DNA of 64,000 nucleotides from the human T2T-CHM13v2.0 reference genome, Homo sapiens. Under the pieces are notes generated by a model that made no database searches, was not told where the DNA came from, and saw nothing but the letters and a program-made list of their open reading frames with translations. The DNA is taken from assembly GCF_009914755.1 (NCBI RefSeq), contig NC_060937.1, one strand, 5' to 3'. Positions 1 through 64,000 of this stretch are shown piece after piece; within the stretch, counting starts at the first letter, position 1, and the number at the start of each line of letters is the position of its first letter. A program made the translations under genes and the position numbers.

Positions 1-3000
1 TATATTTCTTCTGTGTAAGAAAGTTAGAATATAGAAAAAAGTTTTTGCAAGCAGTAGAACAAAATATTTGTTAAAATAAAACATGAAACATTATTAAAAC
101 AAAAGGCTATATTAAGTGCAAAAGAGGGTAAATACACATTTTTAAAAGAATAGCAGACAAGTTTAAAGAGATATAACTTGAAGTAGTGTGGACATAAGCA
201 TATATCAAGATGCATTCAAATCTGTATCAATATAACTTTGCTTTTATTATATTTAATGTTATAATTTCAATGTATCTTCATATCAGGGAAGTGTTAATCC
301 TATTCTAATTTTTCAGAAAAATAATTTCTTCTTGACTGAGGGCTGATGATGCTTTTTATTTTAAATATAATAGTTAATAATAAACAGAAAATCAGAAAAC
401 CAAAATGAATGTTCTTCAGGAGAATTAATGATAAATTACACTCAATAGATTTAAACACTACTCACTTTATAAATTTTATTTTTTAAAATTATACTTCAAT
501 TCTGAGGTCTCTTAAGGAACATTGTGCTTTAACTGAATGTATGTATCCTACAACGGTTGTTTTACCAAACAAGAACATCTTGAATGTGTTTATGTTGTAG
601 ACACATTAATGGATTTTTCATATTAAAAATACCAAGACATTTCCAGATTAGAACGTTGTCTAATTCAAGGCAACCTAACATCAATATTGAATTATTACTA
701 AAATTTGTGTGTTCCATAAGTATTGTTTAATCAATGAATTTTTTTATTGTTAAGAACAATATTAGATTGAGATATATTTAAGATAGAGGATAATTTCTCT
801 TAAATCTTCTCAGTTAAGAGCACCAGGAAAATTAATAGACATATTATATTTACAAGCAAACTTTTCAAACTTTCTTCTACCCTTTCTTTGCTATTATCCT
901 TGCCTCTGAGTGTTAATTCATCATTCTTTTTTTGTCAGCTGTCTGCACTGTTATTTGAGGATTTCCAAAATGCCAGAAGGTGCACTAACAGCTGTAGATA
1001 CTTGAGTCAACAAGGTAACATCAGTTGATTTTGTTCTAGACAATACACAGATACATAATTGCACAGAGTACATGTTGTGGAGGCACTTGGCACATTTCAA
1101 AATATAACTTTTTGTTATTGCACTAAGTGCCTGAAGCGGCACAGAATTTTCACAATAATATTTCTGCCCCCAATTATTTTTTAAATTCTGAAAGTTTGGG
1201 GATCAGGTATTCTTCAAGAGTCACAATAAAAAATGTAATTCTCATAATACTTGGATAAGTTACTAAGCAATCTAACCTCTGCATTGCTCTACTTCTTAAA
1301 TGCACTTCAGTGAATGAAACTGAATGTCCCTATTCAGGAAACATGCTCATGGCATCGGTGGCGTTATACCACATATATGCATGTTGTTAATTTAAAGTTT
1401 AGATAAAAAAGCAATCTCTAATTTATTTATGGTATAAAAAGAAGAGAGATAGAACTAGTCACAGATATTGTACCTAAAGAACTTCAATGTCTAAAGGGAA
1501 ATTTAACTCTGATCCTTTAAGAGTAATCCTGTAAGTTATTAAATTAAACTATATCTATATAGTGTTAGTTATAAATTTAGAAACCTAAGTTTCCCAACTC
1601 ATATTATTTGAGGGTATAGTCACTCCAGTCTCTCAGAGAATATGCAGAACATACATCTCTGGTAGATCCATCATCACCTGAACTGATTGGATTAGAGTGT
1701 ACTGAAAGTTTAAGAGGCTACCTTTAAAGTACTAGCAAATGGAGTGATCAGTTAGTGAGTTCAATTTTCCAGATTCCAGGTAGGATGCAAAAACACCTTG
1801 GTCTGTGGCAGGCTGTGCCCCTAGTGAATACAATAGGAAAGCAAACTGAAAGCATCCTGAAGAATACAGAAAGCTAGAACCAGGTCAGAAAATCAAAAGT
1901 AAGAACACGGAACAGTCGTTCCAGTGACTACATAGAAATCAGTCAGGAGAAATAACTAAAGAGTCAGGATTCAGGCTTACATTTCATGTGATGCTGGAGA
2001 TGAAAAAAAAAAAAAAAAGACAGCACTTAAATTTCTTCCACTTTAAAAATTATGTTTGTTTGGTATTTCCTCCTTTACCAATTCTGGCTTACATTTTTAT
2101 TTTTAGAGGTTAGTTCACCTTACCCTTTAAGAAGTTATGATCTATAATATCACAGTCAAGAACACTTTCTGTAAACTCCAACAAAAATGGATTACTAGAG
2201 GAGTCTAACTTGTTTTAAAATCATGTCATAATGTATTATCAACCTTGTAAAGTCTTGCACATATGTATACATATTTGAGAGGAACCTGCATTTGTATAAT
2301 TTCATAGATGTATAGCATCACAAACGTATTAAAAATATTATATATATGCCAATATAATTGTATAAACATGTATTTTTATTTGATGGCAAAAGTTGGTTCA
2401 TAAGCTGGGAGAAATAATTTTCTCCATGATGTTCATTAGTTTATATGTTCATGGGATAATATTCTAATTCATTTTCTAAGTGTATTGTATTTAAGCTTAT
2501 GTCTAAGAATTTTTTTGAATCTAATTTAAGAAGTTTTCATAATTCACTATTTGAAAACATATCACTCATTTTTTTCTTCCTTGCAGAAACTTCTGTACTT
2601 TTTCTCTCAAGGTCATACAGCCCTGAATCTGATAGCAACAGAGCTTCAGCAATAACAGCAGATGCCATCTTAGATTAATGTGAGTGAATGCTTTTTCACA
2701 ATTTTTATAGTTTCTCTTCTTTGCACCCATTTCGTCAGGGAACAATGTTGGGTTCAATGCTGGGTGCCCTAGAGGTGCCCTAGAGTTATTTTAACGAATT
2801 CAATTTGCTTTGCTTTTCATGTAAGCACGGTTTTTCTTCTTAGATATTTTTTGGAGGTAATACGAGAAACTATTTCTTACATAAAATATTTTTAAAAGTT
2901 TACTCTTTATATAAGCCTTCATTATAGAATCATAGAATTAAAAGACCAGAGACTATAGAGATCATCTATTTTACTTTTTCTCAAGGATAATAGACAGAGG

Positions 3001-3360
3001 TTTTTGCCTTACCACCACTCATTTCTATTTTTTCTTTTCTTGAATGCAGTGATTCTCACCTGCTTTGCCCACTTTTCCTATTTCTTCTTTAAGTCAGTAG
3101 TGGAGAATTTAACTAGTTTACTTTTTTGTAGTATATTTTGAATTATGAAACACTAAAGTGGTTTTAAGTCCTCATTTCACATAAAGAAACTACATTGCAG
3201 AGCAGCTTAGCTATTTAACGAAAGAGCACACAAACACCTAGTAGCAGAAGAAGGTCCTGAATGGCTCAGAAATGCAGGGCTATTTCCCCCTGTGAATTCT
3301 AACCTAGGAAGTCTACACATGAAGCCGGAGCTTTGACTCCTTTCCTACTGCACATAACTG

Positions 3361-3652
3361 TTTGGAGACGGAGTCTTAGCCTGTCGCCCAGGCTGGAGTG
3401 CAGTGGTGTGATCTCAGCTCACTGCAACCTCTGCCACCTGGGTTCAAGTGATTCCCCTGCCTCAGCCTCTGCCTCCTGAGTAGCTGGGATTACAGGTGCC
3501 TGCCACCACGCTTGGCTAATTTTTTTGTATTTTTAGTAGATATGGGATTTCACCATCTTAGCCAGGTTGGTCTTGAACTCCTCACCTTGTGATCCACCCA
3601 TTTCGGCCTCCCAAAGTTCTGGGGTTACAGGCGTGAGCCACCGTGCCCGGCC
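3361..3652 (-). mobile_element. Alu (AluSc/Sg-like), poly(A) tail essentially absent
   Basis: GAGACGGAGTCT...GGCTGGAGTGCAGTGG...GTGAGCCACCGTGCCCGGCC is the reverse complement of a full Alu dimer; CCTTGTGATCC variant. Confidence 0.95.
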
Positions 3653-4085
3653 AGAGCATTTTTCATATGCTTATTGGCCATGTGTATGTCTTATTGTGAA
3701 AAAATGTTTATGTCCTTTGTCCACTTTTTAAATAGGGATACTTTTTGTTCCTGTTGTTTGTAGATTCTGGATATTAGTTCTTTGTAAGATGCATTGTGTG
3801 CAGATACTTTCTCCCATTCTCTAGGTTTTCTGTTCACTGTGTTGATTATTTCTTCTGCTGTGCAGAAGCTTTTAAGTTTGATAAAGTCCTATTGGTCTAT
3901 TTTTGTTATTGTCGCATTTGCTTTTGAGGTCTGTCTTAGTCTTGAATTTTTGCCTAGACCAATATCTAGAAGAACTTTTTCTAGGTTTTCTTCTAGTATT
4001 TTTATAGTTTTAGGTCTCACATTTACGTCTTTAATCCATCTTCAGATTTTTGTATATGGTGAGAGATAGGAATCTAGTTTCAGCT
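3653..4085 (-). mobile_element. L1 ORF2 3' fragment (L1PB/L1MA-like)
   Basis: Antisense ORF2 signature in ORF 3794..4069 (FSHSLG.LFT.LI.S.AVQKLLSLI); GATTCTGGATATTAG motif. Confidence 0.85.
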
Positions 4086-4105
4086 GCCTATTTAAAGAAC
4101 TATGA

Positions 4106-4574
4106 TGTAGCTGAGATTTTTCAGTGTACTTGAAAGCTAGCAAGTTAGCCTGACACCATTACATGGATGTTGATAGAAGAGCCAAGACTCTTGGGTCAGA
4201 TACAAAGGTCCTTATTCAGAAATTACAATAGCCTCAGCCACAGTCATACAGAGTAATGTCAAGAGGGCCAGGTGAGACATGCACATGTAATGTGATGCAT
4301 TATAGGAGAGGGACCTGAAACTTAGAGAAACCCACTTTTACAATAGGCAGTAAATATGCCTTCTTTGTTCTGGAGGAAGTCACTAATACTACATGTCAAG
4401 CTCAGAAAAGTTTGCTCTTTGCTATGGAGAGAAATACTGTATCTTTCAAGGCAGTTAAACGTTCTTGAAAACATATTTAATAAGGATTTTTTTAAAAATG
4501 GCAATGAGCAATCAGTGTCACAGCTCTCAAAATGTACAGAAACATAAGAGACCCAGGGATCATTGTCTCCCACC
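4106..4574 (-). mobile_element. Old ERVL-class solo LTR (LTR40-like)
   Basis: Minus strand begins GGGAGACAATGATCCCTGGGTCTC, resembling recalled LTR40 5' end; ends ...CTACA; family from memory. Confidence 0.45.
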
Positions 4575-4935
4575 CACCCCTTTCTACACAATGACAATGT
4601 CTTAATTGTAAGAGCAAAAAAAATAGCATGACAGTTTAAATTGGAACATGCCATTTTTATTTTGTCAGTATAAACTGTCTATTGTTACAGGATCAACCAG
4701 TATGTATTATTGTTTTAAGGAATATATTCATGGATGCACTTAGAACATTTTTTTCTGCCACTTTTGTTTGTTCATTTGTTTTCATCTTGTGTTCTATTGC
4801 TCCAGTTTAAGTCAAACTTGTAATATAAGGTTTCTTAACTTCCTCATAGACTGAGAAAGAGATTCTGAGTTTTACTAAGAATTACCTTGACTCACAGCTT
4901 AGCTATTACAGAGTAGATAGGAACATGTGGCAATT

Positions 4936-5331
4936 TGTTGGGGTGATCAGACCCAACACCAGGTTGTGGGGTTGACAAAGTTCGGTGCAGTCAAAGGATT
5001 GAGAAAAAGACAGTTTGAGAGAGAAATGTGGAACACCAGAGGGCCATCACTATCGTGGAGGCTGCGAAGGCCCCGAGTTCTGGGAGCCCACGGTATTTAT
5101 TGGTAATCCAACAAAGAAACGGTGAGAATGTGGAGGTCAAAAGGGCACATTGCATTAAGCACATGATTTACAGCTGTGATTGTTTAGCATTTATACTGAA
5201 CATGTTCTGCTACTTGAGATAATGGGAATAGGAGCCTAGGAGCAAGGAGCCAGCAAGTCTAGACACATTCCAGAGGACATTATGCAATCCCTGCCTCAGT
5301 TTCCCTCCCAACACTCAGCTTTTTCCCAACA
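4936..5331 (-). repeat. 3' LTR (LTR14A/B-like), 396 bp
   Basis: Minus strand TGTTGGGAAAAAGCTGAG...CACCCCAACA; AATAAA on minus strand near 5100; aligns to 9659-10066. Confidence 0.92.
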
Positions 5332-5350
5332 TGCCCCCCCTTCTCTTTTT
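5332..5350 (-). promoter_or_regulatory. Polypurine tract of the provirus
   Basis: AAAAAAGAGAAGGGGGGGCA-type purine run directly abutting the 3' LTR on the minus strand. Confidence 0.85.
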
Positions 5351-6109
5351 TGTAAAAGAAGGTATCATTATTACTAGCTATCATTATTACTAGCATAAAA
5401 GGTAGCCTTTTAATTGAGCAAGGCGATTGCAGGCTGTGCAGCCCTTAATTGCAGGCTGGTGATCCAGCTTCATTTTTCTTAGCCCTTATTCAAACTGGAG
5501 TCACTCTGGTTTGAATGCTTCCCACATATCTCCCCTTTCCCTTTTACAAGAGGACCCTTAATCCTAGGGGTTTGCAGAAGGATGAAGGTCCGTCTTCTGT
5601 AACTCCTTCCTGCTGAATAGGGGCGATGATATTCCTGCCTATTAGGGTCTCTTGTATTCAGGGTAGAGAGGTGCTGAGTCAGAAAGCATTGGTCCATTAA
5701 GCATTGTGACTCCAGTTGGTCCTTGTTCCATCTTCGTATTCACATTCAACTGGCTCATGGCTCCTACTGGGGGAACCCAGTCCATGGTTGTGATCCATGG
5801 GTCCCTCCAGTTTCCTGTTACATGGTTGTACACATCTTGAGGACATCCGCACGGTTCATTCATCTCATGTAAAAAACACAAGCATACTCTCACCCCCATG
5901 TTAGTAAATCTACTGAAACAGAAGCAAAAACTTCTGTGGCTGTAGCTGGGAGGCATGCCATTGCTGAAGCATTTGTTAACTCCATTTCTGCCTCTTTCGT
6001 TAATTACCATGAGGTAAAACTTTCCAATGATAATGAGAAACAGGCCTTTTTTGATTAACAGAAGGCATAGAGAAAGCAAATTGAGGCTTTTCAAACCTGC
6101 AATTCTCAC

Positions 6110-6238
6110 TGTACATGTGGGTCCACTAGATGCTGTGGCTTATGATAGATCTTCAGATGTTTGGTGGGCACCCACATAGGCATCTGATTGTCACCTGGAC
6201 AGACACAAGCAAATCCTCTTCCCCATAAAATTATCTTT
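6110..6238 (-). pseudogene. HML-1-type integrase C-terminus remnant
   Basis: Minus strand translates to [32 protein letters not shown], the betaretroviral WGRG(F/Y)ACV integrase motif. Confidence 0.8.
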
Positions 6239-8935
6239 AGGTGGGGATCAGAGGAAGTAGACTCAGAGGTAAGGAGAATTTTGGGGACTAATGGTTTCCT
6301 GATGTTTCATAGGTGTTCCCTTGGAAGTTAGGAATTCCCTTTCTCTCCATATTGCTGCGTGGGCATGGAGGACTAGGTAAGCATACTTAGAGTCTGTATA
6401 TATATTTACCCCTTTTCCTTCTCTTAATTCTGGTGTATAAGACCCCTGCTTTTCCTAGGATGTCTCTCGCTACCAAAGGAGTGGGGCTTTCAGGAATAAT
6501 TAGAAAGGCATGTGAAAAGAGTAAAGTTCCCCAGTCACAGCTTAGTGGCTGGGAGAAGTATCTAGTGACTGCCTGTCCTAGGACCCCCTCTAATAGTGAC
6601 AGATCTGGAGGACAGTTGTCCGGGACTGGAGAGTAAGACCGAGAAGGCAGTGCCAGTGTCCAGGAGACAGAACCTCCTGGCTCTCAGTGGTCAAGCATAC
6701 CTGGGGAGGCTGATGGCATGGGCTGGCACTTGGCCCAGGCACCCTCAGTCCTGCTGCTGGATCATTTGGTTAGTGGCTTCTGACTCAGAGGACCTTCGTC
6801 CCCTGGGGCAATGGGCCTTCCAGTGATTCCCTTGACATAAAGGGCATGGACGAGGGGGCAGCTTATTTCTATTCAGAATCTTTTTTAAAGTGTCCTTGTA
6901 GACTGCACTGGAAGCAAGCCCTACTAGGCATTCGATTTTCCTAGCCTTTCCCTTTTCCAGAGCCTCAAAGTCTGCTTGTCTGAGGGTCATGACTAAAGAG
7001 GTGGCTTTTTTTTTTTAAATCCCATTTGTCCTGTTCTGCCTGCTCCTTATCTCTATTATATATTAAAAAAAAAAAAAAAGTTTGCCAAGTTCAATAGGGT
7101 CTCTAAGTTTTGCTCCGGGCCTAACGCAGACTTTTGAAGTTTTTTCTAATGTCTGCAGCTGACTGAGTGATAAATTTATCATTTAAGATTAGTTGGCCTT
7201 CGTTAGAGTTAGGTGACAGAGGTATGCTTCCTCAACTCCTCCCTTTGTCTCTCCAGAAAGGCGGTAGGATTTTCTTCCTTTCCCTGTGTTATAGTGGTTT
7301 CTTCCTAGTTTTCCTTAGTCCTTCTAACACTCAAGTTAGCAAACGTCTGCGGCACCAATCTCCATATTCTGATTCTGCGTCCCACTACACTGGGAACTGC
7401 CTGCTGGCCTGTGGGGAGTTGTTCTCTTTCCTCTGTTGTCATCTTATCATTGACCTGACTGAGATACCAGAGATTGCCAAAATCTCAGGCTGCAGTTATG
7501 GCGGCACTTGAGGTTAACTCTCTCATTTGAGGTTAGTGTCTGATGTAGCAGTAACATTATATCTATGTCAAATCAAAGGATTGTCCTAACCCTTGTAAAA
7601 CATCAACTAGAGCCATCAGGGTTATCTGAGAATTTACCTAGGTCTATTTTGTTTCAGGTCTGAGAGGGAGAAAGGTTCATACACTCTGACTGGGCCGAAT
7701 TCTCCAGAATACATATTAGGGGAGTTTTTGCCTTGGGGGGAACGTTTCCCATCTGAAAAAAAGAACACAGGGATGCCAGCACCCCTAGTCATTTTCCGAA
7801 GCCGATGAGCATTAGTCCTAGAGCGTCCTCTATGATCCTAATGCTTATTCTCTTCCAGGGTGCGTAACCACCCATAGACCTCTGCTTATCGGATTAGTTA
7901 TGCTCACCGATGTAGCAGTCCTGCATCTGTTTTCCTGCCTTTCTTGACCGCAAAGAAAGGGGCCTGGGCTGCTGGATTCTAGTGGTCCTTTACCAGCATG
8001 CCCACCATTGCCTTTGTGCTCAGAGGTGAGTTCTAGAGCTGGGCTGGGTTCCTGAATATTTCATAACAACCCAGCTGCCCCATCAAGATGTATTCCCATA
8101 AACAACAGTTCTTATGCAAGTTCATTTTAGAGAGGGTGTAGGTAACCTTTTGAGTCAGGATTGAGAGAGTTTGATTCTGTGAGTATTTTAAGGCTTGGCT
8201 GAGTGCAAACAGCTCGAACGTTTAAGCAGATTATTAGGCAATTTTCCTAACTCTGCTTCTACAAGACTTTCCCTATCAATTACTGAACACCCATTGTTTG
8301 TTTCTCTTTTCTCAATCACCCGGGAGGAACCGTCTATCATCCTGTCCTGAAGGGAGTTCCTCCTAGGTCTGGTCGGACTTTTGTGTGGTAATTAAGGTTT
8401 AAATCCCGTTAGGAAACCTGCTAGGTTAAGGGAATTTTCAGTGGTTAATGTTAAATCACCTTTTTCTAACAGAATAGCCCCATACTTTAAGATTGGGTTA
8501 GTAAGCTACCTTTTTGTTTTTTTTGTTTTGTTTTGTTTTTTAACTTAGGATAGCTCTGAACTGGTGAGGTGTGCTCAGAATGAGGTTTCCTCTAAAGTTT
8601 ATTTTTTCTACTTTCTTCTGCTGGCAAAGCAGTTGCTGCTACAGATTGAATGCATTTGGGCTATCCATGGGTTACCAGGTTAAGGATTTTTGATAGGAAG
8701 GCTACTGGTTGTCAGTGGTCTCAGTGCTTTCAGGCTACTCCCTTGTTTACGCTGACAACAAGGTAGTATTGAAGTATTGTAGGGTCATGGAGAAGACCTT
8801 CAATTATCAATTATAGGTTTTAAATTTACCCTGGCTTTTAAAGGAATAGGGTACACTTTTTTCTTTACTTGTGTATCTCTTTCTCCTTTTGTAGATGGAT
8901 TTTGGAAACACAGTGGAATGACGTTTGCTGTCTTC
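6239..8935 (-). pseudogene. HERV-W (HERV17)-type leader, deleted gag, protease and RNase H fragment
   Basis: gag start MGNVPPKAKTPL (ATG at 7752-7750); NC PPRPCPLCQGNHWKAHCPRGRRSSESEATNQMIQQQD* (ORF 6745..6990); protease YFSQPLSCDWGTLLFSHAFLI; RNaseH VNIYTDSKYAYLVLHAHAAIW. Confidence 0.88.
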
Positions 8936-9535
8936 CCTGCTGGATTATAGTTACGGGAAATTGCCATGCTTCAAGGTATCCCTTGGCTCTAGCCTTTTGA
9001 ATAGAATTTTTTATAACACCACCAATTGCTCCAGGTTTTAACGTTGCAACTACAGTAGAAGTTTTGTAGCTAATTCATCTTCTTGCCCATTAAGGGGAGA
9101 GAGGAGGTAGCCTTTTTCGGCAGTTGGAGCTGACGGGCTAGTAAAACACGCTTTTTTCAGTTTTCCTTTTCTTTAATTTCCTGTTCCTCACATTCAGAAT
9201 CTGAGGTTAGTTTTTTATACTCGTCCTCCTCTTCCTCATCTGAATCTGCCTCATCATCTGTTTGAAAAGGCTCAAGAGCTGCTTTTATTAGCACCTGCAT
9301 TGACCAAACAGACTGGAATTTTTGCTCCATGTTTATGAGCTTTTTTTTTTTAATTTCTGCCAATTCTCTCCCATTCATCTAACTCCATAGTTCCTTGTTC
9401 CAGGAACCATGGACAAAACTGCTTTACTGCACCGAAGAGTGATAAATTCTGAGTACTAAATTTCACTCCCTCTCTTCATGATAAATGCCTTAAGAACTTT
9501 AAATAAGCAGAATGTCTGCTTTCACTTTGTCCTAT
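8936..9535 (-). pseudogene. HML-1 gag 5' part (matrix and acidic spacer), frameshifted
   Basis: GQSESRHSAYL...FCPWFLEQGTMELDEWERIG and IKAALEPFQTDDEADSDEEEEDEYKKLTSDSECEEQ (ORF 9157..9378). Confidence 0.85.
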
Positions 9536-9636
9536 TTTCACCCTGGTTCTCCTGAGCACTCAGGTTTCCCACCAAGCTTCTTATAGACATCTTCCGTGTT
9601 CACGTGCTCTGGCGTTCCTTCATTGGGGTCTTTGTT

Positions 9637-9654
9637 GCCCCACGTTGGATGCCA
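9637..9654 (-). promoter_or_regulatory. Primer-binding site, tRNA-Lys(CUU) type
   Basis: Minus strand TGGCATCCAACGTGGGGC versus TGGCGCCCAACGTGGGGC (16/18), 4 nt after the 5' LTR. Confidence 0.88.
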
Positions 9655-9658
9655 GGAA

Positions 9659-10066
9659 TATTGGCGTGATCAGACCCAACACTAGGTCATAGGGGTGACA
9701 AAGTCCGGCGGAGTCAAAGGATTGAGAAAAAGACAGTTTGAGAGAGAAATGTGGGACAGCAGAGGGCCATCGCTTTTGTGGAGACTGCGAAGGCCCTGGG
9801 CTCTGGGAGCCCACAGTATTTATTGGTAATCCAATAAAGAAACAGATGGTGAGAATGTGGAGGTCAAAAGGGCACGTTGCGTTAAGCACATGATTTACAG
9901 CTGTGATGGCTTAGTATTTATATGGAACATGTTCTGCTACTTGAGATAATGGGAATAGAAGTCTAGGAGCCTAGAAGCAAGGAGCCAGCAAGCCTAGACA
10001 CATTCCAGAGGACATTATGCAAGCTCTGCCTCAGTTTCCCTCCCAACACTCAGCTTTTTCCCAACA
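9659..10066 (-). repeat. 5' LTR (LTR14A/B-like), 408 bp
   Basis: Hand alignment with 4936-5331: about 32 substitutions plus 4-bp and 8-bp indels. Confidence 0.92.
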
Positions 10067-10959
10067 GCAATTGCACTAAGAGTTAGCACTAGAATGAGAC
10101 AAATATAGGAAGAAGGAAATGTGCAAGCAAACCAGGAAAAAAAACAGTGTAAGTGAAATATCACAAATTGTATACTTCCTATCAGTTTTTACTATAATAA
10201 CTTAAAGACTGTCGTCGTATTTTTATCTGTGTAGTTTTGTAAACATACCTATTCTATAATATTAGATACAGAATAATCAGGTACAATCTATCTTGCCTAT
10301 TTTGTTTTATATATTAACTTGTTCATTTTTAATTTTTATATCTTCTTTATAGATATAAGTATTAAGAGAGAAGGGAATACATTATTTTGTCTAATTACTG
10401 TAGAAGTGTGCCTGGTAGAAGAAGAAATTGTGAATGTTAGTCGAATATGCAAATAAATAAGGAAAATATTATGACTTTTGTGCTTCAGAGATTATGGTAT
10501 TGTGTCAAGGTATAACGTTTCCAAGAACCTATATTTAAACAGCAAACAATAAACATAGTAACAATATAAACATATAAACAATATAAACATAGTATATTTT
10601 ACTATATTTAAAATATAGTAAACTATATTTAAATAGCATCCTTTAAATGTTTTTCTAACATAATAAACATAAAAAAAAAGTTTCAAGATTACACAAGGTA
10701 GACATATAAATGAAATTCAAATATAACAATCCTTAATAAAATGGCAAAAAATTATGCTATTATTATGACACTTGTATACTTTCAGACATAAGAAAACATA
10801 CTTGACTTAATTTTCTTTTAAGTGCATACTTATGAAATAAAGCTAAATATGTTAAGCTAGAAATATCATTAAAGTAAATCATTATAATACATTTTATTAG
10901 CCTCTTTTAAAGACACTGTATGTTTCAAAGGACTTAGTGATATTTGGTGTTGCTTAGCA

Positions 10960-11135
10960 ACATGAGCTTTGGAGCAATACAGACCTGGGTTCAGATTCAA
11001 GTCCTGCAATATTTATGTAACTTTGGACAAAATATTAAACCTTAAATAGCTTCGATACAATGTTCTATAAAATAAAGATAATGTATAACTTTTTGAATAA
11101 TATATGAGATTGTACACAAAAAATGTTTAGCATTT
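10960..11135 (+). mobile_element. MIR fragment
   Basis: GCTTTGGAG...AGACCTGGGTTCAGATT...GTAACTTTGGACAA...CTATAAAATAAAGATAAT MIR-like core. Confidence 0.55.
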
Positions 11136-12550
11136 TGCTTATTTCATCACTATTGTTATTATTACTATTATTAATAGCAAAAGCTTTGATATGAGTTTGT
11201 TAACATCTTATTTTATATGAAGAGTTCAAAAAGTTTTCCTGTGTTATCTGCCCTATCTGGAAAATGATACTTGGAATCTGGGGCTATGCACTGTGTAAAA
11301 ATTGACCTTATGAAGAGTGTGCATCACGTTTCTCCAAGTATTTGTTTATTCATTATTTTAACAAATAGCTTGAGCAATATCTGTATGTGAAAAGCTTGAA
11401 GTTATGAAAAATGCAATGAATTGGGGAAACAATAAAGAGTAGTAGCCTTAGCAAAGAAAGGTAAGTTAATGAGTCTTGTAGTGTCTAAGATTCAGGAGCT
11501 TGCCATGTATTGAAAATCTTGAATGTCAATAAGGATAAAATACAGAGGTGCAGTAATGAGAACATTATGAGTGAGATCATATTAATCATGTATAACAAAA
11601 TCATATTAGTAGAGTGAATATGTGAGAAAAGTAGAGATGTGATATCAAAGCAGAGATACCAAGTTAAGGAAATCATCTCCTGTACTTTTTATTTATTAGA
11701 TTATAAGATTTCTTCCTTTTTTATTACTTTGGATTTATTTTTTCCCTATTTAAAATTGATACATAATAGCTGTACTCATTTATGTGGTACTTGTGATAAT
11801 TTGATACAAGCATACAATGTGTAATGATCAAGTCAGGGTAGTTGGCATATCCATAACCTCAGATATTTATCCCTTGTTTGTGTTGGAAACATTCTAAATG
11901 TTCTATTTTACCTATTTAAAAATATACAATACATTGTTGTTCACTATGGTCACCCTACTATGCTATCAAACATTAGAACTTATTCCTTCTCTCTAACTGT
12001 ATGTTTTTACCCATTAACCAACCTCTTTTCACCCCCCCTCACCCTTCCCAGCCTTTGGTAATTATCATTCTACTTTGTCCTTCATGGGATCAACTTTTTA
12101 GCTCCCATATATTAGTGTGAGCACATGTGATATTTGTTTTTCTGTGCCTGGCTTATTTCACTAAACATAATGCTCTCCAGTTCCATCCCTGTTGCTGCAA
12201 ATGCCAGTATTTCATTATTTTCTTATGGTGGAACAGTATTTCACTGTGTATATATACCAGTATTTCACTGTGTATATATACCATTTTCTTTATTCATTCA
12301 TCCATTGATGAACACTTAGATTACTTCCAAAGCTTAGCTATTGTAAACAGTGCTGCAACAAATATGAGAGTGCAGATATCTCTTTGATATACTAATTTCC
12401 TTTCTTTGGGGTATATTTCCAGCAGTGCAATTGCTGGGTCATGTGGTATTTCTAATTCTGAACCTCCATACTGTTTTCCATAGAGGTTGTACTAATTTAC
12501 ATTCCTACCAACAATATGCAAGCATTCTCCTTTCTCTGCATCCTCATTAG

Positions 12551-13006
<456 letters not shown>

Positions 13007-13155
13007 TAGTAATGTTGAGCATTTTTTCATATACCTGTTGGCCATTTGTATGTTTTCTTTAGGGAAATGTCAGATCTTTTGCCCATTTTTTAATAATTAG
13101 ATTATTTGTGTTTATTGCTATTCTTTGAGTTATTTATTCTGGTTATTAATCCATT

Positions 13156-14275
13156 ACCACTTTTATTCAAGATAGTACTGGAGATACTTAGCCAGAGCAA
13201 TTAGACAAGAAAAAAAAATAAAGTACATGCAAGTTGGAAAGAAAGAAATCAAATTGTCCTTGTTTGCAGACAACCTGATCTTATATTTAGAAAAAACTAA
13301 AAACCCTTTCCAAAAAAATTCCTTTTAGAACAGATAAATGAATTCAGTAAAATTGCAGGATAAAAATTAACATACAAAAATCAGTAGCATTTTTATATGC
13401 CAACAGTGAACAACCTGAAAAAAAAATCCGGAAGGCAGTTTCCTTTACAATAGCTAAAAATTAAATCCCTAGGAAAAACAATAACCAAAGAAATGAAAGA
13501 TAGAATTAAATTATAAAACATTGGTGAAAGAAACTGAAGAGGATAATGAAAAATAGAAAAAATATCTAATATTCATGGATTAGGGGAAGATTAATGCTGT
13601 TAAAATGTTCATAGTATCTAAAGTGATCTAGATTCAATGCAATCTCTATCAAATCACATTCTTCACAGAAATAGCAAAATTAATCCTAAATTTCCTATAC
13701 AACCACAAGAAAACCCCAAATAGCAATCCTGAGCAAAAAGAATAAAGCTGGAGGTATCACATTACCTGACTTCAAAACATACTACTAACCTATAGTAATC
13801 AAACCAGCATGATACTGGTATGAAAAGAGACACATAGACCAATCGAACAAAATAGAGAACCTGGAAATAAATTTATGCTTTAAAGCCAACTCATTTTCAA
13901 GAAAGGCACCAGGAACTTACACTGGGCAAAGGAATATCTCTTCAATTAAAAAGCTAGTAAAACTGGATATCCACGTGCAAAAAAAGAAATGAAACTAAAC
14001 CTCTGTCTCTCACAATAAACAAAATTAAATTGAAATGGATTAAAGCCTTAAATGTAAGACCCTGAAACTATAAAAGTGTTATAAGAAAACACTGGGGAAA
14101 TGCTTCACAGCATTGATATGGACAAAGATTTCTTGAGAAGGACCTCAAAAGCACAGGCAACCAAAGCAAAAATTGATGATTGGGATTACGTCAAACTAAA
14201 AAGCTTCTGAACAGCAAAGGAAACAATTAACAAAGTGATACAGCTAACACAGTGGAAACACATTTGCAAGCCATC
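13156..14275 (+). mobile_element. L1 ORF2 (RT to C-terminal region), inverted 5' part of the same L1MA
   Basis: Sense ORF2: GCCAGAGCAATTAGACAAG, TTGTTTGCAGACAAC (LFAD), AAAGCTGGAGGTATCACATTACCTGACTTC. Confidence 0.85.
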
Positions 14276-14428
14276 TTCTATACTTATGTAAATCCCCAGT
14301 TGTATCATATCCATCTTTCTGAGAATAGAAAATACTTACTTAGAGTTTTTAAAGATCTGGATCTAGTGAAAAGTAAATTATCACTCTAAACAGTCATATA
14401 TTTGTATATCTCAGGAAAACTTTTTTGA

Positions 14429-14812
<384 letters not shown>

Positions 14813-14826
14813 TAGACAATTGCTAA

Positions 14827-15157
<331 letters not shown>

Positions 15158-15158
15158 A

Positions 15159-15450
15159 TTTTTTTTTTTTTGAGACAAAGTCTTCCTCTTTTGTCCATGC
15201 TGAACTGCAGTGGCTAGATCATAGCTCATTACAGCCTTGAACTCCTGGACTCAAGTGATCCGCCTGAGTCCTCCAAGCAGCTGAGACTACAGGCATGCAC
15301 CACTACACCCAGCAAATTGTTTTTTGTTTTTTGTAGAGATGGGATCTCACTATGTTGCCCAAGCTAGTCTCAAACTCTGGGCTCAAGCAATCCTGCTGCC
15401 TTGGCCTCCCGCAGTGCTGAGATTACAGTCATGAGCCATTGTTCCTGGCT
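15159..15450 (-). mobile_element. AluJ
   Basis: ATCATAGCTCA, GGGCTCAAGCAATCC AluJ-type variants; directly abuts the previous Alu. Confidence 0.9.
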
Positions 15451-18400
15451 CCTATTTTTCAAAATGGAAAAACCAAAAAGACCATTAGAAATTTCCTTTC
15501 AGAACATGTGAAAATACTCTTGACTCTTACAAATGGTAACCAGAATAAGTTATCCATAAAAGGAAGTTACTATGGTGAGCAAATTCCCCTCTTTGCCAGA
15601 GTTCTAAAGGAGTCTTGGGGAACTTCATGAGAAGATACTTGAAGAGTCTTTGTGTCTAGATTCAAGTAGTTTAAAGTAGATTATTTAAAGCTGAAGATTG
15701 ATTGGAATCAGACAAAATTTAAAAGATATTAGTTTAGGAATTGTGGACATAAGGTTAATGTCTTAAAGTGAGTCTTTATTGGTAAACTGTGGTTTGACTA
15801 GCAAGCTACTTGCTCCTGTGAACAAATGGTTTGATCTGTATTAATAGTTTGGAAGTTTCTACCCTTTTCCAAAAAAAAAAAAAAACAGTGAAATTATTAT
15901 TTTATACATTATCTTCCTGGTCAATGATTTCTTAGAATAATGATATATTCCTGTTGACCTATGTGGTCTTTTTTCTCAGTCTTGTTAATTAAAATATGTA
16001 CATGAAGGTGGTCTTTGTTCTTTGAGTCCACTCTTTTCATACTCAAGTCTGTTCCCAGTCTTTTGTAATTTAAGGGCTCTAATAGAAAAAAGAACTTTAA
16101 ATAATTTGAATGTGAAGCAATAAGAAGAGTAAGCCTATAGTTAGTATGAAGTAAGAAGACCATTAATTTATAATGAATGCTTGGATACATTCAGCAGTTT
16201 TATTAATAGCAGACTAATAAAAAATATTTTTACACACACAATGTAGTAGCACTTGTGAAAGTTCTCTGTCACTACAGCTGTTAATTATATTCTGCAACAA
16301 GACATAGTATTTCTTTTAGATAAAATGATAAAATGATTTGATTATAACCAACAATTATTTGGTAATAATCTTATCTTGTTAAAATACAAACTACTTGCAA
16401 TTTGGAAACAAATCCAGGAATTTAATTAGAAGTTGGAAGCCTTTGAGGGATATAAAAGGTTTACTGTTGCTAGAATATTGAACGAAAATGCAGGAATGTT
16501 TGAGATTTTATAATTTCAGGAGCAGGTTGGTGATAGAAATAGTTTCACTTAAAGCTGATTTTGTTTTTCAACTTGTTTCCTCTTCCTGTATTGCTACTAT
16601 CTGTACACATGCAAATCACCCTATAATCAAAAAGAATTCCCTTCCATGTACTTCTTGTTGTAGATCACAGAGAAATGACACACAGCCCTTGCCTATCATT
16701 CACATACTTCAAGGTCCAAAGCTATTTCTGCATTTCTTCTATTATAAGTGATGCAGTTGGACCCTGTAGTCCACAAAATTTGCTGGGAAATTACATGATG
16801 AAAGTACCACATTGCTGTCATAATGCAAAGTTTATTATCTTAATGCATTCTGCTTACTCAATCTTATTAAACAACAAGAATTGGCTGTACTCAAAAAAGC
16901 TTTCTAATAGTCTAATGACAAACGTTTACCTCTTCTCTTCATATCTCAAACTTATAACACCTCCCCCTAGTTCCACACATGAAACTATTTCCACATCTAG
17001 AAACAGTTTATGTGTCCACGAAGTTGTGTATGTGTGGTCTGATATGTTAAAATTTGCTTCTTCACTCTTACCACACTTTCTTTTTTTAATATTTTTTCTT
17101 GCTTCCACTAGTGTAACACAGCCCTCCCTGTTCTTTGAAAGGAAGTTAAATTCTTCAAAATATGATACTACCTTTTAGAATATAATTTGCAAACTATATA
17201 CTTACATACAGATACTCACGGTGAAATAAATTACAGATTGTGGTTTTAAACATCTCAGACTAGGCAGCAAGTGCATCAGATTTTCACTCTGGTTCTGTTA
17301 TTTAGACAGAGACAATAGCAGAGTTCTCACCAGGAGGATAAGAGCAGCTTCTACAGACACATGAATGCTAAGGAGGCAGCAACATTCTTTTGAGTTTAAA
17401 TGTATTTTTCATCTCTGATATACAGCAGTCTGGAAATCCCGTGACGCTTTAATTATAATAATTATTATTATATGAAAATAGGGTTAGAGAAGAATTGTGT
17501 GTTTGGCTAAGATGCTGCAATACAGGAGTGGACCTTTTGATTTTTAAAAAAATACCCTTTGGCTGCTTGTTCTAGATAATTTGTATTTACATTTTGGTAG
17601 TTCTTTTCATTCCTGTTGAATGTGGCTAAAAGTATATGAGTCTTTAAAAACGAGAGTAGATCACCTAGTTTCCCAAAAGGCTAAAAACAAATTGGGGAAA
17701 GAGCGCTTGCTGAGAGGGTGTAAAGGCTAATCCAGTTCTTCTTTCTGTTCCTCTTGAACTTTGAGCAAAACTAGAGGACCAAGATTAGCTTTTTCTCTAC
17801 CTGAGTGAGGTTAACAATGCAAAGACAAATTTGAATTACTCCTTGTAATCAACTCATATGATTACTGTGAACAGGAGAAATAATAAATACCAGGCAAGAC
17901 AAGATCATTGTAACTGGAGGGCTTTTCACCTCCCCTACTTTTTAAGATCTTTGAGTCAAGCGTGACTCTTGAGAGACTGAAATGAAAAATGAAAGAGAGG
18001 GTGAAAGAGAAGGAGAAGGTCACTGGCCTCAATTTCTTTAATTAATTTGCTTACCATGAAAACAAATTAAGTGGAAATGACTGACAAATCTTATTTGTGA
18101 ATGCTTTCGATCTTGTTCATATATTTTTGTTTTGTTCTAGTTTCTTTGCCCCTTAATGTCATGATTTCATGTGATTACTAATTGAATATCTGCACACTAA
18201 AACCTTACATCATAGAATCTTAAGATTACCAGGTTGCTACTGTTGCTTGCTACTGTATATTTGGTGAGGATGATTTTCAAAAAAATAAAATAAACACATT
18301 GGTCTATTAACACCTACTAATAGTTAGACTAAATATACATATTTGGGTTTATTAAAGGCATTTTAAATTTCTTCCTCTTTGAAAATACCCAGATTTATGG

Positions 18401-20182
18401 GAAGCATTCATTTGGGACATGGATTGCATAAAAATATTTAACCAACTGAGTATCTTGATAGAAATGACTTCATAGTGCTTAAATTTATTTGGTAAGTCTA
18501 GCTACCTTAAAATATATGAAGTATCTGTAAGTAAAGTAACGCATCTAAATATTTACAAAAAAATTATTAGCCAACACCTTAGTAGCAGTTATTTAGCACT
18601 ACTAAAATATTAAGTCTTGGTAAAAACTCTAAATAACCTGAATGATCTGTTGAATTATGTAAAAATACAAAATGATAAGAAACATAGATATAATTAATTT
18701 TTAATGTCACTTATTTAAATGTCTACATTTTGTTTTCTAATGTTTTATCCAAGCATCTCTCATTATCTGAGAAAAAGAATATTGTGCCTCTATCATGTTA
18801 ATTTATTGCTATCAGTCATCCATTTGAAATTGTGAAAGAAGTCAGCATAAAGGAAGGCAAATTCTGGCTTCTTTTCTTTCATGCTTCATGGACCCTGAAA
18901 CTGTCCCGTCGTTGGTCATTCATTTCCCATGCCTCAGATCCTGCTTTTTAAGAGATGAATGAACTCATACTGACATAATTTATTCTCTCTGAGTCTCTAT
19001 GTAAAACCATGTACTCTCAAGTCAAAAAAAGTACAGAACAACATTTTGCACTAATAATCACAACAGTAATATTATTTTTATTTTTAAGGAATTTATTAGA
19101 GGAAAAATGCCTGCACTAAAATATATATCCTTAGAAATTCTAGAATATCCTGATCTTTAAATTAACTCTGAAACACACATTCCAACACAACTTTTTTACA
19201 AAGGTGGCAAATTTAAACTCAAAAAGTGTATTGTTATAAATAAAACCTACAATTTTATGTTGAAGGCTCAGGGTTCAATATGCAAATGCACAACTTTAGG
19301 TCCCCAAAGATTATGCAACTTCTGCTAATCTGACACCAAGGTAGCCTAGACTTAAATTTGAGGTTGCTAATAAGTAGGAGGTGACAAGGGATAAGATTTA
19401 TTAAATCCTTCAGTTTCAGTTCCCCCATTATAAGATTCTTTGATATGGTGATTTTTAAGCATTGTACAATGTACATTTAGGAGATAAATTTTATTCCTTC
19501 ACATATCCATCATTAGACAAATGCCAAGGTTGATAGAAGGCCAGTATTTAAAACAGAGCAAAATAAAACAACACCAAGTTTTTGTTAGGTCATCAATGGA
19601 TTAGGCAAAGAGAACACAAATTAAAATTGTCAATCTTATAAGCATTTCTTTATAAGTCACCTTCATTCATTTGAATTTCTAGGTAAATCAAATTTTATCT
19701 CTTAGCTTTATTCTTTTTACAAACATATGTGTATGTAGTAGGGCAAGTTCTTTTTTCCAAAAAATAGTTTGAAAATATATTGTCTTCCCAATTGAATGTA
19801 TTTTTTTTTGCTAGTTGTACTTTGCAAAATAATTTGTCTATGACCTTTTCCTTCCATGATGTGCATTTTTTATTTTCTGACAGTACTTTAACAAAATCTT
19901 CAATATCTTCCACAAATGGATTAACATGGACAGTAGGATAAGATAAAATAACATATCATAAAATGTTTATATCAGGTACTCCCTAAAGCACACATACACA
20001 CATATAAACATGTACATACACAAATACATACAGATTCAAATGAGAATATACAACTTGCCACATTGGCTATGAATTTTTTCCAGTAATACCTCCAAAACCC
20101 AAAGATATCTGGACCATGATGTCATAATCTGTAAATAAATTTGCCAAAATTGACAAATGGGACCTAAGTAAACTAAAGATGT

Positions 20183-21010
20183 TAAAGTTCCTCATAGATT
20201 CTGGATATTAGATCTTTGTCAGATGGACAGATTGCAAAAATTTTCTCCCATTCTGTAGGTTGCTTGTTGACTCTGATAATAGTTTCTTTTGCCGTGCAGA
20301 AGCTCTTTAGTTTGATTAGATCCCATTTGTCAATTTTGGCTTTTGTTGCCATTGCTTTTGGTGTTTTGGTCATGAAGTCTTTGCCCATGCCTATGTCCTG
20401 AATGGTATTGCCTAGGTTTTCTTCCAGGGATTTTGTGGTTTTAGGTTTTATGTTTAAGGCTTTAATTCATCTTGAGTTAATTTTTGTATAAGATGTAAGG
20501 AAGGGGTCCAGCTTCAGTTTTCTGGATATGGCTAGCCAGTTTTCTCAGCACCATTTATTAAATATGGACTCTTTTCCCCATTGCTTGTTTTTGTCAAGTT
20601 TGTTAAAAATGAGCTGGTTGTAGATGTGTCATGTGATTTCTGAGGCCTCTGTTTTGTTCCATTGGTCTATATATCTGTTTTGTTACCAGTACCATGCTGT
20701 TTTGGTTACTGTAGCCCTGTAGTATAATTTGAAGTAAGGTAGCATAATGCCTTCAGCTTTGTTTTTTTTTTTTTGCTTAGGATTGTCTTGGCTATACGGG
20801 CTCTTTTTCAGTTCCATATGAAATGTGAAGTTGTTTTTTTCTAGTACTGTGAAGAAAATCAATGGTAGCTTAATGGGAATAGCATTGAATCTCTAAATTA
20901 CTTTGGACAGTATGGCTATTTTCACAATATTGATTCTTATGATCCATGAGCATGGAATGTTTTTCCATTTGTTTGTGTCCTCTCTTATTTCCTTGAGTAG
21001 TGGTTTGTTC
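20183..21010 (-). mobile_element. L1PA (approx. PA7/8) ORF2 segment, 3' end missing
   Basis: ORF 20182..20388 [36 protein letters not shown] is L1 ORF2p. Confidence 0.93.
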
Positions 21011-22962
21011 TTGGAGACCCACAAACAGACTTAGACTCCCACACAATAATATTGGGAGACTTTCACACCCTACTGTGAATATTAGATCAATGAGATGGAA
21101 AATTAACAAGGATATCCAGGACTTGAACTCAGCTCTGAACCAAGCAGACCTAATAGACATCCACAGAGTTCTCTACCCCACCCCATGGAATATACATTCT
21201 TCTCTCCACCACATAGCACTTATTCTAACATCGACCACATAATTGGAAGTACTCCTCATCAAATACAAAAGAATGGAAATCATAGCAGCCTCTCAGATCA
21301 CAGTGCAAACAAATTAGAACTCAGGATTTAGAAACTAACTCAAAACCACACAACTACATGGAAACTGAACAACCTGCTCCTGAATGACTACTGGGTAAAT
21401 AACAAATTAAGGCAGAAATAAATAAGTTATTTGAAACCAATGAAAACAAAAACACAATGTACCAGAATCTCTGGGAAACAGCTAAAGGCATGTTAAGGGG
21501 GAAATTTATAGCACTAAATGCCCACATCAGAAAGCAGGAAAGATCTAAAATTAACACCCTAACATCACAATTAAAAGAACTAGAGAAGCAAGAGCAAATA
21601 AATTCATAAGCTAGCAGAAGACAAGAAATAACTAAGATCAGAGCAGAACTGAAAGAGAGGGAGTCACGAAAAACCCTTCAAAAATCAATGAATATAGGAG
21701 CTGGTTTTTTGAAAAGATTAACAAAATAGATAGACTGCTAGCCAGACTAAACAAGAAGAAAAGAGAGAAGAATCAAATAGACACAATAAAAATGATAAAG
21801 AGGATAACACCACTAACCCTACAGAAATGCAAACTACTATCAGAGAATACTATAAACACTTCTATGCAAATAAACCAGAAAATCTAGGAGAAATAGATAA
21901 GTTCCTGGTCACATACACCCTCCCAAGACTAAAACAGTGAGAAGTTGAATCCCTGAATAGACCAAAAACAAGTTCTAAAATTGAGGCAGTAATTAATAGC
22001 CTACCATTAAAAAAAGCCCAGGACCAGGCAGATTCACAGCCAATTTCTATCAGAGGTACAAAGAGAAGCTGGTACCATTACTTCTGAAACTATTCCAAAC
22101 AATAGAAAAAGAGGAACTCCTCCCTAACTCATTTTATGAGGCCAGCATCATCCTGATACCAAAACCTGGCAGAGACACAACAACACACAAAAGAAAATTT
22201 CAGGCCAGTATCCCTAATGAACATTGATGCGAAAATCCTCAATAAAATATTGGCAAACGGAATCCAGCAGCACATCAAAAAGCTTATCCACCACGATGAA
22301 GTCAGCTTCATCCCTGGGATGCAAGGCTGGTTCAACATATGCAAATCAATAAATATAATCCATCGCATAAACAGAACCAATGACAAAAACCACATGATTA
22401 TCTCAATAGATGCAGAAAAGGCCTTCAATAAAATTCAACACCCTTCATGCTAAAAATACTGAAAAAATTAGGTATTGATGGAACATATCTCAAAATACTG
22501 AGAGCTATTTATGACAAACCCATAGCCAATATAATACTGAATGGACAGAAGCTGGAAGCATTCCCTTTGAAAAGTGGCACAAGACAAGGATCCCCTCTCT
22601 CAGCACTCCTATTCAACATAGTGTTGTATTGGAAGTTATGGCCAGGGCAATCAGGCAAGAGAAGGAAATAAAGCGTATTCAAATAGGAAGAAAGGAAGTC
22701 AAGTTGTCTCTGTTTGCAGATGACATGATTGTATATTTAGAAAACCCCATTGTCTCAGCCCAAAATCTCCTTAAGCTTATAAACATCCTCAACAAAGTCT
22801 CTGGATACAAAATCAATGTGCAAAAATCACAATTCCTATACAACAATAATAGACAAAGAGAGGGCCAAATCATGAGTGAATTCCCATTCACAGTTGCTAC
22901 AAAGAGAATAAAATACCTAGGAATACAACTTACAAGGGATGTGAAGGACCTCTTCAAGAAGA
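21011..22962 (+). mobile_element. L1PA ORF2 endonuclease-to-RT segment, inverted part of the same element
   Basis: ORFs 22217..22453 ([14 protein letters not shown]...ISIDAEKAF), 22447..22671 and 22629..22985 ([15 protein letters not shown]); stops and frameshifts present. Confidence 0.95.
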
Positions 22963-25900
22963 TCCAGTCAGCTTCTAATGTTTAAATTATTTAATCTTTT
23001 TACCTTTTGTTTTTCTGTATTTAACATTAAATTTATATTTATAATTTTAATATTTAATCAATTGACTTTCATCTATTCTTATTTTATGTATGTCTTGTAA
23101 AATTATACCTCATAACTCAGAATTACAGAATTTATCTTATTTCCATATATTTCAGTGAAGAAAATTAATATTTTGTAAATGTACTTTTGTTGTTGAAAAA
23201 AATAATATTTGTAAGTTGCCAAGAGTTGAAAGAATCATCTATGTTTTTTCTCATGTACACCATAAGTTCATGGCCCTTTAAAAAAAAAACAAACTGTATT
23301 TTGCTTTGTTTCCTTGTGATAGTTTAAAAGAATTTGTAAAGAACCCTTTGGCGCTTACACAGTTTGATCATATTATTATCTGCTGCATTAATGCTTCTTT
23401 ACAGCACTGCATAGCTACATCACATTATGTTCATTTATATAAAGTATAGATTCTTTTCTCAAATTTTGACTAAAGCTTTTCTCTATGGTTAACTTGAATA
23501 GTCAAGTCAACACTTTTGGAGTGTCTGTTGTGCTCAGAGCACTGTGATACCTGCTGCAAATACTAAGCCTAACTTGATTAATATAATATTGTTGAAGAGA
23601 TAAAACATTTATACGTGCATTTGTTTGGTTGTTTTATAGCTCAAGAGAGTTCATTTTCAGAAGTGCATAGTAAAATAGAATTATTTTCACAGAAATGGGT
23701 AAATCTCTCTTACCTGCATGGATTATGGGATATGCATAATTCTAAAAAATCATTTTAAACCATTTACATTTCAGTTTGGAATATTTAGTACTATTTGAAG
23801 CTGTAGAATAAATAATCATCTGATATATATTTTGCTTGAATTAAAGCTAGAATTGTCTGCCTTGTCTGGGAAAACTTGTATTACAGACAAAGGCAAGGAT
23901 GTTCTTTGTGTACTGAAGGAAGTCAACCTAGAGAATTAAAAATTCAGCATGAAAATAAGTAGGTATGTCCCCTCATTTATGGTTTAATTGAAGAAAAGGC
24001 AAATTATTAACACAGCTGGCTTGGATGCACTGATAATAATCAATGTTGCAATTATACCGGCTAGATGACAATTTATAGATTGCATTTCCTGATTTGCCAT
24101 TTGCCATTATGTTTGTGCTATTTATCAAAAATCTTATTTTTACAAAGCTCTTGTATATATAAAAAACTATAGCCTGCCCTGTTTCTAAATCTAATCCTAC
24201 AAAGTAATATACTTTCCAAAAACTTAACTGTTTTACATATTTATGAATTTCTCACAGGCCCCCTAAGGGATTCATTTCTCAATTGTGTCATAAGACACCA
24301 CAGTATAATGCTTGGCTTATTTTCCCATTCCCATCAAGTATTGTTCTACAGTTACACGGTGTTTTCTATTTGTTGTTGTCTAGAGCAGACTGAGGATGTA
24401 GCACTGACCCAGCCTGCTCAATGTGCAGGACTCATGCCTGCAAGCACTGGGACTCATAAGACTTATCACTGTGCATTTCTGTGTCATATCAGCAAGCTCA
24501 TCTGCAGAAATACATTCTGACTGAGTAACCCTGAGGTAGACAATGCTTAATTCTCCATTTCAAAACATTCCAGGAATGGAAAAATGATTCAGCTGGAAGG
24601 CATTCGCCCTGTCAGCACCCTATTATCCTAACACAGTGTTTACTCTGTTACTGGTTTCAGTTATCCCTACACAGTTTGATAATCATTTTTGAAGCCAGCC
24701 TGGTGTATAACTTAGCACTGGTTCATAGCATGTTTATGATTGGTTTTAACATGATACCTATGGATTCACATCTATCTTTTTGCCTACTTTGTCTATTCTC
24801 TAATTTTGAGAAAATATACTTCAAAGAATGTAATTGAAGAAAAATATTGAAAATTAAAAGTATATGTTAAAATATTCTAAAGCTTATTTTAGTAATTACC
24901 AATTAGCAATTTATTGAAATTAACATATATGCACACATACAGACACACAAAGAGAGAGGGAGAGGTGCCATCAACAGTGTGTGTTTGAAAATATGTAGAA
25001 GTGTCTGTAAGATATGATGTAATTATATTAAGAAAGCATATTAAGAAATTCAATCTTTCTTGAAAGTGAAATAATCAAATTTACCATATAGTGTTCTACA
25101 CTTCCATATATATTTATAAGATATTCTATGAAAACAAAATGTATACATATTTAATATAAAATAAAATCTTTATTGAAAAAATGTTTTTTTCATATTAGCT
25201 TAAAATGACAGCTATTTGGAAAAAAAAAAAGCCTAAAATTTCAGTAGGCTTAATATTAACGTGGCTTTAAAATTATATTTTCTACATAAATCTAGGGAAT
25301 ATATTTTATATACTATAATATTACAAAAATATCAACATTAATATTATATTTTCTTCTTGGTCTTCATGATAACCATTAATAACTTTAATACAAATATATT
25401 GGTTTGAATTATTTTTAATTTCATAATTTAATCAATGAATACATATTTCTTGTTTGTACTGTATGTCAGATACTTTCTTTAACATAATGTGCTTTGTAAT
25501 TTTAGAAAAATAGTATCAAAGTCATAAATACATTAGTGTTAATACTAATATATTTGCTCTTTTATTCTTTTCTAGTTGGATCTCTTTTTAGTAACTTTCA
25601 GGGATGAAACTGCTGGAAATCTGTTGTACACCATGCCAAAATGCTTTCAGGGTTCATATGTAATAATGGGCTTTAAAAATTGTCTTTGTGAAAGTTTATT
25701 TTTGGTCTTGATTGTATATAGTTTTTTTCTATTTCATATATTTAGAACATTTTAGTGTAAACATATTTAGAAAAAGATCTTTTCAGTTGATTTTATGTTT
25801 GATTTGAGAATTATGCCATGATGTGTGCATTTGAAGGCTATTTGATTCGATAATATACATATGTTTCTATTTACGGATAAATTTTCCTTCTGGCATGATT

Positions 25901-26059
25901 TGCATTTAAATGAATTAAATTTTTATAATCATATATGCATATGTATATGCACCTATATATATCCATACATGCATAATTATTTATATTGTTTATAATCATA
26001 ATCATGTCTATGTCTATACATGCATATGTACATGTATGTATGCATGCACATATGTTTGT

Positions 26060-26920
26060 GTGTGTTAGGACTGCCATAAACAAATTACTACATACTTGGT
26101 AGTGGTAAAAATCAAGTTTAGCCTAAAGCTGCCTCCTTACGTATTTTAAGTTTGGCCTAAAGGTTTCTCTGTACATTGTGAACTATAACAAGTGAAGATG
26201 TAAACAGACCGTAGCCTATACTTGTGCCAATCAGTGAGTTTTGACCAATCAAATGTAGCCAACTATTCAAACAGTGTTCAAATAAGCCATACAGCGAGCT
26301 GTAACCAATCTGGCTGTTTCTGTATCTCACTTCCGTTTTCTGTACTTCACTTTCCTTTTTTTGTTCATAAATCCTCTTCCACCATGTGGCTGTGCTGGAG
26401 TCTCTGAACATACTCTGGCTTGAGAGGCTGCCCCATTCGCGAATGGTTCATTGCTCAACTAAATGCTTTTAAATTTAATTCGGCTGAAGTTTTTCTTTTA
26501 TCATACTTAGAAGGACAGTTCTGAAAGCTAGATGTCGGAAATCAAGGAGTCACTAAGGTTGGTTTCTTCTTAAGTTTCTGAGGAAGAATCTATCCCATGC
26601 CACTCTCTCAGCTTCTGGTGGCTGCTGACAATCTTTGGTGTTCCTTGTCTTATCAACACACTTTTCAATCTCTGCCTCTGTCTTCACATAGCATTCTCCC
26701 CTGTGTTTCTGTGTCTCTCCTTAAGAGGAGAGATGATATGATACAAGATCATGATATGATTAAGTAATATCCAGTAAACAGCCCACACTGATCTAATATG
26801 AGATCCCCATCTTAAATGAACTCGTTACTACAAAGTCCCTGTTTCCAAATAACATCACATTCACAATTACTGTGGACAGGATTTCAACAAATCTTTCCAG
26901 GAGACTTAGTTCAACCCACA
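26060..26920 (-). mobile_element. MLT1 (MLT1C-like) MaLR LTR interrupted by MER57
   Basis: TAGGACTGCCATAAACAAATTAC...; CAGCTTCTGGTGGCTGCTGACAATCTTTGG...TCTCTGCCTCTGTCTTCACAT; ...GTTCAACCCACA. Confidence 0.7.
26103..26503 (+). mobile_element. MER57(B-like) solo LTR
   Basis: AAGTTTAGCCTAAAGCTGCCTCCTTAC...TTTAAATTTAATTCGGCTGAAGTTTTTCTTTTATCA; three CCAAT boxes; 3' half similar to the LTR at 38170. Confidence 0.8.
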
Positions 26921-27446
26921 CTGTGTGTGTATACATATGCCTATACACATGTATATGTACAACAATTCACTTTAATAATAAATAACAAGTTTTCATTTGT
27001 CTGTTGCAAAAGTATGTGTCATTACAAACTGTGTTATTTACACTGCTTTAACTATTAAGTAAATACTAAATCAGTACTAAATTGGTTATGTCAGTGTTTC
27101 AGAGCATTAGATCTTAAATAAATTTTGAATACAATCAATTAAAAATAATACACAATATTTTAACATAAAATTGATGAAGTAGAGAATTCTGCAATATTTG
27201 AAATTTTAGAGAATGCCAATTAATTGCAAACATTAGTTTTAAGACTAGGTGGATACCTAGCATTCATGTAATGTTAATCTCTGACTTTAGAAAATGTCAA
27301 ATTATAATAAAAACTTATATTTTATTTTAAACATAAAAATAACATCATTCATGAATACAGTAGACTAATAGGACTAAACAGAATGGCCTGAAAAAGCTCA
27401 GAAGTATCATCACCCAATTCAAAAGTAAAATAACTTACTTATAGGA

Positions 27447-27760
27447 GGCCAGGCATGGTGGCTCATGACTGTAATCCCAGCACTTTGGGAGGTTGAGTCT
27501 GGAGGATTGCTTGAGAGTCCAGCAGTTCAAGACTAGCTGGGCAACATAGTGAATCCCCATCTCTACAATACAATACAAAAATTAGACAGGTATGGTGGCA
27601 TGCACCTGTAGTCCCAGCTACTTGGGAGGCTGAGGAAAGCGGATTGCTTGAGCCCAGGGAAATTGAGGCTGCAGTGAGCTCTGGTTGCACCACTGCACTT
27701 CAACCTGGCTGACAGAGTGAGACCCTGTTTCAAAAAAAAAAAAAAAAAAAGAAAAAGAAA
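27447..27760 (+). mobile_element. AluJ
   Basis: GGATTGCTTGAG, GAGGCTGCAGTGAGC AluJ variants; poly(A) tail. Confidence 0.93.
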
Positions 27761-27939
27761 ACATAAATAAATAATATAACTACATTTATAAAGTTAGGTT
27801 ATAAAATAATAAAACATGCTTTATCTTTCTCCAAATCTCCACAAACAATATTTTTGTTTATATTCCAATATTAGTAAAAAGGGTGAAGAGTAACACTGAG
27901 AAGACCTACTCTTAAACTCTTGTTAATGTCTTTCTAGAT

Positions 27940-29316
<1,377 letters not shown>

Positions 29317-29404
29317 CCTATTTTGTGGGTTTTAACACCTGGATTTAATTTTCTGGATTTGGCAACGCTACTGGGAGAGAATATGAAAAAAGTGTGACGA
29401 GTTA

Positions 29405-29922
<518 letters not shown>

Positions 29923-31320
29923 ATAGACAGAATTTCTGAAAAGTCAGCAGGGTGAATATAGTAATTTCCTACAAAGAAGAAAATAAAAATATCATTACAA
30001 TATGGATTTAATAGCTTTGTCTTTTATTTTATTCAGCACAGCATAAGAATATAGATGTACCTCCTTTGGTTTATTATAAAGGTGCATTGTTTTCCATTTC
30101 ATGGTACCTTTATGCCTTTAATCAGAATCTAACAATATGTATGTTATTGTACATACATTTCTTACATTTCTAAAAATCACTAAAGACTGATTAGTCATAG
30201 GTGTCAGATTTTTTTAATTATACATTTTCACTATATACATGTATGTATACACATGTATACAGTGTGCATCTTTGTGCATCAGTTTTTCAGTGTACACTTT
30301 AACCCTAGGAATAATATATCATTGTTCATATGCTTAATATAAATATCAGTGTCTTAGTTTTTTACAACTTAAGTTCCAATGACTTCTTTGTATAATGAAG
30401 AGATTAGATACAATTTAGTGTTTTCATTTTAAACAATACATTTTGGAATAAACAATGGATAACTATGAACAAGTCGGTCACTTTCTGTAGGATTCTTTAT
30501 TTGATATATTATGGAGTTAGGCACAATTATGATTAAGCTCTGTCCACATTCCAATATCTTTGAAATATGCAGAGTATTTAAGGTACAGAGGAGAATGAAG
30601 AAAAAGACAATTCTAGGATCAATTTATAGAATATAACTGATAAATATATGTTTCAAAGAAAATCTTGCAAGTAGAGCAATTTTCAAACTTTAGTTTTCTA
30701 AAGTATTTAAATTATGTAATACCACTACTTAAATATCTGTTTTTGGTTCCCTTTAATTTTTTAAATAATTTCTACAAAATATTAAGTTTAGCATGCAGCT
30801 CATGAAATAAAACATATATTTTATAATAAGGCCAGAAACAGGTAATATTCTTTAAAACAAATTAACTATGAGTGAGTAGTTTTATCTCAGCATAAATTTA
30901 ATTAAAAATACTCTAATGAATTTTCGTTATGGTTGAAATTATTCTTTTAATTATTGTTATCTAATTTAATTTTAGTCTATTTTTTAAAAAATAGAACTCA
31001 AATACAGCTGACTCTTGAATGACATACGTTGGAACGTGTAAGTTCTGACTTAATTTGCAGGTTTTTTTCCTTAAAAGTTATACCAAGTGTTCCTGCCTCT
31101 CCTAACTCCCCTTTCAACTCCTCCACCTCTTCTGCATCTGCCACCCCTGAGACAGCAAGACCAACCCCCACTATTTCTCCTACTCCAGCACCTACTCTAA
31201 AATTAAGACTTTTATGATAATCCACTTCCACTTAATAAATGATAAATGTGTTTTATCTTATGACTATCTTAATAACATTTTATTTTCTCTAGCTTATTTA
31301 ATTGTAAGAATACAGTATAC

Positions 31321-31363
31321 TAAACTGATAAGAACAGATACTACACTTGATCTTAGCCAAAAG
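31321..31363 (-). pseudogene. U2 snRNA pseudogene fragment (U2 nt 14-56)
   Basis: Reverse complement is CTTTTGGCTAAGATCAAGTGTAGTATCTGTTCTTATCAGTTTA, identical to the known U2 5' region including the branch-point pairing sequence GTAGTA. Confidence 0.95.
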
Positions 31364-32176
31364 ATGAAGGATATGAACAGACACTTCTCAAAAGAATACA
31401 TTTATGTGGACAACAAACATATGAAAAAAAGATCATCAATGGTCATTAGAGAAATGCAAATCAAAACCACAATGAGATACCATCTCACGCCAGTTAGAAT
31501 GGTGATTATTAAAAAGTCAGGAAATAACAGTTGCTGGTGAGGCTGTGGAAAAACAGGAACACTATTACACTGTTGGTGGGAGTGTAAATTAGTTCAACCA
31601 TTGTGGAAGACAGTGCCATGATTCCTTAGAGATCTAGAACTAGAAACACCATTTGACCCAGCAATCCCATTACTGGGTATATAGCCAAAGGATTATAAAT
31701 CATTCTGTTATAAAAACACGTGCACACATATGTTTATTGCAGCACTATTTACAATAGCAAAGACTTGGAACCAACCCAAATGCCCATCAGTGATAGACTG
31801 GATTTAAAAAAAAGTAATACGTATACACCATGGAATACTATGCAGTCATAAAAAAAGAATGAGTTCATGTTCTTTGCAGGGACATGGATGAAGCTGCAAA
31901 CTAACACAAGAACAGAAAACCAAACATCGCATGTTCTCACTTATAAGTGGGAGTTGAGCAGTGAGAACACATGGACACAGGGAGGGGAACATCACACACT
32001 GGGGCCTGTCACTGGGTCAGGGGGCAAGGGGAAGGAGCGCACTAGGACAAATATCGCATGCATTCAGGGCTTAATACCTAGATGATGGATTGATAGGTGC
32101 AGCAAACCACCATGCCACGTGCATACCTATGTAACAAAACTGCACGTTCTGCACATGTATCCTAGAACTTAAAAAA
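31364..32176 (+). mobile_element. 5'-truncated L1PA (approx. PA7/8) 3' end
   Basis: [10 protein letters not shown]...[18 protein letters not shown] in ORF 31214..31540; 3'UTR ending CCTAGAACTTAAAAAAAA; TSD AAGAATACAGTATA (31306-31319, 32177-32190). Confidence 0.95.
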
Positions 32177-33400
32177 AAGAATACAGTATATATTTCCTAT
32201 AATATACAAAATATGTGCTAATTGTTGGTTTTTTGTAAGACTTCCAGGCAAAAGTAGTTATTAGTAGTTAAGTTTTCTGGGAGTCAAAAGTTAAATGTTG
32301 CACAGTGTTTTGGTGCCACTAAGTTCACATTGTTCAAGGGTTAACTGTGTATTATAATGACAGTCTCATATACTTAGAGAAATTGCAATCTGTTTGCTTA
32401 TAAGTATTATAATTGCTTGATAAACCAAATGGAGCTTTGGCTTTGTTATAGTTTATAAATTTATTTTCCCCAAGCCTTTAAAACCAACTGTATAATTTTG
32501 TTTTCATGTACAAAGGCATTTAGTAGTTTGAAGCTAATGTGTCATATTTGGCTGCCCTTGTCATAGTCCATCCATCATATTCCTTTCAGTAAGACATAAT
32601 CTGATTTTTGTTGATGAACATGATTTGAGATACAAGAGCCCCATCTTATGTAAAAGGTCAAAGATAACCAAAGTACAGTGAAGATTTTGAGACTAACGAC
32701 AAACAAAAATCCTTTGTCATGGAGTAATTAGAATATGCAATAGAAAAAAACTTTATTTTCCTCATACTGTTTGTTCTCAGTTTTATTTATAAATAAGTGT
32801 ATACATTAAAAAAGAAAAATTTGCAATAAAGCCATTGAATGTTATATGCAATAATGGCTGCGGCTATATCCACAAAATTCTTTGACAGGTACAAAAACAT
32901 TTTTTAAGGCAAGGCATTTTGCTTAATAGTGAATAAATTTGTATTTACATGTAAACAATGTTTGTCCTGCTGGTAAGTGCTTCAATAACCTATAAACTTC
33001 ATTTTGTATCCTCTTTATTTTATGGCAATTTCCAAAGGCTCTCCAACCATAGGGTTTCAGAAAAATTTATTAAAAACCTTTTGTCTCTACCTTCAAACAC
33101 TACCATTTTTGCCATCGTTACTACTTCTTATTCACTTTCTCTCTTCTTGAGGCATAAATTTCACTGTTACTTATTAAAATAGTCCTGTAACCAACACTAA
33201 ACCAATTTTAGTACTTCTTAATCATTTATTAAGGGAATTGATATTACTGAATTCAGAATAAGGGGAGAAACCAAAAATAGAAAAAATAAAATATCGTGGA
33301 CTTGAATTATTCTATCAATATCTTATTTTTTCTTTTAGTTAACATGTGGAAGATAAAAGATCACTGCCTCCATGGAACATACTGTTCATTAATTTTTATT

Positions 33401-33762
33401 TCTGTCTCATTCATTAAGCATGCTAGAGCAAAGTACCATCGACTGGGGATCTTATAAACAACAAAAATTTATTTTTTCACATTTATGGCATCTGAGAAGT
33501 TTAAGGCACTGGCAGATTCAGCGCCTGGTGAAGGTCTGTCTTCTGGTTTGTACATGGCCCCTTCTAGTTTTGTCCTCACATGGTAGAAGGGAAGAACTCT
33601 GATCTTTTTTCCATTTACAAGGGCTCCACTCTCACAACTAGGTCATGAGAGAGGAACCCTCGTGAATGGGACCTCCAAAGTCCTCACCTCCTAATATCAT
33701 CTCTTTCAGGGGTTAGGCTTTATCATATGAGTTTTTAGGGGACACAAGCATTCACTCTATTA
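33401..33762 (-). mobile_element. MLT1A-like MaLR LTR
   Basis: CTTATAAACAACAAAAATTTATT...GGCAGATTCAGCGCCTGGTGAAGG...TGTCCTCACATGGTAGAAGGG...GGGGACACAAGCATTCA. Confidence 0.75.
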
Positions 33763-34254
33763 AAAATACCTTTATTTTCTTAATTAAGATTTGGAGTAAA
33801 GTTATAGATAACTGTATTCCTTTCCTCACTGTGCCCAATAAAGTTATTTTAACAAAATGGTAGGCAAATTTAAAAAATGAATAAAAATCATAATAAATAA
33901 TTCATTGTCTTGGTGGCAATAATATGCTATAAATAATAACCACTGAGATTAAAATTACAAGGTACTGCAACAATTTAGTGTTTAATACATGTAGTCATGA
34001 CAAACATAATAGAAGTCTGTATTTTCCTTATGATTATTTTTCTTTCTTTATATTGCAACTATAGACATAAGCACATGGAAGCAATTTTAAAAAATAATAG
34101 ACTTTATTTCTTAGAAAAATTTTAGATATAATAAAATATTTATCAGACAGTGAGGAGAATTTCCCTTACACTCCTTCTCTACCCAATGCTTCCCATATCA
34201 TTTACATCTTGTTCTGATGTGGTACATTTGTCACAATTGATAAGCCAATATTAA

Positions 34255-34601
<347 letters not shown>

Positions 34602-35364
34602 GGGTTTACTTTTTATGTTGTAGAGTGATCTGAGTTTTTTCAAATGCATAATGCTATATCTACACCATGAATATATCATTCAGAATAGTTTCACTGTCTT
34701 GTAAAATTCCATGCACCTCTACTCATTGCTTCTACTTTGTCAATGAATCGAGAACAACCGGTGAACTTTTTACAGTTAGTATAGCTGTGCCTTTCCCAGA
34801 ATGCATATATTGGGAATCCTACAGTAAATAGCCTTTCCAGACTGGCTTCTTTCACTTATCAATATTTATTTAAGTGGCTTAGTAGTTTATTTCTTGTTAT
34901 TAAATAATGTTTTATTATTTGAATGTATCACAGTTTAATCACATGTTGATGGACATCTTGGTCACTGATAATTGGCAATTATATATAAATAAATTGCTGC
35001 AAGTATTTGTGTGCAAGTTTTTCTATGAATATATGTTTTCAACTCACTTGGGCATAGATTCTAGATCATACGGTAAAATTACGTTTATTTTTTAAAGAAA
35101 TTGCCACAAGTCTTCCAAAGTGGCTGTAGCATTTTACATTCCCACTGGCAATGAATAAGTGCTCCTGAAGCTCCACATCTTCACCAGCTTTTTGTTCTGT
35201 CAGTGTTTTGGATTTTAGCTATTCTAATATGTATGTAAAGGTAAACTTTTGTTGTTTTTAATTTGTAATCCTCATATCATAAGATGGTGAGAATTTTATT
35301 TAATCCTTATTTGCCATCTATATATCTTCTCTGTTGAGGTGTCTCTTCAGATCTTTTACCTACT

Positions 35365-37085
35365 TTTTTGTTTTTATTTTTAATTTATGTGGAGTTTTTA
35401 CTTTAGATTCAGGGGCTACATGTGCAGGTTTGTTAAAAGGATATTTTTTGTGATGCTGAGATTTGCGCTTCTATTGATCCTGCCACCCAGATGGTGTACA
35501 GAAGCACCCAACAGAAGTTTTCCAGTCCTTCCCTCTCTTCCTGTTCTTGGAGTCCCTAGAATCTATTGTTCCTGTCTTTGTGTCTGTGTGTACCCGAGGT
35601 TTATCTCCCACTTATAAGTGAGAATATTTTATATTTGGTTTTCTGTTTTTGTGTTAATTTGTTTGAAATAATGCCCTCCAGCTGTATCCATGTTGCTGCA
35701 AAAGATGTGATTTTGTTATTTTTTTATAGTTGTGTAGTAATCCATGGTGTATATGTACCACATTTTCTTTCTCCAACCCATCTTTGATGGGCACCTAGAT
35801 TGATTCCTTGTCTTTGCTATTGTGAATAGTGCTGCAATAAACATATAAATACAGGTATCTTTTTGGTAGAATGGCTTGTTTTCCTGTGGATATGTACCAA
35901 GTAATGGGATTGCTGTGTTGAATGGTAGTTCTATGTTAAAGTTCATATTAAAGCTCATATATAAAGTTCATATTAAAATTAAATGTGTTTCTATTTCTCT
36001 GTAGCCTTGCCAACATCTGCTCTTGTTTTAATACTAGCCATTCTGACTTATGTTAGATAATATCTAATCATAGTTTTGATTTGCATTCCTGTGATGATTA
36101 GTGATGTTGAGCATGTTTTTATATGTTTATTGGTTGCTTGTATGTCTTCTTTTAAGAAGTGTTTGTTCGTGTCCTTTGCTCACTTTTGTGTTGTTGTTGC
36201 TGCTGTTGATTTGCTTAAGTTCCTTATAGACTTTGGATAATAGACCTTTGTTGAAAGTATAGTTTGCAAATATTTTCTTCCATTCTGTAGGTTGTCTGTT
36301 TATGCTGTTGTTAGTTTCTTTTGCTTTGCAGAAACTCCTTAATTTAATGAGGCCCCACTTGTCAATTTTTGTTTTTGTTGAGCTTTCTTTTGTGGACTAA
36401 GTCATACATTCTTTGTCCAAAAGGGTATTTCCTAGGTTTTCTTTTAGGATTTTTACAGTTTGAGGTCTTAAATTTATGGCTTTGATCCATCTTGAGTTAA
36501 TTTTTTCATATAGTGATAGGTAGTGGTGCAGTTTCATTCTTCTGCATATGGTTAACCAACTTTCCCAGCACCATTTATTGAACAGGAAGTCCTTTCTCCA
36601 TTGCTAATTTTTGTCAACTTTGTGGAAGATAAGTTGGTTGAAGGTGTGTGGCTTTATTTCTTGGTTCTCTATTCCATTCCACTGATCTACATTGTCTATT
36701 TTTGTACCAATACCATGCTGTTTTGGTAACTGCCATTTTGTAATATAATTTGAAGTCAGGTAGTATAATGCCTGTGGCTTTGTTCTTTTTGCTTAGAATT
36801 GTTTTGGCTATTTGGGCTCTTTTTTGGTTCCATATAAATTTCAGAATAGTTTTTTTTCTAATTATGTAAAAATGTTGTTGGTAGTTTGATAGGAATAACA
36901 TTGAATCTATAGATTGCTTTGGATAGTATGAACATTCTAACTACATTTATTCTTCTAATCCATGAGCTTGAATTTTTTTTTTCATTTGTGACATCTATCC
37001 TTTCTTTCATCACTGTTTTGTAGTTCTCCTGATAGCAATATTTCACCTCTTTTGTCAGATGTGTTCCTAGGTATTTTATCATTTT
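35365..37085 (-). mobile_element. L1PA15-16/L1PB-like 3' 1.7 kb nested in L1MD
   Basis: ORFs 35716..35958 (ELPFNTAIPLLG...MFIAALFTIAK) and 36614..36901 ([24 protein letters not shown]). Confidence 0.85.
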
Positions 37086-38169
37086 GTATTTTTTGTCCAC
37101 TTTTTAATTAGGTTGTTGTATATTTTAGATACGACTACTTTATCAGACATGTGTTTTGCAAATATTTTATCTCAGTTGTGACTTATATTTTCATTCCCTT
37201 AACACTATCTTTCACAGAGCAGAAGTGTTTACAATTTTAATGAAGTCCAGCTTGTCTGTTTTTTTATGGATCTTGCTTTTGTGTTATATCTAAACACTCA
37301 TTATGAAACCTAAGGTTACATAGATTTTCTCACATTCTATCTTTAAGAAAGTTGAGAGATTTGCATTTACATTTAGGTTTATAATCTATTTTGAGTTAGT
37401 TTTTACAAAAGATGTAAGATCTGTGTTCTTTTTTTTTTTTTTTTTTTTTTTTTTGCATGTGAACATTTAATTTTTTCAGCACCAATTGTCAGATTTCCAT
37501 TTCTCCTCTGGCAAAGACAAGTTGACTGTTCTAGTGTGGGTGTCATTTTGGGCTCATTTTTCTATTCCATTAGTCTTTTTGTGTATACTTTTGTTAAGAC
37601 AACTCTGTGTTTATTACTATAGCTGAATAGTAAGTCTTGAAGTCTTACTGGTCAGTCATGTAGTATCACTTCTCTGACTTTGTTATTTTTCTCCAAAATT
37701 ATGTTGGTAATTTAGAGTCCTTTGTTTCTTTGTATAAACTTTAAAATAGTTTGTTGATATACACAAAGTAAATTGCTGATATTTTTGTTGAGATTGAATT
37801 GCATGTATAGATGCAATTGGGGAGAAGGACATCCTAATATTTAGTCTTTAAATTCATGAGCATGATATATCTCCATTTATTTAGAGCTTTGATTTATTGT
37901 ATTACAGTTGTGTAGATTTCCCCATATACATCCTGTAAATATTTTGTTAAATTTCTTCCTCCTCTTCTTCCATCTCCTTCCCTTTCACCTTCTTGTTCTC
38001 TTTCTTCTTTTTAGAGATAACAAAAACTGTGCTGTATCTTTTATTTCAGTTTCCAACTCCTCAAAAGCAATTGGCATTGTATATTACACATGTATCCTAT
38101 GCCTTTATTATAATTACTTATTATGTCTAAAAATATTTTTTTCTGATTTCTTTGTAATTTTTAAACATA

Positions 38170-38597
38170 TGTTAAAGTGAACTAATATTACCTGAGAAGG
38201 AATCTGTACTTCTATACTTCAGTCCTTGTGGACAAACCATAACCTAGCTTAATAGGTAGACAAGATTGAAAACCTAACTTAGGAGTATGTGCCCGTAACA
38301 ATAACTGAGACTTGGTCAGTCCCAGCAGCCATACTTCAACCAGTCATATACTGCTGAATGTTCAAATTGTGTCCAGATAAGGTAAACTCTGAGCTGTAAT
38401 CAATTCAGCTGTTTCTGGACCTCACTTTTTATTTTTGTATATCACTTCTTTTTTTGTCTATAAACTTGTGACCATAAGGCATCCCTTGAGTCTCCCTCTG
38501 GATCTTTTATGATTTTGGGGTCTACTCAATTCATTTATTGTTCATTGCTCAATTAAACTCCTTTAAATTTAATTCTGATGAAATTTTTCCTTCATTA
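38170..38597 (+). mobile_element. MER57A-like 5' LTR
   Basis: TGTTAAAGTGAACTAA...CCTGAGAAGGA...ATTAAACTCCTTTAAATTTAATT; immediately followed by a PBS. Confidence 0.8.
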
Positions 38598-41500
38598 GAT
38601 GATGTCAGAAGTGGGATCCAAAGTAGAGGTTCTAACGACCCCCAAGAACACTGAGTGACCAAACAAGGTACCTGCTGGACTCACTTGTGTCTGCTGATCT
38701 TTCAGGGCAGCTGGGGATTGTGGTAAGTTTTCTCTAGGAGTCTGAAACTCCATGGATTTGTGCTTTGAGCTCTCTGAGTTTCTTTGAGCAAATTTCTTTT
38801 GGAAATTTGGGTTTGGAAGTTGTGACAGAAACTGGACTGGGTCCAGAATTGGATTAGATCTGGTAATTAACTGGGTTGGATCCAGTTAGAGGTCTCTTAC
38901 ATCTGACTGGGTCAGACAGAAATTGGCAGTAAATGGTAATATTGCAAGAATTGTAAAATTTGGCTTTTGGAAATTCTCAGGGATTTTTGTTTTCTACCCC
39001 TTTGTTTCATTTTTCTTGTATGCTTAGGTAAGAAAAAAAATCATTGGCAAGGGAAAGGAAACCCAAGAGCAAAGACACTACCTTAGATAAAAATGGGATC
39101 TTTAATTTCTGAAGAACTGAGTTCTTTCTGGCTTATACGTGCATAAATGTTAGGCCCCAGAAGCAGCAAAGTCTTACAGAAATGGCAAAATCTTACTAAA
39201 GATAACTTGCTGTGGAACATTCTGAATGAACAACAACACACTGATGTACATTTAAAAATGAGGGCTCCTAAATTAGTCTCATCTAGGGATGCCTATTAAT
39301 GTGCAGAAGTTTCTAAAAAAATTTCAGTGGTTTTATTTAAGACTTTACAAAAGGCAAATAAAAAGCTTAAGGGACTAATTGATTAAAAAAAATCTGTCTC
39401 GTACTTTTTGCTGATGGGAATGGGTGATGGGATTAGGCATGCACAGGATCATGGGATACAGGAAACATTTTTCTTCTTGAAGGAGGAGCTGGAGAGCTGA
39501 TGGGACTGCTTGAAAGTCCCTTCGTGACTGAAAAGTGGTCACCTGAATTTTTGATTCAATATCTCTGCAATGGATGAATCATTCTCTGGCCTCCCTGAGC
39601 TTCTTGCCTTCCCCACCCTACCTCAGGCAATACTACTCTCTCTCTCTCTGTGCAAACTGGTTGTGGGAATGATAAAAATCACTATCTCTTGCAAAGGTTT
39701 AATTAATGAGAAAAGGATTCATGAGGCTAGTCTTAAGCTGTACTGAATCTAGTGTATTTTGTGCTATGAATTTGTCTTTCTGTGTCATTCTGTCACAAAG
39801 AGGGGTACCTTAGGATAGAACATGGGCTTAGGACCCCATAAGCTTGCTGTTCAAGACAGCCCAGCAAGCTGGTCAGTTACAAACTTTGCTGCAGGTCCCC
39901 AACACAAACAAAAAACTGGATGAGGTCTCTATCTTGATTTTTGTCCTTGGGAGCTTGAACTTGTAACCATGTGGTGGTACTTTCTTTTGGTCTCCACCAT
40001 CTTGGGAACAGGAGTTTTGGGGTTCATGTTATAGTTAGCTCTAAAAATTATCTTGAGTAGATAAAAGCCATTGCAAGTTCAAAATTGACTACTCTAGACT
40101 CGACTCCTTCTGGGAAAAGCAATGGAACCTGCCCAAATGCTGTAGCTCACCAGCTAAGGTTTTGTCATTTTATCATTTTAGATGCCATTTTATCATTATA
40201 AAGCCTGGTTCAATCTTATATTGAGTACTTCCTGGTTAATATCTTTGTGACTTTTTCCATTTGTTTCTTCTCTTCCCCTCCATGAACAACTTCTTGTTTC
40301 CTTTCTTAAATTTTCCCTACCTTGAGCTACCTTGAAAGACTCTAGATTTTGTAAAATCTGCTTACCACCTCTTTGAAAATACCTCATACACTCATAGTTA
40401 ATTCATAACCTTAGTTGAGGCTTGTTGATTTCGCTTATTAGGTTACCTTTGGTGAAGTTTAAAAGCCCAAAATATTGGCTGTTTGGCCTCGCAAAAGTAT
40501 CATAATAAAAAATTTAAAAGGACATTTTTTTTTTAGAGAGCATTATGGTTAAAAGTCAGCTTAATTAAAAGTGGATATCCAAGCTATAGGTATATTTAAA
40601 AGGCCTTCACGTTTTTTTCTCTTTTTGGACCTTGTTTTTCTGGGAAAAAGGTTTCTATTTCTTCTTGTTGACTGAATTATTTTTCTCCATTTTGTCTTGC
40701 CACTCTTAATGCACACATGAGTGGCCCTAAGATAACTTTTAATAGCCTGGAAGTCTTTGGGAAAAACAGAGAAGGCATCACAGACCAAGATTTGAGAAAA
40801 AATCTCTGTTTTGCTCATGAAACTCCAGGAATTGAAAGTTAATAAGTTCCTCTCAAAACCTAAGTCTCTGTTCTGTTTTGTATTGTGTTATCTGATGGTT
40901 TTTAGTTTGGGGGTGTCAGAAATTACTTCACACCATGAGAGAGCTTTGGTGTGTAATAACTAGGTAGGCAATAGACTGTTAGGGCTGGCTAATGGCAGTT
41001 ATAAGGGAATACTTAGCTCTTTGCACCTTTGGATCAGGGAAGCATGCTCTTGGCCACCTAGAAAGCATGGAAATGTCCTCATGTCCCACTGAAGGATAAA
41101 AATTCCGTGAGGGATGGGCTAATTGCAAAATGGGCTAATTGGTTTAGGGTTGCCATGCAATAAAGTGCACGGTAAAGGTATTGCACTATCTTTTCCTGTA
41201 GCATTTTTCTCTTTTGGGGGTTCCAGGATGTGATATAAAAATAAGATCCTAAATTTTGGAGATCTGTTTTTGTCTTCCAGCTGTGCCTGCTTATTAGGCC
41301 CTAGAAACTGCATGTTTTCCTGGCCCTGTTACTTGAAGAACTCCACCCTAAAGCCAGTAATCCAATTAAGCAACTTTAAAACTGGCAAATGAAAGATCTT
41401 ATAAATTCTGGTTATTCTTCTATCTGTCTGTGTAGTTATATGTATTGTGTGTGTGATGTTTATGTAAAAGAGCTCTAATTAATTGACTTTAAGAAAAATA

Positions 41501-41912
41501 AGTGCTTAAATCAAATATTTTAAAAGAAAAATGAAAACTAATGCCTTTTAGATAATGTGACTTTACAAATCTTTGGGAAGTAAAGACAGCTTTAAAGATT
41601 ATTAATAAAATGAAGACATTTGGTCTAAATTAGGCAGGTCAGGTATTAGGTTTGCTCAATGCTTTAAGGTCATAAACTGCTTATTTGCTTTTGAAAATTG
41701 TTCCACTTGTCTGCTTTACAGCTAGGTAAGGCCTGGGGGCATGTGGAGTTAGCCACACCCCTACCTATGCTGGAAAGAGTCAAACCTTATCTGCACTTCT
41801 GTCTGGTGTCCTAAGCTCCACTCCTACTACATAATTAAAATAACTTACCAGGTTTTTCACCAAAATTAAAAATTTCTAAGAGTTGCCATTAAAACATGTA
41901 ATTGAGACTACT
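38598..41912 (+). mobile_element. MER57/MER4-group non-autonomous internal sequence
   Basis: Follows LTR and PBS; MER4-group-like non-coding interior with no retroviral ORF. Confidence 0.7.
38600..38617 (+). promoter_or_regulatory. Primer-binding site, tRNA-Leu type
   Basis: TGATGTCAGAAGTGGGAT versus TGGTGTCAGAAGTGGGAT (17/18). Confidence 0.75.
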
Positions 41913-42872
41913 ATATGAGTGATTGAAGTATGGCTGCTGGGAATTGCCAAAACTCAGGTATTGTTACAGGTACATGCTCCTAAGTTAGGTTTTCAATCTT
42001 GTCTGCCTATTAAGTTAGGTTATAGTTCATCCACAAGGACTCAAATATAGAAGTACAGAGTCCTTCTCAGGCCATATTTAGTTTACTTTAAAAATTCCCT
42101 TCTTTTTGGCAGCCTCTCAGTTTAGACAGATTGACCAAAACTTTAGGCATTGATGCCACTCTCTGTCACCATCATAAAGACTTATTTGGTCTCAGGGTAG
42201 AATTTACAAGTCTCCTTTAGTTTCAGTATGGAGCTTCACAAGTCTTCTTTGGTGTCAACGTGGAATTCACAAGTCACAGCTCTATACCAGCTGAATGATT
42301 CTTTATGTTCTTGCTGACCCATTTCTTGATGATTTGTTATGTTCTTGAGGTCATTCCACTCTCAATGGATGACTGCATCTGAAACATTTAAGACTTGAGA
42401 GAATATACCACATGAGGGGGACTGTTGTTATGATTATCAATAAGATCACATCAAAATGCCATTGCATACTCCTTAATAAGAGTTCCTATGAAACAAACCA
42501 AACCAAATTAAATGAATTAAGGTTAAGACAATATAGGCAGTCTAACAGTATTAGGGTCTAAATGGACATAGTCCTCATTTGGAGTGTGATAACAATCAAG
42601 GACCATAGTGCACTGTAAAGTAGCCTGATTTTAAGAAGTACTCATTTTTATTGTTACCCTGGTAACACAAGTCATAATATCTTAGAAACCTTCTAGAATT
42701 AATATAAAGATTAGAAACCCTTGGAAAACCCAAGCTTGCCATTCACCATTTAGGATGCCTGCAAACCAACTGTTGGTTGCTCCTGTAAACACATCATGGG
42801 TTCCTTTCTCTAGGGAGATTTATTTAATGTATTTGGTGGCAGTGTCTAAGGAAACATCAATATCAGCCACCT
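41913..42872 (-). mobile_element. Inverted MER57 3' internal segment, PPT and first ~180 bp of the 3' LTR
   Basis: 41913-42093 reverse complement aligns to 38170-38350 (about 13% mismatch by hand); PPT AAAAAGAAGGGAAT at 42094-42107 on minus strand. Confidence 0.82.
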
Positions 42873-43770
<898 letters not shown>

Positions 43771-43799
43771 TTGTCCCCCAGTTGCTGGAAATTTTATTT

Positions 43800-45150
43800 C
43801 ATCTTTTAAATTGTTTTCTCTCTCCCTGTTTCCATTTTGGAAGTTTCTATTGACACATATTCTACCTCACTGTTTTTGTTTTGTTTTGTTTTGTTTTTCC
43901 TCTGCTGTGTCCATTCTACTGATAGAGCCATCAAAACCATTCTTCATTTCTGTTAAAATGTTTTGATTTTTAGCACTTCATTTTTACTTTTTGTTAGAGT
44001 TTCACACTGTTTACATTACTCGTCTGTTCTTGCATGCTGTTCACTTTTTCCAGAACATTTAGCATATTATATATATTTAAATTTCTTGTATGGTAATTCT
44101 AAAATCTTTATATTTGAGCCTGAATTTGGTACTTGCTTTGTCTCTTTAGACTGTAATTTTTTCTTTTAGCATACCTTCCAATTTTTTGTTCAAAGCGGGA
44201 TATGATTTATCAAGTAAATAGAACTGAGGTAGACAGTCCTTTAGTGTGATATTTTATACTTATCTGGTGAGTAGTTAGGCTGTTTGCAGTAGCTGTGGTA
44301 TTTTAGGCTAACATTTTCTCTAGTGTCTTTGTATTTGTCTTTGAGTTTTCCTGGAGATTCTTTAAGTAGGACCTGAGGTTTGCAGTTATTTTTAGCTGTT
44401 ATACCCTTTTATTATAAAGGGGCAATATTGATGTGACGGTAAGATGTGTGTGTGTGGCAGAGGAGGGTTTTGTGTAGTTCTATAATTAGTCTTAATCTTT
44501 TAATGAGCTTGAGTTGACTGTTTACCTTTTTTCACCTCAAAGCCTGGAGAGCCCTGGCATTTGGGTATTTTCCTTTCCCCAGGTGTTAGGCTTGGGTAAA
44601 ACTCCAGTGGGTTAGGCCTTGGTAGTTTTCCTTGAGGGTAGGCTTTGTTAAGGAAAAAAGAGAACTCTGGGCCTGAGTAACTCTAAGAATAGTTACTCTG
44701 CCCCTTCTCCCTGGTAGAAGCGCCAGGGAATTCCCTCTGTCCCCCATCTTCACAATAAGAGTCAGCTAGAGCTTATGCAGATAAAACCCAAATGTACAGG
44801 GGCTCACCTAAGACTGGGCTCCATCAGAATTGCTAACTCTCAAGCTAGTCTATACTGAGCATCCAGAAATTTGTCGATTACTATTAAAGATGTTCTTACC
44901 AGCATTGGCTGCAGCTTCAGGCTTTTGCTTCTGGGCTTTTAACTTCTGGGCTTCAGCTCCAAGTAAACCATGATTTTCTGTATCTATCTGCCTATACATC
45001 TTACCAGTTATTCTGGCAGGAGTTTGCCCTGTGATCTAAATTCTCTGATGCATTTAGGAAGAGTTGGTAATTTTTATTTTTTAAATATTTTTTCCTGTTG
45101 TGAGGAAGACAGGAGTGATGACTTCCAAGGTCTTTACATAACGGACTGGA
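43800..45150 (-). mobile_element. L1MD/MC 5' region (ORF1 and 5'UTR)
   Basis: TCTGCTGTGTCCATTCTACTGAT..GCCATCAAA..CATTCTTCATTTCTGTTA; GATGACTTCCAAG..CTTTACAT resembles recalled L1MDa/MCa 5' end. Confidence 0.6.
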
Positions 45151-47044
45151 TGAAGCAAATTATATTTCAAAAATTGGCAATTGCTATGAATAAGAATGAA
45201 TAGATTTTCAAAACTAATATTCTTGCTAAATTCGGCTTATAGATCTATAGGTTTTCTCTTTTAAAGCAATTAATTAGAATTATGTCATTATTTTATCAAC
45301 AATCCCGCTTTGACGTTAATTTATTTTCACTAAACTTTTTAAATAAAATGATCTCCTCACCCCCACCTCAAAAAAAGCACAGAAGGAGATTTGGTATTTG
45401 AGACCTAAGAGTAACAAACCTAATTCCTTGCCACATATTCTTGCAAAAGTTATTGGGTTCAGGTTGCTCATTTTTTAAGAGAAATAAATCATTATTTGGG
45501 GTTTTATGAGGCTGGCAAGATTTCACTATAGTAGAAAAGGTATCCATTTTTTCCCTAATTAAATCTTTCTCCTAGAACTCTATTATAACATTTAAATTTA
45601 AAGGGTTGGCAAATATTTAGCAGAATTTGACATGTATGATGAAGACCATAAAAATTGGTTCCCAGGAATGAAATGGGAACATGGAAACGGTGTGGGGGCT
45701 TCCTGAGGAAGCAGGATAAAGACTGTTTTCACTTCACTGTGTATGCACAAAAAACTTAGAGGAAGAATGGCTAAACTGATTATCTTTTGGGGGTACTGAC
45801 ATCTGAGTACATTGATCATAATGCTTGTCAGAGGTTGACTCTAGAGATGGCAGTTCAAGTGTTTCAGAAAAAGAAATTATTCATACAGAGTATATAAAAA
45901 TATTATCATGTGAGGTTTAGACTTTGGTAAAAGATGTTGATTAAATGAATAATATATTAATACATATGTGTATATATACATGCATGCATTGATAAATATA
46001 TGTATTTTTAAAATAATTTTCTATTTCAACTAATTTGTATTCATTTTTGTCACACAAATTTCAAAATTAAAATAGAGAAATGGTAAAATACAAGGTAAAA
46101 ATGAACTTCAGTCATCAAGGCCGTATTAGTAGGTCTCTGAAAGTATTTTAGTGATACAGTTCTTAACAGATTCTGCTGTTAGAGTGAAGAGTGACTGTTC
46201 TGCCTATGATTGTTCAGCTTGAGTCTAATTTTGCTTTGTTTCAGAGCCCTTTTTACATCTCAGCCTGACAGAAAATTTCTAATTTTTCCGCATATAAATA
46301 TTTTGGAAAATATGTTACTTTCCTCACTCTTCATGTGTCAGTCACCTTACAATATTCAATAGAATACTTTATAAACCCACATTAAAATACTTGTATCTGA
46401 AGTATGTTACCACTATTTGAAGCTGCATGAAGGAACTGGGTAGTTTTTTGACCTAGAGGACTAACAAGATGTTCAAGAAACCTCTTGAAGTCAAATCTTA
46501 CCAATTAGTAGAGACAAAGCAAACTGAGCATCCAAACTCAGAAATGGAGAAATACATTAAATGACAACAACTGGATGTGATTATTTTAGTTTTTTATTTT
46601 ACAGCTATGGAAGTTAAATTGAATTATCAATATCTGGAAATCTTAGATAAATAAAACTGTAATATTCATTACAAAATTGTGGCAGAATTCTCACATTGGT
46701 TCAGAACCCCAGATTCATGAGAGGGGAGGTTACCATCTGTGGGTCATGCAGCTTCCAACGCAGTTTGTTTTTGGTGAAACCTAACAACATGCTACCAATT
46801 CAGCAAATTCGGCAAAGGATCCTAGATTATTACTTCAAAGCTCCATTCTACTTAGCATAATCCCTCAAAAAGAAGAAAATTAAGTTTATTTTCTCACATC
46901 AATTTTAAATATACAACAGAGAAATGATAGGATTCAAGTTTAATACTGATGGGGGTTTGGCTCTGTTTTTAAAAAAATGGGAACATTCTAACTGCATCAG
47001 AGACATAGGATGGCTACATTACTCTCCCTTATTTTCACAATGAT

Positions 47045-47480
47045 TTATCCATTTAGCAAGTATATACTGAGTATTCTGTGCCAAGCACTCTTTAGGCAAA
47101 GCTATCTGAAATATACATAATATATATTATAACATATAAAATATATATTATTCATAGTCTAATGTTTGGGGCAGAAATAAATAGCTAAACAAATAAATGC
47201 ATATATAATATCAGGTAGCTCTAAGTAACAAGAAGACAAATACATTTGTGTATTGGATGAAAAAGGAATAAAAGTTACTATATTAGTTTTAGTGGTCATG
47301 ATATGTTTCTTTGAACAGTTCATATCGTACAGAAATCTGAATAAAGTTATAGAGAGTCTCATACAAAATATCTTCTTGAAGAAGGTTCCAGTTAGAATAA
47401 ACAGGCACTGTGAATGTGTTCAAATTCTTGCTTGGCATTTTGGAGAAATATAAAGAAGGTCCATGTAGTTGGACACAGTT
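47045..47480 (-). mobile_element. L2 fragment
   Basis: CCATTTAGCAAGTATATACTGAGTATTCTGTGCCAAGCACT L2 3' end motif, degraded. Confidence 0.5.
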
Positions 47481-47539
47481 CTGAATATTTTACTTAAAAG
47501 TTGCCAGGTGCTTTGAAACAAGTTATGATATGGCTTTCA

Positions 47540-47705
47540 CTGGTGGTTCCCAAACTTGAATGCAAATTGTATTCACCTGGAGATCTTTAGAACACTATTG
47601 TCTGGATTCTACCCCTGAACATTGTCATTTAATTAGTAGAGTGTGCTACCTCGGCACCTGCTTCCCAAGTGATTCTAATGAGCAGCAAAGTCTGGGAATT
47701 TAACT
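47540..47705. mobile_element. MER5A-like hAT MITE
   Basis: GTGGTTCCCAAACTTG...ATTCACCTGGAGA...CCCAAGTGATTCTAATG..CAGCAAAGTCTGGGAA internal palindromic structure. Confidence 0.7.
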
Positions 47706-50700
47706 GTGCTCTAAATTACATTTGAATCCCTGGGCAGCATAAATATCAAATTATTTAACAAAACAGAACATCGTCTTCACAATCTTGTCTGTTTCTATCC
47801 AATCTTATTTTCCACTAGATCTTTTGCTGTATTTTTCAGCAGGTTTCCCAAGTCCTTTTTTTTTTTTCTTTTAATTCAGTGCTTCTGCTCATGCTGGGCC
47901 ATATGCCTTGAATTTCTTTTCTGTTTATGTATTCTCTCTATCTTTGAATAGCTCCCAATTTAAGGCTAAATTACAATTTTTTTTGAGAAGTCTTCTACCT
48001 CTACTAAGCTAACATGCCCATTATCCAAGTTTTGAATATACGATTCCTGTTTATTCTTGTTGCTGCAGCATAATTATTAATAATGACTCTCATTTTACCC
48101 ATAAAAGAGTCCTAGTTTACACCAAAATTTATATGATGACCCTCTAGTCTGTACTCCCACAGTTCACATGATGTTTTTCATTTGTTGTAATATATCATAA
48201 TTTTTAAGTAAGTTGGGTACATTGTTGTGAACTCTGTAAGAGGCAGACCACACAACATTCTCTTTTGTAACCCCCACAACAAGCACATTGCCCATAACAC
48301 GGTAAATATTCACATAGAAGGTTGAACGGCTTTAATGGAAGTACAGAAGTTAATGCATGTGACAAATGATGCAATATTTGCATGAAATAGCACAAGTGTT
48401 GGTATTTTTAATTTTAAAATTATTTTAATTCTTCCTCTTAAGGCCAGTTTTTCATCAGCTGTATAGAATATTATGAATTACATTTACACAAATTCAGTCA
48501 AGGTCACTTCTGTTACACAGCGACAATGATTTTACCAATATAGTCTGAAACAAATAGAGGTCAGTGTACATTTTCTCATAGCCTTGCTCTCAGCTTTCTT
48601 CCATGAACTGCAGAAGGTTTCAATTTACTGAAGCACCGAGGTAGGTAAGATCCAATCAAAAGCAAAATCAATAAATGCTAACCTCGAAGGGCTAAATAGT
48701 AGTGACATCAGTCACAAAGAAAAGTTGTTTGCAGGCTTGAAATACTATTGTTCTGTAAAGGTAAGAGAATAAAACTGCAATTATGGACACTTGTAAGTTT
48801 TGTTTATCCTAAAATATTTAACCTGCAGACAAAGAGATAACAATGTCATGTATTGTATAGGTAGAATAGTGCTAAACAATGAGAGATAATTTGATCTTCT
48901 CATCATAACTGAAAATATTTTCTCATCGCAACATATTTCTATAATATATTCAAAAAGAATCACAAAAATGTTTTTAAATGTTTGTGATAACATTTATATA
49001 AATGATTATTTCTCATAATATTAATGCTTTTAAGGCCTATGTGTGAAGATTTTATGAATTTTACATTTTGAACAAAATGTAAAAAACATAAAGAGTGAAA
49101 CTATGGCTCAAAAATTTATAAAAAGGTCATTAAAAGCATATGTCCCAATTCTGCCCCTTAATGCTGCATGAACTTGATCAAGTGATCTTCACTAACTCTA
49201 TTCTCATATTTGTAACACAGTACCACTTGTCTAGAGCATAGTAGGTGTTCATTAAGTAAATATTTAATAAATTATGGTGTGCAATAGTAAATAAGGAATT
49301 GAAGCTATATAGTTATGATTGCTTGTTTGGAGAGGAATCCTTGATTTTCCATCAATGATTTTGTAGTAATAAAGAAGTCAAATTTTTTGACTGCCAGTTA
49401 TAACTTGTGACACAGTTTATTTTAAAATTTTAACTGAATTTTAATATTGTCATTCATTGTCCCTTCAATGATTCATGAATCATTTGATTGAACATTAGGC
49501 AATCGCTTAATTTGACCATTTTAGACCCACAAAACTATTAGTTTCATATTTGACCTAACAGTTGCAATCCTCACACACTTCAAATTTTTACAAAGATTAT
49601 CATTTTGTATTTTTTCAATCTCTGTAAAGAAAATCAAGGTAAGAATTGCACATGAACCCTTTGGTCAATATGATTACATGGAAAGCTAGAATCCTGGACT
49701 CATGAAAATGTCTTTAAATGTTCTTCGTACTGTTTCTACCACACGGTTTGTTGTTCTATATTCAGTACAGGAATCATTATTCTCTCATTTACATTTAGTT
49801 TATTTTTTCAGTACTTCTACCTTGTCATTCAGTTACCCAGTCTTTAAAATAATTCCATAGTACAGCATAGATGTAACACTAGGAGGAAGGTTGAGTTCAG
49901 CAAATTACGGTCAAGCATACTGATATTGGGCAGTCTGTGTCTTTTCCAGAAAAGATTATGATTCACCCAGGAAAGAGATGGATGTTAAGACAAGGAACTG
50001 AAATGAGGAAGATAAGTATCACATACCTCTGTGTAGGGGTAGACAGGTATAAGGACATCCTAGATAACAAAAGACTCTGCCACACTGAGCAGGTTAGGGC
50101 CCATGTGGATGTTGTACTCTCTCACGTTTACACTCTTGTTATCACCTCAGGCCTAATAAAATTCTGATTTAACGTCTTGCCTGAGCTCATCTCTTCTAGG
50201 TGGAACGGATAATGGGGTCAAGCAGTTAAGTGTATTAAAGGGAAAGCAGGGCTCCTTGAAAACTATGTATTACCATAATAACTGATTGGAAATCCCCAGG
50301 GTAAGATAAACAGACAGGAAACCAGAATGTGACCTAATGAGGTTTAGCGGCACTTTTTCAACAGAATATTGTCCCTTCTGTAACAATTAAAGTTATTTAA
50401 CATTGATTTTATGAAAGTTTTTGTAAAAAGTGAGCTTTCTTTTCAAATTCTGAAGAAATAATTTGTGGGAAAAACAAATTTACTTTTTCTATCACAGAAG
50501 AGGCAAAACAATTATTTTTATTATTGCCTCTACAATGATATTCCATTAAATTAATCAGGTTTTTAAATCTGTAAAATAATACAGTTGTATAGCCAATACA
50601 TTTGGGCTTTTGCAATTGATTTATAGGTAAGATGAATACAAATCTTACTGCAAGGCACATAGTGAAAACCCGATAATTGATGCCAGAAAGTGCCCCTGTT

Positions 50701-51381
50701 TTGGGGAGGGTGACACGTGGTAGATCTCTGTAGCTGCAGCTAGCACTATAGGGATGATATTTTGTTGTTTGTTTGTCTGTTTGCTTTTGGGTTGGTTTGT
50801 TGGTTGGTTTTGCTTATCTGAAACCAAGAATTTGTTAAAACTAGAAGGGCAAACTGATCCAGGAATAGAGGAATACATCAAAGCCCAATATATCAGTTTG
50901 GAAGTTCAGGGTTTTTTTAAATGATAAAGTTAGAAGCAAATATAAACACAAAACTATGCAGTGGCAATCCAAGGAAGAAACAAGAGCAGAAGAAAGCCAC
51001 AGGGCAGGAACTTCATCTGTCTTAAATTGGCTCTAGTTCCTCCTGGCGGACCCCTGTACTTTTTTGAAATGAAAGAAAAAAAAATATAAATTACTTTTCT
51101 TTAAAAAAGGTAACTGACTGAATTAAACAATAAACAAATACGTTAAAAGTAAATGAGAATGATTTCTGCAGCTCATTTTAGGCTGTAAATTATTTAGCAT
51201 ATGATTCTTTATTTTCAATTGCATAATTAGCCTTGAAATTTTTGAGTATGTTTATATTTTCTTTTTAAAACTAGTGCCCAGGATAACAACCATATCCTTT
51301 GCTTGACATCACATTTTTGTTAATTAACCCTACTCACGCTCATACTGTTTTTCTTCTGGAAATCTATGCTTACAAGACAGG

Positions 51382-51521
51382 TGTATTAGTCAGGGTTTTC
51401 TGGAGGGAAAGAACTAAAAGGAGATATATATACATATAAAAAATATATAATATATAATATATTATATATAATATATTATATATGTATATTCCCCTAAATA
51501 TATATAGAGAGAGGAGTTTAT

Positions 51522-51579
<58 letters not shown>

Positions 51580-51957
51580 TTTATTAAGTATTAACTCACA
51601 GGATCACAAGGTCCCACAATAGGCTGTCTGCAAGCTGAGGAGGAAGGAGAGCCAGTCCGAGTCCTAAAATTGAAGAACTTGGAGTCTGATGTTCGAGGGC
51701 AGGAAGCATCCAGCACAGGAGAAAGAGGTAGGCTGGGAGGCTTTGTCAGTCTTTTCTCTTCACGGTTTTCTGCCTGCTTTATATTCTCTGGCAGCTGATT
51801 AGATGGTGCCCACCAGATTAAGGGTGGGTCTGCCTTCCCCAGCCCACTGACTCAAATGTTAATCTCTTTTGGCAATACCCTCACAGACACAGCACCCAGA
51901 ATCAATACTTTGTATCCTTCAATCCAATCAAGTTGACACTCAGTATTAACCATCACA
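51382..51957 (-). mobile_element. MLT2A (HERV-L) solo LTR with expanded (TA)n
   Basis: Minus strand starts TGTGATGGTTAATACTGAGTGTCAACTTGATTGGATTG; ends CTAATACA; 5-bp TSD ACAGG/TCAGG. Confidence 0.9.
51524..51576. repeat. (TA)n microsatellite
   Basis: About 26 uninterrupted TA units. Confidence 0.97.
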
Positions 51958-53239
51958 TCAGGTGAGGTTTTACAGAAGCTTTTCTTAATGGAACGCTAAA
52001 CTGGCACAAAGCAGGCTGCTTTGCTTTTATATAATTTAAAATTTACTACTCACTGTAGCCTTTAGGACTCCTTTGTGGTAGTGATCTCTGTGGAAATCAC
52101 ACCTCATTGTGCAAATCCACAAGGTCATAGGAGAAAATAATTCTCAAGCTCTTTTCGAATGCAATTAACTTCTTTTCTGGTTCAAACTCCTTGAGTTATA
52201 GCAATACATCTACCCATGAAAGCCAAAAATGTATTCCCATTTGTTTGAGTGACCCAAGTACATAACAGCTGTATAGATCACTGGTTATTATGGGTTGTGT
52301 GTCATGTAAAGAAGACCTTCAGCTTTACTGTAATAAGTCTTGGTTCACTTGGTTTTCAAGTGTCCTGTCAATTTTGGTTAAATATTGATAACTTTGCACA
52401 GCAGAATGCAGAATGTTCATTTTGTGGGTAGATAGCAGACAACTAACAGGTAGAGTGAAGCTTTTTATATTCTGTGAAAGTGCAGAAGTCATATATCATA
52501 TTGACATAACAAAATCCCATTATACAGAACCTCGTACAAAGAGTACAAATAATGACAGTATCCTACATGTAAAGTCATAAGGTTAAATAAGACATTTTGA
52601 CCTTTAATAAAAACATGAAGAAAATTGTCCTAAAATAAATTTATTAACATACCTCTAACAGCTGAAAGATATTCAGCATACTTCAGGAAACATGATTTAC
52701 TTTTCTCAGGGAAATTCTTGAAAATCAGAAAGACTACATGCATTATTAACTATTACTACCTAATAGAACCCTCAGATAGAGTTTTTAAAATTTTTCAATT
52801 AAAAAATATCAGTGATACAAATGTATATTCATAAGGTATTTGTATATCTTCAAGCTGCAACTATTTTATACTTTAGTAAATTATTGTGTACCTTAACTCT
52901 ATAAAAATATACATTATTTTCTTTAAGATTTAACATCTTAGATCTTTAAGTAGACAGTTGATTAGCATGATTAAAAGTTAAATCAGGCAATTTTTGAAAT
53001 AAAAATACATTTTCTATAACAAAAATATTGCTTGAAACATAGTGAAGATGTTTAATGTAAAAGTAATTTTGTTGTCTCTCATTTCATTTTTGTTTCAAAA
53101 ATATGGAGCAAAAGTATTTTTATAACATATCCTGTGCTAAGTACACAACTACTAGCTCACAATAGCAGTGAACAGGTCAGACCTTAGCTTCATACAAATA
53201 TTTCAAGTTACAGGACAACACATAAAACACATAATTATT

Positions 53240-53555
53240 GGCTGGGCACGGTGGCTCATGCCTGTAATCCCAGCACTGTTGGAGTCCAACGAGGGCAGAA
53301 CACAAGGTCAGGAGTTCGAGACCAGCCTGGCCAACATGGTGAAACCCCATTTCTACTAAAAATACAAAAAAAAAAAAAAATTAGCCGGGCGTGGTGCTGG
53401 ATGCCTATAATCCCAGCTACTCAGGAGGCTAAAGCAGGAGAATCGTTTGAACCAGGGAGGCGGAGGTTGCAGTGGGCCGAGATCATGCCATTGCCATTGC
53501 ACTCCAGCCTGGGTGACAGGACGAGACTCCGTCTCAAAACAAACAAACAAAAAAC
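53240..53555 (+). mobile_element. AluSg-like
   Basis: Full sense dimer; degenerate TSD AAAACACATAATTA / AAAACCCTTAATTA. Confidence 0.93.
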
Positions 53556-53619
53556 CCTTAATTAGGTAATGGAGATTTTAATAAGCAGTGCATCGGTTCT
53601 CTTTTACATACAACGTTAT

Positions 53620-53990
53620 ATCCTCTAGGCCCTGTCCCATTGCAGCCACTGAGTAGTATCTAGTCCCTCACAAGCTCTGAACAGCAGCTGTGTCTTCACA
53701 ACCTGATTATCTTGCCGGCACAACTTTCTTGTCTTCTTGTCAGTTCAGCTATGCAAACATGCTTGTCCCTCATATATACAGAGCTAAGAAGTGAAGGGGA
53801 TTTAAGGCACAGTGAGCAACAGTGGGTGACTCTTGCCCGATGGGAAACAGAAGCTGATGTATAAATATTTTTATTTTCTCCATTCCCCAGCCTGCTCCAT
53901 GCCAGTTCTCTGGGATAACATTTGCAAATAGACTATTCATACATAAATTTTTATCATAGCCACTGTTCAGGAGAAAAACCCAGGCTAAGA
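53620..53990 (+). mobile_element. Old ERVL LTR (LTR33/LTR16-like)
   Basis: Ends ...CTGTTCAGGAGAAAAACCCAGGCTAAGATA similar to LTR16/33 3' terminus; heavily diverged. Confidence 0.4.
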
Positions 53991-54884
53991 TAATGAGTAC
54001 CATAAATACATTTAAATAGTAAACACTTGGGATGGGACTATGGAGCTGTATTATTCAACAGTCAAAAAGCAATAATAATCCTTTGCAGAAGCAATAACTC
54101 TGGCATGCAGCAATATGGCATAATTATGCACACTGTCACTTGTGCCTCATTGGGAAGGGTGCAGGTGAAAGCTGAAGTGTTGGCTTTTGCAAAGGTTGTG
54201 GTACTTCATCAATATGAGGGAAAGACTAATTATAAATATGGGGAAAAGTGGTATGGCTTTTTAAAACTAATTTGAAAGCCTTTACAAAATAACCATGTGG
54301 TGCCCTGATATTATGAAATGCATCATCATTCAGAAACAGTCAGCCTGATGTAATAGTGAAATTACTTGTTGAAGACTCAGCTAAAAGCCAGATGTAGAAC
54401 AATTCTTTGGAGAGCTGTTTTTCAGGATGGAAAATATTTATTGAATCAATAGCCAGTGTTTGAAAGTATGACTGCAGCATGGTGCTGAAGAAGCAAAAAC
54501 ATGAGAGGAGGGTATGAGTTAGTCAGGAGAGAGATGATTCAGGGTCCTATGATAAGGGAGATATACACATATATAAAATGTATACACGGATAAAAATAGA
54601 CAAAGATATATAAATATACATGTCTATATATTTATCTGTATATAATTTAGAAAAAATTAATGCTTATGCTTCAGAGATATATGCTCAGAGATTGGAGGAA
54701 ATTAGATTAAAAAAAAAACTTGGAGAGTAAGGAAGTTATAAAACCAGTGATCCAGACTATTTCTAAAATTGATTTTCTAAGAGAAGGAATAAATTGACTT
54801 TATGAAAGTTAATTGATGGTCTCAATGAGAGTAGTTTTGATGCTATGGAAAGAAGCCTGAACAAATAGAATAATATAAACATTT

Positions 54885-56420
54885 TTTCATTCAATAAATA
54901 TTTATTGACCAACTGCCATGTGCCAGGCACTGTTCTAAGTACCTGGGAAACATCAGTGAAGAAAACTAATGAAGAGCCTTTATCACCTCATGAAAACAAA
55001 TGAGAAAAAAAAATAACATATTAAATTAGTCACTGAGTATATTAGAAGGTGACAAAAACAAAAGAAAAAGTAAAATTAAAAGTGGAGCTGGGAAAGTAGG
55101 ACCAGGAGTGTAAGGGGAAGAGTTGGCAGACTGCTATTTTAAAGAGGTTAGTTAGTAAGACAGGAATCATTAAGGAGGCATTTGAGGAGAAAATCAAAGA
55201 AGGAGGCTCATTGATGGAGGACAGAAAGTCAGTCACATGTGTGTAATTGGAGAAAAAAAGTTCCAGCCAGAGAAAAGAGCCAGTGCAAAAGATTCACAGT
55301 GAAAGACCGTGTGGCTGATTGAAACCTATAACAGAAGACTAGAAATAGATAAAGACAATCAATAAATAGGAATGCCGAATCATTTAGAACCTTGCAGGCC
55401 ATTGTCAGCAATTTGGCTTTTACCTTGAGAAAGATGGATTTAGTGGAATAGCATCATTTGATTTGTGTTTTAAAAATGATTGCTCTAGCTGTTCTGTAGT
55501 GAAATGATGCTGGAGGTATAAGGGTAGAAGCTAGAAAACTAGTATACGTTTCACAGTCTAGCCCACTGCCTATTTTTGTAAGGCATTCAATGAAAACATT
55601 TTTTTTCAGGTAAAATTGACAATCAGCTTGATGATAAGAAATACAGGAATAGATTCCAGTTCTGTCGTTATTAGGCATATGTTATTTAAAGAATTGTGTT
55701 CAATTAGTATTATTACATTTGAATTTTGTCAATAAAAATGTTTTCTCTCTTGTTCTATACGTACCTACATCATATCCTGGTTTTTGCCTCTTGTCCCTCA
55801 ATGTGAAAAATTTTTACTAACTATACTAATACAATGTTAGAAAATGTATTATTAAATATATTAGTAAATTAGTAAATGTATTAGTAAAATATTTAATAAA
55901 AATGTGTAAAATATCTGACCCTTTAGAGAAAACATTTCCAATCCCCTGAGTTAGAAAACTACTTAATCCAGACAAAAGAAATTGTGTTTCACATCTGAGT
56001 CTTTACAATAGAACTGACAAAAAAATGGCAGAGTTCTAGATGTATTTTGGTAAAGAAAATAGAATTAGCTGATGGATTAGATACAGAATATGAGACAAAG
56101 AAAGAGGACCAAAATGCAATCAACATTTTTGACCTGAGCAATTGGAGAGAGTAGTTGTCATCTCTAAAATACGGAAAGCAGTAGTGGGGCAGGTTTGAAA
56201 GCTAAAATCAGTAATTCATTTTTGAGATGTTGAGATTAAGTTGCATGTTAAATATGCAAGTAAAAATTACACATATGCAAGTCTGGTGTTGACAAGAGTG
56301 GTAGAGGAAGGTGAGGAAGTGGAAGCACTGAATGTCGATGCCTCTTTGAAGAGGAGACTTGATATATAGTATCAAGTAGTAGATATATATGAATCAAGCA
56401 GTAGATATATATGAATGAAA
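54885..56420 (-). mobile_element. L2a 3' region interrupted by a MER58-type element
   Basis: TTCATTCAATAAATATTTATTGA...ATGTGCCAGGCACTGTTCTAAG canonical L2a 3' end; TTTTTGACCTGAGCAATTGG further in. Confidence 0.8.
55550..55948. mobile_element. MER58-type hAT-Charlie element
   Basis: TCTAGCCCACTGCCTATTTTTGTAA ... ATCTGACCCTTTAGAGAAAACATTTCCAATCCCCTG. Confidence 0.65.
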
Positions 56421-56421
56421 G

Positions 56422-58109
56422 TATAACCACTCGACAGGTTCTTACCCACTGCCTAGACTGAGCTGGTTTATCAAGACAGGCAAATTGCAATGGAGAAAGA
56501 GTGTAATGTATGCAAAGCCAACTGTACAGGAGGGTGGAGTTTTATTATTACTCAAATCAGTCTTCCCGAAAACGTGGGGATCACGTAGGGGATCAGAAAG
56601 TGGGGAGTGCTGATTAGTCTGGTTGGAGATGAAACCATAGGGAGTTGATACTATCCTCTTGCACTGAGTCAGTTCCTGGGTGGGAGCCACAAGACCAGAT
56701 AAGCCAGTTTATCTATCTGGGTTCTGCCAGCTGATCCATCAAGTGGAAGGTCTAAAAAATATCTCAAGCATTAATCTTAGCTTTTACAATAGTGATGTTA
56801 TCCTTAGGACTGGGAGGTTTGGAATCTTGCAGCCTTCAGCTGCATGACTCTTAAACCATAATTTCTAATCTTGCAGCTAATTTGTTAGTCCTGTAAAGGC
56901 AGTCTAGTCCCCAGCCAGGAAGGGGTCTTATTTCAGTGAAGTGCTGTTATTGTCTTTGTTTCAAAGTTAAACTATATTTGGTTTTCTGTTTTTGCGTTAG
57001 TTTGCCAAGGATAATAGCCTCCAGCTCCAACCACGTTCCCACAAAAGACATGATCTCATTTGTTTTTTGGCTGCATAGTATTTCATGGTGTATATGTATA
57101 TGTATATGTATATGTAGTATTTCATAGTATTTCATGGTATATGTAGCATATTTTCTTTATCCAATCTGTCATTGTTGGGCATTTAGGTTGATTCCATGAC
57201 TTTGCTATTGTGAATAGTGCTGCAATGAACATTTGTATGCATGTGCCTTTATCATATAATGATTCATATTCCTTTGGGTACATACCCAGTAATGGGATTG
57301 CTGGGTTGAATGGTAGTTCTGCTTTTGGTCTTTGAGGAATTACTATACTGCCTTCCACAATGGTTGAACTAATTTACACTCTCATCAACAATGTACAGGT
57401 GTTCCCTTTTCTCCACAATGTCGTCAGCCTCTGTAAATTTTTGACTTTTTAGTAATAGCTATTCCAACTGACATCATTGTGGTTTTGATTTGCATTTCTC
57501 TAGCAATCAGTGATATTGAGGTTTTTTTTCTTTTTTTTCCACATGCTTGTTGGCCTCATGTACATCCATGTTTTAATAGAGTTGTTTGTTTTTCCCTTGT
57601 AAATGTGTTCAAGTTCCTTATAGATGCTGGATATTAGACCTTTGTCAGATGCATAGTTTACAAATATTTCTTCCATTCTTTATGTTATCTGTTAACGCAT
57701 GTTCTCATTTATAAGGGTGAGCTTAATGATAAGAACTTATGAATATAAAGAAAGAAACAATAGACACTGGAGTCTTCTTGAGAATGGAGGTTAGGAGGAG
57801 CAGAAAAGATAACTATTGGGTACTGGGCTTAATACATGGGTGATGAAATATTCTGTAACACAAACCCCAGTGACACGAGTTTACCTACCTACCTAACCTT
57901 CACATATACTCCAGAACCTAAAATAAAAGCTAAAAAATAAAGTAAAATAAAATTAAACTATAAACTAACTTCCTCCCAAAATTAGTTTGGCCTGTGCTCA
58001 GGAATGAACAAGGACAGACTGGAGGTTAGAAGCAAGATGGGGTCAGTTAGGTCAGATTTCTGACACTGTAATAATTTTCTCACTTATAATGTTTGCAAAG
58101 CCTCTTTCA
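56422..58109 (-). mobile_element. LTR8 (8A/8B-like) solo LTR split by an L1
   Basis: Minus strand TGAAAGAGGCTTTGCAAACATTATAAGTGAGAAAATTA...CCATCTTGCTTCTAACCTCC; 4-bp TSD AAAG (56418-56421, 58110-58113). Confidence 0.85.
56977..57948 (+). mobile_element. Twin-primed L1PA (approx. PA10-13): inverted part 56977-57694 (-), 3' end 57695-57948 (+)
   Basis: ORFs 56947..57135 and 57122..57358 are ORF2p C-terminus on minus; sense 3'UTR with A tail; TSD AAAGTTAAACTATA / AAAATTAAACTATA. Confidence 0.9.
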
Positions 58110-58386
58110 AAAGGTCCAAAGATTTTATTTGGTATTATATTTCATCTTATTTTCAACATGAAGGATATTAAATTATGTGAATTGCTGATAGTAATAGGAT
58201 GGTGCCAAAGATTTGGGGAGATTCAAGTTAGAGAAGACAGCAGGGAAAAATCATCAAGGTTTTGATTGATAGGCTCAATAAGCATGACTCCAGGGCAATA
58301 TTGTAAACAAAACTTTATTTTAGCCTCCCATTTGTATTTATTCAGGTAATTTTTCTCTGCTCTTAGATGAAAATTTAGACAGGTTT

Positions 58387-59001
58387 TGTTACCAGAAAGG
58401 GATACCAATCCAGACCCCAAGAGAGGGTTCTTGGATCTCAGGCAAGGAAGAATTCAGGGCGAGTCCATAGAGTAAAGTCAAAGGAAGTTTATTAGAAAAG
58501 TAAAGGAGTAAAGAATGGCTACTTCATAAGCACGAGTAGCCCTGAGGGCTGCTGGTTGGCTATTTTTATGGTTATTTCTTGATTATATGCTAAACAAGGG
58601 GTGGATTATCCATGAGTTTTCCGGAAAAGGGGTGGGCAATTCCCAGGACTGAGGGTTTCACCCCTTTTCAGACCATACAGAATAATTTACTGACATTGCC
58701 ATGACATTTGCAAACTGTCATGGTGCTGGTGGGAGTGTCTTTTGCTAATGCCTTATAATTAGTTTATAAGGACGACCAGAGGTCACTTTCATAGCCCTCT
58801 TGGTTTTGGTGGTTTGGGGCCAGCTTCTATACCACATGCTGTTTTATCAGCAAGGTCTTTGTGACCATACCTCGTGCCATCCTTCCATCTCTTCACACTT
58901 AGAATGCCTAAACTCCTGGAAATGCAACCCAGTACGTCTCAGCCTTATTTTACCAAGCTCCTATTCAAGATGGAGTTGCTCTGTTTCAAATGCCTCTGAC
59001 A
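58387..59001 (-). mobile_element. MER41B-like solo LTR
   Basis: Minus strand TGTCAGAGGCATTTGAAACAGAGCAACTCCATCTTGAATAGG...CTTTCTGGTAACA; 4-bp TSD GTTT (58383-58386, 59002-59005). Confidence 0.92.
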
Positions 59002-60689
59002 GTTTTATTACTTCTGGTCATTCTTACAAAATGGAAATTCCTAAGATCTTTTAAAATTTCAAACACAGTCTGAACTCAGTAATTATAGATTCTAATTGCA
59101 GTAAATAATCAAAATTGTGAAGTTAACTTAATGTCAAATATTTCCTCTCCATCACCTGGAATTCTTGGAAGTTTAGTGTGGGAAAGAGAGCCAAGTGAGG
59201 GCTGGAAATTCTTAAATATTCATAGGATGGAACCTTTTTCTCTGGGCATAGTCATGCTAATAGCTTATTTTCTCTTGTGTAATCCCCAGCCCAAATTCCT
59301 GGCAGTGCATCTCATTTGCAAGCAGCTTCCCATTCATTTCTTGGTTTTCTCTCCACATTGACTCCACACTTGGAGTTCTATTGCTTTTTCCATGTGTTGC
59401 TTTTGTGCTGAACTTAAATTGGCCTCAAAAAGGGATATTGTATTATGAGGTCTACATTTGATTCAGAGAAAACATGCTCAAAAATGTGGGGCTCCATTCA
59501 AAAAGAAGTACTCCTGTGTTCCAGACATAACAGTGACCCATCTTTGCCATGCTGCCCAAGCAGCTCATCTCCATGTGTTACCCCTAGCCTTCAGACTTCC
59601 TGGGATGGGTCAAAACTATGTTCTTGGCTCTGCCAAGTTCTATGAGAAATGATTCAAACTCTTTTTTTCTTCCTATCAATGTCTTCTCTTTGTCCCTTGG
59701 TGGTGGAATGCAGGGTGGGGTAATAGCAGCTCTCTCTCAAAAAATTGCTTTACAATTCTCTTCCTGGAGCTCCACCTTTTTTATACTTTATATTACTGAA
59801 TTAGGTGAAGAGTTCAAGGGTTTTGAAACACGTTCTACATATACTTTTCAATTTCTACGTTCAGTCTATGATATTTTATCAGAATGTCATATGTATTGAG
59901 TACAGATGATGCAAATAGAATCTTTTCATTGAGTATTCTGTTACTTGTAGATTTACTGAGAAGATGGGAAAACTAGAAGTATAATGGAAAATAATCTAGC
60001 ATATTGATATGGCAGACAGTCAGCATGGTTTTCATCAGAAATAATTTACAATGTTTCCAAAGCATGAAATGAGTCTTGCTTTAACAGTATTCTGAGAGGA
60101 GTTTATAAAAACAATTCTTAAACATATGTTGTAAGTTTTAGATAATATAACATTAAAAATCACATGATTTATTAAACATATATTGTTTGCAATTCAGTTT
60201 GGTGACTTGAACTTGCAAATAGCAACATGTAGCACCAAGACACAGCAGACCCTTCATTTTTTATCTGAATCCCATGGACACTCTTTTTTATTTACCTCAC
60301 ATCAAGAAAATAAGTCAATCAGGATAACTTTGGGAGAACGTTATTATGATTTTATGATTTGAGTTTCAGAAAACAGTTTGGACTAAAATAGAAGATATCA
60401 GAGACTTTTAGGGAGCCAGCTTTCTGTCGCCTGAAACACTTTAAAATAATGTAATTTATCATTTTCTGTTGATATTTGAATGGATTATCTTCAAAATGAA
60501 TAAAATCCATACAGCATATAAAGGTGTTGAGGTTTGTTGGAGGAGGAACTGCTTTCAATGTTATAAGAATGAAGGAGAAAAAATAGATGCAAACATTGAT
60601 TTTTGGTACGTTTACAGGTTTTGTGTCTGGTGGATTAGAGAATGCCTGAGTTGAATTTTGAAGCCAGATGGAAAAGTTGTTGTATGATT

Positions 60690-61370
60690 CCAAGCATGAA
60701 CTGTAAATAATACCACATAAGAGAGTTGTGAGAAATGGGGATGAAACAGTAGTCAGGCGCTAGATAATAAAGGATTATGTGTGGCATACTAAGGAGTTTG
60801 TTAATTCTACAGGCAACAGAGGGTCATTAAACAATTTCATCAAGGTAAAATCTCATGCTGGTGCTATTTATGTAAAAGATTTATGGTGGATGAAGAATGA
60901 GAAGCAAGGATCCAACTAAGGATGCTATTACAGAAGTTTAGTTTAAAGATAATAAGAGGCTATACTGCCTCATAGTGTAAAAAAGAGAAGGAAAGAGAAA
61001 CATTAATGAGGTCCAATTGGCTGGACTTGAAGAATAATAAGATGTGGAAAATGAGAAAGAGCCCAAAGTCAAGAATAAGATTCAAACTTTGACAGCAGCT
61101 CTATGTTTTGGTATCAACCAATATAAAATTTAAAGAGAAGAAATGCAGTTTAGAAATGAGGGGGAGGCAAAAATAATGATGAAGAAATAATTTGGTTTTG
61201 TAAATATTGATTTTGAGATGCCTACTGGATATCTAAATAGAGATATAAGGTAAAAAATTGTGTATCAAATTTTGAAGCTCAGGTGGAGGTGTAGGCAAGA
61301 TAAATTGATTTGATGCTCATCAAGATAAGCATGTGTTGAAGTTTCAAGAAAAGATGAGATTATCCAGATA
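60690..61370 (-). mobile_element. L2 fragment
   Basis: TTTTGAGATGCCTACTGGATATCTAAATAGAGAT, GAAGCTCAGG L2 motifs. Confidence 0.6.
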
Positions 61371-61789
61371 TAACTAGCTTTGTGATGCTTTTTTCTATAG
61401 AAGTCTTATTATTTTTGCAAGCCATGGAAGATGAAAAAAATATTTCTTTGATCTTTAATCTGTATATTTTATTGAATTTTCCTTTTGAATTAAAATAAAT
61501 GCATGCTTTTTACAATAAGCCAAGCAACTTTCTAAAATGTCATATGGTTTTGATTACAAATAACTTCATTAATATTATCTTCTGAATCTTTGTATGTTTT
61601 CTCATTCTCATAGTTCTGTAGTATTATTTTATGAGTCCCTTTTTTAAATTCTTTTTCCTGCCTGTTCATTCAGGGATAAAATATACAAAGCAATATTTTA
61701 TAAAGTGCATGAATTGCCTTTAGGAATGCTTGCTATCTACATGAATATAAGTATGTAACTCCTTAGTTGATGTTAAGTTGGGGAACATT

Positions 61790-62135
61790 TGAGGCTGGGG
61801 TCCCTGGAAGAAATTTTCTGAATTAAATATTTATACATAGCAAATTTAGGGTTGTGCATTTGGGAAAAATTGTAAGTGAGGGAGGCAGGACTTGGCAGAG
61901 ATTGAAGTTAAAATGTACTGCAAAGGCTTCAGCGGATCCCAAAGGCTGAGCTGTCCAAAACAAAGACAAGAGGTCTGGGCCTCTGTATCCTAGTATCAAT
62001 CATGCTTTAAATGCAGGTGACCTTCGAACAAGAAAATTCCAGGAGAAAGACTGAGCTGTGAGTTGTCAGCAGCCAATACTAGCTGTGTGAATGAGGGCTT
62101 TATCATAAAGCAGGAAGCATCATGGTTCCCACTAC
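61790..62135 (-). mobile_element. ERVL LTR (LTR33-like), 3' LTR of the adjacent internal segment
   Basis: GGAGGCAGGACTTGGCAGAG...GGCTTCAGCGGATCCC...GAGCTGTGAGTTGTCAGCAGCC; ends CACTACA next to a PPT-like AAAGTGGGTAC on minus. Confidence 0.55.
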
Positions 62136-62448
62136 AGTACCCACTTTGTCTCATTTTGATTCACATGTTTCTAGTAGCAAGCTCACCCTCACCTGGTTCA
62201 GATTCTCTAAGATTCCATTTTGTCTCATATCCTGGGGAAATGAATAATGTGCATATTAGTGGGATGATTTACATCTTCTCTCTCTCCACTGCATTGTTCT
62301 CAAGGATAACTATTGTTTCAACCTTCTTCTCACACTGGATGGCATCTTTGTTGATTTAGATGGCTTACCTGGGAGGTGAAGTTCTCTTTTGTCTATTAAT
62401 AATGACCTCTTTAGTCTGTGGCTGATACACTTATCCATTTAAGATTAA

Positions 62449-62834
<386 letters not shown>

Positions 62835-62962
62835 TCTTGCAGGCATTTTCTAATAATAACCCTGCCACTCACTGATGATTAGGCTGATTATCTTGTCAGT
62901 ATGTTGATGCTTTTACTTGCAGGTCTCTGGTTACATGGTACTAGAAATGGCCATATGGCAAC

Positions 62963-63345
62963 TGCCCAAGACCATGGGAACCCACCTCTTACATCAAGCA
63001 TGGCCAAGATGAGAGACATGAAGTCAAAGGAGATCATTTTGGAGTTTTAATATTTGACTGTCCCACTAGTTTTTGGACTTGCATGGGACCTGTAGCCCCT
63101 CAATTTTGGCCAATTTCTTCCATTTGGAATAGGTGTATTTACCCAATGCCTGTACCCCCACTGTATCTAAGAAGTAATTAACTTGTTTATGATTTTACAG
63201 GTTTCTTGCCTTGTCTCAGATGAAACTTTGGGACAGTGGACTTTTGAGTTAATGCTGAAATAAATTAAGACTTTCAGGACTCTTGGGAAGTCAAGATTGG
63301 TTTTAAAATGTGATGACATGAGATTTAGGATGGATTGGGGTGGAA
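62963..63345 (+). mobile_element. THE1 internal 3' remnant
   Basis: CTGCCCAAGACCATGGGAACCCACCTCTT...CCCAATGCCTGTACCCCCACTGTATCTA...TCTCAGATGAAACTTTGG. Confidence 0.85.
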
Positions 63346-63699
63346 TGATATGGTTTGGCTGTGTCCCTACCAAAATCCTATCTTGAATTATAGCTCCCAT
63401 AATTCCCATGTGACATGGGAGGGACCTGGTGCGAGGTAATTGAATCACAGGGCAGGTCTTTCCCATGCTGTTCTCATGATAGTACATAAGTCTTATGAGG
63501 TCTGATCGTTTTTATAAAGGGAGTTCACCTGAGCAAGCTCTCTCTTGACTGCTGCCATGTAAGACGTCCATTGCTCTTCCTCCATGATTGTGAGGCCTTC
63601 CTAGCCACATAGAACTATGAGTACATTAAAACTCTTTGCTTTATAATTTACCCAGTCTTGGGTATGTGTTTATTAGCAGCATGAGAACAGACTAATACA
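63346..63699 (+). mobile_element. THE1 (THE1C/B-like) 3' LTR
   Basis: TGATATGGTTTGGCTGTGTCCC...GAGAACAGACTAATACA. Confidence 0.93.
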
Positions 63700-64000
63700 G
63701 CGGCCATAGCTTAAAGTTCAGTGGGACTATTATTGTATCCTGTAGCAAAAGTGTCCCACCCTCTCCCTTTGGGAATGAGCGCCTCTATACCTACAGAGCC
63801 TAAGTTACAGGAATGAAAAGTACTGCCAGTGGGTCACTGGAAGGACAGAAAACAACTCTACATCTATTTACCCTTCCTGGTTTCTACTTTGGGAAAAAAG
63901 GACCATCTAAATGTTGGTGATTTATCCTGGAGGATGACACCCTCCCGAAATACCAATTCCTGACTTGCATCTCAGCTGTTGTGTTAAGAGGCCATTCCCT

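What the first reader, a model, noticed from the sequence alone, without database searches (positions are those of the whole stretch)
4930..10072. Inter-class recombinant provirus: HERV-K14 shell carrying a HERV-W core, integrated by a betaretroviral-type integrase
Seen: LTRs, Lys PBS, gag matrix and integrase tail are class II (HML-1), while about 2.7 kb (6239-8935) is class I HERV-W leader-gag-pro-RNaseH in the same orientation, with no HERV-W LTRs, poly(A) or TSD of its own. The outer TSD is a perfect 6-mer GCAATT. Known: 6-bp TSDs typify HERV-K-like integrases and 4-bp TSDs typify HERV-W. Inference: co-packaging and RT template switching between unrelated retrovirus classes made a non-autonomous vector mobilised in trans. 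I recall HERV-K14/HERV-W hybrids being reported (Flockerzi et al. 2005, from memory), so the class is probably not new, though this copy and its junctions may be little studied. LTR-LTR divergence is about 8% (32/396 by hand), implying tens of millions of years.
Basis: partly seen in the sequence, partly recalled or inferred. Interest (0 to 1): 0.72.

Follow-up and report, generated by a model that had tools for sequence, protein, structure and literature searches.

The report
Known hybrid of two fossil retroviruses
This is one of at least 15 dead copies in the human genome of an already described hybrid fossil retrovirus, with the ends of HERV-K14 around a broken middle of the unrelated HERV-W; it likely arose when the copying enzyme jumped between the two viral RNAs and was then likely spread by HERV-K14 proteins.

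Summary
Confirmed, and already known as a class. On the minus strand lie two HML-1 (LTR14B) LTRs differing at 32 of 396 sites, a Lys PBS, a 6-bp target duplication and a 2.7-kb HERV-W core. A review reports seven such hybrids (Flockerzi 2005, not readable here), and this very copy is catalogued as an LTR14B-HERVK14-HERV17 mosaic (Vargiu 2016, Table S1). What this check adds: 15 loci share the 3' join, which has three parts: HERV-W RNase H, a 47-nt out-of-order patch of HERV-W leader, HML-1 integrase tail. The HERV-W core carries the same RT and gag deletions as plain HERV-W loci, so the hybrid likely never replicated alone. Its HML-1 parts carry several haplotypes that plain HML-1 loci also carry, pointing to later exchange with helper-type sequences. 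Best mechanism: reverse-transcriptase template switching, then spread in trans (0.7); nested insertion followed by deletions is not excluded.

The parts
4930..4935 (.). target-site duplication, left copy (6 bp)
4936..5331 (-). 3' LTR of HML-1 (LTR14B in Vargiu Table S1), 396 nt
5332..5351 (-). polypurine tract
   Evidence: sequence
5352..6238 (-). HML-1 integrase C-terminal tail and short remnant before the LTR; env largely absent, as in plain HML-1 loci such as L051 and L053 that match this stretch without a break
5955..6024 (-). 70-nt segment present in 3 of 15 hybrids (window, L068, L062) and absent in 12; plain HML-1 loci come in both forms
6239..6286 (-). about 47-nt patch of HERV-W 5' leader, out of order; in plain HERV-W it lies about 430 nt after the PBS and about 300 nt upstream of the original 5' crossover
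6287..6430 (-). HERV-W RNase H fragment, cut off at the patch
6431..6744 (-). HERV-W protease region, joined straight to RNase H (reverse transcriptase missing; same join in plain HERV-W loci L049, L058, L059)
6745..7752 (-). HERV-W gag, broken by stops and frameshifts, with the internal deletion near 7691-7705 that plain HERV-W loci share
7753..8927 (-). HERV-W leader (pre-gag), 3' part only
8927..8929 (-). secondary deletion join (about 240 nt lost, 2-nt microhomology) that removed the original HML-1/HERV-W crossover; shared by 8 loci
8928..9636 (-). HML-1 leader and 5' part of gag (broken); likely holds the packaging signal
   Evidence: packaging role inferred
9637..9654 (-). primer-binding site, typed Lys (K) in Vargiu Table S1
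9659..10066 (-). 5' LTR of HML-1, 408 nt
10067..10072 (.). target-site duplication, right copy (6 bp)

Best explanation
This is a dead, non-coding copy of the HML-1/HERV-W hybrid provirus family, whose single founder likely formed when reverse transcriptase jumped from an HML-1 RNA onto a co-packaged defective HERV-W RNA and back, and which was likely then packaged, copied and integrated by HML-1 proteins made elsewhere. In minus-strand order the enzyme would have copied the HML-1 3' end, jumped to the HERV-W leader for about 47 nt, jumped to HERV-W RNase H, copied through pro, gag and the 3' leader, and returned to HML-1 gag at a 4-nt microhomology. A descendant then lost 240 nt across the 5' crossover and gave 8 of the copies, this one included. 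Shown: structure, shared joins, independent flanks, 5-6 bp duplications, pre-existing deletions in the HERV-W part. Inferred: RNA-level origin, two separate RNAs, the helper, the order of jumps.
For: One founder: the same three-part 3' join in 15 of 15 hybrids; the RNase H-to-patch and patch-to-integrase joins occur only in those 15 among 40 scored candidates (of 194 and 161). Separate integrations: 450-nt flanks share only dispersed, Alu-like repeats; duplications of 6 bp in 5 and 5 bp in 4 of 13 loci with both ends, 4 unclear, none clearly 4 bp; plain HML-1 controls show 6 of 6 and 5 of 6 at two loci. All cis signals (LTRs, PBS, leader, PPT) are HML-1, none HERV-W. No RT, integrase core or env from either parent; the RT-loss and gag-loss joins are the same in 3 of 4 plain HERV-W loci examined and such deletions are recurrent in print (PMC5016936). 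Out-of-order inserts at deletion joins are a known RT error class (PMC3187697), and HERV-K captured the FAM8A1 mRNA by the same route (PMC5131818). Continued contact with plain HML-1: three haplotypes at the 70-nt site and a 9-nt indel occur in both hybrids and plain loci; hybrids are rejected as one clade in the 5' gag part (p-AU 0.022).
Against: Microhomology is thin: 4 nt at the original 5' crossover (chance about 0.016 for one join), about 3 nt with a one-base offset at RNase H/patch, none at patch/integrase. The review files deletions with insertions under intramolecular switches, which fits a single nested RNA as well. The 3' HML-1 part does not reject one hybrid clade (p-AU 0.36), so only 1 of 2 such tests rejects. 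The HERV-W core tree is unresolved (1 starred branch of 12; only 3 plain loci). Gene conversion between copies does occur (L071/L072) and could mimic exchange with a helper. No single-crossover intermediate was seen.
Confidence: 0.7

Rival explanations
1. A defective HERV-W provirus or L1-made retrocopy first inserted, in sense, into an HML-1 provirus; reverse transcription of the read-through RNA then deleted both borders, one as a deletion with insertion. No co-packaging of two classes is needed; spread in trans by HML-1 is the same.
For: The patch donor site and RNase H would lie on one RNA; deletions with insertions are listed as intramolecular events; HERV-W retrocopies are common; this family kept suffering internal deletions (240-nt loss in 8 copies, larger ones in L066, L068, L070).
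Against: No LTR17, HERV-W PBS, poly(A) or inner duplication in the window; no nested precursor among the 40 scored candidates of each junction search (lower bounds); the HERV-W poly(A) signal should cut the read-through RNA (inference); two large deletions are needed.
Confidence: 0.2
2. The founder arose at DNA level: a break in an HML-1 provirus was repaired by microhomology-mediated template switching onto a HERV-W locus, with the patch as a templated insertion; later copies spread through RNA.
For: Short or no microhomology and a templated patch also fit replicative repair (established knowledge, recalled); the review names DNA-level recombination as possible; conversion between neighbouring copies is visible.
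Against: The product keeps exactly the cis signals needed for packaging and integration and has the make-up of LTR-mediated captures; the patch comes from about 3 kb away in the donor; both parents are viral RNAs likely co-expressed in the germ line (inference).
Confidence: 0.08
3. The HERV-W part is a private insertion or rearrangement at this one locus, or the interior is plain HERVK14.
For: None.
Against: Joins shared by 14 (3') and 7 (5') other loci; interior matches plain HERV-W loci at 84-88% over 2.5 kb and is HERV17 in Vargiu Table S1.
Confidence: 0.01

Closest known systems
HERV-K14(HML-1)/HERV-W hybrid proviruses (Flockerzi et al. 2005, seen only through the review PMC3778440, section 5)
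   Same: HML-1 provirus with gag, pro and pol replaced by HERV-W; different flanks; spread through a transcript.
   Different: Review says seven proviruses; 15 loci found here in T2T (a lower bound). The review does not mention the leader patch, the two 5' forms or exchange with plain HML-1; the original paper, which I could not read, may.
RetroTector chain rvnr 3985 (Vargiu et al. 2016, PMC4724089, Table S1 row)
   Same: hg19 chr13:65,283,607-65,276,793, minus strand, same 18-nt PBS, RepeatMasker image LTR14B-HERVK14-HERV17-HERVK14-LTR14: this copy. Rows for the chr7 and second chr13 hybrids are there too.
   Different: Filed as non-canonical HERVW; 3' LTR not recognised, no junction analysis. 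Identity with the window rests on chromosome, strand, PBS and order of parts, not on a lift-over.
LTR-mediated capture of foreign RNA: HERV-K/FAM8A1 and Drosophila/mouse retrocopies (PMC5131818, passages)
   Same: Internal ORFs replaced by foreign RNA between intact LTRs, microhomology at joins, secondary rounds of transposition.
   Different: The cargo here is another retrovirus's RNA, of a different class; joins have less microhomology than the 6-bp median reported.
Harlequin and other mosaic HERVs (PMC4724089, passages)
   Same: Defective recombinants that multiplied after the recombination.
   Different: Those mostly join related viruses within class I or class II; this one crosses classes.

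Membership tests
HML-1/HERV-W hybrid provirus | HML-1 LTRs at both ends | tested here: met
   LTRs group with plain HML-1 LTRs; LTR14B in Table S1
HML-1/HERV-W hybrid provirus | gag, pro, pol replaced by HERV-W sequence in sense | tested here: met
HML-1/HERV-W hybrid provirus | several copies with different flanks | tested here: met
   15 loci, unrelated flanks
HML-1/HERV-W hybrid provirus | is one of the seven loci of Flockerzi 2005 | not testable with these tools
   paper not held
HERV-W provirus or processed pseudogene | LTR17 (whole, or R-U5 and U3-R), poly(A), L1-type duplication | tested here: not met
   no HERV-W U5 or PBS match in the window; ends are HML-1 LTRs
Replication-competent or autonomous ERV | open gag, pro, pol with RT and integrase | tested here: not met
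   longest stop-free stretch on the sense strand 165 codons; RT absent
Product of a betaretroviral-type integrase | 5-6 bp target duplication, TG...CA ends | tested here: met
   6 of 6 here; 9 of 13 hybrids fit 5 or 6 bp with at most one mismatch, 4 unclear. The 4-bp rule for class I is recalled; a search for it found no paper and I measured no HERV-W duplication
LTR-mediated capture by RT template switch | microhomology at both switch points | tested here: inconclusive
   4 nt, about 3 nt offset, and 0 nt at the three founding joins
LTR-mediated capture by RT template switch | donor RNA separate from the vector RNA | not testable with these tools
   no precursor seen, but searches score only 40 candidates each

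The most novel reading that the evidence does not exclude
The family records, base by base, a three-jump crossing between a class II and a class I retroviral RNA in one particle (the 47-nt leader patch is the scar), followed by a second master copy and repeated recombination with helper HML-1 genomes; the family is twice as large as reported, and this junction history is not in print.
Probability: 0.4. Interest if true: 0.45.

Novelty: already known. Interest (0 to 1): 0.27.

Why it matters
Recombination across retroviral classes is rare among catalogued HERV mosaics, and this family is a clean natural record of it: it shows that a betaretroviral shell could take up and spread gammaretroviral RNA in the primate germ line. 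In practice these loci are filed as HERV-W by internal sequence but sit behind HML-1 LTRs, which can mislead HERV-W expression studies. The class and this copy are already in print, the element codes for nothing, and no function is suggested, so the gain is in detail.

Tried and rejected
Flockerzi 2005 could not be read by DOI or PMC id; whether it describes the patch is open. Ten literature searches turned up one text describing the hybrids (PMC3778440) and one table listing this copy; most subscription papers are not searched. The supplements of PMC5016936 held as text (2 files, 2,545 characters) did not contain its locus table, so I do not know whether these loci are among its 'undefined' HERV-W. 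In Vargiu Table S1 I saw places 1-11 of 585 for HML1 and one further search. Full-length plain HERV-W and HML-1 references were not obtained; RT-loss was judged from 4 loci and leader positions from 5. Trees: HERV-W core unresolved; LTR tree puts the 8 short-join and 4 five-prime-less copies in one clade at 91/94, unstarred, with one plain row (K_C2_5) wrongly cut by my anchor. Rows left out: L066, L068, L071 and L060 from the core tree; L073, K_L015, K_L048 from the 3' tree; L068, L070, L071, L072 from the 5' tree (region missing or cut short). PDB search with the nucleocapsid piece gave only weak hits. Mean LTR divergence does not separate long-join (0.095, n=3) from short-join copies (0.086, n=8). 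Segmental duplication as the source of the copies rejected.

Full report
The element runs on the minus strand from 10066 to 4936, 5,131 nt, between two copies of GCAATT. Its LTRs are 408 and 396 nt and differ at 32 of 396 aligned columns. An 18-nt PBS lies at 9637-9654 and a purine tract at 5332-5351. Of 11 translated pieces, Pfam matched four: an integrase DNA-binding domain above cut-off, RNase H and protease below cut-off, and a chance-level zinc knuckle. The longest stop-free stretch on the sense strand is 165 codons, so nothing is coded.

The two parents. A search of the own genome with the whole element gave 83 matches from 36 scored of 2,166 candidates. One set of loci matches only element positions about 1138-3779; five of these, read at their 5' end, show an LTR end, a PBS and a long leader with an AG-rich stretch. 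Another set matches only 1-1139 and 3829-5131. Names come from print: Vargiu et al. 2016 (PMC4724089; I saw passages and a few rows of Table S1) list a minus-strand chain at hg19 chr13:65,283,607 with the same PBS and the RepeatMasker image LTR14B, HERVK14, HERV17, HERVK14, LTR14. HERVK14 is HML-1 and HERV17 is HERV-W. I take this row to be this copy from chromosome, strand, PBS and order of parts; I ran no lift-over.

The class is known. The review PMC3778440 (section 5 read whole) says that seven HML-1 proviruses have gag, pro and pol replaced by HERV-W, by template switching or at DNA level, and that differing flanks show spread through a transcript; it cites Flockerzi et al. 2005, which is not held.

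The 3' join has three parts. After the HERV-W RNase H piece come about 47 nt (6239-6286) that match plain HERV-W not in pol but in the leader, about 430 nt after the PBS, at up to 42 of 43 identity, E 3e-15; then the HML-1 integrase tail starts at 6238. All 15 hybrids, the window included, have this join (one, L070, lacks the first few bases of the patch); 4 of 4 plain HERV-W loci read on into RNase H, 5 of 5 read on into leader on both sides of the patch, and 11 of 11 plain HML-1 loci have integrase sequence there. Searches across each half of the join found it in the same 15 loci and in none of the other 25 scored candidates (40 of 194; 40 of 161). Microhomology is about 3 nt with a one-base offset at the first half and none at the second.

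Three copies (L062, L065, L067) hold about 240 nt more at this place: some 30 nt of HML-1 gag and some 210 nt of HERV-W leader, joined at a 4-nt microhomology (L062 has a small local rearrangement beside it). The window and seven others (L061, L063, L064, L066, L069, L073, L074) share one deletion across it with a 2-nt microhomology, at 8927/8928 (8 of 40 scored of 96; 2 full matches plus L062 among 40 of 100). Four copies have lost the region. In plain HERV-W the patch lies about 300 nt upstream of the original crossover (3 of 5 loci; 2 lack that stretch), so it was never elsewhere in the hybrid and had to come from the donor when the founder formed. LTRs of the short-join and five-prime-less copies form one clade at 91/94, unstarred, while long-join LTRs sit unresolved among plain HML-1: in line with long first, short derived, but not proof.

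The hybrid was likely never autonomous. Protease is joined straight to RNase H, and the same join is in 3 of 4 plain HERV-W loci examined; the gag deletion is shared too. Grandi et al. 2016 (PMC5016936, passages) report recurrent gag and pol deletions in 45% and 28% of HERV-W sequences, which fit in place and size. The short HML-1 3' end is matched without a break by plain loci. All signals for priming, strand transfer and integration are HML-1; the HERV-W U5, PBS and early leader have no match in the window except the patch.

The copies are separate integrations. Flanks share only dispersed repeats. Of 13 loci with both ends, 5 fit a 6-bp and 4 a 5-bp duplication with at most one mismatch, and 4 are unclear (L066, L067, L070, L074; L074 also fits 4 of 4 because its LTR start is decayed). 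Two plain HML-1 loci show 6 of 6 and 5 of 6. That class I integrases give 4 bp is recalled (one search found no paper). LTR divergence (K2P) is 0.087 here and 0.050-0.143 across 13 loci, median 0.091. With Grandi's method (CpG left out, 0.13% per million years, halved) this copy's 0.067 gives about 26 million years; the faster rates in the review give 9-19.

Signs of later exchange with plain HML-1. At a 70-nt site in the 3' part, hybrids carry three states: absent (12 of 15), type x (window, L068) and type y (L062). Each state also occurs in plain loci: three linked columns split window, L068, K_L047 and K_L055 from L062, K_L053, K_L051 and K_L015, and a 9-nt indel nearby is in L061, L062 and three plain loci. 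One founder can have held only one state. A one-clade test rejects the hybrids as a clade in the 5' gag part (p-AU 0.022, 11 against 12 rows) but not in the 3' part (0.36, 14 against 10). Recombination with co-packaged helper RNA explains this; so could gene conversion after integration, which is visible between L071 and L072 (95.6% over 1,256 nt inside, 88% in the LTR).

Mechanism. Most likely reverse transcriptase made three non-homologous jumps: HML-1 3' end to HERV-W leader, leader to RNase H, and leader back to HML-1 gag; the product was then carried by HML-1 proteins in trans (0.7). Template switches give non-homologous recombination and deletions with insertions (PMC3187697, passages), and HERV-K has captured a cellular mRNA in this way (PMC5131818, passages). 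The main rival (0.2) is a HERV-W insertion nested in an HML-1 provirus, trimmed later in one read-through RNA; it explains the patch as well, and only the lack of a precursor, of LTR17 or poly(A) remnants speaks against it. DNA repair by template switching is third (0.08).

Verdict. A real inter-class hybrid, known since 2005 as a family and listed as a locus in 2016. The count of 15, the leader patch, the erased crossover and the mixed HML-1 haplotypes were in none of the texts I could read, but the founding paper was not among them. Interest 0.27.

Noticed in passing
L071 and L072 (G000:C6:167.69-167.73 Mb): Two hybrid copies 30 kb apart, in opposite orientation, both without a 5' part in the stretch held; 95.6% alike over 1,256 internal nt but 88% in the LTR, with different flanks: likely gene conversion.
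   Followed up: partly
L063 and L074 (G000:C9:29.67 and 29.79 Mb): Two separate integrations 120 kb apart that pair in both the core tree (99/100) and the 3' tree (96/87): local hopping from one source or old conversion.
   Followed up: partly
L068 (G000:C6:127,099,639-127,101,492): A 1.85-kb minimal hybrid: the 5' LTR is cut at about nt 357 and joined to the HERV-W pro/RNase H border; no PBS; 5-bp duplication.
   Followed up: partly
G000:C13, C14, C15, C21, C22 short arms: Many near-identical HML-1 copies on the acrocentric short arms, likely spread by segmental duplication.
   Followed up: no
L061 flanks; L065 gag; L067 core: L061 sits inside an Alu-like repeat; L065 and L067 carry later insertions of about 0.3 and 1.1 kb.
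   Followed up: no
window 10526-10775: AT-rich low-complexity repeats and a 42-nt imperfect inverted repeat just outside the 5' LTR.
   Followed up: no
L014/L048, L015, L016, L022, L028: Plain HML-1 loci with large internal deletions of different sizes between gag and the integrase tail.
   Followed up: no

What the first reader, a model, noticed from the sequence alone, without database searches (positions are those of the whole stretch)
31306..32190. U2 snRNA / L1 chimeric insertion with U2 in antisense: twin priming on two different RNAs
Seen: one 14-bp TSD (AAGAATACAGTATA, 31306-31319 and 32177-32190) brackets 43 nt identical to the reverse complement of U2 nt 14-56, joined directly to a sense 5'-truncated L1PA 3' end with A tail; the Tigger2a host resumes after the TSD, so this is a single event. 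The target end (CAGTATAT in the right copy, CAGTATAC in the left) resembles CAGATAT, the reverse complement of U2 nt 57-63, exactly where the U2 copy stops. Known: classic snRNA-L1 chimeras (mostly U6-L1) are co-oriented, and twin priming normally uses one L1 RNA. Inference: the bottom-strand nick primed L1 poly(A) while the top-strand 3' end primed internally on a separate U2 RNA, and the two cDNAs were joined. The U2 piece shows no mismatch while the co-inserted L1 is visibly diverged; at 43 nt this may be chance, but a plus-strand transcript would be antisense to the U2 branch-point pairing region.
Basis: partly seen in the sequence, partly recalled or inferred. Interest (0 to 1): 0.8.

Follow-up and report, generated by a model that had tools for sequence, protein, structure and literature searches.

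The report
Known inverted U2/L1 retrotransposition chimera
A short backwards copy of U2 spliceosomal RNA was inserted together with a truncated LINE-1 element in one ancient retrotransposition event; it is real, but both this kind of chimera and this locus are already published.

Summary
An exact 14-bp direct repeat (31306-31319 and 32177-32190) brackets 43 nt identical to the reverse complement of U2 nt 14-56, followed by a sense, 5'-truncated L1 3' end with a short A tail. Paralogues of the host repeat carry the 14-mer once with the flanks contiguous, so this was one insertion.

The bottom-strand nick primed L1 poly(A), and the top-strand 3' end primed inside U2 RNA. Six more loci in this genome have the same architecture. 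In all seven, U2 homology ends within nt 55-60, inside the loop of stem-loop IIa, which is also where solo 3'-truncated U2 pseudogenes end.

It is not new. Doucet et al. 2015 (PMC4476161) described inverted, 3'-truncated snRNA/L1 chimeras, one of them U2/L1, and proposed twin priming. Table S2 of a 2026 catalogue (PMC13174262) lists this locus as L1PA8 with U2:14-60 on the opposite strand, and lists five of my six other loci.

The mismatch-free U2 piece is compatible with chance (P about 0.02-0.07, before allowing for selection of this locus). Nothing supports an antisense-U2 function. One chr11 locus appears uncatalogued.

The parts
31306..31319 (+). Left copy of the target-site duplication, AAGAATACAGTATA. 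Its last three bases (ATA) are in register with the reverse complement of U2 nt 60-58.
   Evidence: (D4). Paralogues of the host repeat carry this 14-mer once.
31320..31320 (+). A single C between the TSD and the perfect U2 match. It lies opposite U2 nt 57, where T is expected. The right TSD copy and 7 of the 9 displayed host paralogues have T at the next base, so a 15-bp TSD with a later T-to-C change is equally possible.
31321..31363 (-). U2 snRNA nt 14-56 on the minus strand, antisense to the L1. It matches this genome's own RNU2 array copy at 43 of 43 positions and includes the branch-point-pairing region.
31364..32170 (+). Sense, 5'-truncated L1 3' end of about 810 bp (ORF2 C-terminal part plus 3' UTR). 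The translation carries stop codons. The published annotation is L1PA8.
   Evidence: (5 stops in the frame-1 translation)
32171..32178 (+). Short A tail of 8 As. The last two overlap the first two bases of the right TSD copy.
32177..32190 (+). Right copy of the target-site duplication, AAGAATACAGTATA. The host repeat resumes directly after it.

Best explanation
This is a neutral relic of one L1-mediated insertion into an older interspersed repeat. It belongs to the published class of inverted snRNA/L1 chimeras made by twin priming.

Inferred steps, in order:
1. L1 endonuclease nicked the bottom strand at the left edge of what became the TSD. In L1 orientation the site reads GT/AAGA.
2. The T-rich 3' end primed reverse transcription on the poly(A) of an L1PA8 RNA.
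3. The top strand was cut 14 or 15 bp downstream.
4. Its 3' end (...GTATA or ...GTATAT) annealed to the A/U-rich single-stranded loop of U2 stem-loop IIa (nt 53-60) and primed a second cDNA, running from nt 56 towards the U2 5' end.
5. The two incomplete cDNAs were joined at U2 nt 14 and at the L1 position about 810 nt from its 3' end, sharing at most one base.
6. Gap repair produced the TSD.

Shown here: the architecture, the single TSD, the empty-site structure, where the U2 homology ends, and recurrence at other loci. Inferred: the order of the nicks, the identity of the primers, and how the cDNAs were joined. The element has no demonstrated function.
For: (1) One exact 14-bp TSD brackets antisense U2 plus sense L1. 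In 9 of 11 paralogues of the host repeat the flanks are contiguous with one copy of the 14-mer.

(2) The pattern taken from window 31322-31352 (3 or fewer mismatches) has 91 genome matches against 0 for the reversed control. All 91 were fetched and classified. 54 are 3'-truncated at U2 nt 52-66, 30 are near full length and 7 are intermediate.

(3) In 7 of those 54, a sense L1 running to its own 3' end starts within a few bases of the U2 5' side. Six of the 7 have one TSD of 14-17 bp around both parts, three exact and three with one mismatch.

(4) In all 7, in-register U2 similarity ends at nt 55-60. That is the loop of stem-loop IIa in the Rfam consensus structure. Solo truncated copies end in the same place, with modes at nt 57 (16 copies) and nt 60 (10 copies) among the 53 tabulated.

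(5) The bases before the left TSD give T-rich/A-type sites in L1 orientation. In the snRNA orientation the sites are not T-rich. Both were read.

(6) All 7 chimeras lack U2 nt 1-4, against 13 of 47 other truncated copies (Fisher p 0.00044). This fits the joining of two unfinished cDNAs.

(7) Doucet et al. 2015 describe the same features and model for inverted U/L1 chimeras, including one U2/L1. Table S2 of PMC13174262 lists this locus among manually curated chimeric insertions.
Against: Microhomology at the priming junction is weak in this copy: 3 nt (ATA) followed by a mismatched C, or 4 nt if the TSD was 15 bp and the left copy later mutated.

The bottom-strand site (GT/AAGA) is only a loose match to the TTTT/A consensus.

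The catalogue flags this locus found_by_msa_prediction = 0, so its automatic multi-species test did not call it. It entered the table by proximity plus manual MSA inspection.

I could not examine primate orthologues. Nothing here shows directly which nick came first or which strand primed which RNA.
Confidence: 0.85

Rival explanations
1. Two separate insertions: a solo 3'-truncated U2 pseudogene and an L1 landed next to each other at different times.
For: Solo U2 1-57 pseudogenes are common, with 47 other truncated copies, and L1 is abundant. One U2 piece (L064) lies inside an old L1 by independent insertion.
Against: There is only one TSD, and it encloses both parts. The host paralogues show no other duplication or loss. 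No U2 nt 1-13 remnant follows the L1 tail. The only nearby similarity to the TSD is a 9-11 nt match at 31390-31400. It lies inside continuous L1 sequence, so it cannot be a TSD of the U2 piece. The same architecture recurs at 6 other loci, 5 of them with a bracketing TSD.
Confidence: 0.03
2. One event, but the U2 cDNA was not primed by the top-strand target end. A free U2 cDNA fragment, or a U2 RNA fragment cleaved in the loop, was captured as filler at the L1 5' junction by end joining.
For: There is an extra C and only 3 nt of microhomology at the TSD/U2 junction, and at most 1 shared base at the U2/L1 junction. PMC13174262 raises targeted RNA processing as a possibility for recurrent truncation points of U3 and 5S, which are other RNAs.
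Against: In 5 other chimeras the TSD's 3' end overlaps U2 loop bases in register, by 2-5 nt read. Solo copies with TSDs show the same overlap and T-rich primer ends (Doucet et al.). That is what target priming predicts, and simple capture does not require it.
Confidence: 0.1
3. The antisense U2 piece is preserved by selection because a plus-strand transcript pairs with the U2 branch-point recognition region.
For: 43 of 43 identity next to an L1 whose private divergence is about 0.076 substitutions per site.
Against: P(0 of 43) is 0.02-0.07, and P(1 or fewer of 44) is 0.09-0.26 if the C at 31320 is counted. This locus is the best-preserved of at least 7, so there is a selection effect. The piece has no CpG. 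At three other loci the U2 piece's mismatch fraction tracks the private divergence of its L1: 6.5% against 0.085, 6.7% against 0.057 and 12.5% against 0.146. The site is intergenic in the supplied annotation, with the nearest exons at 2587-2673 and 38607-38722. Dozens of other genomic copies carry the same U2 segment.
Confidence: 0.02

Closest known systems
Inverted snRNA/L1 chimeras formed by twin priming (Doucet et al. 2015, Mol Biol Evol, PMC4476161; a subset of their 'Group IV')
   Same: A 3'-truncated snRNA in opposite orientation at the 5' end of a 5'-truncated L1. One TSD around both. The cleavage site fits L1 EN in L1 orientation. There is complementarity between the snRNA and the insertion site. 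The truncation lies in a single-stranded loop. They report one U2/L1 case among U2 copies of 97.5% identity or more.
   Different: Nothing in kind. Of my 7 loci only the window's copy passes their 97.5% filter, so it may be their U2/L1 example. Their Fig. 1B and Table S1 could not be read, so that is unconfirmed. They thought the class was mainly U5. With a looser identity cut I find at least 7 U2 cases.
Catalogue entry in 'Comparative genomics reveals LINE-1 recombination with diverse RNAs' (Cell Genomics 2026, PMC13174262), Table S2, sheet U2
   Same: The row reads chr13:64730774-64731581:+ L1PA8 with U2:14-60 at chr13:64730725-64730771:-. Chromosome, orientations, U2 range (47 nt), the 2-nt gap and the L1 length (808 nt) all match the window. 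Five of my other loci (chr5, chr6, chr12, chr15, chrX) are also listed. In that sheet 9 of 13 U2 rows are antisense to the L1.
   Different: The table gives hg38 coordinates and the window is T2T. I matched them by features, not by liftover. The U2 sheet gives no TSD or EN columns, and the passages and sections I read do not discuss U2 specifically (0 occurrences of 'U2 snRNA' in the main text). The chr11 locus (L002) is absent from the U2 sheets I saw.
Classic U6/L1 chimeras (template switching or RtcB ligation)
   Same: snRNA sequence at the 5' end of a 5'-truncated L1 inside one TSD.
   Different: Those are co-oriented and usually carry full-length U6 (98.3% sense). Here the snRNA is inverted and truncated at both ends, so that mechanism does not fit.
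[quoted passage not shown]
   Same: Two cDNAs primed from the two ends of the staggered break and joined in the middle.
   Different: In the classic case the second template is the same L1 RNA. Here it is a separate U2 snRNA.
Solo 3'-truncated ('tailless') U2 pseudogenes
   Same: The same U2 end point in the nt 52-66 region, and the same overlap between TSD end and U2 loop bases (Doucet et al.).
   Different: Solo copies are primed at the first, T-rich nick, mostly reach U2 nt 1 (30 of 47 start at nt 1), and carry no L1.

Membership tests
Inverted snRNA/L1 twin-priming chimera (Doucet et al. 2015) | snRNA lies in the opposite transcriptional orientation to the L1, at the L1 5' end | tested here: met
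   U2 is on the minus strand. L1 is sense on the plus strand, starting at 31363/31366.
Inverted snRNA/L1 twin-priming chimera (Doucet et al. 2015) | One TSD encloses both parts (a single event) | tested here: met
   Exact 14-bp repeat at both outer ends. 9 of 11 host-repeat paralogues show a single copy and contiguous flanks.
Inverted snRNA/L1 twin-priming chimera (Doucet et al. 2015) | snRNA is 3'-truncated within a single-stranded segment | tested here: met
   U2 homology ends at nt 56-60. The Rfam consensus structure puts nt 53-60 in the loop of the second stem-loop.
Inverted snRNA/L1 twin-priming chimera (Doucet et al. 2015) | Cleavage site fits the L1 EN consensus in L1 orientation, not in snRNA orientation | tested here: met
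   The L1-orientation site is GT/AAGA. It satisfies the 1T/3A rule used in PMC13174262 but is a loose match to TTTT/A. The snRNA-orientation site is TATA/TA, which is not T-rich.
Inverted snRNA/L1 twin-priming chimera (Doucet et al. 2015) | Sequence complementarity between the snRNA and the insertion site at the junction | tested here: inconclusive
   There are 3 nt (ATA, U2 nt 60-58) and then a mismatched C, or 4 nt if the TSD was 15 bp. The overlap is clearer at the other loci, at 2-5 nt.
Inverted snRNA/L1 twin-priming chimera (Doucet et al. 2015) | Joint presence or absence of both parts in orthologous loci | not testable with these tools
   No primate genomes are held. PMC13174262 includes the locus after manual MSA inspection, but with found_by_msa_prediction = 0.
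Template-switch or ligation snRNA/L1 chimera (U6/L1 type) | snRNA co-oriented with the L1 | tested here: not met
   U2 is antisense to the L1.
Classic L1 5'-inversion (twin priming on one L1 RNA) | The inverted segment is L1 sequence | tested here: not met
   The inverted 43-47 nt are U2, not L1. Other L1 copies match only from query position 64-68 onward.

The most novel reading that the evidence does not exclude
The perfectly preserved antisense U2 nt 14-56 could be transcribed on the plus strand and pair with the branch-point-recognition region of U2 snRNA, acting as a local U2 decoy. A more modest reading is also open. The loop of U2 stem-loop IIa may be a preferred ORF2p priming site at both nicks, which would make U2 about as frequent a twin-priming partner as U5. 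The consistent loss of U2 nt 1-4 in chimeras (7 of 7 against 13 of 47) would then mark the joining of unfinished cDNAs. The probability given is for the functional reading.
Probability: 0.02. Interest if true: 0.55.

Novelty: already known. Interest (0 to 1): 0.12.

Why it matters
On its own it matters little. It is one fixed, neutral, intergenic relic of a mechanism described in 2015 and catalogued in 2026.

Its value is as a clean textbook example of twin priming on two different RNAs. The census made here also adds small points to that literature:
- With a relaxed identity cut, U2 supplies at least 7 such chimeras in T2T-CHM13.
- In all 7, U2 homology ends in the stem-loop IIa loop, the region where solo U2 pseudogenes also end.
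- All 7 lack the extreme U2 5' end.
- One chr11 locus seems to be missing from the published U2 lists.

Tried and rejected
(1) Recurrent L1 breakpoint. The window and the chr11 locus break the L1 only 11-12 nt apart, which suggested U2/L1 pairing at a hot spot. With all seven L1 start points in hand (-1193, -616, -11, 0, +177, +369, +642 relative to the window's), one close pair among seven is not remarkable. By my own rough arithmetic the chance is about 0.3. I dropped the idea.

(2) Many BLAST hits at -630 to -926 of my L1 reference were an Alu inside locus L003, not L1. I excluded them before counting.

L1 identity rests on homology to other genomic copies and on the published L1PA8 call.

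(4) The TSD of the chr5 locus (L102/L079) could not be resolved. It counts as the 1 of 7 without a TSD.

(6) Doucet et al. Table S1 and Fig. 1B, which would name their U2/L1 locus, are in a PDF or figure that cannot be read. The readable spreadsheet had no 'chr13', 'twin' or 'RNU2'.

(7) A literature search for 'U2 pseudogenes' + 'truncated' + 'retrotransposition' found 0 papers.

(8) I did not examine the 5'-truncated U2 copies that lack an L1 partner (for example L015, L065, L097) for other partner RNAs.
Full report
**What is in the sequence**

Window 31306-31319 and 32177-32190 are exact copies of AAGAATACAGTATA (family D4). Between them, in order, lie:
- a single C at 31320;
- 43 nt (31321-31363) that are the reverse complement of U2 snRNA;
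- about 810 nt of sense L1 3' end;
- an 8-A run at 32171-32178.

Rfam's U2 model (RF00004) matches the minus strand at 38.7 bits and E 9.1e-06. That is below the gathering score of 46, as a fragment must be.

To avoid relying on memory, I took a 188-nt U2 reference from this genome's own chr17 RNU2 array. Four of the nine array copies fetched are identical to it. Against that reference the window matches U2 nt 14-60 at 97.9%, with the only mismatch at nt 57, which is the C at 31320.

Other genomic L1 copies begin to match the window only from 31363-31367 onward. Their sequence upstream of that point is L1, not U2.

**A single event**

An exact direct repeat of 14 nt or more anywhere in a shuffled version of 31000-32500 arose in 22 of 2000 shuffles. 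Here the two copies sit exactly at the outer ends of the insert.

The left flank belongs to an old, high-copy interspersed repeat, with 2860 first-look candidates and 74-79% identity among the 39 scored copies other than the window. I used 11 of its paralogues as stand-ins for an empty site:
- In 9 of 11, the window's left and right flanks align contiguously and overlap by the 13-14 nt of the repeat, and the paralogues carry the 14-mer once.
- One paralogue (L110) gave no right-flank hit.
- One (L113) matched the right flank elsewhere.

No second TSD surrounds the U2 piece. The only nearby similarity is a 9-11 nt match at 31390-31400, which lies inside continuous L1 sequence. I could not test the family name 'Tigger2a'.

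**Recurrence in the same genome**

A search with the junction region turned up a chr11 locus that covers both the U2 part and the L1 part. I then searched the genome for the window's 31322-31352 (U2 nt 25-55, reverse complement) with up to 3 mismatches. There were 91 matches and 0 for the reversed control. I fetched all 91 and classified them against the U2 reference:

| Class | Copies |
|---|---|
| Near full length | 30 |
| Intermediate | 7 |
| 3'-truncated at nt 52-66 (modes at nt 57 and nt 60) | 54 |

In 7 of the 54 truncated copies, a sense L1 running to its own 3' end begins within a few bases of the U2 5' side (after discarding hits caused by an Alu inside my L1 reference locus):

| Locus | U2 nt present | L1 start relative to the window's |
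|---|---|---|
| Window (chr13) | 14-56/60 | 0 |
| chr11 (L002) | 25-55 | -11 |
| chr15 | 13-58 | +177 |
| chrX | 16-60 | -616 |
| chr5 | 5-60 | -1193 |
| chr12 | from nt 8 | +369 |
| chr6 | 6-63 | +642 |

Six of the seven have one TSD of 14-17 bp around both parts, three exact and three with one mismatch. The chr5 TSD is unresolved.

In all seven, in-register similarity to U2 stops at nt 55-60. That is the loop of the second stem-loop in the Rfam consensus structure. In five of the six other loci the left TSD's 3' end overlaps those loop bases by 2-5 nt.

**Which nick did what**

In L1 orientation the bases around the start of the left TSD read GT/AAGA (window), TT/AAAA (chr15 and chrX), AT/AAGA (chr6), TC/AGAA (chr11) and AC/AGAA (chr12). 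These are T/A-type sites. The window's is a loose match to the TTTT/A consensus quoted by Doucet et al.. It passes the 1T/3A rule of the 2026 catalogue. In U2 orientation the sites are not T-rich.

Solo truncated U2 copies show the opposite pattern. They have tight TSDs whose T-rich 3' ends overlap the same U2 loop, as expected for first-strand priming directly on U2.

So the U2 loop is a habitual priming site, and in the chimeras it was used from the second nick. All 7 chimeras lack U2 nt 1-4, against 13 of 47 other truncated copies (Fisher p 0.00044). This fits the joining of two unfinished cDNAs. As a caveat, I did not examine some 5'-truncated 'others' for non-L1 partners.

**Is the U2 piece unusually conserved?**

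Using pairwise distances only among ten other L1 3' ends, the window L1's private branch is 0.076 substitutions per site, with a range of 0.059-0.087 over 45 triplets.
- At that rate, P(0 mismatches in 43 nt) is 0.02-0.07.
- If the C at 31320 is counted as a mismatch to U2 nt 57, P(1 or fewer in 44) is 0.09-0.26.
- The piece has no CpG, while the L1 part still has 8.
- This is the best-preserved of at least seven such loci, so there is a selection effect.
- At three other loci the U2 piece's mismatch fraction tracks the private divergence of its L1: 6.5% against 0.085, 6.7% against 0.057 and 12.5% against 0.146.

I see no sign of constraint. In the supplied annotation the site lies between two lncRNA models, with no exon nearer than 38607.

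**Comparison with what is known**

Doucet et al. 2015 (PMC4476161; I read sections 5, 6, 8 and 13 and passages elsewhere) report three relevant things:
- 57 of 58 characterised U2 copies are 3'-truncated.
- Truncations fall in single-stranded segments with complementarity to the target.
They restricted U2 to 97.5% identity or more. Of my seven loci only the window's copy passes that filter, so it may be their example. Their Fig. 1B and Table S1 were not readable, so this is unconfirmed.

A 2026 catalogue (PMC13174262; I read section 10, passages, and parts 1 and 2 of Table S2) lists 13 U2/LINE-1 chimeras, 9 of them antisense. One row is chr13:64730774-64731581(+) L1PA8 with U2:14-60 at chr13:64730725-64730771(-). 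Chromosome, orientations, U2 range, the 2-nt gap and the L1 length all match the window. I matched by these features, not by liftover.

Five of my other six loci are in the same sheet (chr5, chr6, chr12, chr15, chrX). The chr11 locus is not in that sheet. It is also not among the two U2 rows of the second file, as shown.

The catalogue marks the chr13 row found_by_msa_prediction = 0. It entered by proximity plus manual inspection of the multi-species alignment.

**Verdict**

Both the class and this locus are already in print, and the suggestion of conservation or antisense function has no support.

Rivals:
- Two separate insertions: about 0.03.
- Passive capture of a U2 cDNA or fragment at the 5' junction rather than target priming: about 0.10.
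- A selected antisense-U2 function: about 0.02.

Noticed in passing
L002 (G000:C11:115850561-115853656), U2 piece at locus 1501-1531, L1 1529-2377, TSD AGAAGACAGAAACA at 1492-1505 and 2377-2390: A second antisense-U2 (nt 25-55)/sense-L1 chimera with an exact 14-bp TSD. Its L1 breakpoint is only 11-12 nt from the window's. It is absent from the U2 sheets of the 2026 catalogue that I could read, perhaps because the U2 piece is only about 31 nt.
   Followed up: partly
L067 (G000:C11:125677701-125679131): U2 nt 1-57 is followed directly, on the U2 5' side, by the poly-T end of an antisense Alu. A 10-nt repeat (TAAGGCACTT) lies before the U2 piece and about 303 nt after it. This suggests a co-oriented Alu-poly(A)-U2(1-57) chimera, with priming on the U2 loop and then a switch to Alu RNA. 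I saw it only in the listing.
   Followed up: no
L071 (G000:C21:21637227-21638657) and L077 (G000:C4:158118258-158119688): A sense L1 3' end lies directly on the other side of the antisense U2 piece, next to U2 nt 54 or nt 86. These are probably solo U2 insertions into the A/T-rich 3' end of an existing L1, but I did not resolve them.
   Followed up: no
L064 (G000:C11:56759478-56760908): U2 nt 6-55 sits inside an old L1, with L1 on both sides and continuous coordinates (-198 and -204). It is followed by a long A run. This is an independent insertion, not a chimera of the window's type.
   Followed up: no
L011 (G000:C1:52634358-52637388): Antisense U2 nt 6-56 lies between the A-rich tail of one Alu and, 13 nt further on, the 5' end of a second sense Alu. 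It could be an inverted U2/Alu chimera. I did not test this.
   Followed up: no
window 31390-31400 and 32175-32185: An 11-nt exact repeat, AAAAGAATACA, is shared between the L1 body and the tail/TSD junction (D8). It lies inside continuous L1 sequence, so I judge it chance similarity.
   Followed up: yes
G000:C17:44116189-44165511 and 44237137: The RNU2 array appears as 9 tandem hits about 6.1-6.2 kb apart, plus one inverted, more diverged copy about 72 kb away that differs from the reference at 77 of 188 ungapped positions but aligns at 93% with one gap.
   Followed up: no
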